DNA of 64,000 bases. Source: Guillardia theta CCMP2712. Its lineage: Eukaryota; Protista; Cryptophyta. This document shows positions 1 to 64,000 of this stretch, piece by piece. The notes under the pieces were generated by a model. The model worked only from the letters and a program-made list of their open reading frames with translations. It did no database searches and was not told the DNA's origin. The DNA lies in the NCBI RefSeq assembly GCF_000315625.1, contig NW_005434617.1, forward strand, positions 241,757-305,756. Direction: 5' to 3'. How positions within the stretch are numbered: the stretch's first letter is position 1; every line of letters begins with the position of its first letter. The translations under genes were made by a program, and so were the position numbers.

Positions 1-323
1 AGGAGGAGGAGGAGCATTGGATTCACCTGCGGGAGGAGAGGATGATGTGACCGAGAAAATCTTCCCCGAGGTGGCGAGACATCTCCTCTCCGATCTTCTT
101 CTCGCGCGAGGACAAACACTTCTTGTCTGTCACGATGTCCAGGAGAGCCTGAGGAGGGTGAGGAGCAAGGAGAAGGAGCAAAGGAGAAGGAGCAAGGGGA
201 GGAGGAGGGGGAGGGGGAGGGGGAGGGGGAAGAAAAAGGAGGTGGGAAGGATTGGAAGTGGGAAGAGAGGAAGGTGGGGAGCAGAACAGAGGAGGGTTTG
301 GATGTAGACCTGGAGGAGGACAG

Positions 324-374
<51 letters not shown>

Positions 375-375
375 T

Positions 376-406
<31 letters not shown>

Positions 407-1260
407 AGAGACCTGTGCGGCAAACGTGGAGATGGTCGTGTCCTCCCTGTGATTGTTGATGCATCTTGCAAGGAGTGGAAGGAAATTCTCGTCCACCATT
501 GGAGCCCTGCGGGCGTGTTGATGAGGGCGATGAAGGCGGGGGAAGCAGCCGATCATCAGCACAACTCCTCACTTGCTGCCTCTACTTCTCTTCCTCCCTC
601 CCCCTCCCCTTCCCCCTCCCCCTCCCCTCCTTTCTTCCTTCTCTCCCTCTCCCTCGCTCCCTTACTCTCCCTCCCTTACCCCCTCCTCATTCTCTCGCTC
701 CCTGACTTTCTCGCTCCCTCCCTCCCATTCACCTCGTCACAGACTTGATCGTGAGGTTTCGGATGGCGAAGAGAACTTCGAAGAGGGTGACTTGGGGGAG
801 GCTGACGCTGCTGCTGTCCCTTGCCGGCTGGCCCAGACTGTCCTGCACGCTCCTCTCCAGTGCTGCTCTCAACACCTTCCAGGTCTTGCTGGGGATGTCT
901 GGAGGGAGTGAGGTTAAGGCTGTGGGAGAGAGGAGAGAGCAGGAAGATAGGAAGAGGAGGAGGAGGAGGAGGAAAAGGAAGAGGAGGAGGAGGAAGAGGA
1001 AGAGGAGGAGGAGGAGGAGGAGGAGGAGGAGGAGGCGGAGAGGGAGGGAGAGAGCAGGAGAGAAGAGCAGGGAAGAGGAGGAGGGGGAGGAGGGGGAGGA
1101 GGGGGAGGCAATTTCTCACCGACCACGACGGTCTCATTGGTGAGGAGCGGGGACAGGGCAAGGCAGAGGATGAGGAGGATCTCCTCCTCCCTTGGCCGTA
1201 GGTCAACGTGCTCTATCAGCTCGTTGCAGACTTTGCAAAGGAGCTGACTCTGATGAAGGT
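1..1260 (+). CDS. Partial multi-exon gene of unknown function
   Basis: Non-repetitive exon-like stretches (DSPAGGEDDVTEKIFPEVARHLLSDLLL; KEWKEILVHHWSPAGVLMRAM; VNVLYQLVADFAKELTLMK) separated by microsatellite-rich GT..AG segments. Exon structure not resolved. Confidence 0.35.
322..404. repeat. (GCAGGA)n hexamer microsatellite
   Basis: Direct observation; the same unit recurs at ~36985-37056, 38450-38490 and 39195-39360. Confidence 0.95.
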
Positions 1261-1304
1261 GATGAGAAAGGAACGTGGAGGAGGAGAAGGGGGAGAGGAG
1301 AAGG

Positions 1305-1348
<44 letters not shown>

Positions 1349-1449
1349 AATGATGATGATGATGAGAGGAGGAGAGGAGGAGAGGAGGAGAGGAGAACAA
1401 GTGGAAGCAGAGGAGTAGGAAGAGAAGAGTAGAGGACGGGGAGAAGGAG

Positions 1450-5269
<3,820 letters not shown>

Positions 5270-5779
5270 GAAGGGGAGGGGTCCCGAGATCAGCGGAGGG
5301 GGCAGGAGCCGGTTGAACTCGCTTACTTGTTCGATGCCAACAATCCTTCAGATCTCATGGACTCCGCTGACATTGCTTCCTCTCCCCTCCTCTCCCGTCT
5401 TCTCCTTCCCGCATCGCCCTTGCCAGCAATGTCCCTTCCTTCATGGCTGTCGGGGAGAGCACAGGGTTGAGTAAAATGCTTTTAGTACAGCAAAACTTGA
5501 CTACCCCACCCACGTTCATCTCACTCTTTCTAACCCAATATATGATATACCTCATATGGTAGGAAAATATACCGGTACTTCAAGTACCCCACCTACAAAA
5601 TTGAGAATTTTTCATTCTGCTCTGTAAACAAGTCCGCCTCAACTATTATGAAAGAATGAATCATAAGGCAGAAAGCTTTAAAAGGCATGTCGACATCGGA
5701 TTGCCGATGGGGGCAGCACAGGATCGATGGGAACTGGCCAGGGTGGAGGAGAGCAGTACGAAGACAGAGTTGGACGAGG

Positions 5780-5878
5780 AGCAGGCAGCAGGCAGCAGGC
5801 AGCAGGCAGCAGGCAGCAGGCAGCAGGCAGCAGGCAGCAGGCAGCAGGCAGCAGGCAGCAGGCAGCAGGCAGCAGGCA
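5780..5878. repeat. (GCAGGCA)n heptamer tandem repeat
   Basis: About 14 copies seen directly. Confidence 0.9.
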
Positions 5879-5938
5879 GAGAATAGGTCAAGTTTCCGGT
5901 GGTTGTCGAGTCCTCAAGGGCTCAAGGCCGAGGGGGTC

Positions 5939-7509
5939 ATGCTTGAACTACCGCCTCCCAGCTCTTGGGACATGCTGGCCTACTACCTCAACTTGCTTCC
6001 TCTCGCTCTAGCTGCAGCATGGCGGGCAGTGTTCTGGTCATTGGGTATACGAATGTGCATCCTATCCTCTCCTCCGGAGAAGCGATGGGAAGAGGGGGAG
6101 AGCTGTGCAGGATGTCCGAGGTACGTGAGCAAGCCTCTCGCGCGACAGGCGGGGAGGGGGAAGGAAATTTCTGCCATCACCTTGCTTCTAGTCGAGAGGA
6201 GGGTGTATCACTTCCCCCACACTCACGGGAGGCTGTTCCCGGATCACATCCGAGGTGTAGCAGACATCTTGCAGCAGTGGAATCAGCCGCACGAGATCTG
6301 CATGGCGGGGTTGTTTCATTCGTGCTACGCAACCGAGATGTTCCCGTAAGACAGCGAGTCAGGATCGCACTCCCTACTGAGAGGAGCATGTTGACAGATG
6401 GAAGCTCTTCTCGCTCACCGAGAGATCGAGGCTGCAAGAAACCCTCGGGCAAGAGGTGGAAGAGATCGTCTTCCTGTACTGCACATGCTCGCAGAACGGC
6501 ATCTATCGGCAGGTGAAGAGCCTCATGCGACGTGGGCAGGACATCCCAGCGGAGGGGTTGTAAGTTCCGTTCCCTCCTCTCCTCCAGCCTTGAGCTCTTC
6601 CTACTCAGCCTGGTCACCAACTATTACACCGGGCAACAGTGCTATCTCCCTCACAAGCTCGCAGCCAAGGTTCTAGTCGTGCTGGGTGAGATGACGTGGA
6701 GAGGCTGTCACGTCTTGCTCACCGTGCCTGCAGGGGCGGACTTGATGGAGCAGGATCCATTCTTTGACCTCTACCTGTCGTGCGCGTGCTTGAAGATCGC
6801 GTCGAGGCACCTCCAGGTAACGTCTGGACATGGCGATGGTTGAGACTGATGCGGGACCGGCAGGAAACTCCTCGCCTCGTCTCCCTGCTCGATCGGGCTG
6901 GGTTCTTCCAGAAGAATGAGAAGGAGGTTCTTCAATCTGCTACCCACCATGGAGGTGCTAAGCTTGCATCCCTAGGTCAGAGAAGTGTCGAAGGCGGCCA
7001 AGAAAGCACTGTCAGAGGCCTTCAGCAGCACAAGATCCGCGAGCGGACAAGATGAGCTGCAAGCCAGATTGACGAAACTTCACCGGCAAGCCCCATGGCT
7101 TTTCGAAGGAGCAGTCGAGTTGAGCAGACTGACTGACGAAGCACTCAGCGACGAGGAGAGGTGAGAGGAATCGTCATCAGATATGTGCCGACTTGTTCGC
7201 ATTCGCATATGATGCACTCTTTTGTTCTTGATATCCGATGGTGATCGATTTCATGCTTCCGTACCTGCGATCCAACAACTCTTCCAATTTCCTCGTGTCT
7301 GTCAACTGCCATGTTCGCTGTCCACATTCTCCTTCTCCTTCTGCAACTCTGCATCCCTTGTTTGCCTCCTCAGTCTGTCGTCTTGCAAGAGGGCACGTAA
7401 GAGCTCTTGCTCACCGGCAATGCAGGCTGATCTCGAGGCAATGGAGCGAAGCGTGGGGGACGAGGTGGTCGCGTCCCTCAACCGCCATGGAAACACGGCG
7501 GTATGCTGA
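5939..7509 (+). CDS. DUF6817-like (HD-related) multi-exon protein; 3' end uncertain
   Basis: PHTHGRLFPDHIRGVADILQQWNQPHEICMAGLFHSCYATEMFP / WKLFSLTERSRLQETLGQEVEEIVFLYC and later ADLMEQ match my recollection of the DUF6817 pattern H..G..L..HL.GV..L..W......AGL.HS.YGT. Canonical short introns join the exons. Confidence 0.65.
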
Positions 7510-7792
7510 GACCTCATTGCTTCGACAGACATGAACAATCGAGCATGCTGATGATGCTGTGGAAAACACGCATGTCAGTTACATAAATCGATAGAGAGGC
7601 TCAATGTGCCATGTCGATGCGAATCATAGACTTTCAACAATGACTGTTCAAGTCTGTCCATGACACATTCCACTTTTTGTCTCGGACTTGGAAGTGAAAT
7701 GCGAGGCTCAAATTAAGAAGACAACTTGTTTAACATCTTACTTTACAAGAAACGTATTGTACACAGGCAGCAAAGGGCTTCCCTACTACCAG

Positions 7793-8287
7793 TTAGATCA
7801 TCTCCAAGAGATTAGATTGGGACATCTTTCGAGCCACAATACTCGCGTAGAATCGGCTCCCACTGCTTCTCTTCATCAGCTGCAGGTTCGACTGGCTGCC
7901 ACGAGGCGTGCTTGCTCCAGTGTTGGTTGGGGACGGGCTTCGTCTGACGGGGGACGGGCTTCGCCTTGAGCGATCATCCGATGTCGGGCTCGGTGACTTT
8001 CTCATAGTGTCAGTTCTCAACCTCTGATGCATGGTTGTCTGTTGCTTGACAGCGACGTTGACTGTGACGTTCTGGCGCTTCTTCTCTTCAATCTTCCTCC
8101 GTTTCTTCTGAAGCAAACCAACGAAGAATGCAATAACTACAAAGGCTGAGACCATCACCATTATCAACCCCCAAGCCCAGTTCCTCTCATCGTTGAAGCG
8201 TTGGATTTCGTCCTGAAGCTTTTCTTTGAACGCTTGGTCATGAATGTGATGGTAAGTGGCAAAAGGGTGGCTCAACGAAGCTTCCAT
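7793..8287 (-). CDS. Unknown single-pass membrane protein, family copy A (164 aa, intronless)
   Basis: ORF MEASLSHP...; TM WAWGLIMVMVSAFVVIAFFVGLL followed by KKRRK; RSPSP repeats; C-terminal RSSGSRFYASIVARK shared with copies B and C. Confidence 0.8.
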   Translation of the reverse strand: MEASLSHPFATYHHIHDQAFKEKLQDEIQRFNDERNWAWGLIMVMVSAFVVIAFFVGLLQKKRRKIEEKKRQNVTVNVAVKQQTTMHQRLRTDTMRKSPSPTSDDRSRRSPSPVRRSPSPTNTGASTPRGSQSNLQLMKRSSGSRFYASIVARKMSQSNLLEMI

Positions 8288-9416
8288 AATCACTGGGTGA
8301 CAGTAGAAATCCGCAGTAGAAATAGAAAGTCTGAGAAGAAGGAAGAAAGCAGAGGAGAAGTAAGAGTGATTGAGGAGATTTAGGACAGGGATTCACTTGA
8401 TATGCCTGAAAGTAGCCAAGGAGGAAAAGATTGCTTCTGCTTATTCTCCGTCCTCTCACGCTCGCCCTCCGTTCTCGTTGGCTTTTCTACCCTCGCTGGC
8501 CCCCTACAAAGATATTAACCACCCTACCCTTTTGATATACATATCTACTGACCATTGATACCCCACCCCCAGATGTATTTCCATGATCACAGATAACCCA
8601 CCTTTTCTAGGAGATAAACAGGGGTACTGAAGTACCCTACCTCTACAGTATATCCCAACCGATTTCTGGTGCAGCCCACCCCCCAGGTTCCGTCGATTCG
8701 CTTCGTCCTCTGCTTTGCTCCAAATCTCGAAAACCACATCCTTTCGGTATATCAAGATCTCCCGGTACCACCCACCCCCCACAGCGAGAAGCGCTATGGA
8801 GTCACACTATACCTGTAGCATGAATATTTCTCAATTGGGATGATATCAAATATTGGGATACATCGAATGCTCTCAACTAGGTCAGCGAGATTGGGTAGGT
8901 GCGGAATAGGAAAACCGACAACTGTTGGCGCTTCCGGACTCTCGGAACGATCCTGTGCTGACATAACTGCGTGATCCGGGATCAATTAAAACAGTTATTA
9001 TATTTTTGATGACAGTCTATGTGGATCAAATGTAGTCTTTTCACCTTGACAGTACGTAATGCGGCCATTACAAAGTTTTCATTCCGAGACTATCGAGGAC
9101 ATGACGTTCCAAAGGGTCAGCCAATTAGCTGAGAGGCCCGGCGTCACTGCAAAGTGCAATTGTTGGTTCGGAACGCGCTGACGGATCTCTTGAGATACTG
9201 ATTGTATCTCGTGACGTATCCGTCAGCATGTTGTCAGCATTAGCAGTGTAACTGTAGTAATCATCCGGATATATCCGACAGGACTGCCTTGCTGACACGC
9301 AATCTTCAGATGCTGGTATATCTCACGAGCTGAGTATAGTAAAAAAAGGGCAACTGTGGTAAACTCATATCAATTCATTGGCTCTCTGGCCTGGGCGACG
9401 GAACCCGTGCGCCACG

Positions 9417-9857
9417 ATGGAGCCGACACCGCTCAGCCCCCTCCCCTCCCACCATCCCCTCGACGACCACCAAGCCATCAGATACGCCCTCCGTAGCGAC
9501 ATGCAGCGCCTCGAGACCGAGAGGACGCTGCTGATCTGGGGGATCATGCTCGCGACGGCTACGGTGATCGCAGTGCTTCTGGGGTACATCTACGCGGGCC
9601 TGCACGAGCGGAGACGCAAGGACGTTCGACCGAAGAGGCTGGCGAGCTACAGGCTGAGCGAGGAGGAGACTATGGGATGGGCAAGGCTGGAGGGCGAGAA
9701 GAGGTCACCCAGCCCGGCGGGTGAGGAGCAGATGCCGAGGACACAACGCAGAGTATCTCCGAGGGGAGGGGGAGGTGTGCCAGGGATAGTGAGGACGAGC
9801 AGCGGGAGCCGATACTACGCGAGCCTGGTCAGTCGGAAGGTGATGATGAGATCATAA
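9417..9857 (+). CDS. Unknown single-pass membrane protein, family copy B (146 aa, intronless)
   Basis: TM LLIWGIMLATATVIAVLLGYIYAGL then ERRRK; RSPSP; C-terminal RTSSGSRYYASLVSRK; near-identical to 10659-11105. Confidence 0.85.
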   Translation: MEPTPLSPLPSHHPLDDHQAIRYALRSDMQRLETERTLLIWGIMLATATVIAVLLGYIYAGLHERRRKDVRPKRLASYRLSEEETMGWARLEGEKRSPSPAGEEQMPRTQRRVSPRGGGGVPGIVRTSSGSRYYASLVSRKVMMRS

Positions 9858-10658
9858 TCGTCTAAAAAACTCTGTAAACTATTTTATTGTTTCGATTAAA
9901 CCTGGGGATAGTTGTTGCGACAAGCTCTTAGAATATCTGATGTTTGTGCATGGATGATCAAAATTTGAAGGGCCCTCGCACATCAAGCGGAACTGAGACC
10001 AGAACCGTGATCAGTCCGTGCAAAGTGTGCGATTGACATTCATCCTCAAGCTAGTCATGCAGATGCAGTCTCAAAGGTAAGCCAAGCTGGAGCAAAATGC
10101 ATTAGAAGTTCACTCCTGTGGTCACCAAGACATAGCGACTCCCGAGGTTGGTTGCCTCTTCTCCTACTTAGTGTGATGTGAAACAGCAACGATCAAGCAG
10201 CTTACAAGATGTGAGAACACGAGAATGATGAGACGACCTTGTGATACCGCATGCCAGCATGAGCAACCATTCTGACCCTTTACTCAAAGTTAAGTTAAAA
10301 TCGGTACGAGGCACGTACAAAGGCAGGTGAACCTCTCCCGGAGCCGATTGGGGCAAGTTGACCGGCACACCCGCCGAGAGTTCCGGCGGAAATATCCGGG
10401 GAGTCGGATACTTCCGATGCTGTAGTAAAAAAACTGGTACAGTAAAGAAAAGGTACAGTTTAGACTCGTGACACACTCGCTCACCCTCCCTCCCTCCCTC
10501 CCTCTCTTCACACTCCCTCCCTCCCTCCCTCACTCACTCACTCACTCACTCACTCACTCCACACGCCCTCCATCCATCCATCCATCCACCCTCCCTCCAT
10601 CAACCCTCCCTCCCTCACTCCCTCCCGCTCTTCACACTCCCTTACTCAAGGCTCTGGT

Positions 10659-11105
10659 ATGGAACCTTCGCCGCTCAGCCCCCTCCCCTCCCACCATCCC
10701 CTCGACGACCACCAAGCCATCAGATACGCCCTCCGTAGCGACATGCAGCGCCTCGAGACCGAGAGGACGCTGCTGATCTGGGGGATCATGCTCGCGACGG
10801 CTACGGTGATCGCAGTGCTTCTGGGGTACATCTACGCGGGCCTGCACGAGCGGAGACGCAAGGAAGCTCGACCGAAGAGGCTGGCGAGCTACAGGCTGAG
10901 CGAGGAGGAGACTATGGGATACAGGAGGGCAAGGCTGGAGGGCGAGAAGAGGTCACCCAGCCCGGCGGGGGAGGCGGCACAAAGGAGGGCATCATCTGGG
11001 GGCTCTCCAAGGGGGGGGGGAGGTGTGCCAGGGATGGTGAGGACGAGCAGCGGGAGCCGATACTACGCGAGCCTGGTCAGTCGGAAGGTGATGATGAGAT
11101 CATAA
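10659..11105 (+). CDS. Unknown single-pass membrane protein, family copy C (148 aa), recent tandem duplicate of copy B
   Basis: DNA nearly identical to 9417-9857 over most of the CDS; differences keep the reading frame and cluster in the Ser/Pro/Arg linker. Confidence 0.85.
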   Translation: MEPSPLSPLPSHHPLDDHQAIRYALRSDMQRLETERTLLIWGIMLATATVIAVLLGYIYAGLHERRRKEARPKRLASYRLSEEETMGYRRARLEGEKRSPSPAGEAAQRRASSGGSPRGGGGVPGMVRTSSGSRYYASLVSRKVMMRS

Positions 11106-12347
11106 GGTTGCGAAGGTGGAACGATGGAGAAGAGGAGGCTTCAAAACGGATTCAATAACATTTTGTGCAAACTTGTATCGGACCCCCTGACTCAGTGACG
11201 AAAAATCATTTGTACATCTCAATAAACCACTAAACGTTTGAATGAACTTCTCCCAGTCTACGAGATATTGTTGCTCTTCACGAAATTCTTCAGCAGTATG
11301 AGAGTTCAATCAATGGTATGATCAAAATCTTGTCCATCTTCTTCAACTCCGTTACAATCACAAAGCAAAGCGATACCTTGTTATCGTTATGAATATTCAC
11401 CAGAACCATTTTCTACATCATCAAATCTATCATCCTCAACAAAAAAAACTCGTTATCATGATAACAACTTTTTACATAACCCTCCATTCATCTAATTCGA
11501 ACGATCATCAAATTTTCCATATTCGTTGTCTTGTTGTTGTCATGCTTGACTTCTGTGTCATCTATCAATCATAATCAATACTATCCTTGTGGACAGAAAA
11601 AGTAAATGATCATTCCTATCTTTGACAACCTCCTTCCAGCGCACCATCAGACAACTGATTCCTCTGTCATCAAACAGCTGAAGTTCTGAAACCAATCGTT
11701 CAGGAATGTTGTGACTTGGAATGACACTCTCGCTCAACTTCCCTGCCTCTCCCGCCCCTTTCTTCTTTACATCTTCCCATCTGTCTTCCCTGTTCCTTTC
11801 CAACCCTGTCTGTCTCACTTTCATTCGTTCTCTCCCAACCTCCCTGACGCAGACAATCTGTCCTCTTCCAAAAATGCAGCAACCCCTTTCGCCTTCACAT
11901 CCTCCCCCAAATCTCCTTCTCTCTCCCTCTCTTCAGGGATCTCATACTGCAGTACTCACACATAAGAAGTACGCGTGGCCCTCTCTCATCGTCAAACAGT
12001 AAAGAATAAGTGATTTTGCACTATCGCAACTCTCAGCCGGACACAGATCAATGAAATGGCTACTTATCATTGCAGCTAAAGCTCTTTGGATCGTCACCAT
12101 CGTTCTCCTGTATTGACATGAGGGATGGCGCTCAGAATTCCTGCGACCGAGCAGAGCGACCATGCAAACTTTCTTATGCTTTTCTGAACCTCTTGAAAGG
12201 TAGGACATCACACAAACAAAGTCATCCATCAGAATATACTTGTATCAGCCGATGCCTTGCTCCTGACAACACCGCCAGCATGGAGTTAAGCCATTTATTC
12301 CCCAAAAACATAACGACCTACGAGCTCTCGGTTTCACTCAAAAATGC

Positions 12348-12659
12348 TTACTTCCTCTTGAGGGTGGAGATGGTCTGCTGGAGGACGGAGTCGGCGGTGG
12401 CAGCAGAGACCTCGATCTTGACGGACTGGGCCTTGACGAGCATCTCGTCGTCCTGGGAGTTGGCCTTGGCGCCGGTGTACTCCTTGTTGGCGTGGGCGGT
12501 GCATCCCCTGTGGTCGAAGACGGTGATGACGGGGGCGCGTCCGGACTTGTCCATGGCCATGGAGAGGGAGGTGGCCGGGGAGCGAAGGCGGGGAGCAGGA
12601 GTGGAAGGAGCGAAGGCGGCGGCAGAGCCGATGAGAGCAGCGAAGGCAACGGAGCGCAT
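12348..12659 (-). CDS. cpeA: Cryptophyte phycoerythrin alpha subunit, short form without lumenal targeting domain (103 aa precursor)
   Basis: Signal peptide ending AAA|F, transit peptide, mature AMDKSGRAPVITVFDHRGC...KEYTGAKANSQDDEMLVK with the bilin-binding FDHRGC Cys; strong codon bias. Confidence 0.97.
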   Translation of the reverse strand: MRSVAFAALIGSAAAFAPSTPAPRLRSPATSLSMAMDKSGRAPVITVFDHRGCTAHANKEYTGAKANSQDDEMLVKAQSVKIEVSAATADSVLQQTISTLKRK

Positions 12660-12690
12660 GGCAGTGGATGACGCCGCTTTTTCTTCAATG

Positions 12691-12703
12691 CTTTTATAGC
12701 CCC
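12691..12703 (-). promoter_or_regulatory. TATA box (GGGGCTATAAAAG) of the minus-strand cpeA
   Basis: Lies ~32-44 nt upstream of the ATG; an identical 13-mer precedes the partner gene. Confidence 0.75.
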
Positions 12704-13935
12704 AATGTCCCACCCCCACCCTCACTCTAGCACTGGAGAAATGAAGGGTGGTTGCATAAGGGGGTGGATGAGCGTCCGAACCGAATGGTCGGAAGAAGGG
12801 GGACGGGCCGCGGGGGTGGGTAGAAAAAGGAAATAGGGTAGGTGGTGACGGTGGTCTCGAATCTTCCCTAGCACCCTTTGTTTGTTCGATGTTGATCTAG
12901 GTAGGGTAGCCCCAAGATTGTTTGAAGAGTTTGAAAAAACGTGTTTTGAAGAAAATAGTAACGTGACTTCTTTCCTGACGCGTATTATTTCTGAATTGAA
13001 AGGTCGCAGCTTGACCAATTTTTCTACCCTACCCCCAGGATCCCCCTACCAATAGCACCCCACCCTGGTAAAGGTGTCCTCCTTTCTATTGCAGAGGTCC
13101 ATGTACTGTACCCCCTTGCGCACAACTTTGCTGGTAAAAGGCAGGGGTCCATCCTATCCAAGATCCGCCCACTCGCAAGCTACAATTTCTTTCATCTTTC
13201 TGTCATGACCACCCCTCATTGCGACTACCCAAAGGCCACTGAAAACCCTACCCTTGACTGTTCCCCATTACTACTGCTGTGTTCCTTTTGCTCGATGTAC
13301 CCCTCCACTCGATGTACCCCTCCAGCAACCACCCCTCTGTTAGGTCAACCAGCCTCCATTCAGACCTTTACACCCCTGGTGGTGTTCGTTTTGTAGCTAT
13401 AGACATACACCCCATCGGAGACCACCCCAACTTCGAGGATTCATTGGGACACCGGTGGATTGTACAGCGGATCCCGGACGAAAGTTGGGTAGTCAGCAGG
13501 AGGGGTGGGGTGTGCTTTTAAAAACAAAAGAGGGGGAGGGGAGGGTCTGCTGTAGAAAAAGTGGCAAAAGATTCAGAGAGAGATAGCACCCGTCCTTTTC
13601 AGCAATATATAAGGGGTCAACCACCAGGAGACTGAAAAGAAAAGCTTGGGGGATTTAAATTTCAGAAAATGATTCATAAGATTAAAAATATAATAAATCT
13701 AAAAGTAAGTTATACAAGGGGGGTGGTAAAATACGGACGCATCTCTTTGTGACGGGAGGGAACGAGGGGTACTGGAAATTTAGGGCAATGGAGGGGGTTG
13801 TCAGATGACCATCAAGTTTTCGTGGCTAAAATGGTGTGGTAGGGTACTTATACACACCGGTTCTTTCGTCTCAAATGCAGTGGATTGAGGGGGTGAGGGT
13901 ATCCCCATCGGTCATTGGGGGTACCGGGGGGGGTC

Positions 13936-13948
13936 GGGGCTATAAAAG
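13936..13948 (+). promoter_or_regulatory. TATA box (GGGGCTATAAAAG) of the plus-strand cpeA
   Basis: Lies ~33-45 nt upstream of ATG 13981; identical to the partner's motif. Confidence 0.75.
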
Positions 13949-13980
13949 GAAGGGACGAAACAATCCACCACACCTCCGCC

Positions 13981-14373
13981 ATGCGCTCTGTTGCCTTCGC
14001 TGCCATCATCGGCTCTGCCGCCGCCTTCTCTCCCTCCATGTCCCTCGACGTCTCCCGCCGTCAGGTCGTCCAGACTGGAGCTGCTGCCGCCGCTGTCGCT
14101 CCCTTCCTCCAGCAGGTTCCTGCTCAGGCTGCCATGGACAAGTCCGGACGCGCCCCCGTCATCACCATCTTCGACCACAGGGGATGCACTGCTCACGCCA
14201 ACAAGGAGTACACCGGCGCCAAGGCTAACTCCCAGGACGACGAGATGTGCGTTAAGGTTGCCTCCGCCAAGATCGCCGTGTCTGAGGGAGACGCCGCGAA
14301 GAAGCTCCAGGAGTTCATCTCCTACCAGGCCAAGGGCATCGATGGACCCTACACTGGCAAGGGCAAGAAGTAA
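13981..14373 (+). CDS. cpeA: Cryptophyte phycoerythrin alpha subunit, long form with twin-arginine lumenal targeting domain (130 aa precursor)
   Basis: Signal peptide AAA|F, SRRQVVQTGAAAAAVAPFL...AQA Tat-type leader, FDHRGC bilin site, extended C-terminal loop KGIDGPYTGK. Confidence 0.97.
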   Translation: MRSVAFAAIIGSAAAFSPSMSLDVSRRQVVQTGAAAAAVAPFLQQVPAQAAMDKSGRAPVITIFDHRGCTAHANKEYTGAKANSQDDEMCVKVASAKIAVSEGDAAKKLQEFISYQAKGIDGPYTGKGKK

Positions 14374-15180
14374 GCATGTTATTTCTTTTTGTTGTATGAG
14401 ACATGGAGGTGTTGAGTCAAGTTTTTACTTTGATTAAACTCAACAATCAAGTCGAAAGCTGCCTTTGTTGAACTTCCATGACCTGGAAAACCTTCGTGTC
14501 TACTGTCCATGACTTGAAAACCTTCTTGTCAAGTGTAGACTTGATCTGTTGAATCTATTTCGACTCGAAACATGAAAATTCATGGTTCCGGGAAACGATG
14601 AAGGGCTAACAATCAGAGCAGCATCCAAGTTAGATTCGAATTGCACTAATGACTCTTACTAGTTTGCAGAACATGTGATGGATCCTGATCGTTGTTTCCC
14701 TGACGCTCTCTGGCAGGGAATGGACCATGCTTGTCCCATCAATATTTCACCTCAGTATCAGCAGGGGAGATTCCCCCGATATACCGCTAAATCAGGAAAA
14801 GGTTGCAAAATCATTGCAGGAACACCGTTCACATTCTGTTGCTCGCTGTGCGAATTGGAGATTGGTGCCATTATGAAAAATGAAAGGGGTTTGAAAAACT
14901 CAGTATCATCTTTCCGATCGAGACAGCTGCAAGGACGAACAGAGCCAACGAAGGCTACAGCCCAATACTTCAGGCGAGAGTCCTCATGTTGTGATGACCC
15001 TCCCGCGTGCATCAAGAATCCCTCCACACGGTTACAAACTTTCCATTTCTACCTCGGATCCTTAGTTTATCAGCAGCACCTGCCTTAGCAATGGTGGCGT
15101 CTTACCAACTTTTAAAGTGCATCAGATTTTTGAATGCGTTGAAAACTTCATTTTTCTGAAACATGTTTATGACGTAGAGG

Positions 15181-16358
15181 TCAGGACTTCTTTTGATAAC
15201 CTAAAAGCCTTTGGTGTTGCTTTCCTTCCTTCTCAGTCATATCACCAGGGCGAGGGCTCGAATAGTGTTGATCTGAAGACCTTGGCGAGAGAGTTCGGAT
15301 GAGCTTCACTGCGACCTCGAACACATTCGACAATTTCAACGAAACCTTTGAACTGCTCTTCTTCCTCTCAGCATCGTCAGGGATGTTGAGATTGTGTACT
15401 CGTATTCTTGGGAACAAAGCATCCTTGTTCTGTTCAGTCCTGATGCCGTCATTTGGCAGACCTGGATTCCCTGATAGAGGGTTATTGGTAACCATTTGAC
15501 TTTCCGACTTGGCAGATTTCAAGAGGTACAACATGAGTGGTTTATGCGACGACCGCGGCGAGAAAGCACAATCAGAAGCATTTGACAGTTTGTGCTTGAG
15601 TGAGAGCGACTTTCTTTCATGCTCGAGCATATCAAGCACCTCGAGTTTGTCAGAGGGAGACAGCTTCAGCTTCTCACACCACTCATTGCACTGATGGGTG
15701 TTGAAGAAGTCATACATCCCCTTCAACCCCCTGTTTCCGCAACCAAAACCATCCCCGTCAATCGTGTGAATCTGCGGGTCCGTCCACTCGCTCTCTGTAC
15801 CCTGGATGTCACAGATCAACAACTTCCCCTTGCTCCAAGTCCATGTGAAGTGGCTGAAGGCTTGAGGGATGGGGTTTGTCTTCTGCACGTAACCGTGATT
15901 GTTGTTGTACTTCTGAAACTCTCCGTCCAAGAACCTCTCCACAAAGGCATTCCTGCCATCCTCGAACTCCACGATGCATATTGGCAGGAAACTTACCTGC
16001 ACGCCCCTTGCTCTTGCTCGGAACTTTCTGCAGAGATCAACGCTGAGGACCTGCAGGATTCATTCAAAGTCAGTCAAAGTGCGAAACAAGGGCATCTTCT
16101 CCTCACCTGCCCGAGGGCCTCATCGAAGTACCTCGACGCATGGGAAGCCTTCTTGAAGTACTTGATCACATACGTCCGACCTTCCTCCTCTCCCTCCTTC
16201 CACGCCTTGTGGCAAACTCGGAACCCTCCATCGGCGAAGGGAAGCTTTGAAATCCTGTAGACGCACCGGCGTACTTGCCACCTCCCGCCTACTGACCGCA
16301 GGTAATACTCCTTCACTGCCTCCACGTTGCATTCGTCTCGGTTGCTGACGCTGAACAT
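15181..16358 (-). CDS. Alpha-kinase (eEF2K/myosin heavy chain kinase family); intron 16051-16106
   Basis: PFADGGFRVCHK, YVIKYF, VERFLDGEFQKYNNNHG, PQAFSHFTW, LLICDIQG, TDPQIHT, GFGCGNRG..G, FFNTHQCNEWC are alpha-kinase motifs; the 56-nt GT-AG intron joins the frames. Confidence 0.92.
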
Positions 16359-17139
16359 TTCAACCAGTCTCGTAGCACTTATGTGCAGCGCATGCTACAA
16401 CACAAGTCTTGACATGATCAGTGAGGAATGTTGGGAGAAGGGGACGTGGGTAAGAGCAGAATCTGAGAGGTGTGATCGGGTCTACCCAAAATGCTGTGAA
16501 ATAAAAATTGGGACAGAAGGAATTGATGGGATGTGGTGGAGCTAGAAAGAGAGCCTGAGGTAGAGGCAGGAGACTCAGATCAGGAAAAGAATTGAGAAGG
16601 AAATAATGCAGGCGTTGGTGAAACGAGATGAAGCGAACTCGGAAGAACTAAGCGAAGCAGCGAAAGCTGAATTTGGAAGGAACAGGTACAACAGGAGATG
16701 ACTGTGGAACAATACACTATGATGGAAGCAGAGAGGGAGAGGAGAAGAGAGCAGAGGAGGGGAGGAGAGAGCAGAGGAGAAGAGAGGAGGACAGTGAGGA
16801 AGAGAGAGAGTGAGGGAGACTCCGGGAGGAAGAGAGGGGAGAGGAGAGGAGAGTTGGAAGGAGCCTGATCTAAGCAAGTGTGGGGAACAATAATAACAAA
16901 CTCCTCCAGTCGGAAAATGACCAGGGGGTGGTCCTTTACGTTAGGGTACTAAGCGGGATAATTGGGGGTAGGGGTAGATACGGGCCCTAATCCATAAGCC
17001 GCCAGCAGCGGGTGGCATTATCTCAAGTTGGAGGTTGGATTCGAAATACTAGACTCATTTTTTGGAATTTTTAAGGCATTTCTAAATTTGAAGATTCTCA
17101 CTGTCAAATCTGATGCCTTTTTAACTAAACTTTGAGTCG

Positions 17140-17345
17140 TCATCATCGCAGGCTGATCGGCACGTGATCACTGTCACCCTCGGGCCCCGGTCGCCCCGGC
17201 TCTCAGCGGCAAGCTTCGGAAGTTTACTCCAAGTCAATAGTAAGTGAAAAATCAGTGAGAGCCCTCTCGGACTCCGAGCCTGGGCCCGGGGCCCATCGGC
17301 GTGCGGCAGTGCGGGGTAGGCCCGGCGTGGAAGTTCAGTCAACAG
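17140..17345. promoter_or_regulatory. GC-rich island between divergent gene starts
   Basis: GGGCCCGG, CTCCGAG and GGCAGTGC words shared with the other islands; sits between the alpha-kinase start (-) and the 17703 gene start (+). Confidence 0.45.
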
Positions 17346-17702
17346 TGTCCTACCTGGTACGGTACCCCCCACCCACATAGCCTACTAGCCTAGTAGCATC
17401 GGCTTGCAAGTTGTGGTCAAATAGTACCCTACCACCTGAGACTCGACTCCCATCGGTTCACTCTCATCACCCACCATATATCAGGGTCAAGATGGGGTAT
17501 GAGCCCAGATTATTGTGACCCACCCCTGGAACAACGATGACCCTACCCTCCCGTGATTGGTGCGGTACCCCTGAGGCAGACCTTCTTGGTTCCGCGCCAA
17601 GAAAATCAGCCCACTGCTATGGCATGATGAGACGTTCGCGCGACTATGAAAGCTGACAACGCACAGGATTGTAAGGGAGTTGCTGGCTAAGATTCGAGGA
17701 GG

Positions 17703-20375
17703 ATGAAGAGCTCTGGAGCAGTAGGCAGAGTGGGCAGCTCCTCCTTGTATGATGGTAAGAGGAGCTACACTGGTTTCCTTCCCAGCAGCAGGTCTTTGAA
17801 ACTCCGTCGAACATTTTCGAAAGCTTCGGAGAACTCGAAAACAGACAAGCACCAAATGGGCTTAAACTCAACCAGTATGGTTGTAGATAAACAAGAACTG
17901 GACCAAGTTAAGAAGTTGCTCTTTGACGGCTTACAAATCACTTACGAAACTTACGCAAACTGTGGGATTCATTCAGAAAAATGTGGAAAATGTTTTGATG
18001 CATTGATAAATTCGTTTTCGGCATTCAGAAATCTCTGCAATCAATTTGAAGATGATCTAGAGATGGAGCGCAATGTCATTTCATTTGAATCACGTCAATG
18101 GTTTGAGTTCATTCTGTATTCGCAGAAGTACTTCAATGAAGCAACGATTGAGGTTTCACGGATGATTCATGCAAGCGAGAAACAAGACTTGATTCAGATC
18201 TTAATACATTGGTCATCTTCGCGGTATGATCTTGGAGTCTTAGCACAAGGTGTCAACTCGAAGTTGGGAGAAAGAATCTCCTTGGTTGCTGCGCACTGTT
18301 GCGAATTCAGCCATGCATTGATGGAGAGTTCGATCAAGCACGATGCCGCGACATTCTCTATCGCAAAGATCATAAGTGAGCCATATGAAGCCAAAGGCTA
18401 TCTTTTTCTCAAAACATTCAAGGAATCATTGGCATCCGGTAAGTTGGATCCAAACTCATCATTTGCAACTCTCATCCAAGCAAGGTCTGCCTTCGATAAA
18501 TATCATCAATCTCTCAAGATACAGAAACATGTTGGAGAGGAGAAGAGATTCACAGATAAAACAGAATGTAGCCCAGAAGACGAGCAGACAGAAGATCTGC
18601 AAGCTGCTCTCTGCAAGCTTGAGGAGCTCATCTTGACGCAAAAGTCCCTGGAAGCCAGACTCACCTCGGTGCAGAGAGAAATACATGTTCAGACACGGGC
18701 ATTGCAACATGAACAGAGGTGTGAAGAAATTCTCAATCATGTTTCAAGTCATCGCCTCGATCTTTGCTTTGAAGAAAACATCCACAGCCAGGACATGGAG
18801 TTGAATGTGCGAAGCAATGCGAATCTTGCTACGCAAATAGCGAAATTCGTATCTGATTCGAGCGCATCAGTGCATGGCGAGTTGTATAAGATCATCATAA
18901 AGTCCCTGAGGAAGGAGTTTGAATCTGTGACCAGTCTGGTTTCAGACGAGCTTGCTTTGATGCAATCAATCAATGTCAACGCTGATTGCTTTAAACTCGA
19001 TTCGAAAGTGAAAGAAAGCTTCTCTTCATTCTGTATGGAAGACTGGGTGACATCTGCAAGACAGCAAAACGAATTGTTTGAAATTTGTCAATATCTTTCG
19101 ATTCTTCTTCAAGATTGCAAGGACCTTAGACCCAATTCTGATGAGCTTGCAAAACTTGTTGAAACGTACCTCCATGACTTGAATGCACAGAGAAATCGCA
19201 TCAACCAACAGTTCTCGTTAGTTCCGAGCTACAGAAATTCACCAAAGGTTGTCAAAGGCATGCAAAAGAAATGTTGGATTGTAGGTTTACTACAAGACCA
19301 GGAGAACAGCGCTACTTTTCACGATTGTATTTCTTATATTCTAGATGTTGACAAGGCAATGCAGAAAGCTGTCCATATAAAGCACAACGGCGATGTTTTG
19401 AAGGATTTATTCTATACGCCTACATCGATGCTGGATTCTCAGGCTCCTTCAAACTCACTGTTGACATTGCATGGCCTGGTAAATCATGTGCAATTTGCCT
19501 GGAGCTAAACTAACTTGCGTTTCCTGAACAGGCAAGCGCTGCTATGAAATTTCAAAACTTTAGACTCAAGTCCTATAACGCTGCAGAATCTGACTATAGT
19601 TGCAAAACTAGCTTTCGCTATTCATCAACAATGTGCAAAGTTCTTGATTCTGTGGTTCAATCAGAATCATGTAATTCAGTCATTCTTGGGGATTGGAGCT
19701 CAACTTCTCGATATAACCAGAATTTCTCAAAAGTGTACTTTACTGTTGCCTTATGTACAGCGATTTCTCATTGTAGAATACAATATCCTTGGATGACAAG
19801 AATCTGCATATTTAGCCTTTCAAAACAAAACTTCTTGGAACCGGTATGTATTTTGCTTGGTTGCCGCTTTGGAGGGCTGTGACGCCTATTTATTTCAGGG
19901 CCTTTCTGACCCCGAGATCATGCAAATCAATGCGTCTTGCGTGTTTGAGGTGGAAACGGATCCCTCAGCAATGGCTGAGAGCAGTTCAAGAGACAAAGAG
20001 AACGATTCTGATCCACTTACAATTCCTTTTAGACAAATGCTGACCCAGGTAGAAGAATTCCGACCAGATTTGATATTGGCTGTATACGACTTACAATCCA
20101 TCGAGTCATTTGATGCAATGGAGATGAGACAAGAATATTCTCGCGAAGATTATCGTCGCTTCTACTTGCATTGTTGCAAACTTCAAGAAACAGCAAGGAG
20201 GCTTTGTAATGATAAGATTATCTACATTTCCAGCCCCGTGGCGGCTTCAGAAACGTACGAGCTTGCAAACAGTCTGAAAATGGTAACGAGAGAATCCATC
20301 CCACGGTCAGACTCAACCAGTGACATTGAAACCATCAGGTTCGGACTCTCCGATGCATCATGGGCGCGTGTTTAG
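17703..20375 (+). CDS. Large protein with a helical/coiled-coil N-terminus and a degenerate HDAC-like C-terminal domain; join(17703-19478,19532-19843,19899-20375), may continue downstream
   Basis: Two phase-0 GT-AG introns (53 and 55 nt) join three ORFs in frame. MCKVLDSVV..., CRIQYPWMTRICIF, VEEFRPDLILAVYD and ARRLCNDKIIYI resemble the class II HDAC scaffold. Confidence 0.7.
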
Positions 20376-20519
20376 GATGCGAAGGAGCAGACGAGGATTT
20401 GCTCCCATGGCCGGTGATGAGTGACGAAGTAGCTGCGATGGACGTTGATCAGTCTCTTGACTCCTCTGGTGCCTTTTTTGAGTAAATCCTAGCTCCGCTC
20501 GGCGTAAGTTGGGGTTACA

Positions 20520-21475
20520 GACGAAGTGGAGGAGAGTGAAACGAGCGGCTTGCGGGGGCAGCACGACATGGAGGCGTCAGCGAATATTTCCAACGAGCCG
20601 TCTATCAGTGTCGCATCTTCAGAATCTGATGAGGTGAAAAGTGCTGAGCAAGAGGAAGACGGTCTTCTCAGTCTCGTTGCCATGCTCAGGTGGACGAGGA
20701 GTTGCAGGCAGACGAAGAGGATACAGAACCGCACGAGGGATCCTCGGTTCCTCCTCCTCCTCCTCCTCCTCCTCCTCCTCCCCCTCCCCCTCCCCCTCCC
20801 CCTCCTCCTCCTCCTCCTCTTCCTCCTCCTCCTCCTCCTCCTCTATCACTCACCTTGATGCACTGACGCATTGCAGGCGGACAACGAGTACATTCCTTCC
20901 TCCTCCAAGAAATCTGAAAGACCAGCGACGAAGAAGAAGGCTGACTCTAGAGCTCCTTCGCGTTTCTGGCGACCCCCTCCCACTGACAACGAGCCTGTCT
21001 TCCAAGCTGCTGGAATGCTGCTGGACCTTGCGGACCGCATCCCGTACAACTCAGTGAAGGAGCCGAAGGCTAGCGTGTGGGAGAACTTTCGGGTGACCAC
21101 GGAAGCATGCAACTCAGCGAGAGCGGTTGGCCCCCATCCTTGCCAGCGTGCGATAGGAGTGATGGCTGGCTGCAGGTAGCAGAGAAGCTGCTGTGGTTCT
21201 CGGAGCAGCTTGTTCCAAGGATCATCAAGAAGGGATGGACGGAGGGAGGTGCTGCTGCTGCTTCTGTTGCTTCTGAAGGGATTGCACGTGACCTGGAAGT
21301 GTTGCAGGAGAAGAGGCATGTCAGAAGGAGAAGTGGGAGGAATTTTGTAGGAACTGCTCGCAAAGGGAGGAGGTCGGTGGAAGAACCTTGTTGCAAGGCC
21401 AGCAGCTGATCTCCGATGACAGATTGTGAATGCGCTGCGACAGTTTGAGAGGCTGGCGATCGACTGGGACGAGGT
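20520..21475 (+). CDS. Exons encoding a WSD/MBD9-C-terminal-like helical module; continuation of the 17703 gene or a separate gene
   Basis: AGMLLDLADRIPYNSV...VWENFR / VAEKLLWFSEQLVPRIIKKGW / NALRQFERLAIDWDE resemble the LLD.EA.LP...WR..V...LE..I...W...L..LD.AI pattern of DDT-associated chromatin proteins. Confidence 0.4.
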
Positions 21476-21778
21476 GAGAGGGAGGAAGGAGTGGAGGGGG
21501 GGGGGGAGAGAGCGATGGAGCAGGGAGAGGGACGGAGTAGGGAGGGGACGGAGTAGGGAGGGGACGGAGGAGCTAAGGGGGGCCACAGGTGTCTGCAGCC
21601 TTCAGGGAAGAGTGGCAGTCGCAGAGGAGCAAGAAGAGCTCATCCAAGGGGAAGCGCAAGGCGCTGTCGCAGAGGGAGGAGGTAGCGCTAGCAGCAACAA
21701 CACAGGTCACGTCACCTTCCGTTCCTCCTCGTTGACCGAGAGGCTGCAAGCTCCTGACGCTGGTCAACAGCTTGGTAA

Positions 21779-23830
21779 CTATGTGACCGATGAAGCATCC
21801 GAGGTCGACACCGTCAAGGTGGAGAAGAGGGTGAGCATGGCGGGGGTCGCGGTGACAGGGAGCGGGTGATAGCTTGGGGCTCGCAGGTGGCTCCCTTGAT
21901 CTTTGGGGTCGACGGAGAAGTTCTCGGCCTGGCTGAGCATGAGGGAAAGAGCTGAGAACCGTCTCACTGCTCCTCCTCTCATCTCGCTCCTCCTCCTCCT
22001 CCTCCTCCTCCTCTCGCCCATTGGTATGCGAGAGGCTCTTTATTCGATATGTACACGTTCATCATGCCGCCTTCTTGCCGGGTGTCAGTGAGAGGGAGGG
22101 AGGGGAGGGAGGAGAGTCAGTTGAGATCAGCAGAGCGTGACAACGTCCACGGGAGAACCAGCGCCTCCTGCCTTGCTCCATCCATCCTGCTCGGCATGAC
22201 ATGGAGCTGGTCAGGCAGAGGGGAGGAGGGGTTTGAAAGGGGAGGAGGGCATGCACGGGAAAATCGACAACGCCTTGACCAGGAAGAGAAGCAGGAAGCG
22301 AGGACGAGGTAGGGAGGGAGGGAGGGAGAGGGAACTAGTCGGCTAGAGAGGAGGGGGAGCAAGGGAGCAAGGGAGCTCACCTTCGGCTTCATGATATTCG
22401 TGCTCTTCTCTTCCATGGAGACGTTAAGACTCTTGCGAGCTGTCGAGACGTCAGCCGGTGACGAGGAGCAGCGACGAGGAGCAAGTAGCCCACCTTGTGA
22501 TGCCTGCTGGGAGAGAGCTTCGAGCTCTGCCAGCTCTGCCAGCAGGTTTGCCGTCTTCTCGCTGCCCTTGTCCTGCCCCCGGGCGCTATCCTTGCGAACA
22601 TTTCGTCGCCGGGAGGGAGAGGGCGAGGGGAGGGACTGCAGCTCCTTCGTCTCCGAGTCGATGGAGTCGTTGAGGACGCTAACCTCGAGGTTCAGCAGGT
22701 CGTCCATCATCGCCTGCACCTCCTCTTGGCTCTTCTCCGAGGAGCTGTTGTGCTCGTCGAAGGACAGCAGGTGGGAGGTATTGCCTGTGTAGCCTGTGCC
22801 ATGGCTGCGTGAGCGAGCGAGCACGGGAGAGGGAGGGGGGAGGGGGGAGGGAGAAGTGTTCCTACCTGAGTCTTCCAAACTCCTGTGGAAGTGCGACTTT
22901 GTGACGGATGTCGCGATGCCCTTTACGACTCGTCCCACAGCCTTGCGGAAGATTCGTCCTGAAAGGGAGTGAGGGAGGAGGAGCATGAGGAGGGGAGGGC
23001 TTGCCTGACAGGCAGTCGATGCTCTGGTTGTAATACTCGTGCTCGATCCCAATCAGCGAGTGATCGGGGCTAGCAGGCACTCTTACTTCCCCTCCTCCTC
23101 TCAGTGCGGCATTCAGCTACCTCGTTGAGTCGTCCAAGTTCGCCTTCTCAAACTTGATCTCGTTGTTGAACCCCCGGGTCTTGAAGCCCAGGTCTGCCTC
23201 GATGATGCTGCTGTCCTCCATCGGCGTCGACTGACTGCTGTTGGGGCTCGACGCCTCGTGCTTGCTGTGCTCTGCTCGCCGTCGCAGCGCCGCTCGCTTC
23301 TGCCGCTCGAGCTCTTTGAGCTTGTTTTGCAGCATCTCCCTCTTCTTTAGGATCCTCAGCTTCTCCTTCAGGAGCTCCCGCTTCTGGATCAATCGCCTCA
23401 GCTCACTGAGCTCGTCTTGATCCAGATCTCTGCTGCTCGCCTCCTCCTCCACTCCCCCTGCTGTGTACTCAGCGTAACCCTGCGTGTTGTTGGCCAATCG
23501 GTCGAGCTCCTCTAGCTCTTTTAGGATCGCGTCTGCTGTCTCTCCTTCACCTCCCTCGTCGCCGTCATCCTCCTCGCTGTCGTCGTTTCCTCCAGCTCCC
23601 TCCAGCTTCATGATGCTCGCTAGCTCGTCCAGCTCTTTGAGCTGCAGCAACACACTCTCCTCGTCGCTGTCCATGCTACTAGTGGAACCTGCAATGGGCA
23701 TGAGCTCACTAGACCCGTCAAGTCTTCTGCTCATCTCCTCTACGTCAGTGTCGATGAGCAACCAATGCTCTTGCAATGACGGACGCAGAAAGTTGTAGAC
23801 TTCAAAACATCCCACTGTCTTTCTGCTCAA
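21779..23830 (-). CDS. Multi-exon acidic/coiled-coil protein of unknown function
   Basis: ORF 23117-23830 and exon 22380-22865 have gene-like codon usage, a coiled coil (LRRLIQKRELLKEKLRILKKREMLQNKLKELE) and repeated LxELxELxxL helices. Confidence 0.55.
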
Positions 23831-24823
23831 CTAAAGTCCTTCCCCCTTCCTTGCTGCCTGATCTTGGCCTCATTGCATGTCGCCTGTATTTCACTTCCTT
23901 GCCCCACTTCCTCTTCCTCTGATTCCCCTCCCGCCTTCCCAACCATCCTGACTCCCTTCCACCATCGAATATCTCGTGGGCGACAGCAAAACTTGCAGGT
24001 TTTGTGTTTCCACCATCCCAGCTACACATCATTGAACTCTAAACGTCTTCCTTGTCCGCGTAGCTATCCGAGACCATCGTTTTCAAACCCTGACTCATCC
24101 ATCACAAGCACACAATCTGCTCTTCATGGAAGGCCTTGCCTGCACCAGATCGACGCTACGTGATCCAGTTTGTTCCCGACTCTGATCTCAAGGTCATTTT
24201 CAATCTTTATCGACCTTGCAGGCATCTACATCTCTCCTAAAACAAGAGCTCCTTACAAACATGCGCTGGAGTGCAGCTACATTTCATTCTTCTCCTTCCT
24301 CTTTCTCCTCTCTTGCTCCCCTCCTCCTTCCTTTCTCTCCTCCTTCCTGTACTCTGTCCACCATGTCCCTGTTCAATACTTGTGCACCACCCCACCCTAA
24401 ATAATTTCTCCTTTCCTGGCAACCCCTGTTATTCGTGGACCCCCTCTATTTCAGTCGGCCCTCCATGTCAAGTACCCCATCATTTCCAAATATTTGTACC
24501 AAACAAGACCCACCCCTCTGGTGGATTTCTGTACCCCCACCCTGGATTCAAGTAGGCATTGTCTAGAAATACCGTTGATGATCCAGGGGTCCTAAAGTGC
24601 GGCCCTCCGACCCACCCTACCCCTCCTCGAAGATACTCTTAACCCCTTCAAAGACCTCCATCTACCCACCCCTCTCACCGCGCCTCATTTGAACCCGGGG
24701 GTGCAGATCACGGGAGTGTCTTCCTGAGTGCCAGACCCACCTTTCCATCCCGTGACCCCACCCCCAATTATCTGCCTAATTTGACGGGTCCCTGATGGGA
24801 GAAAGGGTCTGGCTCTAGAGCAT

Positions 24824-25200
24824 ATGGACTCTTGCCGCCTCAGAACTTCATCGGCGAGCCAGACTGAGCCTCCGGCTCACCCAGTGATGAAGGCCCGGGC
24901 CCGGACCGGGGACCGGGAGGCTCGGAGGCCCGCCGATTCAACTCAGGGAGCGGCCGCTGTGCTGCGGCAGTGCCGGGCGGCCCGCGCGGCCGGGCGGGGC
25001 CCAGCGGGCCGTCCGACGCCGACGGTGGCGTGACAGGCTGTGGCATCCGGGACTGACTACTTCAAGGAACTTTCACTATTTTGCCAGGGCCGGGCCCGGG
25101 CGGCCTCAGGGCCTGCCAGCGGCCCGTACCGGCCGCAAGTGACCGTGTACTCGCCATGCATCGGCCCATGATCGCGGCCGTGACAGCGGGAACTTTCACT
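24824..25200. promoter_or_regulatory. GC-rich island between divergent gene starts
   Basis: Dense in GGCC/CCGG; shares words with the other islands. Confidence 0.5.
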
Positions 25201-25235
25201 GAGTCAAGCCAAGTTTGGAAAACTCGTATGAAAGT

Positions 25236-26300
25236 ATGAAAGAGTCCCAGCCCGCGCCAAAGGTGAATCGAATCAGTGACTGATCTTCGAAGTTCTGCGC
25301 GCCCGGTGATTCACAATCCTCGACACTTACCTGCGTTGGAGGGTTCATAATCAGAGTGTTGATGTTCCTGTTCCAATCCTCCACACCCTGGTTGACACGG
25401 GGGGTGCAAACTAAGTGAACTCTACTCTTCGGAAGATATGCTGTGCATAAAATCGATCGCCTGCGAGAAACTGTTCTTCCTGAGATTGACAGCAGTCGAC
25501 GTGAATGTTATTGTCTGTCTTCGCAACACCCGGTTCCACACGGTGTTCCTGATGCCAAAGTCCCTTACCGTGTCCTGAATAAAAGAGAAGGATTTGTGCA
25601 AGTCCTGGTCCACCAACCCGCGTGGGTTGTAGGTGGGAGACATGAGTCGTCTGAGAATAGTGTCCACCACGTCCATGGCAGAGTCGTCGTGGGGCACACA
25701 GAAACGGGTCGTCTTATACAGAGGCCCTCCCCTCAGAAAATATCTAGCACAATTGAGACAAATCAAGAAGAAAATTGCAGCACATTTTCAGCACCATTGA
25801 AGCACGTGCTTGAATTGTGCTGATAAAACACCGCACGGTGTCCCTTATACATACAACACAGCGGAACTGAAGCTCTTTGACCCGTCAAGAATAGAACCTC
25901 GAGGATCACTAAGATTGCCCTCAGGCAGCCGAGGAACGATGCTGCCAAGGAACACTTGAAGAGCGTTACACTCCCGGAAGTCAAGGAATCCATCAAGGCA
26001 TCCTTCGGTGAGTACATCATGTACGAGAACCGGAGCAACAGCAAGAAGAGGATTTTCATCATCGTGGACAAGATCGAGACATTCGAATACCGTGATAGAT
26101 CGCACTCCATTGATATCGGGACCGTGCAGGACATCAACAAGGGGATGGACTACATATGCCTCAACTGCTGCTCCATCCCTCCCTCCCCTGGCATCAGTTC
26201 TTTTCTCTTTCCCCCACATCTTCTTGCCGTGAGGAAACTTGCCAAGCAGGTAGAGGGCTGCAGATGTCGCGGAAGGGTAAGGGCTCACAAGTTCAGCGCA
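25236..26300 (+). CDS. Possible multi-exon gene with an OB-fold-like segment
   Basis: Exon ~25900-26140 (LPEVKESIKASFGEYIMYENRSNSKKRIFIIVDKIETFEY...IDIGTVQDINK) resembles the C-terminal half of RPA70N/TPP1-type OB folds; other exons unresolved. Confidence 0.3.
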
Positions 26301-26438
26301 TCGAATACCCAGAGACCTCTGAGCGGGAGAGCTAGCGGGTCTCGTTGCTTTGATTACATTTTCATCCTTGCAAATAATATAGCACGGACGCGGGGAACTA
26401 TTCACATGCTCCTTTCCCCGCGCCTTATAGTGTGTACA

Positions 26439-28547
26439 TCAGGGTTGCTCTTCGCCCTCTTGCCGCTCCCCTGCCTCCTGCAGCTTCTCAAACTGTTCGA
26501 TGCGATCATGGACTAGCCCGGGCTGCACCTTCCTGTTTGGCCCCTTGAGGGGCCTGGAGGGCCGGGCAGAACGTGGTTTATCCTTGGAGTCGGGCGTGAC
26601 CTCGTCATTCTCCGCGCTGCCCATTGCCAGCTCTGCAGTCTCTTCCATTGACTGCTCGCCCCGATCCTCTTCAAGCTTCATCCCAGCCATTGGTGTCCCT
26701 AAAGTCTCCCCTTCCTCCTCCTCGTCCGGCATGGGGGAGGTAGAGAAGCGGCTTCCAGGACGACTGGCGGTGGAACCAACTCCAGGGGACTCGCGCGATC
26801 TCTCCGCATCTGTCGAGTCCACCGAGGTCCTCCCAGCTGCTGGCGGCTCGTAGAATCGGTGAGGATGGTAGTCGTACGAGACGGGAGAAATCGCGCTCAA
26901 GGGAGAGGGAGTGATTTCTCCCGCAGCTCCTGCTTGAAAGAGGTCACACATCGTCACACACATGCTTTAAAGATGGAACCTGGACTGAACTTGGCAGCCC
27001 GAGTCCCCGGCGAGTCCGAAGCCTCGAACGAAGTCTCCCAAGAAGCCGGAAGCCATGGGTCCACCACCGGCGGAAGTTCTTGGGAGGGATCACGCTCGAG
27101 AGCAAGGGGCTCCAGATGTTGTGCGGCCCTGCAAGAAGCGTCAGCTCATGTAAAACAGCGGAGAAGTTGATCTGACTTGGATCGTGGCAGCTCGTTGCTT
27201 TCCCTGTTGTTCTCTTCTACGCCCGCGCCCTCGTCTCTGTTGATGGGGGTGTCAAAATGTTTTCGTCTCTTTGATCGGGGTGTCGTCGTTACTGAGACTC
27301 TCACCGTTCGAGTTTGTCACGTTTTAAGTCGAGCGAATTTGAACCTGATAAATTCCAACCAAACAATCAACTTCTTAACAACATTGTCTGATTGAACAGA
27401 AAGGTGTAGGGAGGATCCGACCTGTCCGCATTCCGCTGAGAATCTCCTTTATCTTCGCTTTCTTCTCCTACAAAGAAGTTTCACAACTTCCGCGTTTCAG
27501 TCGGATAGATTGCCCTCACTACCTTGCCAGTCATCTCTCCTCGCGGTTTGCTTCGACGCTCCTTGCCCAACTTCTTGCGACTTTTCTTCTCCACCTCCTT
27601 GGTTTGCGGTTGATTCAATGCATCATTGTGCCTTCTGCCCGAGGAATCAACAAATATCGACGGGAACCTTTGATCGGCATGTTCCTATCAGCATCCATCT
27701 CCACCATTCTCACCACTCTCACCGGGTCGGCTCAAACTCAAAGCGGCTGTCCCAATCGGTAGACCTACTGACACCGCTGGAGCCGCTGATGCTCTGCCTC
27801 CTTTCCGCGAGATAATCCAGCGGCGAGCGCTTCTTGCTCGAGTTCCACCCTATCTCAATCGAGCTGATGCTTGCGTCACCAAGACTGTGCCTCTCAGCCA
27901 GCATCTGATCCTTCATCAGTTTCCTTCTGGATCTGCAGGACGTGGAATTACCTTCAACTTCTGATCTTTCAGCCTCCTGTAGAGCGATCGATGATATTCG
28001 TCCATGGGATGTTCCCATTGAGTGTGATCCGTTCTGGAGCGAGAGTGACGTGAGCAACTCAATCATGGCATGATATTCTTCACCTTCTGTTGTAGAAATA
28101 TACTCGGCCGTCTCTTGCCTCATGCTCGCTCCAATTTTTTGGCAACGGGGCAATCATCGCCTCTACTGCAATCCAAAGGAACTCCTCGTCCTCTTCGGGG
28201 TCCATGCCCAGGTAAACTGCAAACGCTGTGACCTCTTTGATGAGAGCGTCCGCTTGCTCATCGGTCAGCGTCGAAACTCTTCTTTGCTTGGCTCCAGCTT
28301 TCCTCCGTGAGGCATCCGCAATGGAGCGTTCAGTCTCGTCTGATGCATCAGACTCGGTGGAGTCAGAGGACGTTTCTGATTCATCTTGTCTTGTTCTCCC
28401 AACAAGGCGTAGAAGTTTCGCAGCCCATCCGGCATTTTGGTCCTGCGATTTGCGAACAGGTTGATTCTTGGCGGCAGTGTTCTGCTTCTTAGCCGTAAGG
28501 CGAGGGAGACGATCCGTGAATGCCGGGTAGAGCTTGAAATGTTTCAT
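26439..28547 (-). CDS. CEP164-like N-terminal WW-domain protein with a long disordered tail
   Basis: EVTAFAVYLGMDPEEDEEFLWIAVEAMIAPLPKNWSEHEARDGRVYFYNRR spliced (intron 28034-28083) to TDHTQWEHPMDEYHRSLY matches the CEP164 N-terminal helical bundle plus WW. Confidence 0.75.
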
Positions 28548-29476
28548 GATGTATCAAAAACAAATTCTGCTGCGTTTAATGCTGGAATTCATCGTCCATG
28601 ATTGACAAATAATGAACTCAGCCATGCACTGTTTTGAGATTCAAATCCATTGGATCTTGCTGTATGTCTTCGCCTGCGAAACAAAGCATATCAGATGGAT
28701 CAGTATGCGAACAAGGAAGGCTCAAGACAGGGCATAACCAACATTTACTCAGTACTTCGTCGACAGTGATTAGCGGTAATGGGCAAAGACAAATAAAGAA
28801 AGTCGTTTCAGGCAAGGAAAGGGTAGGATTGAAGAACAGGGTGAGGAGGTAGCAGCAGGGAAGGGAAGGAGACAATATAGGAGAGGGAAGAAAGAGAGAG
28901 AGAGAGTGGATCACAGGAGAGGATTGAAGAGAAACAGAGGTAGTAGGAGGGTAGCATGGATAGTAAGGGGCAGGGGCGAGGACATAGCGAAGTTATGTTT
29001 GGAGGGAAGGAGGAGGGGTCTGGGGTCGTCACTGAGAGGTTGGGTCAACAGAGGGGGTGGTCAAAGGAATTAGGTATTTAGCAGGGGTATTTATTAGGGA
29101 AAACGTGGGGTACTGGCTATAATGGAGAGGCCCAGATTGAAAAGCAAACCCGCCTCAGAGACCGCTTTTAACTCATCAGAGGGAGGGGGGTAGGGTGGAG
29201 TACCCTACTTTGCTTTGGCGGGAAAGAAAGTTTGTGGCATGGAGGGAAAGGTGCGGATGGAATTCACGCAGATGTTGGAGACGTACATTTAGAGGGGAAG
29301 AAAGAAAGCAGGTTGAGAAAGAAATAGGACAGATTTGAAGCTTTTCGAGTTTGAATTGTCATCATGATTTGATTTTTATGGATTTATGCAGAGGCAAAGG
29401 ATAAACATCCTTACTGCTATATCGAAAGATCAAGGAGCGCGATCGTGGCTGATTTCAAAATCGTGTATAATTCGAG

Positions 29477-30636
29477 ATGAATTCTGGAATTGTTCACATG
29501 CAGGAGGACGAATCAGGGATCCAACAGATGATAAACTCAAGATTTCATCGGCCCAAGCGGTTTCTGGTATGCCTGGCATTGGCTGCAGTTGATGTCGACG
29601 AAGAACGCGACCGAAAAAAAGCGAAGACTGATGATGAACTAGAATCCCTTCTTAAATCTCCAGAAATCAAATTGCAAGACAAGCTTTGTATGGCCAAGAT
29701 TTTGTTGGCACAGTTACAATCAGCGCGCCTAGGATCCGATACACACAAGTTGGTCGACAATCGGTTTCGAGAACTTTTGCATGATTGCATTCCACCGCTT
29801 ACTCGACGTGAGAAAAACACCATGCACGATGATATGATTTTGTTCATGGAGATCGTGATGGACCTGATACACATCGAAGAGAACAAAACTGAATTCTCGG
29901 AGGATTCATCAGTTAGCATCATCAAATGGAACGAGCTTGCAGAAAAGTTCGTTAACTCTGTGATTTCTGCATACTTGGGCCAATTGCACGCAAATCAGTT
30001 CTTCAGAAAACCGGATTTTCAAGAAAGTACAAATGATCATGAAGATGAGTGCATCACGGATTACTTTGAGATTCAAGGCTCTCGGCAGGTCTATCACTTC
30101 AAATCCATCAGATATCGACAACTAACAAAAATGTTCTGTTTTTTCCCCCAGAAAGTCTTAGTTTCTTTCGCTGATGCACATCCCTGGCTGGCTTGTTGTA
30201 CCATAGTTGAGGTAGTAATGTCAACAGCGGAGGTGATGTCTGGATGATCCCGTTTACAAGTTCTAAAGCTGACGTTTCAAACGGCAAATAGGCGCTCAAT
30301 GAAATGTCCTGGCATGATGCTTCAGCCGAAGAAATAGTTACCAACTCGAGCCTTGCCCTCGATATTATCCAGATCCTTGCATCGCAGTTGTCAGGGAAAA
30401 TTTTCAGTTTCAGACATACGGCTCATATGATCTGGACAGACCTGATGTCAAAGCTTGAGCGATCCATTGGAATACTTTTGAAAGTAGCATACGGTCGAAA
30501 ATGTGGTATCGAGAATCCTTTACTGTTCTTTCAGATCATTGAGGTGATTTTGATGCATTATCTCGTTCGATTCGACAAGTTAACCCCGTGTGTCAACAAC
30601 AGACTATGTCGCATTGTTCACAGATTGAGGGAATAG
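29477..30636 (+). CDS. Uncharacterised helical protein in an AT-richer segment
   Basis: 256-aa and 110-aa non-repetitive ORFs in tandem, probably joined by introns; no motif recognised. Confidence 0.4.
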
Positions 30637-31861
30637 AAGCAAGCAAGCTTTTGTCATAAAGATTCTCCTCAGCCCGATGACACGTCAACCTCATCCGAAC
30701 ACCCATCCCCTTCGCCTTCAGCTCACTTCCTCTCTTTGTATTTAACTCAGCTCCCGAGCCTTTCCCGGACCCACCCCTGCTCCTCCCTCTACCCACCCCT
30801 GTTACTCCGTCTAGTTGGACCACCATGTGGTATCCTGTGCTGATCTTCATCCTGCCATGAGCCTAGAACCCCCCTTTTTCTAATGTATCTCAGGGGGTAG
30901 GGTGAGTGGTCAGCACTGTCCCGCTTGTCGGGCCTTAAAACGTTTTTGGATCAAACGAGACTAAAATTTTCTAAATATTTATAATTAGTATCAGAATAAT
31001 TACACAAGAAGACTGTCAGTACAAAGTATCAGATAATATTTTTTTAATTGATAAATTCATAGAAACTAGCATCCAAGATACTACCAAGAATGTAGAATCA
31101 AACTTAATATATATATAAAACAATTCCAATCCGCTTTAAAAATGATTGCTATCGAATTGTACAATCATGTACCCTACCCCCCAATTCCAATGACTTGACG
31201 GGGTCATGGTAGCACGGGTGGCCTCAAAGACGTCCGCGCTGCTATGGTTGGGAACCTGCTCGGGAGGGGGCCATGCACGAGCGCCGGGCAGCGGGGAGAT
31301 GATGAGATGATGGGAGGAGGAGGGAGGGAGAAGAAGAGTCTGTGCGAACTTGCTGCGGTGTATGCCTCATTTTCAGCTGTGTGGTCGCTCATGAGATGGC
31401 TCCACTCTTTTGCACCCCTGCATTTCCCTTTCCTTTGGTTCGATGATAACTGGTGTCAAATGCGAGCGATGCGGATGAAATTTCTCTTCGTGCAAAATTT
31501 AGTAGTCGTTTGAAGTTGCCTCGAGCATACAAACAACTTTTCCTGTCCTTGCAATGTTCAAGTTTGCTCTGATTCTTTAGCTTTGACTCATCCCTAGCAC
31601 ACGATGTACATACTTGCAGCACTGATATATGCATATGCAGGAGGAAGCGTGAACGCCATGATGTTTCTTGACCACTCAAGCAAAGAGGGAAGATGATAAA
31701 CAGTATCTTTGCTCCGTATGAGGGAACGAACGCAAATGCGAAGAGATTAGCAGGCAATCCCACTTCCAGATGTGACTGTGCCATAGACTAGCAGGTTGTG
31801 CCTCCTGGTGACTGTATGAGTCGTTTGAGTCCTTATAGCATTTGATCTAGAGGCGGACAAC

Positions 31862-34800
31862 ATGTCCAATGACAGGCCAGGCTCGGGCTTTCTGCCTACT
31901 TTCAACTTGAACCCGATGCTTGCCCTTCCTACCAACGCGATCCCCACAAAGCGAGGCGGTGCTGTAGGAGGCCATGACGGGAACGACATTGGATCCATGT
32001 TGCCGGCTGCAAGCATCTCACACTCGATGATGAGCTTGCAGCACGGGAACCTGGCGAATGCAGGGCTGCACAGCAACATGGCGTCGCTCGGCCTCCAGCA
32101 GGCTGCCCTGCAGAACGCCAGCCTGTCGATGATGGGGAACGCGAACGGCATGTTTGGTGGAGGAGACTTGCTGAGCAAGCTGCAGTCGACTATGGGCTTC
32201 CCAACTGCGGCGAGAGACGCCATGCTCACGAACGCTGGAGTCGTGAGCTGGGGCATGCCGGGGTTTTCTCTTCAGGGTCAAGACCTGCGGGGCGGGGGAG
32301 GTATGAGCTTGGCAGGGGCAGCAGGGCTGGCAAGTGCAGCCAATGAGCAGATGCTGCAGCGACTGAACCTTCAGAGCATCATGCTACAGAACTTGGGACA
32401 CATGGATCGGGCAGGCGTGCCCTTGCAGCCCGAACTGGGGACGGGGAGACTGCATGCTCAAGAGATGCTGCAGTCTAACGGGTCCTCTTACCAGGATGAG
32501 ATCTTGGAGATGTCACAGCCGAGAGAGGAAGAAGAACTTGTGGCAAGGGCTCAGATGGGAGTGGTGGACCAAGATCACGCAGAGGCCGAAGAAGCGAGCT
32601 ATGAAGCCGAGGTTGGGTCTCTGATCCCGATCCGTCTCCTCTGACCCTGCCTTGCAGGCGGAATTCCAGCAATCGTCCCCATCATCCAAGAAGAGAAAGA
32701 AATCAGAAAAGAGCCAGAAGGTGAAAGAAGAGGAAGACTTGGATATGCCAGACGCAGAGGTGCAGGAGGAGGAGGAGGCGCACGAGCATGCCGGGAAGTC
32801 CTCCTCGCACAAGTCTGCGAAAGAGTCCAAGAAGTCAGGATGCGCTGGGAGTGGTGGTGGGATCGTGCTGGGAAGGGGTCCACGAAATGACTTCCACTCG
32901 GCTCTGGAGACTCTGATTGGATCAAGGATTTACGTGCACGGGACAGGAGGGGCGAAAGGGGTGAGGAAGGACGGGATCCTCTGTAAGGTAGGAGACGCGG
33001 TGCGGGTGGAGAGCGAGGGGACCGTGATGGGGCTGAATGACTTCTGCGCCTCGGCACAGAACTCGAAGAAGCGACCGAGGGACTGTGTCCGCCTCGCTGA
33101 CTCTGGGATGAGCCTGAAGCAGGCGACTGAGTCGATGATTGGAGTGCTGCCGCCGGCGGCACCCAAGAAGGCTGAGGGTCAGCGAGGGAACGGGAAGTCA
33201 GGAGACGCTGCGAACTTGGCCGAGGACCGGGAGGACGAGTCGTCCGATGACAACAGCAGCGTCAAGAGCGACGACGAGAAGGAGCCGAGTCATCCCGAGG
33301 TGGAGGAGAAAGCAGCAGCGGTCGTGAAGAAGAAAGAGAGCAAGCTAGTCATCAGCAAGTGCCCCGAGCTGCTGGCCAGCTCGCACCTGTATAAGTCGGA
33401 GGAGGAGGTCGGGCACGAGTATGACCGGGCTAAGGTCGACTTCACTCTAGTCCTCCCCTGCGCCAGCAACAAGGGCAACCAGTCGGCGGCGCAGGAGAAG
33501 CATGTGCTCGACATGAAGCTGTGCCTGAACATGCTGAAGATGATCATGAACCACAAGTTTGGCCCGCTGTTCTGCGAGCCCTTCCGCACTGCTCAGGAGT
33601 CTGACGTCAAGAAGAGAGTCTCGCAGCCCATCGACCTCATCAGGATCAAGGAGAACCTCGAGGAAGGGAGGTACCAAGACCCCTCCGAGTTCAGCGCACA
33701 CGTCCGGCTCATCTTTCATAATGCAAAACTCCTCTACCCTCAGGGATCTGCCATGCTAGGTTCCTCCTCCTCCTCCTCCTCCTCCTCCTCCTCCTCCTCC
33801 TCCGTTTCTTATCCTTCTTCTCCTGTTTCTTGTCCTGCTTCTCCCCTTCTTTCTGCTTTCTTTCCTTTTACCCCTCCTTTTTCCTCATCTTCCGTTACCA
33901 CCAATTTGACTTCTATGTCTTGTCCCTGACCGCTTCTGCAGACTGTGCAGATTCTGTTTCCCAGCTCTTCGAGTCGAAGTTCGATTCGATCGAGTCGCAT
34001 GCTGTCAAGGAGAACGCTGAGACCTTTAAGAAGTTGCCTGCCGAGCTCAAGGATGTGCCGCAGAGATTTCTAGACTGGTCGACTCCCTCCCTCCCTCCCT
34101 CCCTCCCTCCCTCGTTCTCTGCCTGCCTGCCTGCCTGCCTCTCTGCACTCAGTCTCCCTGCCTGCATCCCTTCTGACGTCTCCCCCTTCCCCTGTGTCCC
34201 TTCTTCTCTTCTTTCTATGATCGCTTCCTTCTCATGCTCTCTTGCAGCTGGTTCATCATGGACAGCAACGGCGAGTTCCTTGCGCCATGGCACGCCGGCG
34301 ACGCGTCACAGCCCGGCGGAGTCTTCGGCCTCCTGCTGGCGGCAGGGCCAGGGAAGGGAGAGGGAGGGGAAGGCGACTCGGACTCGCTGGAGATTCGGCT
34401 GGAGGCCCCGGACGAGTGGCACGTGCAGTGCTTGGACATGACGGGCTGCAAACTCCCTCAGTTCTGGATCCGCGGAGACTCTCATGCCGGGCCCGTGTGG
34501 TACCAGCTGGGAAGCCCGCTGGAGATGTACAGGTGGGAGACGGGGAGGGAGAGGAGAAGAGATGGAGGGATGGGGGGTCAGGAGGGGAGGGGAAGAGGAG
34601 AGGGAGGGAGAGGCAAGGGAAGGAAGTGAATGGAATGGGCAGGCCTTTTCTGAGGAGGGAATGCACTTGGTTGATGGCGAGCTACCGGATCTGCTCGTTC
34701 CTGCAATCGTGCCCGAAGGCCTCGTACGAGGAGGTGAATCCTTTTCCTCCACCCCCCTGCTGCCTGGCCTCTCCGGCGCTCCTCTCCCTCTTTCCGCCCC

Positions 34801-35505
34801 CTTTCCTTGTCTTCTCCTTTTTGTCCTACTGCTGCCCCTTCTCTCTCCCCCTCTCCCCCTTTCTCCCTCCTCCTCGTTTTCCTTTCCTACCTCATGATTT
34901 CTCCTCCACAACCCCCGTCTTGCTCGCTCTCACATCCCATTCTCCCGGTTCTGTCCTGTCCTCAAGTGTCAACAGGTGTGCGAGGTGCTAGCAGGGAAGA
35001 ACTGGAAGTCAGGAGGGAAGAAGTTGAGGCCTCTTGTCATGGTTTCCTCCTCCTCCGTTTCCTTCCTCTCCCTCAAAACTTCTGCAGGACCTTGTCTTGG
35101 ATAGAGCAGACAAGATTGTTGAGGTAGGCCTCCTCCTTCCACTAACATCATCCACCACCACCACCAGCCTCCTCCTCCTCCTCCCCCTTCCCCCTCCTCA
35201 CACTAGCACTCTTCTGCTCCTGCTCTGCTGCCTTGGTCCTCATCCTCTTGCATTCCTTACTCACCTGTTCTCCTTCGCCTCTTCCTGTCAACCCTCTCGC
35301 ATCTCGCTCCCCTCACTCTCATTTGCAGGAAGTAGCGTTGCTCAACCCCAAGCTCACATCGCACAGATTCCTACTGACTCTGCTAGCACGGCAAAGCAAG
35401 GTAACTAAGTTCCTGATGCAGTCCTTTCTTCTCCTTATCATTCTCCTCCTCACCTCTCCTCCTCCCCCCTTCCCTTTCTCCTTCTTGTCTCAGTCCTCGT
35501 CTTGA
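31862..35505 (+). CDS. Chromatin reader: low-complexity N-terminus, SAND/TDBD-like domain, atypical bromodomain, DNMT1-RFTS-like domain (multi-exon)
   Basis: Introns 32612-32657, 33760-33941, 34078-34247 and later ones splice in frame. Bromo: CLNMLKMIMNHKFGPLFCEP...QPIDLIRIKENLEEGRYQDPSEFSAHVRLIFHNAK. RFTS-like: VPQRFLDCWFIMDSNGE...IRLEAPDEWHV...PQFWIR...WYQLGSPLEMYRPF...ICSFLQSCPKASYEE. Confidence 0.8.
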
Positions 35506-36102
35506 CCCTCCTTCCCCCTCCTCCTGCTCCTTCCTCCTCCTCTTGCTCCTCCGTCCTCCTCCTCCTTCCTCCTCTTCGCACTTCTTCCTCAAACTTCAAG
35601 TGAGTACTGAAGGACCTCCAGTATCTCCGTCGCAAGTTCATTCGCACCAGCACCTGGGGAGGGCAGGAGAGAGGGGCCGAGCATGGTGAGACGTCTAGTC
35701 TTGTCGCTACTCGTCTCATCCTCTCCTATCAGACTCTCAGGAGCACTGACTGACATTGGCCTTGTACCTTTACATTTGCATATATCCTCTTCCCCTCCCT
35801 CCTCCCTCTCGTCCTCGTCCTCGCTCCTCTCTGCTTCGAATCTTGTCCCATCCGCCTTTGTCTTCCTTCCCTCACTTAGTTTCTTGATTGAGCTTCTTTT
35901 TCTTCTTCTGCTCATTTTGATCTCATTTAACATGTCGATAGCAAATCTTTGACTTTGTTACATTCGCCTCAACCCCAAAACATACTATACACTCCTCCTC
36001 CTCCCTCCACCGCCACTACTACTACCGCTAACCAGCAGCTCTTACCACCACCACCACCTCCTCCTCCTCCTCCTCCTCCTCCTCCTTTCTTCCGTCTTCC
36101 CT

Positions 36103-36534
36103 TCACACATGAAAGACTGGCTGCACTCTCTTGACCGGCTGCTGACAAATGTCGCACTTCTTGACTCCCTTAGCACATTTGCGGCACCTGCAGCCCGTAA
36201 GACTTGAGGGGAGGAGGACGAGGAGAAGTAGTCTAGAAGAGAATGGGTAGAGGCAGGGGCAGGGGCAGGGGCAGGGGCAGGGGCAGGGGCAGAGGCAACT
36301 TACAAAAGCAGGGGCAGGGGCAAGGGCAAGGGCAGGGGCAACTTACAAGATTCGATGACCGCAAGGGACGAGGACGGTTTCGATGGCTCTACGGGCACAT
36401 TTCTACAAAACGATCAATGGAGGAGGAGCGTGAGGAGGAGGGGCAAGAATAGGGGAAGGGACGGTCGTGAGAGGAGGGAAAGGAGAGGGAAGGAGAGGAG
36501 AGTGAGAAAGATCAGAGAAGAGGGAACGAGATGA

Positions 36535-36572
<38 letters not shown>

Positions 36573-37008
36573 TAGGAGGAGGAGGAGGAGGAGGAGGAGG
36601 AGGACCTTGCAGCAGAAGTAGTCAAGCTTCACATCCACCTTCTCTTCACTTGGATCCTCTGGATCCTGAAAGTTCCGTCAGCCTCCCCATCCAGCCTGCA
36701 GCACTCCTTACCACAGTAGCTCCCCTCCTTCCACCAGCCTCCTCGTCCTCCTTCCCCTCCCTATCTGTCTCCTCCCTCTCCTCCTCTTCCTTTCCCTCTT
36801 CCTTCTCCTGCTGTTTCTCCAAGAGCTCTTGCTCTTTCTTGCCCTCCACGTCTTCCGACCCGCCTGCCTTTTCCCCGCCCTTAGCTGCTGCCTCTCGTTC
36901 CACCTCCTGCGGTCGCTCCCTCTCGCTCTCGGTCGAGTCTTGATCCTCCGCACCCGCGGACAGCTGCGAGGAGATGAGAGAAGCAGGAGAAGGAGCAGGA
37001 GCAGGAGA

Positions 37009-37052
<44 letters not shown>

Positions 37053-38087
37053 CAGGAGTCGACGTGCCCACCTTTCCCTTCCTCAGAACGCTCATGCGCA
37101 GAGCCTCCTAAGATCCAGAGTGAGGAGGGGGGATGAGGCGAACAGAGAAGATGAGAGAAAGAATGAGGAGCAGAAGGAGCACGAGCAGGAAGCAGGAAGC
37201 AAGAGGACCTTGACGGAGGGGGGAATGTAGCCCTTCATGTTCTCAAGGTCATCAGCTTCTCCGTAACTGAGACAAACTCAACAAGAACGCGAGGAAGCAG
37301 AGGAGAAATCAAGAAGAAAGAAGAGAGAGAAGAAACAAACACGACAAGCACAAACTCTTTAGAACAGAGGAGACAAGAGAAAAGAAAAGAAGTCGAACAC
37401 AAAATACAGAAGTAAACAGCAGTACACGCAATCCAGCAAGACAGACAGGAAGGAAACAAGACAAGAACTCACTCTGACGACGCGTCGCTCTCCTCCTCCT
37501 CCTCCCCCATCAGCCGCTCGTCTCGCTGCAGCAAGTTAGCTCGAGCTCGATCGTGTCCTCTCCAACCTCCTGGTCGCTGAAGCGAGATAGGGGCAAGCAG
37601 CACAAGAGGGCGAGGAGGAAGCCCCAGGAGCTGCTCCTGTCCATCAGCTCCAAGGTGACAGCACAAGCAACCTCGTACCCTTGCGGTGCGTGGTTTGTAG
37701 CGAAGAAGCGGAGGTTGAGACTGGAAGGTGTGTCAGTGGGGATTTGATGGAGGAGACGCAAGGAGCAAAGAAGAAGAGAGGAGGGAAGGGAGGGGGGAGG
37801 AGAAGAGGGAAGTTGAGAGAATGGGAGAAGAGGGGGAAGAGAGAAAAGGAGAAGCAGAGGAGAGGAGGAGAGGAGGAGAAGAGGAGGAGGGAGAGGGAAG
37901 GGGGGGGGGGGGGGAAGAGAAAGAGAGGGAGCGAGCGAGCGAGAGAGAGAGAGAGAGAGAGAGAGGGCACAGAAAAGGACAGGACAGGACAGGAGAGCTC
38001 ATTGCGCACCTGCACACGCAACAACACAAGAAGCAGAGCGAAAAGATCCCAAGGCAGATGATGGTCACAACCCCCGCCTGTGAAAAA

Positions 38088-38118
<31 letters not shown>

Positions 38119-38450
38119 TCCGTTTCCATCATCTCCACCACCTTCAACACCTATACCTGCTCCAAAATCACGACTCTCACCTGCTCAAAAGCACATCGTT
38201 GCACTCCTCCTGGACAATCATCGTCGTCGTTGCAACTTCCATAAGGATCACAAGATAGAACGAATGAGCAGCAGCAGCAGCAGCTCCTACTTGAGACACA
38301 GGTGATTCTGTTCCGACCAGTCGTACAGCAGGCAGAATCCAGGTTGGCAGCTCGTCACACTGCAGACCTGACCACCACCCGTAAGCCGTCAGACTCGCTC
38401 AGCATCCTTCCTTCCTCCTCCCTCTCATCCTCCTCTCATCTCAGAACAAA

Positions 38451-38492
<42 letters not shown>

Positions 38493-39233
38493 TTACCTGA
38501 CCGCAGCTTCCTGTATTGTCCCCTGTTCAATCGGAAGTCAGAAATACTTCTCCTTCTCCTCCTCTCCCTCCTTCCTCCTTCCTCCTCTTCCCTCACCATC
38601 TTCACATCCAGCGTTGGGGTTGCCGAAGTAAATGCTCTCTCCTCCCATCGAAACGCTAGTCGCAACACCAGCAACGCTCTCACTCTCACTGCATCATCAA
38701 CATCATCACACTTCCCTCCTTGTCCTCGTCCCCCCCCCCCCCACTCCCTTCCTCTCCAGCCACACCTTGCTGATCGAACGTTGGCAACGATCTTGCAGAC
38801 CGTCGTCTGCTGCTTCAGGGCTGTTGTGCTGAGTGACAGGTGAGGAGAGACGAGGAACGAGGAGGAGAGGGAGGCGGATCCACCTGCAGTCGATGAGGAG
38901 AGAAGCTCTGTTCACGTCATCCCCAGCTACCACCCGAACTGTGTACGCCTGCTCCTGCTGCGTGACGAACGTCCCAGCTGGCCGGGCTCGTCACACGCAG
39001 CCACGTCATCACTTTCTTAGCTCACCGAGCTGGCTGGAGCAGCAGTCCATGTCGTGCTTGCAGCAGATCTCATGGGAGTCGAAGACCTGAGGGAAGTCAG
39101 ACACGGCGAGACCGAGGGGATCAGGAGTGCTAGTGTCGATCCACACGCTCAGGAGAAACAGCCGCAGATATGAGGAGACTGACGGATGAGGGGCAGGAGC
39201 GGGAGCGGGAGCGGGAGCGGGAGCAGGAGCAGG

Positions 39234-39298
<65 letters not shown>

Positions 39299-39299
39299 T

Positions 39300-39341
<42 letters not shown>

Positions 39342-40620
39342 GGGAGCGGGAGCAGGAGCAGGGATAGGGGTAAGTGCAGGAAGCAGGAGGCGGGAAAAGG
39401 ATGATTCTCACGGTCTTGGAGAACTCCTTCGCTCGCTCGCCGTCTGGCGTTGCGAAGATTTTGATCCCTGCGGGTAACGATGAGGAGGAATGGAATCAAC
39501 GAGGCGGACGCTGCAGACCCGACTCTGTCTGATCAGGAATCCCGACTGGAGAAGCAAACATGTCAAAACTCAACCCCAACCGCCTGCACCTCAACAAGTC
39601 ACCGATAAGGAAAGACGATCCCAATGAAAGAGAGGCTCCAAAGCGTCTCCCCTGCCATTGGCATCAGCACCTCGACGTCAAGAGCTTCATGCTGCTCTGC
39701 CAAGGGAAATAGGCAGCCTTCCTGCTGCTCACCGAATACTTCTTGTCGTCAAACAAGACGTTGATCAGGTTCCACTTAATGTCCAGCCCTTCCTTGGCGC
39801 TGCGAATGATAGATCAGAGGAGGAGGACGAGGACGAGGAGGGGGAGGAGGAGATGGTGGTGGTCGTGAACGAGTACGAGGAGAACAGAAACATAGTGGGA
39901 AAGGAGTAGCAAAAACGGGCGAGGACAAGGAAAACAAGTGTGAGGAATCAGGAGGCAGGACAAGAGATCGCAAGGACCATTCTGAGGAGTCCACAAGAGC
40001 ATCTCAGACGACCGACCTTGTCTCTTGCTTGTACACCAACACCGACTGATTCCCTGGATGCCCTATCGCAAGGAACTGACCATGGAGAGCGAGGGAGGAG
40101 CCAAACCCAGTGGACCAGCAGCTTTCAGCTGTGACGCGTCAGCAGCCGACACTCTCGTCCTCTCCCTCGCTACCATCTTGCGATCGTAGGCAGCTTTCCT
40201 CTTGCTCTAGACATTCCTGGGTCTCACACGTGATGATTTCAGCCTGTAGGACGCCTCCGTTAGCCCTCCGTACTCCAACGAGACTCCTTCACCTCGATCC
40301 ACTCGGTCGGTGAAATGCTCAAGTAGATCAGCACAGCCTGCCAGACAAGTCACTCTCCTCATACTCCTGCTCCTCTTCCTCTCCATTATTCATGTACAAT
40401 CATCCATCATCATCTCCACCAGGTTCCATACCGGCACAGGTTTGAGGGAGGAGTCCAGGAGCGTGGCGGACACTGCGACCTCTCCCTCTCCCATCGCGAC
40501 CTGAAGAGCATGAGGGAGCATGAGTAGAAGGTACAGGAGAGGACCTGCTTCCCGAAGGAGGAGGAGAGGAGAGTACGGTCTCCCGTAAGCCATGACGGCT
40601 TGCTGCAGTCAAGGGTCAGC
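36103..40620 (-). CDS. Large multi-exon protein with hydrophobic segments and a C-terminal RING-HC finger (E3 ligase); 5' extent uncertain
   Basis: Last three exons splice to FCCK/KCARRAIETVLVPCGHRIL/CRKCAKGVKKCDICQQPVKRVQPVFHV*, i.e. C-x2-C-x11-C-x-H-x3-C-x2-C-x6-C-x2-C (IAP-type RING); stop at 36103-36105. Confidence 0.7.
39195..39360. repeat. (GCAGGA)n / (GCGGGA)n hexamer array, intronic
   Basis: Direct observation. Confidence 0.95.
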
Positions 40621-42920
40621 CAGGCGGCAGCTGGTCAAGGGGAAGCTCACTGTCTGAAGGGATCTGCGGAGAGGGATCGAGGGAGGGACTGGAGATGCTT
40701 CCAGGAAAGATCGTCTTGAAGAACTACGAGCTCCACACATCCCCCTGTGTTGTGATCACCTGAATGGAGCAAAAGGGGTGGCAGAGAGGGGGAGCAGGAC
40801 AGCGTTCTCAGGGCTACCTCCAGCGAAAGCCACTATGGACTCGTACGTGGATATCTTTGCTTCTGATTGGCAGATGTCAGAAGGACAAGAAGAAGGCAGA
40901 ACAGGCACAAGACCTTTGAGGTGAAACCCGACCTTGCTCCTGGGACAGCTTTGGTTGTTCACAAATCAGAATGGAGTAGTCAACATTGTATGACATCAAG
41001 GCACCTAGGAGCGATGTGGACTTTGCCGTCACCCTCAAGTTTTCTGAGCACTGTGGGTGAAAAGTTGATTGACGTGGTTGAATTTCCATCAAACTGCATT
41101 CGAAAAGATGTTCATCCCGTACCAACACACCTTGCTCAACCCCGTCTTACCTGAACCACGGGCGCCTGACAATTTTTTGTCCCCACACACCTTGCGATTG
41201 CAATGCCTCCAGTACCACTCATGGCGTGAACTCTGTCTGTTGAAGACATGGAGGCGCCCAGCCCGCGAACTCCAAACTGTCGCAGGTTTGTCACGAGCAA
41301 GGTTTGTGTTGGTTTCATCAGCTCACATCAGGCAAGCAGCTGCTGAAAACGATATCTGACACTTTCCCATGGAGATGAACTGCATGATCGCTCTTCGCTC
41401 GTCCTTGAAGGCTTCCCATAGCCAATCCGACAGATGCCAACAGGCACAGTCGTTGCACCACCATTGGTACCTGCAAAGACAGAGGGCTCAAACATGTATG
41501 ACACGCTCAGCAACATGAACGAAGCTGGATATCCATCATCTCCATCACCACACGGTCCTTCTCATCGCACTCTAGTTGCTCCCTTCCCCCATCTCCTCCC
41601 TGCTCTCCACTCCTCTCCCTGCTGTGTCTACGACAAAAAGCATTTCACAGTGAATGGCGATAAACTACCCCACAGAATCATTCCAAAGGGTGGGTAGTCT
41701 ACACCACCCCTGCTATTTCCGCACAGTCCAAGGGAGGGTCCAGTAACAAATTCACTTTGAATCACCGGTACTTTGTAGGATAAATAGGGGGTGATATACC
41801 CCACCCCCTGACCCCCTAACTTGTAGCTTGTTCAAGCTGGGGCCAGAGCAAAGATGCAGGAGCGATATGCCGAATGACGGTGAGCGGGGGCAATGAGAAT
41901 GCGAAGAAGATGAAGCATTGAAGAGAGAACATCTAGATCATGTGAAATATGCAGACCATGTGAATGCAGTTGTATGATTGCCAATATTCCACATGAAGAG
42001 GATGTCAAAAGGGGAAGAGGAGTAGACAATATGTATGCATATCTGTGTTTTAGATGATAAGGGTCTTAGGAAATGACCATTACAAGAGAGGCAAAAGTGG
42101 ATTGTCAAACAGACTACCCAAAGGTCTGCGAGAGCTCCAAAGGTATTCAGTGAATGAGAAGAAGTTATCATCGAGAGAATACAATGTCAAGGGACCAGAA
42201 ATGTGCTAGAGCATAAAAACAGATTGTTTGCGTAAATTTTGAGAACTCCAGAGTCAGATTGTTTGTCTGAAATTTGAAAACTTGTGAGACTGTGCCTTTA
42301 TCATCTGCACAGCAAGAGAGCCATTGGTCGAGATAAATATCTGTGCTGGAACATCATGCTCCAGAAAGCTGATGAGTCGCATGCCCGGCCTCGGAACGTG
42401 GCGAAGAGTGGGTCGTAGGACATACCCCCGAAAATAAGAGAGGAGGGAGCAGAGGGAAGCGAGGAGTGCGATGATTCAACACAGAAGCACAGTTGAGGGA
42501 GATGGTTGAACTTTGGAGATGAGGAAACAAATCTCAAAGTCAAGTATTGTATCAAGGTCTACCCAATCAATAAACAAGCAAAGTGAACTACGCGACGACC
42601 GAACCAACGGGTTAGAAGCTTGAATGCTGTATTGAACTACTAAACCGAGATATCCAAAGTGGACGAGAACAGAGCAATAATCATATGGCATACTCTTGCA
42701 GTAATTCAGTATCAGGTAGCCTCTGCAGAGGATACAATCCACAAAATAGTGATGAGACGTGTAATGTGAACACAAAAGCGCTGCCACAGGCAATCTATGC
42801 ATATGATGTGCACTGACTTAGTTGACAATATCCAAGAATGAGGTGGGTTCACATTCAGCATAACATATTGATCAGAGGTTCTTCGGTTTACTCTCCTCTA
42901 CAGTCTACCGCAACAATAAT

Positions 42921-43106
42921 TTACGAGCGGTTGTAGAAGTAGTCCCAGTGGTTGCGAGCGCGAACCCAGTCATCGTAGGCAGCGGCATCGTTGGCCTTGT
43001 AGTAGGTGTCAGCAGAGGCGTTGTAGAGCTGACGGGCCTGGGCGTTCTGGCCAGCGGCCTTGGCGTAGAGAGCAGCAGCAGTCTGACCGTAGAGAACAGA
43101 GAACAT
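42921..43106 (-). CDS. 61-aa Ala/Tyr-rich protein, candidate Tri-family (RebB-like) ejectisome ribbon protein
   Basis: MFSVLYGQTAAALYAKAAGQNAQARQLYNASADTYYKANDAAAYDDWVRARNHWDYFYNRS; strong highly-expressed codon bias like cpeA; LY..TA.AL...A......Q..N..A resembles the RebB core. Confidence 0.65.
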   Translation of the reverse strand: MFSVLYGQTAAALYAKAAGQNAQARQLYNASADTYYKANDAAAYDDWVRARNHWDYFYNRS

Positions 43107-43555
43107 TCTGAAAAGAAGAGCGTCAATAATTTGCTTGCAGAACTTGGTTAACAACACATTAATTCATCTAGCCACAATCATGGAACAAGTTCCTTCAATC
43201 ACAGTGTATTTCCCATATTCATGTGCAAAATATTCAGATGGACAATTAATTCGGCAACAAACTTTATGCGCAACAATCAAGAAATGAAAGAAGGCGCATG
43301 GGGACAAGCATGAACGTGGAGAACACAAATACGAGAAAATCAAGGTGTGGAACCCAACGCCACGATGGAAACATCCAATGATGGTAAGAAAAGAAAGTCA
43401 AACAATTCAAGCATCGAGAAATAATTCATAAGACATGTACAAAGTCGCAAATTTGAAAGCATCACAGGACAGCAGCACAACAGAATTGCATGAACATGAG
43501 GTCAGGTTGTTCGAGCCATACCCGGTGTGTGAAGAGCCACCTGTCGTGACCCTTC

Positions 43556-43562
43556 TTATATA
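43556..43562 (-). promoter_or_regulatory. TATA box (TATATAA) for the 61-aa gene, with a predicted 5'-UTR intron 43108-43521
   Basis: GTATGG donor at 43521 and a TTTTCAG acceptor one base before the ATG. Confidence 0.5.
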
Positions 43563-44975
43563 CAAGCTCTGAATCGGGGGTGGGGTATGTGTACCACCCG
43601 TCATGTTCACCCCACCCTTCCTGCTAAGCTTCAGTTTTTCTCCAGTACCTACTCATCACGTATCCCTGCCACCCGTACTCGACTACCCCAGGTGGCTGGA
43701 AACTATCAGAGGCTAGTACGAAGGGGTACTCTATCAAATCAGTGGGTGGTAGGCCACTGTGTCCCAAGGGTTGTCAAGGCAGGAATGGGGTGTGAGTCAA
43801 GCCGGGGTTATACCATACCTATACTATAGCCAATAATTTCATATATAAAGTAGGGGTGATGGTAGGTACCCCTCCAGTTTTCACGGTTCCCTCCACCTCG
43901 CCACACTTAGCGAAGGGACAGACGTGTCTCTTCTAAAATAACGGCATTTGTAACCACCCTTGAACAAATGAAACGTACTGTAACGACTTATCATGAGGGC
44001 GATGACTAGATGGCTCGATAAGGCCGTTCGTTGACGTAAACTACCCCCAATACCATTGTACCCACCCCTCCTGAAAAAACTACCTACCTGGGTGCTGGGA
44101 TCCCCACTTGTGAAGTGCTACACCAAGCACCGTATGTTTATTGATAAAGACTACACATTTTCTAAGTGAATCAATAATTGAAATGCAATATCATAAGAGC
44201 CTTGCCCTTTTGCCTCCCTACCCCCTACGGTACCGTCATTCCCACAACACCCCCTGTATTGACCTACCCCTAACACTTACTACCCCTATCTTCTGAACCA
44301 CCTTGACCGTCCAACGTCACTGAAGCCCTTATTCTATACCCCACCCCTTAATAGATACATCCCATCTCTGCAAGTACCGGTACTGATTTCTTTATTACCG
44401 GTACTTTCAATATAAAAATTGCCGGTACTCTGGAAGAATGACCTACCCCTTGACTCATTCGATATTCACTACCCCCCATTTAGGGCCCCCTAACGCCAAT
44501 TCTTCCTGAATCACCCACACCCGCATCGTGTACCCCTCCATCCAGATGACCACCTGGAGATCTGAAATGTACCCACCCTTTTGACCGAAAATTTCCTATC
44601 GAAGAACCAGTACTTGAAAACAAGTACCCGTACATTTCATACAAAAATGCGTATGGGTGGGTGCCCCTACCCCATGTCTCTCGACTATAACAACCAACGC
44701 TCCAACTGAGTTCATCCTTGCTACCGCACGAAGTTCGCATCCTGGCTACAACCTCCTCCTCCCTCCCTCCCCTCCTCATCCTCTGTCTTGCCCATCTCTT
44801 CTATCCCTGACAGAGACTAGTAGAGATCTCTACTAGTCTTCCTCTCGCATCTCCTCCAAATTGCCTCGAAGATACTAGTTCGACGGGGTTTCGAAAACTC
44901 AGTCCGTTGGCAACAAACAGCACGACACGTCGCCTTTCTGCCCTTTGATGAAAAGAAAGTTGATAGCCTTGTGAA

Positions 44976-47180
44976 ATGACTACAAGATATCGCATCCCCT
45001 CCTCGGCCTACCCGGTCCCCCCTGCCTCTATCCATTCCACAAATCCTCTCCATCCGCCATCTGACAAGCCGAACAATATCATCGAGCACACCAAGAAAGA
45101 TGCAACTGGCAGGGTCTCCGTCAAGAAGTATCTCAAGGGAGCTCTCCTGGGGAAGGGAGGCTTCGCAAAATGCTTCCAAGTGACCGACCTGGACACGAAG
45201 GAGGACTGGGCTTGCAAGATCATCCAAAAGTCCTCGCTGACCAAGCAGAGACACAAGCAGAAGTTGCAGTCGGAGATCAAGATCCACAAGTCCCTCAGCC
45301 ACAAGAACATCGTTAGGTTCCATGATGTGTTCGAGGACAAGGAGAATGTCTACATCGTCATGGAACTGTGCCCTAACCAGACGATGCTCGAGCACGTGAA
45401 GCGCAGGAAGCGGCTGTCAGAATCTGACACCAGACGGTTCATGCTTCAGATCCTGGACGCTGTTCGCTTCATGCACCAGTACAGAGTGATCCATCGAGAC
45501 CTGAAGTTGGGGAACTTCTTCCTGGGCAAGAACAATGAGGTCAAGATCGGGGACTTCGGGCTCGCCTGCAAGCTGCAGTTTGACGGGGAGAGAAAGAAGA
45601 CTCTGTGCGGCACCCCCAACTACATCGCACCTGAGGTGCTGGACGGGAAGGACGGCCACAGCTACGAGGTTGACATCTGGAGCATTGGCGTCATCCTGTA
45701 CACCTGCCTGGTGGGCAAGCCTCCCTTCGAGACGGCTGACGTGAAGTCGACATACAAGCTGATCCAGTCAAACACGTACTCGTTCCCTCCTCGGCTGGAG
45801 ATCAGCGAGTCAGCCAAGGCGCTTGTGAGGTCGATCCTGCAGTCGAGGCCAGAGAAGAGGCCGTCGATCGAGGACATCATGAGGGACGACTTCTTCCTCG
45901 GGCAGGGGATCGCGCTGCTGCAGGGCAGGGACGACCCGCTGAACACAAGCGGGAACAACAGCGGGAACCGAGGGAAGCTCAAGGACGCCCTGATCTTCTC
46001 CAGCTCGTCCAACACTGCTCCAACCGATGCCCGCGCGCCCCTCCAGCCCGTGCAGGAGGTGAAGAACGTGGAGCAGGACAAGAACAAGAAGGTCAGGGCG
46101 GACGGAGCCCCGTTGGGCCTGGCATCCTGCAACATAGAGAGGAAGCCGATGACTATCCTGTCTGGCCTGTCGTCGGTTGGGAACATCTATCGGCCGATGC
46201 TGCAACAGCAGGTTGCCGGGGAGGATATGCAGAGGAACAGCGACAGGGACTCGGAGTCGTCACCCACCAAGAAAGTGACGAAGCAGATGGGAGCGCTGGA
46301 TGTCAAGGACAAGACCAACTTTCTCCTCCCGACTTCCTCCTCCTCCTCCTCCTCCGATCCAGCCACTACCATTCAACGGAAGGCCTCCGACTGCGGGTCG
46401 GACGCGGCATCCTCTGCATCCACAGCCAGCGCGCCTGTCTCGGCGAGGTCGGACAAGGATGTCCCGGTGGCATCGGCCGCCGTTGAGGACGAGCATGCGA
46501 TGAGGAACATGCACAACAACATCACTGCAGCCCTGAGCTCGGCGGTCAAGGGGTCGTCGTCGTACGTGGGGACCCTGCCGCTGCCCCAGGTGTGGGTGAG
46601 CAGCTGGGTGGACTACTCGAAGAAGTATGGGCTGGGGTACAAGCTGAGCAACGATCAGTACGGAGTGTTTTTTAACGACTCGACCAAGATCCTGCTGCAG
46701 TTGGACGGGAGCTCGTTCGAGTACATGGAGAGGCAAAGAATGGACGGGAACAACGTCAAGTTTGACAAGCGATCGAGCTACACGATGGGTGAGCGGCCTG
46801 CAGAGCTGAACAAGAAGGTGACGCTGCTGGGGCACTTCAAGAACTACCTCAACGACTCGAGCAAGGTAGAAGGAGGAGACAAGGGGAAGGAGGCCTTCGA
46901 CCGGAGCAACGTGGCGAAGGAGACAGAGGATGGAATCTACGTGAGGAAGTGGATGAGGACGAGGCACTCGGTCATCTTCCGCCTCAGCAACAACTGCTTC
47001 CAGATCTCCTTCAACGACGACTCTGAAGTCTTCCTGTGGGCCTCCAGGAGGTGGGTCACGTACCGGAGTAGGACGAAGCCGCTGCGCACGATGGACCTCA
47101 AGGATGCGGCATGCGATGCCGACATTGCCAAGAGGCTCAAGTACGCGGATGACATCCTGGTGCAGCTGCTGGCGGCCTGA
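44976..47180 (+). CDS. PLK1: Polo-like kinase (734 aa, intronless)
   Basis: LGKGGFAKC, HRDLKLGN, IGDFGLA, KKTLCGTPNYIAPE kinase motifs; polo boxes WVSSWVDYSKKYGLGY...GVFFNDSTK and YVRKWMRTRHSVIFRLSN...QISFND. Confidence 0.97.
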   Translation: MTTRYRIPSSAYPVPPASIHSTNPLHPPSDKPNNIIEHTKKDATGRVSVKKYLKGALLGKGGFAKCFQVTDLDTKEDWACKIIQKSSLTKQRHKQKLQSEIKIHKSLSHKNIVRFHDVFEDKENVYIVMELCPNQTMLEHVKRRKRLSESDTRRFMLQILDAVRFMHQYRVIHRDLKLGNFFLGKNNEVKIGDFGLACKLQFDGERKKTLCGTPNYIAPEVLDGKDGHSYEVDIWSIGVILYTCLVGKPPFETADVKSTYKLIQSNTYSFPPRLEISESAKALVRSILQSRPEKRPSIEDIMRDDFFLGQGIALLQGRDDPLNTSGNNSGNRGKLKDALIFSSSSNTAPTDARAPLQPVQEVKNVEQDKNKKVRADGAPLGLASCNIERKPMTILSGLSSVGNIYRPMLQQQVAGEDMQRNSDRDSESSPTKKVTKQMGALDVKDKTNFLLPTSSSSSSSDPATTIQRKASDCGSDAASSASTASAPVSARSDKDVPVASAAVEDEHAMRNMHNNITAALSSAVKGSSSYVGTLPLPQVWVSSWVDYSKKYGLGYKLSNDQYGVFFNDSTKILLQLDGSSFEYMERQRMDGNNVKFDKRSSYTMGERPAELNKKVTLLGHFKNYLNDSSKVEGGDKGKEAFDRSNVAKETEDGIYVRKWMRTRHSVIFRLSNNCFQISFNDDSEVFLWASRRWVTYRSRTKPLRTMDLKDAACDADIAKRLKYADDILVQLLAA

Positions 47181-47407
47181 GGTTGAGCTGGAGACATTTG
47201 GCTGTTTTTTTTCCATCTTTTCGGTTATTCTTTGATACGCTTAATAAGAAATTGTTTGTGAAACTTACTCACCTCCTCTCCTTTCTTGTGTCTTCTTTCC
47301 GAACCTCATTCCTCGTCTTCCGTCCGCTTCTATCCTTACTCCCCCATCATCATCATCATCATCATCATCATACACTGGCTCTCTCCTCTCATACTCTCCG
47401 TGAGAGT

Positions 47408-48434
47408 TCAGGAGATGCTGAGAAGTTCTACTTCAAAGATGAGAGTGCTGTTAGGAGGGATCTCAGGAGGCGATCCTCGTTTGCCGTAACCCAACCTGCC
47501 ATGACGTATCAAGCCCACATCCCTGCTCTCCCCTCCTCCTCAACCCCTCCCGCATGTCTTCCCCTCCTCCCTCCTATCCTCCCCCTCGCCTTCCTCCACT
47601 CCTCTCGCCTCCTCCTCCTCCCTGCCCTCCTCCTCCTCCTCTCCTCCCATGCACCAACTTTGGAGGGATGGTGAGCTTGCGTTTGCCCCCTTTCTTCATG
47701 CCCTTCACGCCTCGGTCCCATCCCTTGATCACTTCCCCGGCATCGATCGTGAACTTGAACCGGCTCGACGCGTCAAACTGTGTCCCGTCCTCCAACCTCC
47801 CCACGTACTTCATCGTTACCGTGTCCTGCGACTCTGCAGTCTTTCCTTCCCCCACCTTCATGTCCTCCACCACCATCTTCTCTTCCTCAGGCTCCTCATA
47901 CTCCTCCCCAGGAATACTGTAGCTGCTCTTGTTCTGCACGAGCTTCCCGTTTGCCACGGCCTTCTTCAGCACCTTGAGGACAAGAGTGTTGTTGTCCACT
48001 CCTGTGCTTGCTTTCACAAACTTCTTGATGTACACGAGGCTGCTGCCGCTGCCGATTGGAAGTCAACTCAAAAGAAGATCTGCTCCGGATATGGCACTCC
48101 CATTTCCATCATCAAAACCATCATCACCATCATCACCATCATCACCATCATCACCATCATCACCATCATCACCATCATCACCATCATCACCATCATCACC
48201 CTCTCAATCTCAATCTCAATGTACATCTCCATCTACATCTCCATCTACACATACTTCTACATCTACATCTACATCTACATCTACATCTACATCTACATCT
48301 ACATCTGCATCTACATCTACATCTACATCTACATCTACATCTACATCTACATCTACATCTACATCATCTCACCTCTTCTTCTTCTCTTCTCTGATCGCTC
48401 GCTTGATCGTTTCCAGCAAATCCTCCTTAGCCAT
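47408..48434 (-). CDS. Linker histone H1 globular (H15) domain fused to an FKBP-type PPIase; join(48373-48434,47659-48048,47408-47495), 179 aa
   Basis: Spliced product [66 protein letters not shown], then VEDMKVGEG...[16 protein letters not shown]...[52 protein letters not shown]; both introns GT-AG and in phase. Confidence 0.88.
48106..48362. repeat. Intronic (CACCATCAT)n and (CATCTA)n arrays
   Basis: Direct observation, within intron 1 of the H1-FKBP gene. Confidence 0.95.
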
Positions 48435-48825
48435 TATCCCGACGACCTCAGCCAACCCCACCCCTACCCCCTCTTTTTCCTTCAGACACCACCCACATTT
48501 ATACTTCAAACTCACCCCCCAAGAACAGCCCAAGGACCCACCCCACAGAGATAAGGCCTTGCAAGGACCTTTTATCAGCATGCAGATAGCAAGGGAACAG
48601 ATGGGAACAAGTGCGAGAGAGGAGGAGGAGAGGAGGAGAGGAGGAAGAAGAAGGGGACAAGAGAAGGAAGAGGACAAGGAGGAGGAGGAGGAGATGAGGA
48701 GGAGGAGGAGGAGAGGAGAAGCAGGAGAAGCAGGGGGGGGCGGGGGAGGAGAGGAGAAGAGGAGGACGAAGACCAGGAGGGGAGCAGAGGAGGACGAGGA
48801 CGAGGACGAGGACGAGGAGGACGAG

Positions 48826-48861
<36 letters not shown>

Positions 48862-49003
48862 GATGAGGACGAGGGGTGCTTGAAAGGAAGGCGAGCTTCC
48901 TTGTGGAGTACCAAAGATTGGGAAGGAGGAAAGGAGAGATCGTCCTGCCGCAGACACCCTTGAACGGATCCCCTGACTTGACATGCTTGTCTCTCACCCC
49001 AAT

Positions 49004-51300
49004 ATGCAGGAGGAGGAGGGAGAGAGAGGAGAGGAAGCAGAGAAAGCGCGAACCTACATCATGAACATTGTGGACGATTTTCTCACTTGGGGGGGAGGTA
49101 CTGCCCTGACCCACCAGCTTCTAACTGACTCGATCATGATGAAAGACTTGCTGTTCAAGTTCCGTCCAGACTTCCCCTTCGAACGTCCCACAAGGTCAGC
49201 ACGCGTCCCGTCGTTGCACTCATGACAGCGATCTCCCAGCTCTATCCCAGCCTCTTGGTACATCAGCCCCAAGCAGACTTTCGGGGAACTGGTTGTGTGG
49301 AATCTCTTCTTCTGGACGCTGACTTACGTGATCTTCATGGTGAGTTGACAAGCCTCGCCATGCTCGTCTCACGCGCATTGGCTGCAGAGATGCGACTTTA
49401 GGAGGAGGCTCGGCCTTCCGAAACATGGCGTGAGGAAAGTGACGTATGGAGACGTGTTCTTGGGGTGAGGAGCGAGGGAGAGTGACCGGAGGGAGGGGGG
49501 AGGAAAGGAAAGCAAGTGGAAGAGTGTGTGGGAGGGAGGGAGGGGGGAGGGAGCAGAGGGGAGGAGGGAGGGGGGAGGGAGGGGGAGTATGCGCAGATGG
49601 TTCACCAGGTACTTTCAGGACACAGGTATTGGCGAGCTTGCTGTGGGTACTCTACTATAAGTACCTCACCAACACGGTCGTCTACATCCTCCAGCCCTGC
49701 CACCTCGTCTCCATGTGAGATGGGACCGGTCCTGCTTCCTTGCCGCTGCTGATGACTGGAGGTAGCATGCTAGTCTATCTCTTCTGGTGCAGGGACATCG
49801 CGCACGGTGTGAAGAGGGAGAAGACTGAAGTCAGCGCCTGACATCCTCCTTCTCCTCCTCTCCTCCTCCTCCTCTCCTCCTCTCCTCCTCCTCCTCTCCT
49901 CCTCTCCTCCTCTTTCCTCCTCCTCTTCTCCTCCTCCTCGCAGGCTCGCTAATCTTCTCCATGTTCACGCACATGAATGTTGGGACGCTCCTCGCCCTCG
50001 GTGTGTTCAGCTCCTTCTGTCNNNNNNNNNNNNNNNNNNNNNNNNNNNNNNNNNNNNNNNNNNNNNNNNNNNNNNNNNNNNNNNNNNNNNNNNNNNNNNN
50101 NNNNNNNNNNNNNNNNNNNNNATTCAATTTCTTCGTCCTCCACGTCCTCCTTGCTGTTGCTCCTCTGCACTTCGAGTGGCAGGAGGTGCTGCCTCCCTCC
50201 TCTTATCTCTCTCTCTCCTCCTCCTCTCTTCCCTCCTCCTTCCTCGCCCGGCTTCTGACTCATTTTCTCCCCGCTTCCCCTCCCTGCTCTCCCTTCCCCC
50301 TCCTCTACCTGCTCTTGTTCTCCTCCTTTCTCGTCCTGTTCCACTTGCTGGCTGAATGGCTCCTTGCAGTCGTTCCCCTTCAAGAAGGGACTGTTTGCTG
50401 TCACGGTGAGAAGCGAGTCGAGAGAAGAGAGGAGGAAGCAAGCGGAGAGAGGAAGGAGGGGCGAGCAGTGAGTTTGAGGGGGGGAGGAGGGGGGGAGACA
50501 AGGGAAAATTACTTATGACAATGGGAGGAAATGATGGAGCAGGAGCAGAGAGAGGTGAAGGAGACGGAAATTCAAAGAAGGGGCAGCAGCAGCAGCAGAG
50601 GCAGCAAAGGCGGCGGCAGCGGCAGCGGCAGCGGCAGCAGCAGCAGCAGCAGCAGAGGCAGCAGTAGCAGTAGCAGCAGCAGCAGCAGCAGCAATGTTTT
50701 CGTTTTCATCCTCACGAGGGAGTAGATGGGTTTTGCTCTCCTCGGCATCTTGCACTGGACCATCCTCCTTCCAGGTGACAATAGTCTCCTCCTGCCCACC
50801 ACCGCCCTCCCCCCATTCCCTCCTCCTCCTCCTCCTTCTCCTCCTCCTCCTCTGCCTATTCGTCCACATTCGTGACGAATGAGGCTCAGTGTCCATCCTC
50901 GTCGGCAACAACATCAACTACATGATGAGTCCTCCCAAGGGGCCCCTGCTCTGGTTTGGTAAGGAGGGCGAGGAGGACGAGAGGGAAAGTTTTCTCATGT
51001 GTCGAGCAGGCGATCACTACAGATCAATCCAAACGTTCGGAACCTACCTCCTCCTCCTCCTTCCCGGTGAGACGTTTTACATCAGCCCCCACCATCTTCG
51101 TCATTTGTATCCTCCTCGTCTCCTCCGCTCACTCCAGCTCAGGGCTGCTGTTCCCTGCCATGGTGGACTTGGCAAAGAGGATGTCGGGGAAGGTGAGGGA
51201 GAGGGTGGGAGTTGGGGAGGGTGATGTTTGCCCAGTGGAGAAGACAGAAGTCAGCGTGAGAGAGGATGGGAAGAAAGACGGAAAGCACAAGATGAAGTAT
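49004..51300 (+). CDS. TMEM164: TMEM164-family multi-pass membrane protein (multi-exon, spans gap 50022-50121)
   Basis: YYKYLTNTVVYILQPCHLVS, HMNVGTLLAL, FFVLHVLLAVAP and GNNINYMMSPP...GDHYRSI parallel TMEM164 motifs YK..T..VIYLLNPCH, NGALLA, QH.LL..P and NLNNMLCP...GPWYRI. Confidence 0.7.
50022..50121. other. Assembly gap (100 N)
   Basis: Run of N. Confidence 1.
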
Positions 51301-51546
51301 GTGAAGCAACCCAAGGACTCTCCTCCTCCTCCTCCTCCTCCTCCTCCTCCTCCTCCTCCTCCTCCTCCTCCTCCTCACTCACTCACTCACTCACTCACTC
51401 AATCACTCACTCACTCACTCACTCACTCAATCACTCACTCACTCACTCAATCACTCACTCACTCACTTCTCGTCCCAACATGCATCTTCTCCCTCTTCAT
51501 CTTCGTCATATCAAGGGAAGGTCGTGTTTCATTCCATAACATCCTG

Positions 51547-52262
51547 TCATGTCAACTTCTGTGCCAACTTCGCCTCCAACGTGCTCTTGGGCACTGCTCC
51601 GATGATTGTATCCAGCTTCTCTCCATCCTTGAACAGCATCAGCGTTGGGATACTTCTGATCCCATACTCCGTTGCCGTCTCCTGGTTCTCGTCCGTGTTG
51701 ATCTGAACCAACTTCAGCTTCCCCTTGTAGTCTGCCGCGATCTCGTCCAGGACGGGCTTGATCATCCGGCACGGCCCGCACCATGGCGCCCAGAAGGAGA
51801 CCAGGGTCGGCACTGCGGATTCCCAGTGAGACACAGCAGCTGGGGTAGCAGGAGGAGGAGAAGACGGGGAGAGGGGGTGGAGCAAGGCTGAGGGGTTGAA
51901 GGGAAAGGAGAGGGGTAGAAGGGAAGCGACTTGGAGGCGAGACGTCGTGGAAGGAATGCGGAGGTCGAGGACGTGAACGAGGAGGGGTGGGAGCGAGAGA
52001 GAGGGAGGGAGAGGTAAGGGGTAGAGGGAGGGGGGGTGGTACCTTCAGAGTCAAGCACGAGGTCCTTGAATGAAGCGTCTGTCGCGTCCGTGCATGACAT
52101 GCGAAGGGAGAAGGGAGCCGTCCTGACCGTCTCCTGCTGCGATCTGCACACTTGCTGCGTCGCATGCGGCACTTGAAACGGGGCGCGAAAACTCGTACGG
52201 AAGGCGGTGGACTGATTTAGAGTTAACGCTAGCACTGCTAGCAGGAGGCTGAGACGCAGCAT
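51547..52262 (-). CDS. trxM: Plastid-targeted thioredoxin (m-type); intron 51813-52042
   Basis: Signal peptide [20 protein letters not shown]|F plus transit peptide; [32 protein letters not shown]...INTDEN...YGIRSIPT...IGAVPKSTL. Confidence 0.9.
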
Positions 52263-53059
52263 CTGCAACCTGGTGAGCAAGAGATGAGAGGAGGAGAGAG
52301 TCTGGTGCTGGTTTCGATTGCTACATGCTCTCTACAGGCATTGGCTCTCCAGAGTCAAGTGCCCAACCAGAAGCCACGTTAAGTTCTTAGTTGCTGACCA
52401 AGGTTTCTCGTCTAGTCTCCTCTTCAAGTATTTTCTCGTCTCTGATCTCATGGCTTTCATTCTCAGTCCACGTTTTCCTGAATGCTTCAACCCATCTCGT
52501 GCATTCTCGGCATCTGCGCTTATTGTCCACCTGCGCACTCATCGCCTTCTCCCTCTTCGCACACTTCGTTTCCTCAACCTGACCCTCCCTCATCTAATCC
52601 CGGCACTCGTCCTTGTCCTCTCCTCCCGATCGTCCTGCTCCTCCTGTCACTCATCCTCTCGTCGTCTTCAAGTAATCATCATTACTCTCCTCCTCCTCCT
52701 CCTCCGCCTCCTCCTCCTCCTCCTCCTCCTCCTCCTCCTCCTCCTCCTCCTGCGTGGGCTTCTCGATTCATTACATCATCTTCCACCCCATTCGCTTACC
52801 CCACCCCACCTTGGTGCCATCACAACTTTCATAACCCTATCATTCACATACCGGACCCCTTCTCAGACTACCTCCACCCACTAAGTTTGAATAATACCCC
52901 TCAGAATTACTCATATTTCCCTGCCATTACCCATACATATTGATGATTCCCCGCAATATGACCCTGCCTGTCAAGTAGTGACCCCCCATACTTCAAAAGT
53001 ACCCCTGCTTTCAGCGAAATAACCCCCATTCCCAGATTCCTTACAGCCTAGCCTCGATA

Positions 53060-53740
53060 GTTGAGTGGGGATGAGGCTTCCACGGAAGCCTCCGGACCGT
53101 TCAACACGGTTGTGAAACCGGGCCGGGCCGAGTACGGTAGTACGGCGGTCGGTGACCGTGGCACTCAGTCAGTTGGGCCGGGCCCGGGGGCCGGTCACGC
53201 CGTCGGCCGGTCCGGGCTCAGTCACCCCGGCGTCCGGCGGTGCGTGCGGGGCCCGGCCCAGACGGCCGCATCATCCGGCGGATTCGATTGATCCAATTGC
53301 AGCGAAAGGTGACTCTGTGACCGTTCGAGTCGCGGCACAGCCTGGGCTTGCCAACTGAAAGTTGTGAGCCCGCCGTCAGGGCCCTGCCCGGGCTGGCGAC
53401 CGTACCGTGGCACGGACCGTCCGAGGCACTCGGAGTGCCAGTGGCACCGGGCCGCCGCCTCAGGGCCTCGCGGCGCCGCACTGTGCGATACTATGATAGG
53501 CACTGTCACAGTGACGCCCCGGCGCCGCTGAGAGAACTCAGGCTGCATCACTGTCATGTACTCAGGCTAGGGGGCGCGGCTGTCACCGTGTGTACTACCT
53601 GTGACAGTTGTAAAGTCGATGTCTGAGTCTCCGACGCGCCGGGATCGGATCGAATGATACTACTGATCGGAGCCTCGGAGCCCGGCGGCCGGGCCGCAAG
53701 TCAGTAGCCTGGAGTCCGGCGGCGCCCGGCTACTGATAGT
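53060..53740. promoter_or_regulatory. GC-rich island between divergent gene starts
   Basis: GGGCCCGG, GTACGG and ACTCAG words; lies between the thioredoxin start (-) and the 53828 gene start (+). Confidence 0.5.
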
Positions 53741-53827
53741 ACTCAAAACGGTTTCTTGACGGTTACATTTCATAGGAGGTCTTAGAAGGATATACGGGCG
53801 TATGACCTGATACAAGACGAAGAGCCA

Positions 53828-55002
53828 TGCAGTTTGCTAGCCCAACAGCGGCAAAGCTGGCGGCGTGTGCGGGGGTTCCGATCCTCCTCCTCCTCCTCCT
53901 CCTCCTCGACCGTACTCCCTCCCCCAGTCTCCTCCTTGCGAGGTCGCATGCTTCACTTCGCTCTCCCTTCATGGCGAGACGGGCGGTCGGTGGTGCTAGG
54001 ATGCAGTCGCTTCTGCTTCCATGGTACGAGACCGTGTCGGTGGGAGATGGCACAGGGCCGGAGAGCACGAGCTACTGGAAGGTCCCACCGCAGACCTCAC
54101 TTCGAGGAGGGTTCCCGGCTCCCCCCAACAACTTCCAGGTGAGCTGAGTAGCGGTGCGAGGGCAGCAGTCCGTCTGACCCCTGGCAGGATCCCACCATCT
54201 GGAATGCCGACAGCGTGTTGAACGGTGGGAACAAGGAATGGTCAGAGGAGGATGCAGCTCTGCATGCCTACAACATGGTAAGAAGATTCGCGGCTGATCC
54301 GCTCGTTGCCCCCTGATGGCGTCATGCAGCAACGGTGGAGGAACAAGATCCTGGACGAGCAGGTCGAGAAGCAGGAGAATATGTGGAACCTCATGAACCG
54401 AGCGGACTTTTGCGACAGATACTGTGGGGGGGACAGAGGTAGAGGCTGCTGCAGATGCTGCTTGCTTGTCGCCCGCTCACCTGCTCTTGTAGACTGGGGT
54501 AACATGTGCTATCGCTGCCACGGATGGAACGAACTCAGGTCCGACCACCGGACTGCCACGTTGAACCATGCGGAGAAGGTGAGGAGTCGGAGGGGGCAGC
54601 GATTGATGATGATAACGTGGCTTGTGATGAACCGATGAGGATGTAGAGGTTGGGATGAACATGATGAAGGTGTGAAAGCAGTTGTCTGAAATTGAGATGA
54701 TACAAAAATCGATCCGATAGACAGACAGACAGACAGACAGGATGAGGAGGAGTCAACGATTGCTCTAGTACTGATGTAAGTATCTTCAGCAGGGTGCCAA
54801 GGGTGACAAGGGGAGCGACAAGCAGAGCAGCAAGAGCAAGAGCAAGGAGGAGCTTGCCAAGAACCTCAGGAAGCTCGCGGACGATGCCATCAAGGCCCTG
54901 GCCGACCTCGACGCTCCTCGCACGGAGGCTGGGAAGGAGCTGGAGGAGAAGACGGCGGACAAGATGCAGAAGATCCTCCAGTCGATCAAGAAGGAGAGCT
55001 AA
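53828..55002 (+). CDS. Lineage-specific signal-anchored or secreted protein (multi-exon) with a charged helical tail
   Basis: N-terminal hydrophobic stretch; exons splice plausibly (…PPNNFQ/DPTIWNADSVLNGGNKEWSEEDAALHAYNM/…WGNMCYRCHGWNELRSDH…/…KMQKILQSIKKES*). Confidence 0.55.
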
Positions 55003-55120
55003 GGGAGGGCACTAGGGAGCCATGGGTACTGAAACATCTTGTTTGAGTCGTTTTCTTTTGCTGTGTGTATTCTTACATTACATAATTTACATCTTTGGAG
55101 CTGCTGCTTCGCTGTTGCTG

Positions 55121-58100
55121 CTACTCTGTGCGAGGACGCTTCTCTCCCCTCTCCTCCTTTCCCTCCTCTTCTCGCTCCCTTCCCTTGCCAGACGAGCCTT
55201 CATCGCACTGCTTCGTACCTTCCTCGCCAGTCGCTGTACTGCATGCAGCACACGCGTCTCTTCTTCCTTCCTGTCCCTTCGCTCCCCTCGTCTCCTCAGA
55301 AGCTGCTTCAACCATTTTCTCATCCTCCTCTTCCTCCTTCCTTCGCAACTTCTTTTCAGTCTGCCCTCCATCCTCCTGCTCGTGCGCTGCTTGCTCAATT
55401 TCCTCCTGCTCTGTTGCGTCCACTTTGGCTGCCATGTTCGTGTCCAGGCTCGTCCCTGTTGTGCTGGGCTCTTGTCGCTCGTCCATGGCCTCCTTCTCCT
55501 CTACCTCCTTCGTCCTCACCGTCTTCTGCACTTCCTCACCCCGTTCATACTCGGCCGCACCTTCCGGGCGTGTCTCCACCATGGGATCTCTGGAAGTCGT
55601 GCAAGGATCGTGCCGGTCCTCTGGCAGAGAGTGCTGTGCTCCAGAGCTCGATGGCTCCTCCTCTTTCCCTTGTTTCTTCTCTTTCTCTTCAGCCCCGGCG
55701 CGCGGCATCGAAGCTCCCGGATCCCCAGCAGGCACTTGGCCAGATGAAGTGACTGCAGCAACGGGCACGTCATCCTCCATATCATTCTCCTTGGTAATCG
55801 TTAGAGCTTTCGCGTTCTCGTCCTTCGCCTTCTCCTCTTCCTCCTCCGTCTTGGGCTTGTCAAGAACTGCAGTTTTCGCGTCTTCAGTCTTCTCCGTTGC
55901 CTCCTGCTGCTCTCCTGGACCCTCAGCTGTCTTTCCTTCTTGCAAGTCCTTGAGGGTTGGCGACTCCTTCGCGCTCTCCTCCTCTCCCTCCTTCCGCATT
56001 CGCTCAGCCCCTTCCTTGGAGATTTCCGTACCATCCTTAGACTTGCACGCGCCAGTCTCATCGCTGGCGCCTTGAACTCTCCCGTCCTCCTCCATCGGAT
56101 TCGCCCGACTCTCTCCCCTGCAGTCATCCCCCGAAACTGTTCCTTGCTCCGAGGCGCTTGGAGGCGAGATGATCTCATCGATCCTTCCAGTGTGAGCAAC
56201 GGGCGGGACAGCAGGAGAGGCTGACGAGCTGCACCAGGCAGTCAAGAAGCAGGCGGCCTCGTTCCATCCACTACCTGACTCCCTCCTGCATCAGCAGCTC
56301 CACGCGCCCCCCCTCGAGGTCCGACGAGGACGATTCCTGCATGTCTGTCAAACTTCACAGCCTGATCATCAAGGCACATCTTTCTCTTCTCCTCCTCTCC
56401 CATCCCTCTATCGTTTCAGCTCTCACTATCGTCCTTCATAGACCCGCATCGAAGGACCCCACGCACATCAACTCAAACTTCACACGTCTTACCTTGACAA
56501 CGCTGTCGGTCCCCTTCACCAGCCATGCTGCGTGTTCCCTGCCATTTCCTATGGCTTGTTTGACTCCTCCCTCAACTGAGAACATCTGCCCAGCGGACAC
56601 ACTCTCCTCTCCCATCTGCACAGGCTGGGGACCGTCGGAGCTCTCGGCGAGCTCAACGGGAGGGAGGAGGGGAGCTACTCTTAGGGATGCCACAGCAACC
56701 TCGTCCATCCCCTTCACAGCTTCTCTAAGCATCGGTTGACCAAACACCCTCCATCTCACCTGCGATTCATTCTCCAGCTCCATCCCCTGCAGCTCCCCCA
56801 GCTGGCCGTTGACAGGCGTGCCCCTCATCTTCAGCTTCTCGATTAGGACAGCTCGCTTCTCCGGCTTGCCGTCCTCTGCCAGCCAACTTTCATCTCCTTT
56901 CCTCCCAGTCCTCGTCCCTACCTGCCCGGCCGTTTGCGCCGTCAGCACCTTCGCCCTCCGCAATCTTGAAGGTGCAGACGTGCCCTTTCTTGATCTGACC
57001 GCACCTCCCGCACCTGTACGCATTCCTGTCGCCCCAGTTCAGCACAGCAGCTTTGACAATTGACGCATTCTGCCTGTTTGCAGCAGCCCGAGACTCCTCG
57101 TCCGAGCTCGGCGTCCAGGTGTTACGCGCAAGCAGCGGGTCATCCACAAGAAGACCCTCCAGCTGAGACCGAGGGAGTTGACTCGAGGCCTGAGCTGCCA
57201 ACTCTCCGAGGCAACCAGAGCTCCTGACAAAGTTGGTTGGCATCGCTTGGCTGGAAGCTGCAGGTCATGACAGGATGCGTCAGAGGAGGGCGGACCTTGA
57301 CGACGATGCTTGGTAGGCCTGCAATGCTGAGCTGAGCTGATTCCCGTCGGTAAGACCCTGAGACTGCAACGAGCTCGTGTCTGTGGAGTTGCCCGTCGCT
57401 GCCTTGTCTTGGAAACTCTCGTCCTGACCACTCGTTATGCTCGGGGTAGGAACGCAGCTGGCGGCTCACAGAGATCTTGAAAGGCTGAGCTGGATTTGAC
57501 GGATTTTGGGAATGTGATTTGGAAGAATGCCATCTAAGGGGAGGTGAGAGAAGCAATACATAGAGATACGATGTCTTACTTCGGCGTGTCCGACGCAGAT
57601 TTGGACTTCTCCCCATCGTTGACATGTTTCTGAACAGAGTTGTCTTTCCCTTCACTGGAAACATTGCCTTCCTGTTTCGTGCCAGCATGAGGAATGATGG
57701 TATGGAGTGGAGTAATCAACACAATCTACCGCTGCAGCCTGATCGGCGTTCGGTTGTTTCCCTGACTTCCTCTTGTTCTTCCTGCGAGAACCAGCTCGTT
57801 ATACACAAACAACACCATCCATGTGAAAGCTTGCTCACCTGTTCGGAGCCCCTTGCGCTTGTTGCTGATGATTGTTGGGATGACCAACAGGTCCAGCTAC
57901 GAAACGGAACAATGAGGAGACAGCCGCATGGACATGTTCAAGGTATCACCTCCAGCATTGTTTGGATTGTTTGCAGGAGCTGTGTATGCTCTTGAGGAGA
58001 TACCAACCGTCAGGCTCACAACAGGACTGAGACTCGAACATACTTGAGGCTCACTCCGAAGAGCTGAGCGCGCTTCATCGGCTCTAGCTGCATGTACGGA

Positions 58101-58330
58101 GGGAAGTCATCCTTCGAGACTATATCAGTAACGCCGTTGCTTTCCTTCTGCTTGTGCTCTCTGAAACACCCATCAGCACGTGTGCAGGTGTGAAAATCCG
58201 TCACCTCAGGAAGCGAAGGTCAGAATGGATCTCCCGATATCGGATCTCTATGTGCTCCTGTGCGAACGTTGTACGGAACCATGGCTTGTACCTGATGAAA
58301 GAACGCAACAGCAGTCAAATATGTGCAAGA
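55121..58330 (-). CDS. Large multi-exon protein with a CxxC-x5-HxC zinc motif and long acidic disordered tail; extent uncertain
   Basis: YRCGRCGQIKKGHVC at ~56974-57018; 374-aa Glu/Lys-rich ORF at 55121-56245. Confidence 0.5.
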
Positions 58331-59989
58331 GCAGTCTGAAGAAGACGATTCGTTACCCTCTGATGCCAATCAGTCTCTTGCGCAACGACAAGTTTGCATG
58401 CTCGTCTCGTTCGGAGGCCAACGCTTCCTCAACTTCCCTCTCGTCCATGAGTAAACTGGCGCCAACACGAACATCAGCCAACGGTCATGGCAGGAAGATG
58501 GCCTTGCACGAGAGCGGGTCTAGAGTTACAAGTTGCTCACCTTAGCGCCTCGTCAGTCTCTTTGCGCATTTTGCTCGTCGAAACGGGGGAATCTGAGTAG
58601 GAAGCGCGACCTCTCAGCTGTAAATGAATCTGTATACCAGAGGCTGTCAGTCTCAAACCTCGCCAGGGATCAGAGGCGTACCGAGTCCGGCTCCACCCTT
58701 TCCGATACATGACAGAACCAACGATCTCGCGACCCATCCCAGTACATCTTTGAGAACCCTTTCCCCGGCATCGTCGTGCTATCTTCATCGTCGACTCCTC
58801 GCAGCTTGCAAGTGGTATCTTGGGGGTTGGAGTACAGCCACGGCATGTTTGGACGAGAGACTTTTCAAGACTCAGGCTACAATCAGCATCCTATCGCAAT
58901 CGCGCATCCCTGGCTCTCGAGTATTTGCACGATCGAGCGAGAACTTGCCACGTGATTTTGGGAGGGGCTGCGATGAGGAAGACACCGCACAGCACGCCAG
59001 ACCACCGAAGCTCAGAGGGATGGAAGCGATCCAACCATTGCCATCGAAACCTGATGCGCCTGTCACAACGAAACAACTTTTCAACCGCAGCGTGGAGTTC
59101 GTTCAAGATTTCCTTCGGGTGCCGTCCACTCTCACGCGCAGGCACCGATATCTTGCTCCTTCCCTCATCCATGTGCACTCAGTGAAGATTCTTTTCGCTT
59201 CTTTGACTGTGCCTAGACTCGCTGCTTCCGATTTCTGTTGTGCTGCTCTTCCCTTGCCTCCGTCATTCCACACTTCCAATCAACTCAGCTGAAGCTCCAC
59301 TCTGGTCTCCAAACCCTCAATCCTCTACCGTGATATATTTCCTTCATCTCTCATCAATCAAACAATCCTCTCTCTTCTATCTATCTATCTCTCTCTCTCT
59401 CTCTCTGCGTCATTACATCGTTCTCTCCTCTCCCTTCTCTCCCTCCCTCGTTCCCTCTCCCTCCCTCCCTCGTTGGCTCCATCTCCTCTCCCTTCTCTCC
59501 TCTATGTTCCTTATCAAATCTCTTTTCTCTACGGCATCTTCTCTAACAACACCATTTCTCCCAATCCCTCCTCTCTGCCTCCCCTCCGCTCCCGTCCCCC
59601 TCTCTCCTCTCTCTCCCTCTCCCCGTCTCCCTCCCCCTCTCTCCTCTCTCTTAACCTCTCCTCTTCGCTCTCTTGCCCTCTTTCTCTCCGTTCTCCCTTG
59701 CCCCTCCCCTCCCCGCGCCCGCCTGGCTGCACTGCATCCTCGCAGTCTCCCACTACCCACCCTCTCCCTTAACCACCCTGCCTCCATCCATTTTCACCCC
59801 TACCCTCCATCACCCAGGACTGATGCAATATAATCTCTATCAAAAAGGAAACGAAACCCTAGTACCCACCCCCATAAAAATTAATTCCCCTGACCCCCTA
59901 CCCCATTTTCTCAATACCATAGGACATCTATAGATCTTACTAGGACCTAAACATGGCTCTCCTTGTCTGGCGGTTGAAAATTACGACGA

Positions 59990-60800
59990 AGAAATGTAAC
60001 CGACATTCTGGCCGCGCCGCCGCCGGCCGGCGCGCGGCGGGGCCCGGGCGGCAGTGCGGGCCGGGCCTGAAGCTGGCCGCCAAGTCGGGACCGTACGGCG
60101 GCGTTACCACCGGGCTGACTCCGAGCCTCAGTCACTGGCATCGGCCCTCAGTGATGCCGGGACCCGGAGTCCGGCGAGACTTGGCCCGTCCGCGGCAGGG
60201 TAACGCCGGCTGACGGTCGCCGTCACGGTCGTGCCACCGGGGTGACCCGTCACCCGCGCGGCCTCACGAGTCACTCGGCGCCGGAGTCAGCCTGGTGGCC
60301 CCGGCGGGAGTCTAGCAGGCTTAAGCCTTTACATGGCAAAGTGTAGTTTAATCCCGCCGGTGGCAATCGGCCCTGAGCCGCCGGGCCGGCCCGGGCCGGC
60401 CGGGCCGCCCCGCCCCGCGGGCCGGCGGCCCGCCGCGCACCGTCGGCCGCAGCGCCGAGCCTGGAGTCTGCCAGGCTCTGCTACGGACCGTGCGGTGCCA
60501 CCGTCGATGGCCGCGGCACAGTGCCGGGGGCCAGGCCGCAGAGCCTCCGCTACGGTGCCGGCCCCCGGCGGCCCGGAGCCTCCCGGCGCCGCGCCCAGCC
60601 GCGGCCCTCACTGCGGCCGGGCTGATCATCGGATCGCTCCGCCGGGCCGGCGCCGGGAGCGGGCAGGCCGCTGTTCCGAAGTACGGTCACGGGCCGACCG
60701 TACGGTCAGCCTCACCGAGTCACTGAGTCGGCCCCGGCGGGGACTCAGTTGAACTTCGGAGCCCGGCCCGGTGACTCAGTATCCGGGCCTCACACTGAGT
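59990..60800. promoter_or_regulatory. Large GC-rich island
   Basis: Very high GC; same word set (CCGTACGG, ACTCAGT, GAACTTCGG, GGGCCCGG). Confidence 0.5.
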
Positions 60801-61373
60801 GTCCTCATCAATCTGAGCGAACCTGCGCCTTGTCATCTCAGCGGCTACTCGCGCCTAACTTCGTTATGAAATCACTGACCAAGTAGGACGAAGAAGCCGC
60901 CGAGATCGTTCAGAAGCGCCTTGTAGTCCACAGCACTCAAAACTGACGTTCACACATGGTTACTTGCTAGCCTCGTAGGATAGGGCAGGCAAGTCAAACT
61001 CACCTAATGTGTTGTGATAGCATGACAGGAGAAGTGCTAGAGGTGCTATCGCAAACAACCAGGTCGCCTTTTCAAGCATGCGAGCGATCGTGCTTAGGTA
61101 CAGAAAGAAGACTGCAAAAGAAAGGTCAGATTAGAGGGATGAAGACTGATAAAGTCGGAGGACAACATAGAGGAGTTGGAGGAGGGAGTGGAAGAAAAGG
61201 TATGGCCCTGGGAGATGCAACACGCGGCTGCAGAGGAAGCACAGGAGGCACAGGAGGAAGAAAAACATCACGAGAAATCCTCAGAGCACTGGACATTTGA
61301 TCACCACAAGACGTTGCGATGACCCCTGGAACAACGTACAGGACAAGACCGGACGAGCAGTAGCATAGCGTTA

Positions 61374-61982
61374 TCACCACTGCCGGTCTGTCAGGCTGCA
61401 AGAGTAGAAAGTGGATAAGGGACCTGCTGCAAACAGAAACATTGACAGCCAAAACGTCCTGCTGCTCTCTGCCTGCGAGGTACGGCTGGCGCAAGGGACA
61501 TCCGCGATGGCCTCTGCTGCCTCCTCACTCGTGATGTTTCGCACATCCGTCGCCGTGTGGTTCATCTGCTCTGTCGGCGATGTTGTCCTCGCGCTCTCCC
61601 TGAGGATATCTCTCGGTGCCGTCGCTTCCTCGGGCCGTCGAGTAGCTGCATCGCCAAGCTCTTGCTGTAGAGATCCTCGTGCAGGGCCATGGTTTCCTTG
61701 CTCTTCCTTTTTCGTCCTCACCGTCGACATGGCTCTCGGGGGTTTCTTGCAACTGAAGTGCTCGTCGATGGTCAACTTGGAGGGGCGAAGAGGAGAAGGA
61801 AACAAGGCGCGTGCTGTCTTCTCATAATCGTCTCTTGCCCTCTCATCCTCTCCTGCATCGACATCCCTTGCTGGCGACGACTTGAGTGTCTTCCTTCGCC
61901 TCCCCTCTTCTGTCGAGACAATCTTCCGTTTGCGAAGATCGTGCACAACAACTGTCTCCGGTGTTGGATCACCCTCCGTCAT
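61374..61982 (-). CDS. Unknown basic/disordered protein with NLS-like clusters and a C-terminal hydrophobic segment
   Basis: 202-aa ORF; RKRK and RRRK; TFWLSMFLFAAGPLSTFY near the end. Confidence 0.45.
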   Translation of the reverse strand: MTEGDPTPETVVVHDLRKRKIVSTEEGRRRKTLKSSPARDVDAGEDERARDDYEKTARALFPSPLRPSKLTIDEHFSCKKPPRAMSTVRTKKEEQGNHGPARGSLQQELGDAATRRPEEATAPRDILRESARTTSPTEQMNHTATDVRNITSEEAAEAIADVPCASRTSQAESSRTFWLSMFLFAAGPLSTFYSCSLTDRQW

Positions 61983-62299
61983 CCTGCTAATGGCATCATT
62001 CTAGTGCTCAAACTACGAAAAGGCAATATTCAAGCATCCAAAAATGATGCGAAAATGATGCAAGGTATCGAATCATTTTCATCTTCTCCCTGCCCCCCTG
62101 GCCCTCGAAGCCATCTTTCTTCCTCCCTTCCTTCTGGACCTCATCCTTCCTTCTTACTCTCCCACTGTTATGTGTCTCAATCTTCACTCTTTCTCCTCGC
62201 CCTTTATCTTCTCCTCGCCAAGTTTATCCTCTCGTCTTCAGCCTGATACCTCCTTTTTCCTTTTTCCCGTCTGCTCCCGCCGCTACCCTGCCTTCAGTG

Positions 62300-62560
62300 C
62301 AACAAACTCCCGGCGTCGCCGGCGTCGGACTGCTGGGCCGCGACTGCACGGTGCCGGGCCCGGGTCGCGGCCCGGACCCGGAACTTCGGAACGGTCCGAC
62401 GGCTTGACTCTCAGTGCGGCCGTACGGTCACACGCCGGGCCCGGGGCCCGGGGTCTGACGGTAACCGGGTGAGGGCCCAGGCCGACCGTCACTGTAGCCG
62501 GAGGCTCACTGCCCTCAGAACTCACGGTTTACGGGTAGTACGGTTCAAGGGCCGGCAGTG
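62300..62560. promoter_or_regulatory. GC-rich island between divergent gene starts
   Basis: GAACTTCGG, CTCAGTG, CCGTACGG and GGGCCCGGGGCCCGGG words. Confidence 0.5.
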
Positions 62561-62569
62561 ACCAACTTG

Positions 62570-62958
62570 ATGTCAAGGCTCGGAACTTCCTGGCAGCGGC
62601 CAGCAAATTCATCCAGCCTGGAAGTTAAGGAACAGCGGTTTGTGAGAGATAACTCAAGACAAAAGCATAGAGCTTTCTTTCTCAAGCTGATGCTCTTCCT
62701 TGCTAAGAATGATTATTCCGGCGACCATGTCAAGCATCATTTACAAAGACGAGGATATTGAAGGAGGTGGAGAGCAAGGGCATCACGCTCACGGTTCAAC
62801 GGTTACTCCGAGGCTCTCTGGACCTCGAAAGGGCTATTGTGGAGATAAAGAACCGCGTCAACACAGGGCAGATTTCTACGCCAGGCTCTTCGTCTTCTCG
62901 CCACTTGCGCTCTGCCTCGAAGGGTGGACAGAGGCTAAGGTATGATGAGAGCAGGTGA
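62570..62958 (+). CDS. Possible small spliced gene of unknown function
   Basis: MSRLGTSW... exon and ILKEVESKGITLTVQRLLRGSLDLERAIVEIKNRV exon downstream of a GC island. Confidence 0.25.
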
Positions 62959-64000
62959 AAATTCTGTGGATGATGTATTGAGAGGTGACATAGACACAGC
63001 GATTGAATGTTGGCATGGAGAGAGAATATAAATGGTTGGCATGATCCCTAGCATAATCCTCCGTAATGGAGGGTTGAAAATTGAATTCAGGACATCAAAA
63101 ATTATTTTGGGAAAGCAAAATCAAACCCTCCATGCTCCATACCCGCCATGGGTGCTGAAATAGCACCGGCAGAACAGGGAGAAGGACATCCAACTATGTT
63201 GGGTGTCGGCAGACATGCTAAGATTCATCAATGATGAATAGTTTTCTTTTAATTTTAAGCTGAAAATAAGGGGCAAGTTGAGTCACGAACGAAAATATCA
63301 TATCAATGAAAGCCTGACGAGGATGATAAGGGAAGTAAGAGTGAGTGTTTGAAAAAAGTGTCATGTGGTCAAATCAATAGAACGTAAGCATAATCACGAA
63401 GGAAATGTCATGTGACCAAAATCACACAACACAATTATGTCAAATAAGTCAAATTGTTGTATTCTGGACTCATCATACCGGACGCCCCTTGTGATGCGGG
63501 TATAGTCCAGCAACTGAGCGATAGTGCACTTAGGAGTAGAACAGATGAACAATGAAGCTAGATTTGTTTATGTACAGCAGTAAGAGAACACACGTCAATG
63601 TTCGTGCAATCCCATTCCGATGACGTGGCCAACGTCTAAGATGGGTTGCTTATATGTCGAGGTCAGGCTTAACCCGTAATACAGCAATGAGTAAACATGT
63701 GTATCGGTTTATACCAGCCTCATGCTTTCATCATACCAATGTGTTGTACGTACGTCTACGTCCAGTACACATCTTCGATTCTAGCATTATACACCTCGCC
63801 AGCGTACGTAGCCTCTTGCGACTACTCGCATGATGCTGCCATGTCCGTTACTGACGTAACGTCATGCGGGTGCAACATCACTCCCCCTTGCTCGAAACTC
63901 AGTGTCGTCACTGCGTGAGAGCATTGATTTATGCAACACCGGGACCGACCCAACGATTCTGGTGCTGTATGAGGGTCTCCCTTTGTCTCTTCGCGAACTA

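What the first reader, a model, noticed from the sequence alone, without database searches (positions are those of the whole stretch)
7793..11105. Three-gene cluster of an unrecognised single-pass membrane protein family with a conserved C-terminal SSGSR(F/Y)YAS motif, next to the phycoerythrin pair
Seen: three intronless ORFs, one divergent and two tandem. All share a His-containing N-terminus (HH..D.QA....L..(E/D).QR...ER), one TM helix, a basic stop-transfer cluster, an RSPSP-rich linker and a terminal SSGSR(F/Y)YAS(I/L)V(A/S)RK motif. Copy A is highly diverged at the DNA level yet keeps these motifs, which implies purifying selection; B/C differences keep the frame. Inference: a signal-peptide-less (N-out) receptor or adaptor with a phospho-regulated cytosolic tail and a short docking motif. 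I recognise no family. The head-to-head layout mirrors the cpeA pair 1.2 kb away, but a functional link is speculative.
Basis: partly seen in the sequence, partly recalled or inferred. Interest (0 to 1): 0.78.

Follow-up and report, generated by a model that had tools for sequence, protein, structure and literature searches.

The report
Orphan membrane proteins sharing a tail motif
Three real, selected genes of the alga Guillardia theta encode small single-pass membrane proteins of no known family, and the 12-residue motif in their tails recurs in about 25 other uncharacterised proteins of the genome, so it looks like a portable docking or sorting signal whose reader is unknown.

Summary
Window 7796-8287(-), 9417-9857(+) and 10659-11105(+) are three intronless paralogues in Guillardia theta CCMP2712. 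Each has a short amphipathic N-helix, one TM helix, a basic cluster, a disordered Ser/Arg/Pro tail and a conserved motif near the C-terminus.

They are genes:
- dN/dS is 0.03 for copy A against a 92%-identical environmental ortholog.
- A is letter-identical to an MMETSP transcript product.
- Other family members have Hanusia phi orthologs.

No Pfam, PDB, Atlas or literature match exists.

The new point is that the family and its motif are much larger than three genes. At least two more paralogues share the N-helix, TM and tail architecture (contigs C37 and C79). The motif [RK]xSSGSR[FY]YA[NS][VI][VI] occurs at about 25 non-redundant sites on more than 20 contigs (24 DNA-pattern hits against 3 in a control). 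Codons vary freely, and the hosts are otherwise dissimilar, Pfam-less proteins. Half of them have an upstream TM helix in the same ORF. The motif also occurs in 23 metagenome contigs.

I read it as a portable cytosolic docking or sorting motif. Its reader is unknown, and a YxxΦ/adaptor reading is possible but insufficient.

The suggested link to cpeA is not supported. A near-identical cpeA pair on another contig has no such neighbour.

Function is untested. Orphan families are common in protists, so interest is moderate.

The parts
7796..8287 (-). Gene A, 164 aa, intronless bitopic membrane protein (stop codon 7793-7795)
   Evidence: ORF. The product is letter-identical to P0007 from UniRef and MMETSP. 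dN/dS is 0.033 against the environmental ortholog L007, with 15 synonymous and 2 non-synonymous changes. The CDS has no gaps, while the flanks are 83-91% identical with indels.
8111..8167 (-). A: TM helix (residues 41-59). It is preceded by an amphipathic N-helix (residues ~17-36) and followed by the basic cluster QKKRRKIEEKKR
   Evidence: Kyte-Doolittle 2.95, flank charges -2/+6. AF2 predicts one continuous helix over residues 8-96, with pLDDT 88-95 for residues 20-60.
7835..7873 (-). A: tail motif KRSSGSRFYASIV (residues 139-151)
   Evidence: Invariant columns. Motif HMM E = 7.5e-11.
9417..9857 (+). Gene B, 146 aa, divergent from A across a 1.13-kb spacer
   Evidence: ORF. Identical to the public model P0001.
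9528..9584 (+). B: TM helix (residues 38-56)
   Evidence: Kyte-Doolittle 2.37, C-flank charge +3.
9792..9830 (+). B: tail motif RTSSGSRYYASLV
10659..11105 (+). Gene C, 148 aa, tandem copy of B. The public model (P0003, 120 aa) starts at an internal Met and drops the conserved N-helix
   Evidence: ORF. P0003 is a substring of C. B/C DNA similarity (92.6%) begins at the ATG and ends at the stop. dS is mosaic at 0.04, 0.67 and 0.
10770..10826 (+). C: TM helix (residues 38-56)
11040..11078 (+). C: tail motif RTSSGSRYYASLV

Best explanation
A, B and C are expressed, selected genes for small type-III (N-terminus outside, C-terminus cytosolic) single-pass membrane proteins. They belong to a family so far seen by name only in the cryptophytes Guillardia and Hanusia. 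Each protein has four parts:
1. About 35 residues on the outside form an amphipathic helix continuous with the TM helix. Hydrophobic residues are conserved at i, i+4, i+8 and i+11.
2. A Lys/Arg cluster fixes the orientation.
3. A 70-100-residue disordered Ser/Arg/Pro tail follows.
4. Near the end of the tail lies a 12-residue linear motif, [RK]-x-S-S-G-S-R-[FY]-Y-A-[NS]-[VI]-[VI].

The same motif is carried by about 25 otherwise dissimilar, domain-less G. theta proteins, many of them bitopic. I therefore infer that it is a portable cytosolic docking or sorting signal read by one common partner, and that A/B/C are small membrane adaptors or cargo that use it. The upstream serines, often with a basic residue at -3, could make binding phospho-dependent.

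Shown here: the genes, the selection, the topology prediction, the recurrence of the motif and its conservation at the protein level. Inferred only: the cytosolic exposure, the docking function and the phospho-control.
For: Genes are real. dN/dS is 0.033 for A and 0.38 for paralogue D against environmental orthologs. A, E and the C79 paralogue have exact products in MMETSP transcript sets. Hanusia phi has an ortholog of D (P0008, 68% identical) and of E (P0005).

Topology. Each protein has a single TM segment with positive charge on its C side. AF2 predicts helix 8-96 and a disordered stretch 97-141.

Motif recurrence:
- The motif-only HMM gives 28 matches in the genome.
- The DNA pattern for SGSR[FY]YA gives 24 hits against 3 for the reversed control.
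- There are 25 non-redundant instances. S, G, S, R and A are near-invariant, and positions +8 and +9 are both hydrophobic in 19 of 25.
- Codons for Ser, Arg, Phe, Tyr and Ala vary freely between instances, so conservation acts on the peptide and not on a DNA element.
- Host proteins have no Pfam domain and little similarity outside the motif.
- 13 of 26 instances have a TM-grade segment upstream in the same ORF, 50-200 residues before the motif.

The motif plus a TM helix also occurs in environmental eukaryote proteins (P0009-P0012, P0030). 23 JGI metagenome contigs carry it, in several architectures.
Against: There is no experimental datum on localisation, topology, phosphorylation or binding. 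Some motif carriers show no TM helix in the ORF read (for example L037, L045 and L052). In some environmental members the charge around the TM helix is ambiguous. AF2 puts a weak helix (pLDDT ~59) over the motif, so it could be a structural or membrane-binding element rather than a docking peptide. The carriers might also be one fast-evolving family in which only the TM helix and motif survive, rather than independent users of a portable signal. Some do group into subfamilies (L020, L021/22 and L031).
Confidence: 0.5

Rival explanations
1. The motif is an ordinary tyrosine-based YxxΦ sorting signal. It would be read by the mu subunit of clathrin adaptor complexes (AP-1, AP-2 or AP-3), and A/B/C would be endocytic or endosomal cargo.
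For: YASI, YASL and YANV fit Y-x-x-Φ in A, B, C and in 19 of 25 instances. The motif lies in a predicted cytosolic, disordered tail of bitopic proteins.
Against: 6 of 25 instances break YxxΦ (YAKH, YANQ, YANK, YARA and others), while S-G-S-R and the Ala after Tyr are near-invariant. YxxΦ does not require these residues. Val is a weak Φ. Binding is untested.
Confidence: 0.18
2. The functional core is the conserved N-helix plus TM helix. A/B/C would be small regulatory subunits of a transporter or channel, working like FXYD proteins or phospholamban. The tail motif would be a kinase site that tunes the interaction.
For: The N-helix and TM helix are the best-predicted parts and are conserved across A-D and the C79 paralogue. 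Small size, a basic juxtamembrane cluster and a Ser-rich tail resemble phospholemman (established knowledge). A basic residue sits at -3 from the first motif Ser in 14 of 25 instances.
Against: There is no sequence relation to FXYD or any regulin. The motif also occurs in proteins with quite different or no N-helix (E, L025, L028, L034, L038), so it acts independently of that module. The SnRK/CDPK-type consensus (Φ at -5 plus basic at -3) is met in only 4 of 25.
Confidence: 0.12
3. The motif forms a short amphipathic helix that binds the membrane surface or folds back on the protein. It would be a structural element, not a docking peptide.
For: AF2 predicts a helix over residues 144-163 of A. 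Hydrophobic residues sit at i, i+1, i+4 and i+5, with basic residues on either side.
Against: Confidence is low (pLDDT ~59). Invariance of Gly, Ser and Arg is unusual for a lipid-binding helix. The motif sits at very different distances from the TM helix (50-200 residues).
Confidence: 0.1
4. The cluster is functionally tied to the adjacent phycoerythrin alpha (cpeA) pair, for example in antenna assembly or a co-regulated plastid role.
For: The only support is proximity (1.24 kb) and a similar head-to-head layout.
Against: The N-termini are hydrophilic and have no signal peptide, which the cryptophyte plastid route requires (sequence; established knowledge). cpeA-like genes lie on 15 contigs and clear motif genes on more than 20. 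Besides C57, the only shared contig is C108, where a marginal motif match (E 0.24) lies about 64 kb from cpeA-like hits. The near-identical cpeA pair on C117 lacks any motif gene.
Confidence: 0.03
5. The ORFs are chance or non-coding.
For: None beyond small size and low-complexity tails.
Against: dN/dS is 0.03, the CDS has no indels while the flanks are indel-rich, transcript products match exactly, and orthologs exist in a second genus.
Confidence: 0.01

Closest known systems
Tyrosine-based YxxΦ sorting signals in cytosolic tails of bitopic membrane proteins (for example TGN38, LAMP1, transferrin receptor)
   Same: A short linear motif containing Y-x-x-hydrophobic, in a disordered cytosolic tail, shared by unrelated membrane proteins. 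Nearby serines could regulate it.
   Different: The conserved unit here is 12 residues. S-G-S-R and Ala are near-invariant, which YxxΦ does not need. A quarter of instances lack the Φ at +3. No adaptor binding is shown.
FXYD proteins / phospholemman and other small bitopic regulators (phospholamban, sarcolipin)
   Same: Small single-pass proteins with a short conserved outside segment, a basic juxtamembrane cluster and a phosphorylatable cytosolic tail.
   Different: There is no sequence similarity, no FXYD motif and no Pfam hit. The tail motif is shared with many larger proteins. No partner is known.
LIR/AIM motifs of membrane-anchored selective-autophagy receptors (FUNDC1, NIX, FAM134B)
   Same: An aromatic-x-x-[ILV] core preceded by serines on a membrane-anchored disordered tail. 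The generic regex fits 20 of 25 instances.
   Different: An Arg sits two residues before the Tyr and there is no acidic context, which is atypical for a LIR. The invariant residues lie outside the LIR core. This is a regex-level resemblance only.
G. theta hypothetical proteins GUITHDRAFT_155071 and GUITHDRAFT_154529 (public annotation)
   Same: They are true relatives. Both carry the motif. GUITHDRAFT_154529 has the same N-helix, TM and tail plan as A-D.
   Different: Both are unnamed and uncharacterised in the public record. They lie on other contigs, away from any cpeA gene.

Membership tests
Any Pfam-A family | Score above the family's gathering threshold | tested here: not met
   hmmscan of A, B and C at E up to 10 gives nothing for B and C. 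A gets only sub-threshold low-complexity or TM hits (best 18.3 bits against a cut-off of 26.1). Ten other motif carriers also have no domain.
FXYD (PF02038) | F-x-Y-D motif in the short ectodomain and a match to the family profile | tested here: not met
   No Pfam hit. No F-x-Y-D in the N-terminal 40 residues of A, B or C (sequences).
YxxΦ adaptor-binding signal | Y-x-x-[LIVMF] in an accessible cytosolic tail | tested here: met
   YASI in A and YASL in B and C. 19 of 25 instances genome-wide fit. The tail is predicted cytosolic and disordered.
YxxΦ adaptor-binding signal | Direct binding to an AP mu subunit, with Tyr-dependent trafficking | not testable with these tools
   Needs binding or localisation experiments.
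LIR/AIM | [EDST].{0,2}[WFY]xx[ILMV] with acidic or phospho context, and Atg8 binding | tested here: inconclusive
   The regex fits 20 of 25 instances, but a basic Arg lies at -2 of the aromatic residue. Binding is not testable.
SnRK1/AMPK/CDPK-type phosphosite | Hydrophobic at -5, basic at -3, Ser at 0, hydrophobic at +4 | tested here: not met
   The +4 aromatic is present in all instances and basic at -3 in 14 of 25, but hydrophobic at -5 in only 5 of 25. The full pattern is met in 4 of 25 (A and B/C are among these).
Cryptophyte plastid- or thylakoid-targeted protein (as for cpeA) | N-terminal signal peptide followed by a transit peptide | tested here: not met
   The N-termini of A, B and C are hydrophilic for about 37 residues. 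The only hydrophobic segment is at residues 38-59 and is followed by a basic cluster.
Tail-anchored proteins | Single TM helix within about 30 residues of the C-terminus | tested here: not met
   The TM helix lies at residues 38-59 of 146-164, with a tail of 90-105 residues after it.

The most novel reading that the evidence does not exclude
The motif SSGSRFYA[NS][VI][VI] is a lineage-specific cytosolic address or anchor code of cryptophytes (and whatever protists the metagenome carriers come from). It would be read by a reader domain that is still unknown. For example, it could tie plasma-membrane proteins to the submembrane epiplast (inner periplast sheet) that G. theta is known to have (PMC6212826). 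Alternatively, it could route them to a cryptophyte-specific compartment. A/B/C would then be minimal adaptors built around this code.
Probability: 0.3. Interest if true: 0.7.

Novelty: categorically new. Interest (0 to 1): 0.45.

Why it matters
Cryptophyte cell biology has almost no molecular handles on how membrane proteins are sorted or tied to the periplast. A 12-residue peptide shared by about 25 'dark' proteins, many of them membrane proteins, is a concrete bait. It also corrects public gene models (C is truncated, and D's exact product is not on record). It also removes a tempting but unsupported link to the phycoerythrin genes. The caveat is that orphan families are common in protist genomes and nothing is yet known about function.

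Tried and rejected
- Pfam on A, B and C and on 18 other ORFs: nothing.
- ESM Atlas by features and by structure: only generic single-pass proteins, scores 0.84 or lower.
- PDB sequence search with the motif profile: only chance 7-mers, namely peptide YY (SRYYASL) and an antibody CDR.
- Literature search for motif strings, gene and protein ids and sample ids: 0 papers.
- Exhaustive HMM search of 1.84 billion representatives: only Guillardia and Hanusia.
- Word-index searches: added weak environmental hits that share only the TM helix and motif.
- IMG/VR scan: no viral relative.
- The first metagenome scan failed the tblastn confirmation. The DNA-pattern scan worked.
- Taxonomy of the environmental carriers could not be resolved. 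Their neighbouring ORFs have no Pfam hits, and L064's 512-aa protein has no G. theta ortholog. Whether the motif extends beyond cryptophytes therefore stays open.
- Exact-product look-ups for transcripts of B and A returned nothing further.
- A DNA-level repeat or transposon origin for the motif was rejected, because codons and flanks differ.
- The upstream-TM count in any frame (22 of 26) has no control and is not used as evidence.
The counts were redone from the locus files.
- The member on contig C2 has its TM helix and its motif in two separate ORFs (probably exons).
Full report
WHAT IS THERE. The window is part of Guillardia theta CCMP2712. The genome is 87.1 Mb in 669 contigs, and the window is G000:C57:241757-305756. 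Relatives found are named GUITHDRAFT_… in NCBI.
- A: 7796-8287(-), 164 aa.
- B: 9417-9857(+), 146 aa.
- C: 10659-11105(+), 148 aa.

A and B are divergent across 1.13 kb, and C follows B in tandem. A is 28-31% identical to B and C, with 40 invariant columns. These fall in the N-terminal helix, an RSPSP stretch and the C-terminal SSGSR[FY]YAS[IL]V[AS]RK.

Each protein has one hydrophobic segment: residues 41-59 in A and 38-56 in B and C. The N flank is neutral or acidic and the C flank carries +3 to +6. No other window comes near TM grade.

AlphaFold2 on an eight-sequence family alignment gives one continuous helix over residues 8-96 of A, with pLDDT 88-95 for residues 20-60. Residues 97-141 are disordered. 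A weak helix (pLDDT ~59) covers the motif.

THEY ARE REAL GENES.
- A Logan contig (L007, 1137 bp) is colinear with gene A at 92% DNA identity. The CDS is 96.5% identical with no gaps, against 83% upstream (23 gap columns) and 91% downstream. The CDS has 15 synonymous and 2 non-synonymous changes, giving dN/dS = 0.033.
- A's product is letter-identical to P0007, which is recorded from UniRef and MMETSP.
- B equals the public model P0001.
- The public model for C (P0003, 120 aa) starts at an internal Met and loses the conserved N-helix.

B and C are similar (92.6%) only from the ATG to the stop codon, and their flanks do not align. dS is mosaic: 0.04 over codons 1-100, 0.67 over codons 101-122 and 0 over the last 24 codons. 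This is the pattern expected from gene conversion between old duplicates. That part is inference.

THE FAMILY IS LARGER THAN THREE GENES.
- A profile of A/B/C found a fourth intronless paralogue, D, on contig C37 (156 aa). D has an 88%-identical environmental ortholog (dN/dS 0.38) and a 68%-identical ortholog in Hanusia phi (P0008).
- GUITHDRAFT_154529 on C79 (154 aa, also in MMETSP) has the same plan of N-helix, TM helix and tail.
- GUITHDRAFT_155071 on C100 (188 aa) has the TM helix at its very N-terminus, the same tail and motif, an MMETSP transcript and a Hanusia ortholog, P0005.

Across this core set the conserved N-terminal residues are hydrophobic at i, i+4, i+8 and i+11, plus an E/Q-R cap before the TM helix.

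THE MOTIF IS A GENOME-WIDE PEPTIDE.
- A 24-column profile of the motif alone finds 28 places in the genome.
- A degenerate DNA pattern for S-G-S-R-[FY]-Y-A finds 24 places, against 3 for the reversed-pattern control. Two of the 24 look like chance.
- Translation shows 27 instances, 25 of them non-redundant, on more than 20 contigs. The consensus is [RK]-x-S-S-G-S-R-[FY]-Y-A-[NS]-[VI]-[VI]-x-[RT]-[E/K/R].
- Codons for every conserved residue vary between instances (AGC, AGT, TCG and TCA for Ser; CGA, AGG, CGC and AGA for Arg; TTT and TTC; TAT and TAC; all four GCN) and the flanks are unrelated. Conservation therefore acts on the peptide, and this is not a repeat or mobile element.
- Carriers include tandem and inverted local pairs (C55, C268), proteins with two or three motifs (C46, C196) and larger Ser-rich proteins (C102, C26). 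None has a Pfam domain.
- In 13 of 26 instances a TM-grade segment lies upstream in the same ORF, 50-200 residues before the motif, often followed by a basic cluster.
- The member on contig C2 has its TM helix in the preceding ORF. These two pieces were not joined.

Outside the two named cryptophytes, weak hits P0009-P0012 and P0030 share only a TM helix and SSGSRFYANVV. A pattern scan found 23 JGI metagenome contigs carrying the motif. They show several architectures: 161- and 173-aa N-helix-plus-TM proteins, a 512-aa TM protein with repeated RRTHSDPT, and 145-257-aa proteins without a TM helix. I could not determine their taxonomy.

WHAT IT PROBABLY DOES. The charge distribution puts the tail in the cytosol (positive-inside rule, established knowledge). 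A 12-residue peptide kept near-invariant in disordered tails of otherwise unrelated proteins is the signature of a short linear motif read by a common partner. My best explanation (0.5) is that A/B/C are small bitopic adaptors or cargo, and that their tail presents a portable docking or sorting signal.

The rival readings fare as follows:
- The Y-A-x-[VIL] core fits YxxΦ in 19 of 25 instances and a generic LIR regex in 20 of 25. The near-invariant S-G-S-R and Ala are not explained by either, and six instances break YxxΦ.
- A basic residue at -3 (14 of 25) hints at a basophilic kinase site. The fuller SnRK/CDPK pattern is met in only 4 of 25.
- The F/Y-Y-x-x-Φ-Φ spacing and the weak AF2 helix allow an amphipathic-helix reading.
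- An FXYD- or phospholamban-like regulatory role for the N-helix/TM module remains possible. It has no sequence support.

THE cpeA LINK. cpeA-like sequences give 23 hits on 15 contigs. A 98-100% identical head-to-head cpeA pair on C117 has no motif gene. Besides C57, the only contig with both is C108, where a marginal motif match (E 0.24) lies about 64 kb from cpeA-like hits. A, B and C lack the signal peptide that nucleus-encoded cryptophyte plastid proteins need. The adjacency looks accidental.

KNOWN OR NEW. Pfam, PDB, the ESM Atlas, IMG/VR and the full-text library give nothing. The genes are in the public annotation only as hypothetical proteins. The family and the motif are therefore undescribed as far as these tools can see. 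That said, lineage-restricted orphan families are common in protists and no function is shown, so I score interest as moderate. The earlier scan notes returned for this genome concern other loci and did not bear on this reading.

Noticed in passing
window 12348-12725(-) and 13915-14373(+); G000:C117:152903-154659: The head-to-head phycoerythrin alpha (cpeA) pair of this window has a 98-100% identical head-to-head duplicate on contig C117. This is a recent segmental duplication that did not include genes A, B and C.
   Followed up: partly
window 10484-10626: A (CCCT)n / 15-nt pyrimidine-rich tandem array lies directly upstream of gene C's ATG. It is in frame with the ORF, which is why the open frame reads 213 aa. 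It is probably promoter or 5'UTR sequence and is absent upstream of B.
   Followed up: no
window 5780-5879: A perfect 14-copy heptanucleotide repeat (AGCAGGC) that reads as QQAAGSR repeats in one frame.
   Followed up: no
window 9417-9857 vs 10659-11105: B and C are identical at the DNA level over codons 5-68 and over the last 24 codons, but saturated (dS 0.67) over 22 codons of the linker, and their flanks are unalignable. This is a gene-conversion mosaic.
   Followed up: partly
window 10659-10742: The public gene model for C (120 aa) starts at an internal Met. The full ORF restores the conserved N-helix. The exact 156-aa product of paralogue D (L004:1492-1959:-) is not on record in the protein collection.
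   Followed up: partly
L064:2527-4062(-) (JGI metagenome contig Ga0315899_10025963): A 512-aa environmental motif carrier has a TM helix, several RRTHSDPT repeats (RxxSxP, resembling a 14-3-3 site) and the motif 20 residues from its end. It has no Pfam hit and no G. theta ortholog.
   Followed up: partly
L020/L040 (G000:C46:~297-298 kb) and L031 (G000:C184): A subfamily of motif carriers shares an N-terminal hydrophobic signature, C-x-C-x-LL-x-PFQ-x-L-x-AI-x-F. The C46 gene carries two full motifs plus a degenerate one (SSGSRFHAKHL).
   Followed up: no
L021/L022 (G000:C268:5080-7824): An inverted pair of near-identical motif genes flanks an assembly gap (run of N) next to a (GACAGACA)n-type repeat.
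   Followed up: no

Follow-up and report, generated by a model that had tools for sequence, protein, structure and literature searches.

The window, that is, the whole stretch of 64,000 nucleotides of Guillardia theta CCMP2712 that was analysed, contains a predicted gene on the + strand that extends from position 31862 to at least 35685. The gene model consists of nine exons with consistent phases, all eight introns have GT-AG borders, and the encoded protein has at least ~867 residues. The start at 31862 is the first ATG of the exon 1 open frame, and a further exon may lie upstream. Exons 1 and 2 are covered by a transcript of Hanusia phi (protein P0001), exons 3 to 9 are predicted, and the whole model is collinear in tblastn with P0002 and P0006, two relatives that lack introns. 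P0002 is the cryptophyte orthologue; it is a single open frame collinear with every exon, has 53-57% identity to the Guillardia protein in the core exons, and ends at 660 residues beside a convergent gene. The domain order of the protein is a low-complexity N-terminus, a SAND-like domain with a basic loop, an acidic linker, a bromodomain and an RFTS domain. A preliminary description of the locus had given its range as 32880-35400; the gene begins upstream, at about 31862, as P0001 covers both upstream exons.

All features described here are on the + strand. Exon 1 (31862-32611) was called from its open reading frame and a GT donor at 32612; it encodes the low-complexity N-terminus, which is rich in Gly, Met, Asn and Gln and has 62% identity to residues 1-240 of P0001. 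Exon 2 (32658-33759), whose AG acceptor is preceded by a 46-nt intron, encodes a basic/acidic linker, the SAND-like (TDBD-like) domain (32880-33161) with the conserved loop NSKKRPR, the acidic linker and the bulk of the bromodomain (helices Z, A and B, 33522-33759; Pfam PF00439). It has 76% identity to P0001 and is collinear with P0002 (E 4e-30) and P0006. The GSRIYV...SGMSL stretch and the bromodomain are held together in a long open frame at 32652-33929. Bromodomain helix C is encoded by the next exon, exon 3 (33942-34077), followed by a linker with a PQRFLD end; the phase-1 junction restores a codon, and the exon is collinear with residues 315-358 of P0002.

The predicted RFTS domain is spread over six exons. 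Exon 4 (34248-34532) encodes the beta-barrel lobe (WFIMD...WYQLGSPLEMY) and was matched in tblastn by P0002 (E 1e-23), P0006 (E 2e-21) and P0013 (47% identity). Exon 5 (34643-34733), with 51% identity to P0013 in tblastn, encodes an inter-lobe helix (PFLRRECTWLMASYR...), and P0013 spans the exon 4/5 junction (tblastn E 3e-29); a family profile scored 142.8 bits on exon 4 and 48.9 bits on exon 5. The helical lobe begins in exon 6 (34976-35041; VCEVLAGKNW..., GT-AG, phase 0), which is collinear with P0002 515-548 and P0006 654-670, and continues in exon 7 (35088-35123; DLVLDRADKIVE), which aligns gap-free to LEAVLEHAERVLE of P0002, between the neighbouring exons. Its third part lies in exon 8 (35329-35400; EVALLNPKLTSHRF...ARQSK), matched in tblastn by P0002 547-586; in the fragment P0025 an intron follows ARHHK, the same position as the end of exon 8. 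A tentative exon 9 (35622-35685) with a phase-0 AG acceptor begins with YLRRKFIR, which resembles YLHRKARG of P0002 and YVRRKARG of P0025, each directly behind the ARHHK equivalent. Since the intron at 34078-34247 cuts through a conserved motif, PQR-x-L-x-x-W-x-I-D, the exons for the bromodomain and for the start of the RFTS domain must belong to one transcript. The peptides quoted in the preliminary description were all recovered on the + strand, DLVLDRADKIVE at 35088-35123 and EVALLNPKLTSHRFLLTL... at 35329-35400. The stop that it had placed after FLLTL is absent; the frame runs on through ...LLARQSK, with a GT donor at position 35401, and the YLRRKFIR exon follows from 35622.

A large HMMER search with P0002 recovered 36 relatives, mainly fragments, none of them a DNMT. 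The full-length relatives P0002, P0006 and P0066 lack a methyltransferase, and in the distant members P0006 and P0066 the RFTS domain is followed by C2H2 and GATA-like fingers. The cryptophyte family is small and fast-evolving.

Pfam DNMT1-RFD (PF12047), with a gathering score of 22 bits, had no match on the window exons searched singly. It exceeded the cut-off in four relatives (P0013, 32.3 bits; P0015, 26.9; P0009, 23.1; P0016, 22.8) and fell below it in P0006 (21.6 bits) and P0002 (15.6 bits; E 0.11 for P0002 alone). The C-terminal domain of P0002 had no phmmer match among PDB sequences, and the ESM Atlas gave no usable match. A family alignment that included bromodomain tails (A1) was swamped by BRD2/4 matches, and a second one (A2) was used instead. 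The sole match of the family profile among all PDB sequences was Arabidopsis MET1 (E 0.067), and its sole match in the Guillardia genome was a Pfam-positive RFD locus on contig C62 (E 1.1e-4; hhalign probability 93.7%, E 1.8e-7). A weak PF12047 match on contig C15 falls in a WD40 protein and was rejected as RFTS (hhalign control 0.04%).

The fold was examined in an AF2 model of the orthologue (P0002 residues 335-600, pLDDT 75.8), in which both lobes are present, the beta-barrel coming before the helical bundle. The top 18 Foldseek matches were all RFTS-containing structures (best E 3.6e-7), and the top 16 VIA matches were all DNMT1, MET1 or DIM2, the best with Z 11.0 and an rmsd of 3.6 A over 164 residues; the best unrelated structure reached Z 4.2. 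The VIA alignment spans model residues 13-257 against DNMT1 400-595, and the barrel's E-W motif is kept across the family. From these profiles and this model, the C-terminal domain is predicted to be an RFTS domain with two lobes, homologous to its counterparts in DNMT1, MET1 and DIM2, a call that holds through the relatives and not through Pfam on single exons. The RFTS match that the preliminary description sought in the C-terminal exons is thus blank in Pfam exon by exon, but relatives pass the Pfam cut-off and the modelled fold matches RFTS.

The SAND-like domain is strongly conserved across 22 family sequences, in none of which Pfam SAND (PF01342) had a match at E <= 1; its loop NSKKRPR stands where SAND has KDWK. 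Pfam TDBD (PF16135) scored 19.8 bits (E 8e-4), under its 23.6-bit cut-off, and matched no other family member. In a Foldseek search with an AF2 model (pLDDT 87.5), the SAND structures 1ufn, 8j70, 1oqj and 1h5p occupied ranks 1, 4, 5 and 8, with probabilities of 0.85-0.97 and E 0.04-0.2. VIA gave Z 6.4-7.3 with SAND, GMEB1 and MPND (6.4-7.0 for SAND and GMEB1), and 4.3 with Ski and SnoN; the C-terminal domain of CcrM stood alongside the SAND matches at Z 7.3, and Z below 8 was taken as non-decisive for this fold. The literature yielded nothing on MPND as a SAND protein, and that fold match was left without a family label. The scores behind this SAND-like assignment of the modelled domain are middling (VIA Z ~7, Foldseek E 0.04-0.2).

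The bromodomain is matched by PF00439 with 61.5 bits (E 7.5e-17) over model positions 1-79 of 84. In alignments to the bromodomains of PHIP(2) and PBRM1, the position of the acetyl-lysine Asn is occupied by Tyr, opposite the atypical Thr of PHIP(2), and by our own reading against the BRD4 pattern the ZA-loop Tyr position is Val; the canonical acetyl-lysine contacts (BC-loop Asn, ZA-loop Tyr) are therefore not present in the window bromodomain. In P0006 the residue at the Asn position is His, and in P0002 a bromodomain is undetectable by Pfam. The bromodomain is probably structural, or binds something other than acetyl-lysine.

Structural alignments of the P0002 RFTS domain begin at DNMT1 residue 400-405 and contain no counterpart of the DNMT1 zinc motif and ubiquitin-recognition loop (human 351-404). 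The linker from the bromodomain to the first RFTS strand is only ~25 residues long; by our own reading, the Cys/His ligand positions of the zinc motif are D and A in P0002. In DNMT1, the 386-404 loop is required for holding two ubiquitins, and its residues E397 and Y399 are needed for the binding of ubiquitin (PMC5887372). No C5-methyltransferase was found in the gene, in its orthologues or on its own contig (C57). In the genome, PF00145 occurs only on contigs C24 and C30, giving at least two C5-methyltransferase loci, neither with an RFTS domain, and a search of the genome for a UHRF1-type SRA domain gave no match. A literature search on the DNMT repertoire of Guillardia returned nothing useful.

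These observations bear on the function proposed in the preliminary description. Its structural claim, that a single protein with no methyltransferase combines a SAND/TDBD-like domain with an atypical bromodomain and a domain resembling RFTS, was borne out by Pfam, by AF2 with Foldseek and VIA, and by the PF00145 scan. Its suggestion of a multi-reader that recruits or regulates DNA methylation did not find support, given the Tyr in place of Asn, an RFTS match that begins at about DNMT1 400 and the lack of any SRA found. In its full form, this is a stand-alone multi-reader whose bromodomain would bind acetyl-lysine, whose RFTS domain would bind H3 in its ubiquitylated or methylated state, and which would recruit or regulate the DNA-methylation machinery in trans. 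The truly DNMT1-like fold with both lobes, the family-wide E-W barrel motif and the at least two C5-methyltransferase loci that could be served in trans are consistent with it. We nevertheless consider it unlikely: the Asn and the ZA-loop Tyr (the latter by our own reading) are replaced by Tyr and Val, the orthologue has no detectable bromodomain, the structural match starts past the zinc motif and the E397/Y399 loop (PMC5887372), no SRA was found in the genome, and no RFTS domain adjoins a methyltransferase. A link to DNA methylation in the style of DNMT1 is unsupported because the aligned RFTS begins past the zinc motif and ubiquitin loop and no SRA was found.

Compared with DNMT1, MET1 and DIM-2, the cryptophyte protein shares the beta-barrel and helical-bundle fold of the RFTS domain (PF12047; Z 8.4-11.0), and a W-Y-x-L-G-x-P motif is common to MET1 and the cryptophyte family. 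It differs from these enzymes in having no methyltransferase, BAH or CXXC domain and in carrying the RFTS domain at its C-terminal end, behind the bromodomain. Raf2 of Schizosaccharomyces pombe, a CLRC subunit, likewise has an RFTS domain without a methyltransferase, in which the RFTS serves as a protein-interaction module (PMC4121317), and, like Raf2, the distant relatives P0006 and P0066 have a C2H2 finger. The likeness is one of description, and Raf2 differs in its N-terminal RFTS domain and in having no SAND-like domain or bromodomain.

By analogy, the protein could be a heterochromatin assembly factor that is targeted by its SAND-like domain and whose RFTS domain docks either a cullin-4-type ubiquitin ligase or a complex of an H3K9 methyltransferase. 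Raf2 itself, with its Cul4-binding RFTS without a methyltransferase and its C2H2-type finger (PMC4121317), points in this direction, as do the C2H2 and GATA-like fingers behind the RFTS domain of P0006 and P0066. No zinc finger was found downstream within the window, however, and we regard this specific role as improbable. That the C-terminal exons are not RFTS or form a separate gene, their resemblance arising by chance, is very improbable and largely refuted, for the blank Pfam results on single exons, the blank phmmer search of PDB and the E of 0.11 for P0002 alone are outweighed by the four relatives above the Pfam cut-off, by fold matches exclusively to RFTS, by the hhalign probability of 93.7%, by the exon 3/4 intron that splits a conserved motif and by orthologues that are one open frame.

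Methyltransferase-less RFTS proteins were termed fungus-specific by the authors of the Raf2 study (PMC4121317), and DNMT1-RFD proteins without a methyltransferase are also on record in apicomplexans (P. falciparum PF14_0463, T. gondii S8GFS8; PMC4046975, PMC8839046). The apicomplexan proteins, likened here by description, have an Auxin_resp-like partner reported, and no bromodomain or SAND-like domain reported. The preliminary description did not recognise the architecture; the whole does appear undescribed, but an RFTS domain without a methyltransferase is already present in Raf2 and the apicomplexans. A second comparison is offered by the animal SP100/SP140/AIRE family, nuclear proteins in which a SAND domain likewise occurs together with an atypical bromodomain; the SAND-like domain has the SAND structures of SP140 and Sp100b among its best Foldseek matches. 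Unlike them, the cryptophyte protein has no PHD finger between the two domains, no detected HSR/CARD, a KKRPR basic loop in place of KDWK and no Pfam SAND match, and the animal family has no RFTS domain. The resemblance is most likely convergent. Within Guillardia, a gene on contig C62 (L001:1126-3375) encodes an RFTS domain (36 bits) and a bromodomain (56 bits) without a methyltransferase, and its RFTS is the closest in-genome relative of that of the window gene. It differs in having the RFTS domain N-terminal, the bromodomain C-terminal, no SAND-like domain and a single frame of 750 codons.

The best explanation, to which we assign a probability of about 0.6 as a whole, is that the locus is a single expressed-type nuclear gene of the cryptophyte encoding a non-catalytic chromatin adaptor, composed of a small SAND-like domain of barrel and helix, a bromodomain without the acetyl-lysine contacts and an RFTS domain complete with both lobes, and not a DNMT1-like reader. 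As regards function, all of which we infer, the protein is most likely an adaptor whose SAND-like basic loop would touch DNA or nucleosomes and whose RFTS domain would dock a partner protein or a histone tail, by analogy with Raf2 (Cul4) and DNMT1. The RFTS domain would not read doubly ubiquitylated H3 in the manner of DNMT1, since it lacks the zinc motif and the ubiquitin loop, and the genome search revealed no SRA domain of the UHRF1 type.

To our knowledge, RFTS has been studied almost solely as a regulatory domain of DNMT1, with Raf2 as the one characterised free-standing case. The combination described here appears to be new and its parts are known; Guillardia has numerous odd bromodomain fusions, and for both reasons the surprise is moderate. 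RFTS is paired with a bromodomain in two genes of independent arrangement, and the genome yielded neither a DNMT1-type enzyme nor a UHRF1-type SRA. A tentative wider reading is that RFTS in cryptophytes may be an autonomous chromatin-targeting module apart from DNA methyltransferases, acting in a pathway independent of methylation that might be coupled to replication or related to heterochromatin. If true, RFTS would have existed as a stand-alone reader earlier than, or in parallel with, its capture by DNMT1. The finding widens the known settings of RFTS use, and offers a natural system for RFTS binding targets outside the autoinhibition and targeting of DNMT1.

The gene was modelled by three-frame reading of the window (C57:241757-305756), the junctions were then checked by script, and the genome searched comprised 87.1 Mb in 669 contigs. 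Exons 1 to 8 lie on the forward strand at 31862-32611, 32658-33759, 33942-34077, 34248-34532, 34643-34733, 34976-35041, 35088-35123 and 35329-35400. A tentative exon 9 (35622-35685, same strand, phase 0) begins YLRRKFIR, matching YLHRKARG of P0002, an orthologue encoded on the metagenome contig L003. Each of the eight introns is bounded by GT-AG and measures 46-242 nt, the phases are consistent, and the coding length is at least about 867 codons. The preliminary description was sound as an observation overall but erred on the gene limits: the stop that it placed after FLLTL is absent, the open frame running on through ARQSK as far as the GT donor at 35401. The fragmentary relative P0025 has an intron at the exact site matching the exon 8/9 boundary. 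Strikingly CT-rich, low-complexity runs (TCC, CTCC and CCTG repeats) make up the introns at 33760-33900, 34080-34150, 34740-34900 and 35130-35230, and a GA/GGA-rich repeat tract lies 3' of the gene (36240-36640).

The refuting condition named in the preliminary description, a separate transcript for the C-terminal exons, does not hold when relatives are compared. A word search with the long exon as query returned two, P0001 and P0002. P0001, a protein from a Hanusia phi transcript (77% identical), spans exons 1 and 2 and then enters a retained intron past the bromodomain exon. This intron has the same position as its Guillardia counterpart (opposite 33760), and since P0001 ends within the translated intron, the public Hanusia phi model is truncated and its RFTS hidden. 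P0002 (660 residues) is a single uninterrupted open reading frame (L003:10001-11983) on a 31.9-kb marine metagenome contig, and by tblastn it is collinear with exons 2, 3, 4 (E 1e-23), 5 (E 2e-7), 6 and 8; opposite P0002, the short exon 7 fits gap-free between its neighbours. Because P0002 and the likewise collinear P0006 (910 aa) follow the exon order, P0013 bridges the exon 4/5 junction (E 3e-29) and the intron between exons 3 and 4 splits the conserved motif PQR-x-L-x-x-W-x-I-D, the exons form one gene. P0002 itself is intronless, and its host contig is compact and intron-poor.

Pfam searches with the window exons one at a time gave no RFTS match, and P0002 alone reached E 0.11. A full HMMER scan of P0002 against 1.84 billion representatives returned just 36 relatives, which were largely fragments and included no DNMT; four of them passed the PF12047 gathering score (P0013, 32.3 bits; P0015, 26.9; P0009, 23.1; P0016, 22.8). 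When a profile of the family's C-terminal domain was compared with all PDB sequences, only four chains matched, all Arabidopsis MET1 (E 0.067; the 111 aligned columns take in the WYRLG-P motif). Its sole match in the own genome besides itself was C62:315013-315384 (E 1.1e-4), the single locus recognised there by the Pfam RFD model (PF12047, 39.8 bits) apart from a weak match on C15; hhalign of the profile with the C62 open frame gave 93.7% probability (E 1.8e-7). As a negative control, a WD40 gene whose RFD match is weak scored 0.04%. The AlphaFold2 model of P0002 residues 335-600 (pLDDT 75.8, pTM 0.68) was compared by Foldseek, in which the top 18 matches were all RFTS-containing structures of DNMT1, MET1 or DIM2 (best E 3.6e-7, then a jump to E 0.5). 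VIA-align of the same model covered both lobes (Z 11.0, rmsd 3.6 A, 164 residues) and ranked 16 RFTS entries before the first unrelated structure (Z 4.2). From these profile links and the predicted fold, which bear out the original RFTS-like call, we conclude that the C-terminal domain is a true RFTS; for the window protein the conclusion is carried by exons 4-5, which are 47-57% identical to the relatives examined.

The structural alignments begin at DNMT1 residues 400-405; the zinc motif and the loop 386-404 of DNMT1 precede this point and have no aligned counterpart in the model. In DNMT1 that loop is sandwiched by two ubiquitins, and Y399G or I442G abolishes ubiquitin binding (PMC5887372). 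A short linker alone separates the window bromodomain from the first RFTS strand, and by our reading P0002 has D and A at positions aligned with the later Cys/His zinc ligands of DNMT1.

The bromodomain (Pfam, 61.5 bits, E 7.5e-17), with helix C in exon 3, was correctly described as atypical. In an alignment to the PHIP(2) bromodomain, a Tyr falls opposite PHIP's atypical Thr at the position of the acetyl-lysine-anchoring Asn, and, as we read it against the BRD4 pattern, Val replaces the Tyr of the ZA loop. The residue at the Asn position is Tyr in Hanusia and His in P0006, and in P0002 most of the ZA region is gone and the domain is degraded below Pfam detection. The family appears to be losing acetyl-lysine reading.

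The most conserved segment of the family is 32880-33161, previously labelled SAND/TDBD-like. Pfam TDBD scored 19.8 bits, below its cut-off of 23.6, and Pfam SAND gave no match for this domain. The AlphaFold2 model is confident (pLDDT 87.5), and Foldseek placed SAND structures at ranks 1, 4, 5 and 8 (probability 0.85-0.97, E 0.04-0.2). An unbiased VIA scan matched the CcrM C-terminal domain (Z 7.3), MPND (7.0), a SAND domain (6.9), the GMEB1 SAND (6.4) and Ski and SnoN (4.3), the last two having been described as SAND-like. On the predicted model, SAND-like is a fair label at the level of fold, and formal SAND membership goes beyond the evidence. Where the SAND family has KDWK, the window domain carries a basic loop, NSKKRPR, and DNA binding by this domain is putative.

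PF00145 matches in the genome are restricted to C24:340592 and C30:75066, in agreement with the earlier statement that the window protein lacks a methyltransferase. A six-frame genome scan found no RFTS adjoining either C5-methyltransferase locus and no SRA (UHRF1-type) domain, an absence that is not proof, and the canonical DNMT1-UHRF1 pair seems to be missing. The C62 gene (L001:1126-3375, equal to C62:314650-316899) is one 750-codon frame, also free of a methyltransferase, with the RFD at residues 126-254 (36 bits, Pfam) and a C-terminal bromodomain at 656-727 (56 bits). Together with the window gene, the genome thus holds two RFTS genes, both with a bromodomain and in opposite domain order. 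On C24, a fungal-type Zn(2)-Cys(6) cluster domain (L008:5252-5716, E 9.8e-9) precedes a C5 DNA-methylase exon (L008:6563-6895, 46 bits) by about 850 bp on the same strand; the two may be one gene, an unusual pairing.

Where the source is known, all family members are from cryptophytes (Guillardia, Hanusia and the L003 contig), and all are annotated as hypothetical proteins. P0006 and P0066, 33-38% identical and both from one JGI sample, add a GATA-like and a C2H2 finger C-terminal to the RFTS (residues about 800-900). Between Guillardia and the L003 contig the family protein is 40% identical, whereas the 2-oxoglutarate dehydrogenase neighbouring P0002 is 83% identical to its G. theta counterpart; by this sequence measure, the family is fast-evolving.

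No paper and no source-given name was found for the combination of SAND-like domain, bromodomain and RFTS. RFTS domains without a methyltransferase are annotated in apicomplexans (PMC4046975, PMC8839046), and that of S. pombe Raf2 binds Cul4 and had been regarded as fungus-specific (PMC4121317). The RFTS-then-C2H2 order of P0006 and P0066 recalls the RFTS and C2H2 layout of Raf2. Animal SP100/SP140 likewise pair a SAND domain with an atypical bromodomain, a likeness to the SAND-like domain and bromodomain of the window protein that is probably convergence. The domain calls of the preliminary description were right; the link to DNA methylation that it suggested finds no support. In our best reading, to which we give a probability of roughly 60%, the window protein would be a non-catalytic chromatin adaptor, with the RFTS serving as the module through which it docks its partners.

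Follow-up and report, generated by a model that had tools for sequence, protein, structure and literature searches.

The gene at positions 47408-48434 on the minus strand of a 64,000-nucleotide stretch of the Guillardia theta CCMP2712 genome (the window; all positions refer to it unless a contig is named), a cryptophyte alga, encodes a linker-histone globular domain (H15/GH1) joined to an FKBP12-like prolyl isomerase domain. The fusion, here called H15-FKBP, is real; the gene is expressed, and other lineages conserve the same architecture. It represents a genuine conserved family, apparently uncharacterized, that is common to many marine protists. A function as a chromatin-tethered isomerase is plausible. 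To our knowledge, the isomerization of prolines in histone tails is among the least understood of chromatin controls, with most of what is known coming from yeast Fpr4 and several FKBPs of the NPL or BTHB type. By coupling the nucleosome-recognizing domain of H1 to an FKBP, H15-FKBP would constitute a natural reagent for asking how a prolyl isomerase (PPIase) acts when kept at the nucleosome entry/exit site, next to the H3 tail. This question is testable, since marine algae of ecological dominance conserve the family and the diatoms among them are transformable.

Results

Structure of the H15-FKBP gene

The H15-FKBP gene begins with an ATG at 48434-48432, ends with a TGA stop codon at 47410-47408, and contains three exons whose 540-nt coding sequence specifies a product of 179 aa; the span of 47408-48434 given in an earlier sequence-only reading of this DNA matches these ends exactly. 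Exon 1 (48373..48434, minus strand, as for all parts of the gene) comprises the ATG, 20 codons, and 2 nt, encodes helix 1 of the H15 domain, terminates at the donor AG/GTGAGA (the slash marks the exon end), and aligns with the N-termini of the full-length homologues. Intron 1 (48049..48372; 324 nt, GT..AG, phase 2) is skipped in a transcript contig of public run X1. Nearly all of this intron is microsatellite, with (CAT/CATCAC)n followed by (CATCTA)n at 48100-48365, and a long (GAG/GAC)n tract lies upstream of the gene at 48620-48870. Exon 2 (47659..48048; 390 nt) has an open frame throughout and encodes, in order, the rest of the H15/GH1 domain (47907..48048; helices 2 and 3 and a short beta-hairpin wing), a 10-residue acidic linker with a net charge of -6 (47877..47906), and the first ~72 residues of the FKBP domain, VIKGW...KLTIPP, plus 2 nt (47659..47876). 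Intron 2 (47496..47658; 163 nt, GT..AG, phase 2) is followed by exon 3 (47408..47495), which supplies the last 28 FKBP residues and the TGA; the C-terminus is identical to that of the deposited protein P0002 and is conserved in all homologues. Non-canonical borders for intron 2 (GT..TG or GA..AG) were considered and dropped because a 5-nt repeat, GTTGG, at both borders permits GT..AG. With the canonical placement, exon 2 ends in ...CCAAA and exon 3 begins with GTTGGG, in agreement with the transcript contig and P0002, and the exon 2/exon 3 junction reads ...TIPPKLGYGKRG..., which agrees with the join in the deposited model. The product is laid out as an H15/GH1 domain of ~68 aa, the acidic linker, and the C-terminal FKBP12-like domain. 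The absence of a Lys-rich H1 tail, pointed out in the sequence-only reading, is evident from this layout, in which the winged helix gives way to the 10-residue acidic stretch and then to the FKBP.

Domain tests were run exon by exon, and P0002 (exons 2b-3) together with P0001, the closest full-length homologue, served as stand-ins for the 179-aa product. When translated alone, exon 2 matched positions 20-63 of the 74-position Pfam Linker_histone profile with 25.4 bits (cut-off 22.4) and FKBP_C with 81.8 bits (cut-off 21.1). In the genome scan, exon 3 matched FKBP_C with 28.5 bits at profile positions 66-94. Since both matches pass their cut-offs within exon 2, the fusion cannot be an artifact of the splice model, just as the sequence-only reading had maintained. 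Its accompanying statement, that the H15 domain runs into a complete FKBP within a single exon, holds for the domain junction, which lies inside exon 2, and fails for the completeness of the FKBP: the last 28 residues, with GYG, IPP, and LIFEV, are encoded in exon 3 behind the 163-nt intron. The H15 motif I..AI...K (helix 1) had been assigned to the same exon as well and is actually found in exon 1, behind the 324-nt intron.

Transcript evidence and deposited annotation

A 489-nt transcript contig from run X1 spans 47466-47490, 47654-48050, and 48393-48441, and it joins all three exons in spliced form at the modeled junctions; 18 nt of the contig are unplaced, being inside a masked repeat. It joins 47654 to 47490, equal to the modeled intron 2 within the 5-nt ambiguity. 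The X1 contigs reach 47466; beyond that point, the final 58 nt of coding sequence (47408-47465) have indirect support from the deposited model, the FKBP_C profile match, and conservation. About half of the sampled words of the locus were present in runs from at least three studies, which matches the expectation for a spliced mRNA. One 77-nt X1 contig departs from the gene at 47466, and the alternative 3' exon or paralogue that it might have signified was rejected. This contig consists of 30 nt of exon 3 (47466-47495) and 47 nt antisense to an unrelated, coiled-coil-like locus (C40:38519-38548), the two loci have CTCC alone in common at the joint, and we take it to be a chimeric cDNA or contig. 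The RNA of run X18 is 3'-tag-like (60-nt reads, 6% sampled), covers only the 3' end of a neighboring polo-kinase gene, and is uninformative for H15-FKBP. The polo-like kinase is encoded on the plus strand by a single 734-aa open reading frame (44976-47180) with a Pkinase match of 253 bits and two POLO boxes. Its 3'-tag reads place a poly(A) site at ~47267. The H15-FKBP gene is convergent with it and has its stop codon only ~140 nt from this site, so the 3' UTRs of the two genes are either very short or overlapping.

The best database match to the gene is P0002 itself, a Guillardia theta CCMP2712 protein of 101 aa that carries the annotation of an FKBP-type isomerase. P0002 begins at an internal Met (MVVEDMKVG...) and includes the FKBP domain only, without the H15 part. 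Truncation of the deposited model to the FKBP hides the fusion from proteome-based surveys, and those that rely on the deposited Guillardia proteome miss the sole H15 domain detected in our genome scans. The FKBP-only form of the deposited model is also the one observation that favors an artifact, by which two neighboring genes, a mis-assembly, or a chance open reading frame would have produced the apparent fusion. Opposed to this are the presence of both domains within one uninterrupted exon, the spliced transcript contig covering all exons, and more than 60 independent transcriptome or genome sequences from other lineages that share the architecture and the length. The exon, transcript, and family evidence has already refuted the artifact, to which we assign a negligible chance.

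The H15 domain and its predicted DNA contacts

The H15 signature that had been recognized at the N-terminus was borne out by the Pfam match, a family profile, and the predicted fold. When the family H15 profile, derived from 30 N-termini, was compared with the PDB, the globular domains of H1.0/H5 were matched with E values of 6e-14 to 1e-10, and weaker matches were obtained to yeast Hho1, the KAT6B WH domain, and HP1BP3. PF00538 was matched by all 30 of the family N-termini tested (best E 2e-16), and it scored 29.3 bits at the Guillardia locus in the six-frame genome scan. For the structural tests, P0001 (61% identity to exon 2) stood in for the Guillardia protein. The AF2 model of its H15 domain (pLDDT 88.7; helices 3-13, 22-33, and 38-51, strands 55-57 and 60-62) superposed on H1.0, H1.4, and H5 from chromatosome structures with TM scores of 0.89-0.92 and rmsd values of 1.0-1.5 Å. 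The WH domains of KAT6A/KAT6B and SAMD1 are also among the structural neighbors of the domain.

The residues that contact DNA were mapped by HMMER alignment to H1.0. Lys or Arg occupies the positions equivalent to H1.0 R47, K52, K69, K73, and R94 in 93, 100, 90, 80, and 77% of the family, respectively. The Guillardia protein possesses Leu, Lys, Leu, Lys, Lys, and Ser at the equivalents of R47, K52, K69, K73, K85, and R94, with a Lys situated one position past the K69 equivalent. Three contact residues are lost both from this protein and from its nearest relative, P0001, the pair having Leu, Leu, and Ser/Met at the R47, K69, and R94 equivalents. The beta-hairpin wing is shorter than that of H1/H5 throughout the family, and the K97 equivalent is missing in all members. 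On the basis of the lost R47, K69, and R94 equivalents, the short wing, and the missing K97, canonical on-dyad binding is not assured for the family, and it is least assured for the Guillardia copy. The Guillardia H15 domain as a whole is strongly basic, with 15 Lys/Arg versus 6 Asp/Glu and a net charge of approximately +9.

The FKBP domain

P0002 matched solved FKBPs with E values of ~1e-29, scoring 97.6 bits with AtFKBP53 and 80.9 bits with Fpr4, and it exhibited no specific closeness to the nuclear class of FKBPs. In the genome scan, the FKBP_C match is located at C57:289390-289599, which corresponds to window positions 47634-47843. The full-length model of P0001 (pLDDT 89.5, pTM 0.62), in which the relative placement of the two domains is uncertain, superposed on FKBP12, FKBP53, and the FK1 domain of FKBP52 with rmsd values of 2.2-2.8 Å; outside the 80s loop, its lowest pLDDT is in the linker. 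We took the pocket of FKBP12 to be formed by Y26, F36, D37, F46, E54, V55, I56, W59, Y82, I91, and F99, with this numbering being our assumption. The Guillardia exons encode equivalents of all 11 residues, in accord with the earlier claim that the typical active-site residues are kept, and each of them except E54, which is retained in a majority only, shows at least 90% conservation in a 30-protein alignment. The Guillardia domain differs from FKBP12 in having Ser for H87, Glu for I90, and a 40s loop that is three residues shorter. We conclude that the domain is FKBP12-like, with a prolyl-isomerase pocket predicted to be intact.

Distribution and origin of the family

An architecture search with an assessment of taxonomic spread had been suggested in the sequence-only reading, and when carried out it returned more than 60 proteins with Linker_histone and FKBP_C across several lineages. 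A word search yielded ~35 proteins of 166-227 aa in which both domains were precomputed, and a further search, with scoring restricted to the H15 part, yielded ~25 more. Besides the cryptophyte Guillardia, the fusion is carried by diatoms (Nitzschia inconspicua, Cylindrotheca closterium, Leptocylindrus danicus, and a Bacillariaceae MAG), the bolidophyte Triparma eleuthera, the green alga Pyramimonas sp. CCMP2087, Picozoa sp. COSAG06, and the loricate choanoflagellates Stephanoeca diplocostata and Bicosta minor. In the ESM Atlas, both domains occur together in at least three large clusters of 73-100 members each, whose commonest taxa are Chlorophyta and Bacillariophyta. Several hundred such sequences are present in public databases and are labeled only as peptidyl-prolyl isomerase; the architecture is unremarked there and is not unique to Guillardia. 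The earlier reading had also raised the question of whether this architecture was already characterized, and full-text searches of the literature brought up no paper on an H15-FKBP fusion or family. The acidic linker is weakly conserved across the family.

When 144 FKBP domains were placed in a tree, all 64 from fusion proteins, together with 5 from truncated fragments, formed one clade versus 75 FKBP-only sequences (SH-aLRT 98), which points to a single origin by one fusion event. The tree of the fusion proteins unites the diatoms in one clade and pairs Guillardia with an MMETSP transcript that shares 61% identity with exon 2; its deeper branches lack resolution, and the two choanoflagellates are not grouped together. 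Candidate H15-only relatives (P0148, P0154, P0155, P0158, and P0159) were rejected as free H1s, being fusion-family gene calls that read into introns. The FKBP-only rows within the fusion clade were likewise discounted, being fragments of 103-111 aa that begin in the linker.

Related domains in the Guillardia genome

The 87-Mb assembly was scanned in six frames with Pfam profiles and the family H15 profile, and the resulting counts are lower bounds. Neither PF00538 nor the family profile revealed a second H15 domain in these scans, as both matched this locus only. The NPL domain was detected at two loci, L007 1435-2766 (contig C15) and C22:527640-527807, and BTHB was detected at one (C1, ~1326742-1326915). 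The recovery of these short NPL and BTHB domains indicates that the scan is able to find domains of this size. The BTHB match has an unusual setting, a 648-aa open frame (L008 1027-2973) that also contains F5/8-type C, MIB_HERC2, and ZZ domains. No NPL-FKBP or BTHB-FKBP combination was present among the 46 FKBP_C matches in the genome; FKBP_C was found neither on the NPL contigs, C22 and C15 (none within ~1.5 kb of either NPL domain), nor near the BTHB locus. Because the NPL contigs have no FKBP_C match, Guillardia seems to be without an NPL-FKBP of the Fpr3/Fpr4 type. On this evidence, Guillardia would possess neither an Fpr4-type nor an FKBP25-type gene, and H15-FKBP appears to be the only FKBP found beside a recognized chromatin- or DNA-binding domain in the Guillardia scans. 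Linker histone genes were not found in nucleomorphs (Marinov and Lynch, PMC4822330).

Discussion

The explanation that best accommodates these results is a real, expressed, nuclear two-domain gene, belonging to a family that arose by one fusion event, in which the H15 domain would anchor the FKBP at chromatin; taken together, including the mechanism that we infer, we consider this explanation reasonably probable. Through its winged helix, the protein would dock on DNA or on nucleosomal linker or dyad DNA, and, because no Lys-rich tail is present, it would do so without condensing the chromatin. The short linker would then keep the FKBP within a few nanometers of the docking site, where it could act as an isomerase or a chaperone on segments of chromatin proteins that contain proline. 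Candidate substrates are histone tails, by analogy with the action of yeast Fpr4 on H3, or H1-like proteins. The more specific proposal of the sequence-only reading, a dyad-targeted isomerase acting on the prolines of histone tails, is one that we can only infer, and the Guillardia copy is without the R47, K69, and R94 equivalents. The loss of these three contact residues leaves room for roles at plain DNA or in the nucleolus.

Such roles are at the center of another explanation, in which the H15 domain anchors the protein to nucleic acids in general, for example to rDNA, to AT-rich or distorted DNA, or to RNA, and the protein is mainly a chaperone in the nucleolus or in ribosome biogenesis instead of an enzyme directed to the dyad and the histone tails. 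Nucleolar or ribosome-biogenesis chaperoning has been reported for FKBP25 and Fpr3/Fpr4, and FKBP25, in which a DNA-binding helical BTHB domain is connected by a linker to the FKBP, resembles H15-FKBP in layout. The absence of three nucleosome-contact basic residues in Guillardia, the short wing of the family, and the occurrence of the plain-DNA binders KAT6A/KAT6B WH and SAMD1 WH among the structural neighbors are all consistent with a general anchor. However, the H15 sequence is nearer to H1.0/H5 than to the KAT6 WH domain (E of 6e-14 versus 1e-7), and the basic residues of GH1 sites 1 and 2 are kept in most members of the family; we regard a general anchor as less probable than chromatin tethering. 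Still less probable, in our estimation, is that the protein serves chiefly as a chaperone of histones or H1 or as a competitor of H1, with the GH1 domain taking H1 sites or binding partner proteins, with the FKBP and acidic linker providing a non-catalytic surface, and with isomerization being irrelevant. AtFKBP53 and Fpr4 chaperone histones independently of catalysis, an acidic linker is present in H15-FKBP, and the genome scans disclosed no second H15 domain, as might suit such a protein. The acidic stretch, however, is just 10 residues long and weakly conserved, whereas the catalytic pocket is at least 90% conserved over distant lineages, which argues that the pocket is in use.

A broader proposal extends the chromatin-tethered isomerase to the history of the family. 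H15-FKBP may be the only protein with a linker-histone fold in Guillardia, where NPL- and BTHB-FKBPs would be absent, and it may descend from an ancient chromatin factor of single origin that is widespread in eukaryotes and lost in all model organisms. This factor would bring a prolyl isomerase to the position that H1 occupies on the nucleosome and might, in some lineages, be the sole nucleosome binder of the GH1 type. We offer this proposal tentatively and doubt that it is correct in its entirety.

Comparison with known systems

H15-FKBP and the nuclear FKBPs Fpr3/Fpr4, S. pombe and Drosophila FKBP39, and Arabidopsis FKBP53 have in common a C-terminal domain of the FKBP12 type and, ahead of it, acidic residues and an N-terminal module directed to chromatin. 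In H15-FKBP this module is an H15 winged helix, monomeric and predicted to bind DNA, whereas that of the NPL proteins is a pentameric, histone-binding nucleoplasmin fold; in contrast to those proteins, H15-FKBP has neither a long acidic/basic region nor a Pfam NPL match. FKBP25 (FKBP3) belongs to the same size class and has the same arrangement, in which a short flexible linker connects a small, basic, helical domain for nucleic-acid binding to the FKBP at the C-terminus, but its N-terminal fold is a basic tilted helix bundle, and H15-FKBP, with its H15 winged helix, has no BTHB match. The sequence-only reading had called this a design distinct from that of the known nuclear FKBPs, and the absence of NPL and BTHB Pfam matches in the protein supports that view. 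The orthogroups tabulated in the supplement of Grau-Bove et al. (bioRxiv 10.1101/2021.11.30.470311) agree with it: among them, the combination of NPL and FKBP_C denotes Fpr3/Fpr4/Fkbp39, Linker_histone occurs alone, with PHD/MYST, with Myb, and in an SNF2 group, and no Linker_histone group has FKBP_C in its consensus architecture.

In comparison to the linker histones H1, H5, and H1.0, the globular domain of H15-FKBP has the same fold and a clearly homologous sequence, and most of the basic residues that contact DNA are kept family-wide. H15-FKBP does not exhibit the tripartite structure of H1, with its long Lys-rich C-terminal tail; it is without an N-terminal tail too, and an enzyme domain stands in the place of the C-terminal one. 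Precedents for H15 as a targeting module fused to an enzyme or to a different DNA-binding domain, with architectures that appear in the table of Grau-Bove et al., are provided by the WH1-MYST arrangement of KAT6A/KAT6B, plant GH1-Myb/TRB and GH1-HMGA proteins, HP1BP3, SHPRH, and SNF2 proteins with Linker_histone, and none of these non-histone proteins contains a prolyl isomerase. The closest working analogy is to FKBP25, with H15 replacing BTHB; in function, the nearest precedent is Fpr4, which isomerizes prolines in the H3 tail.
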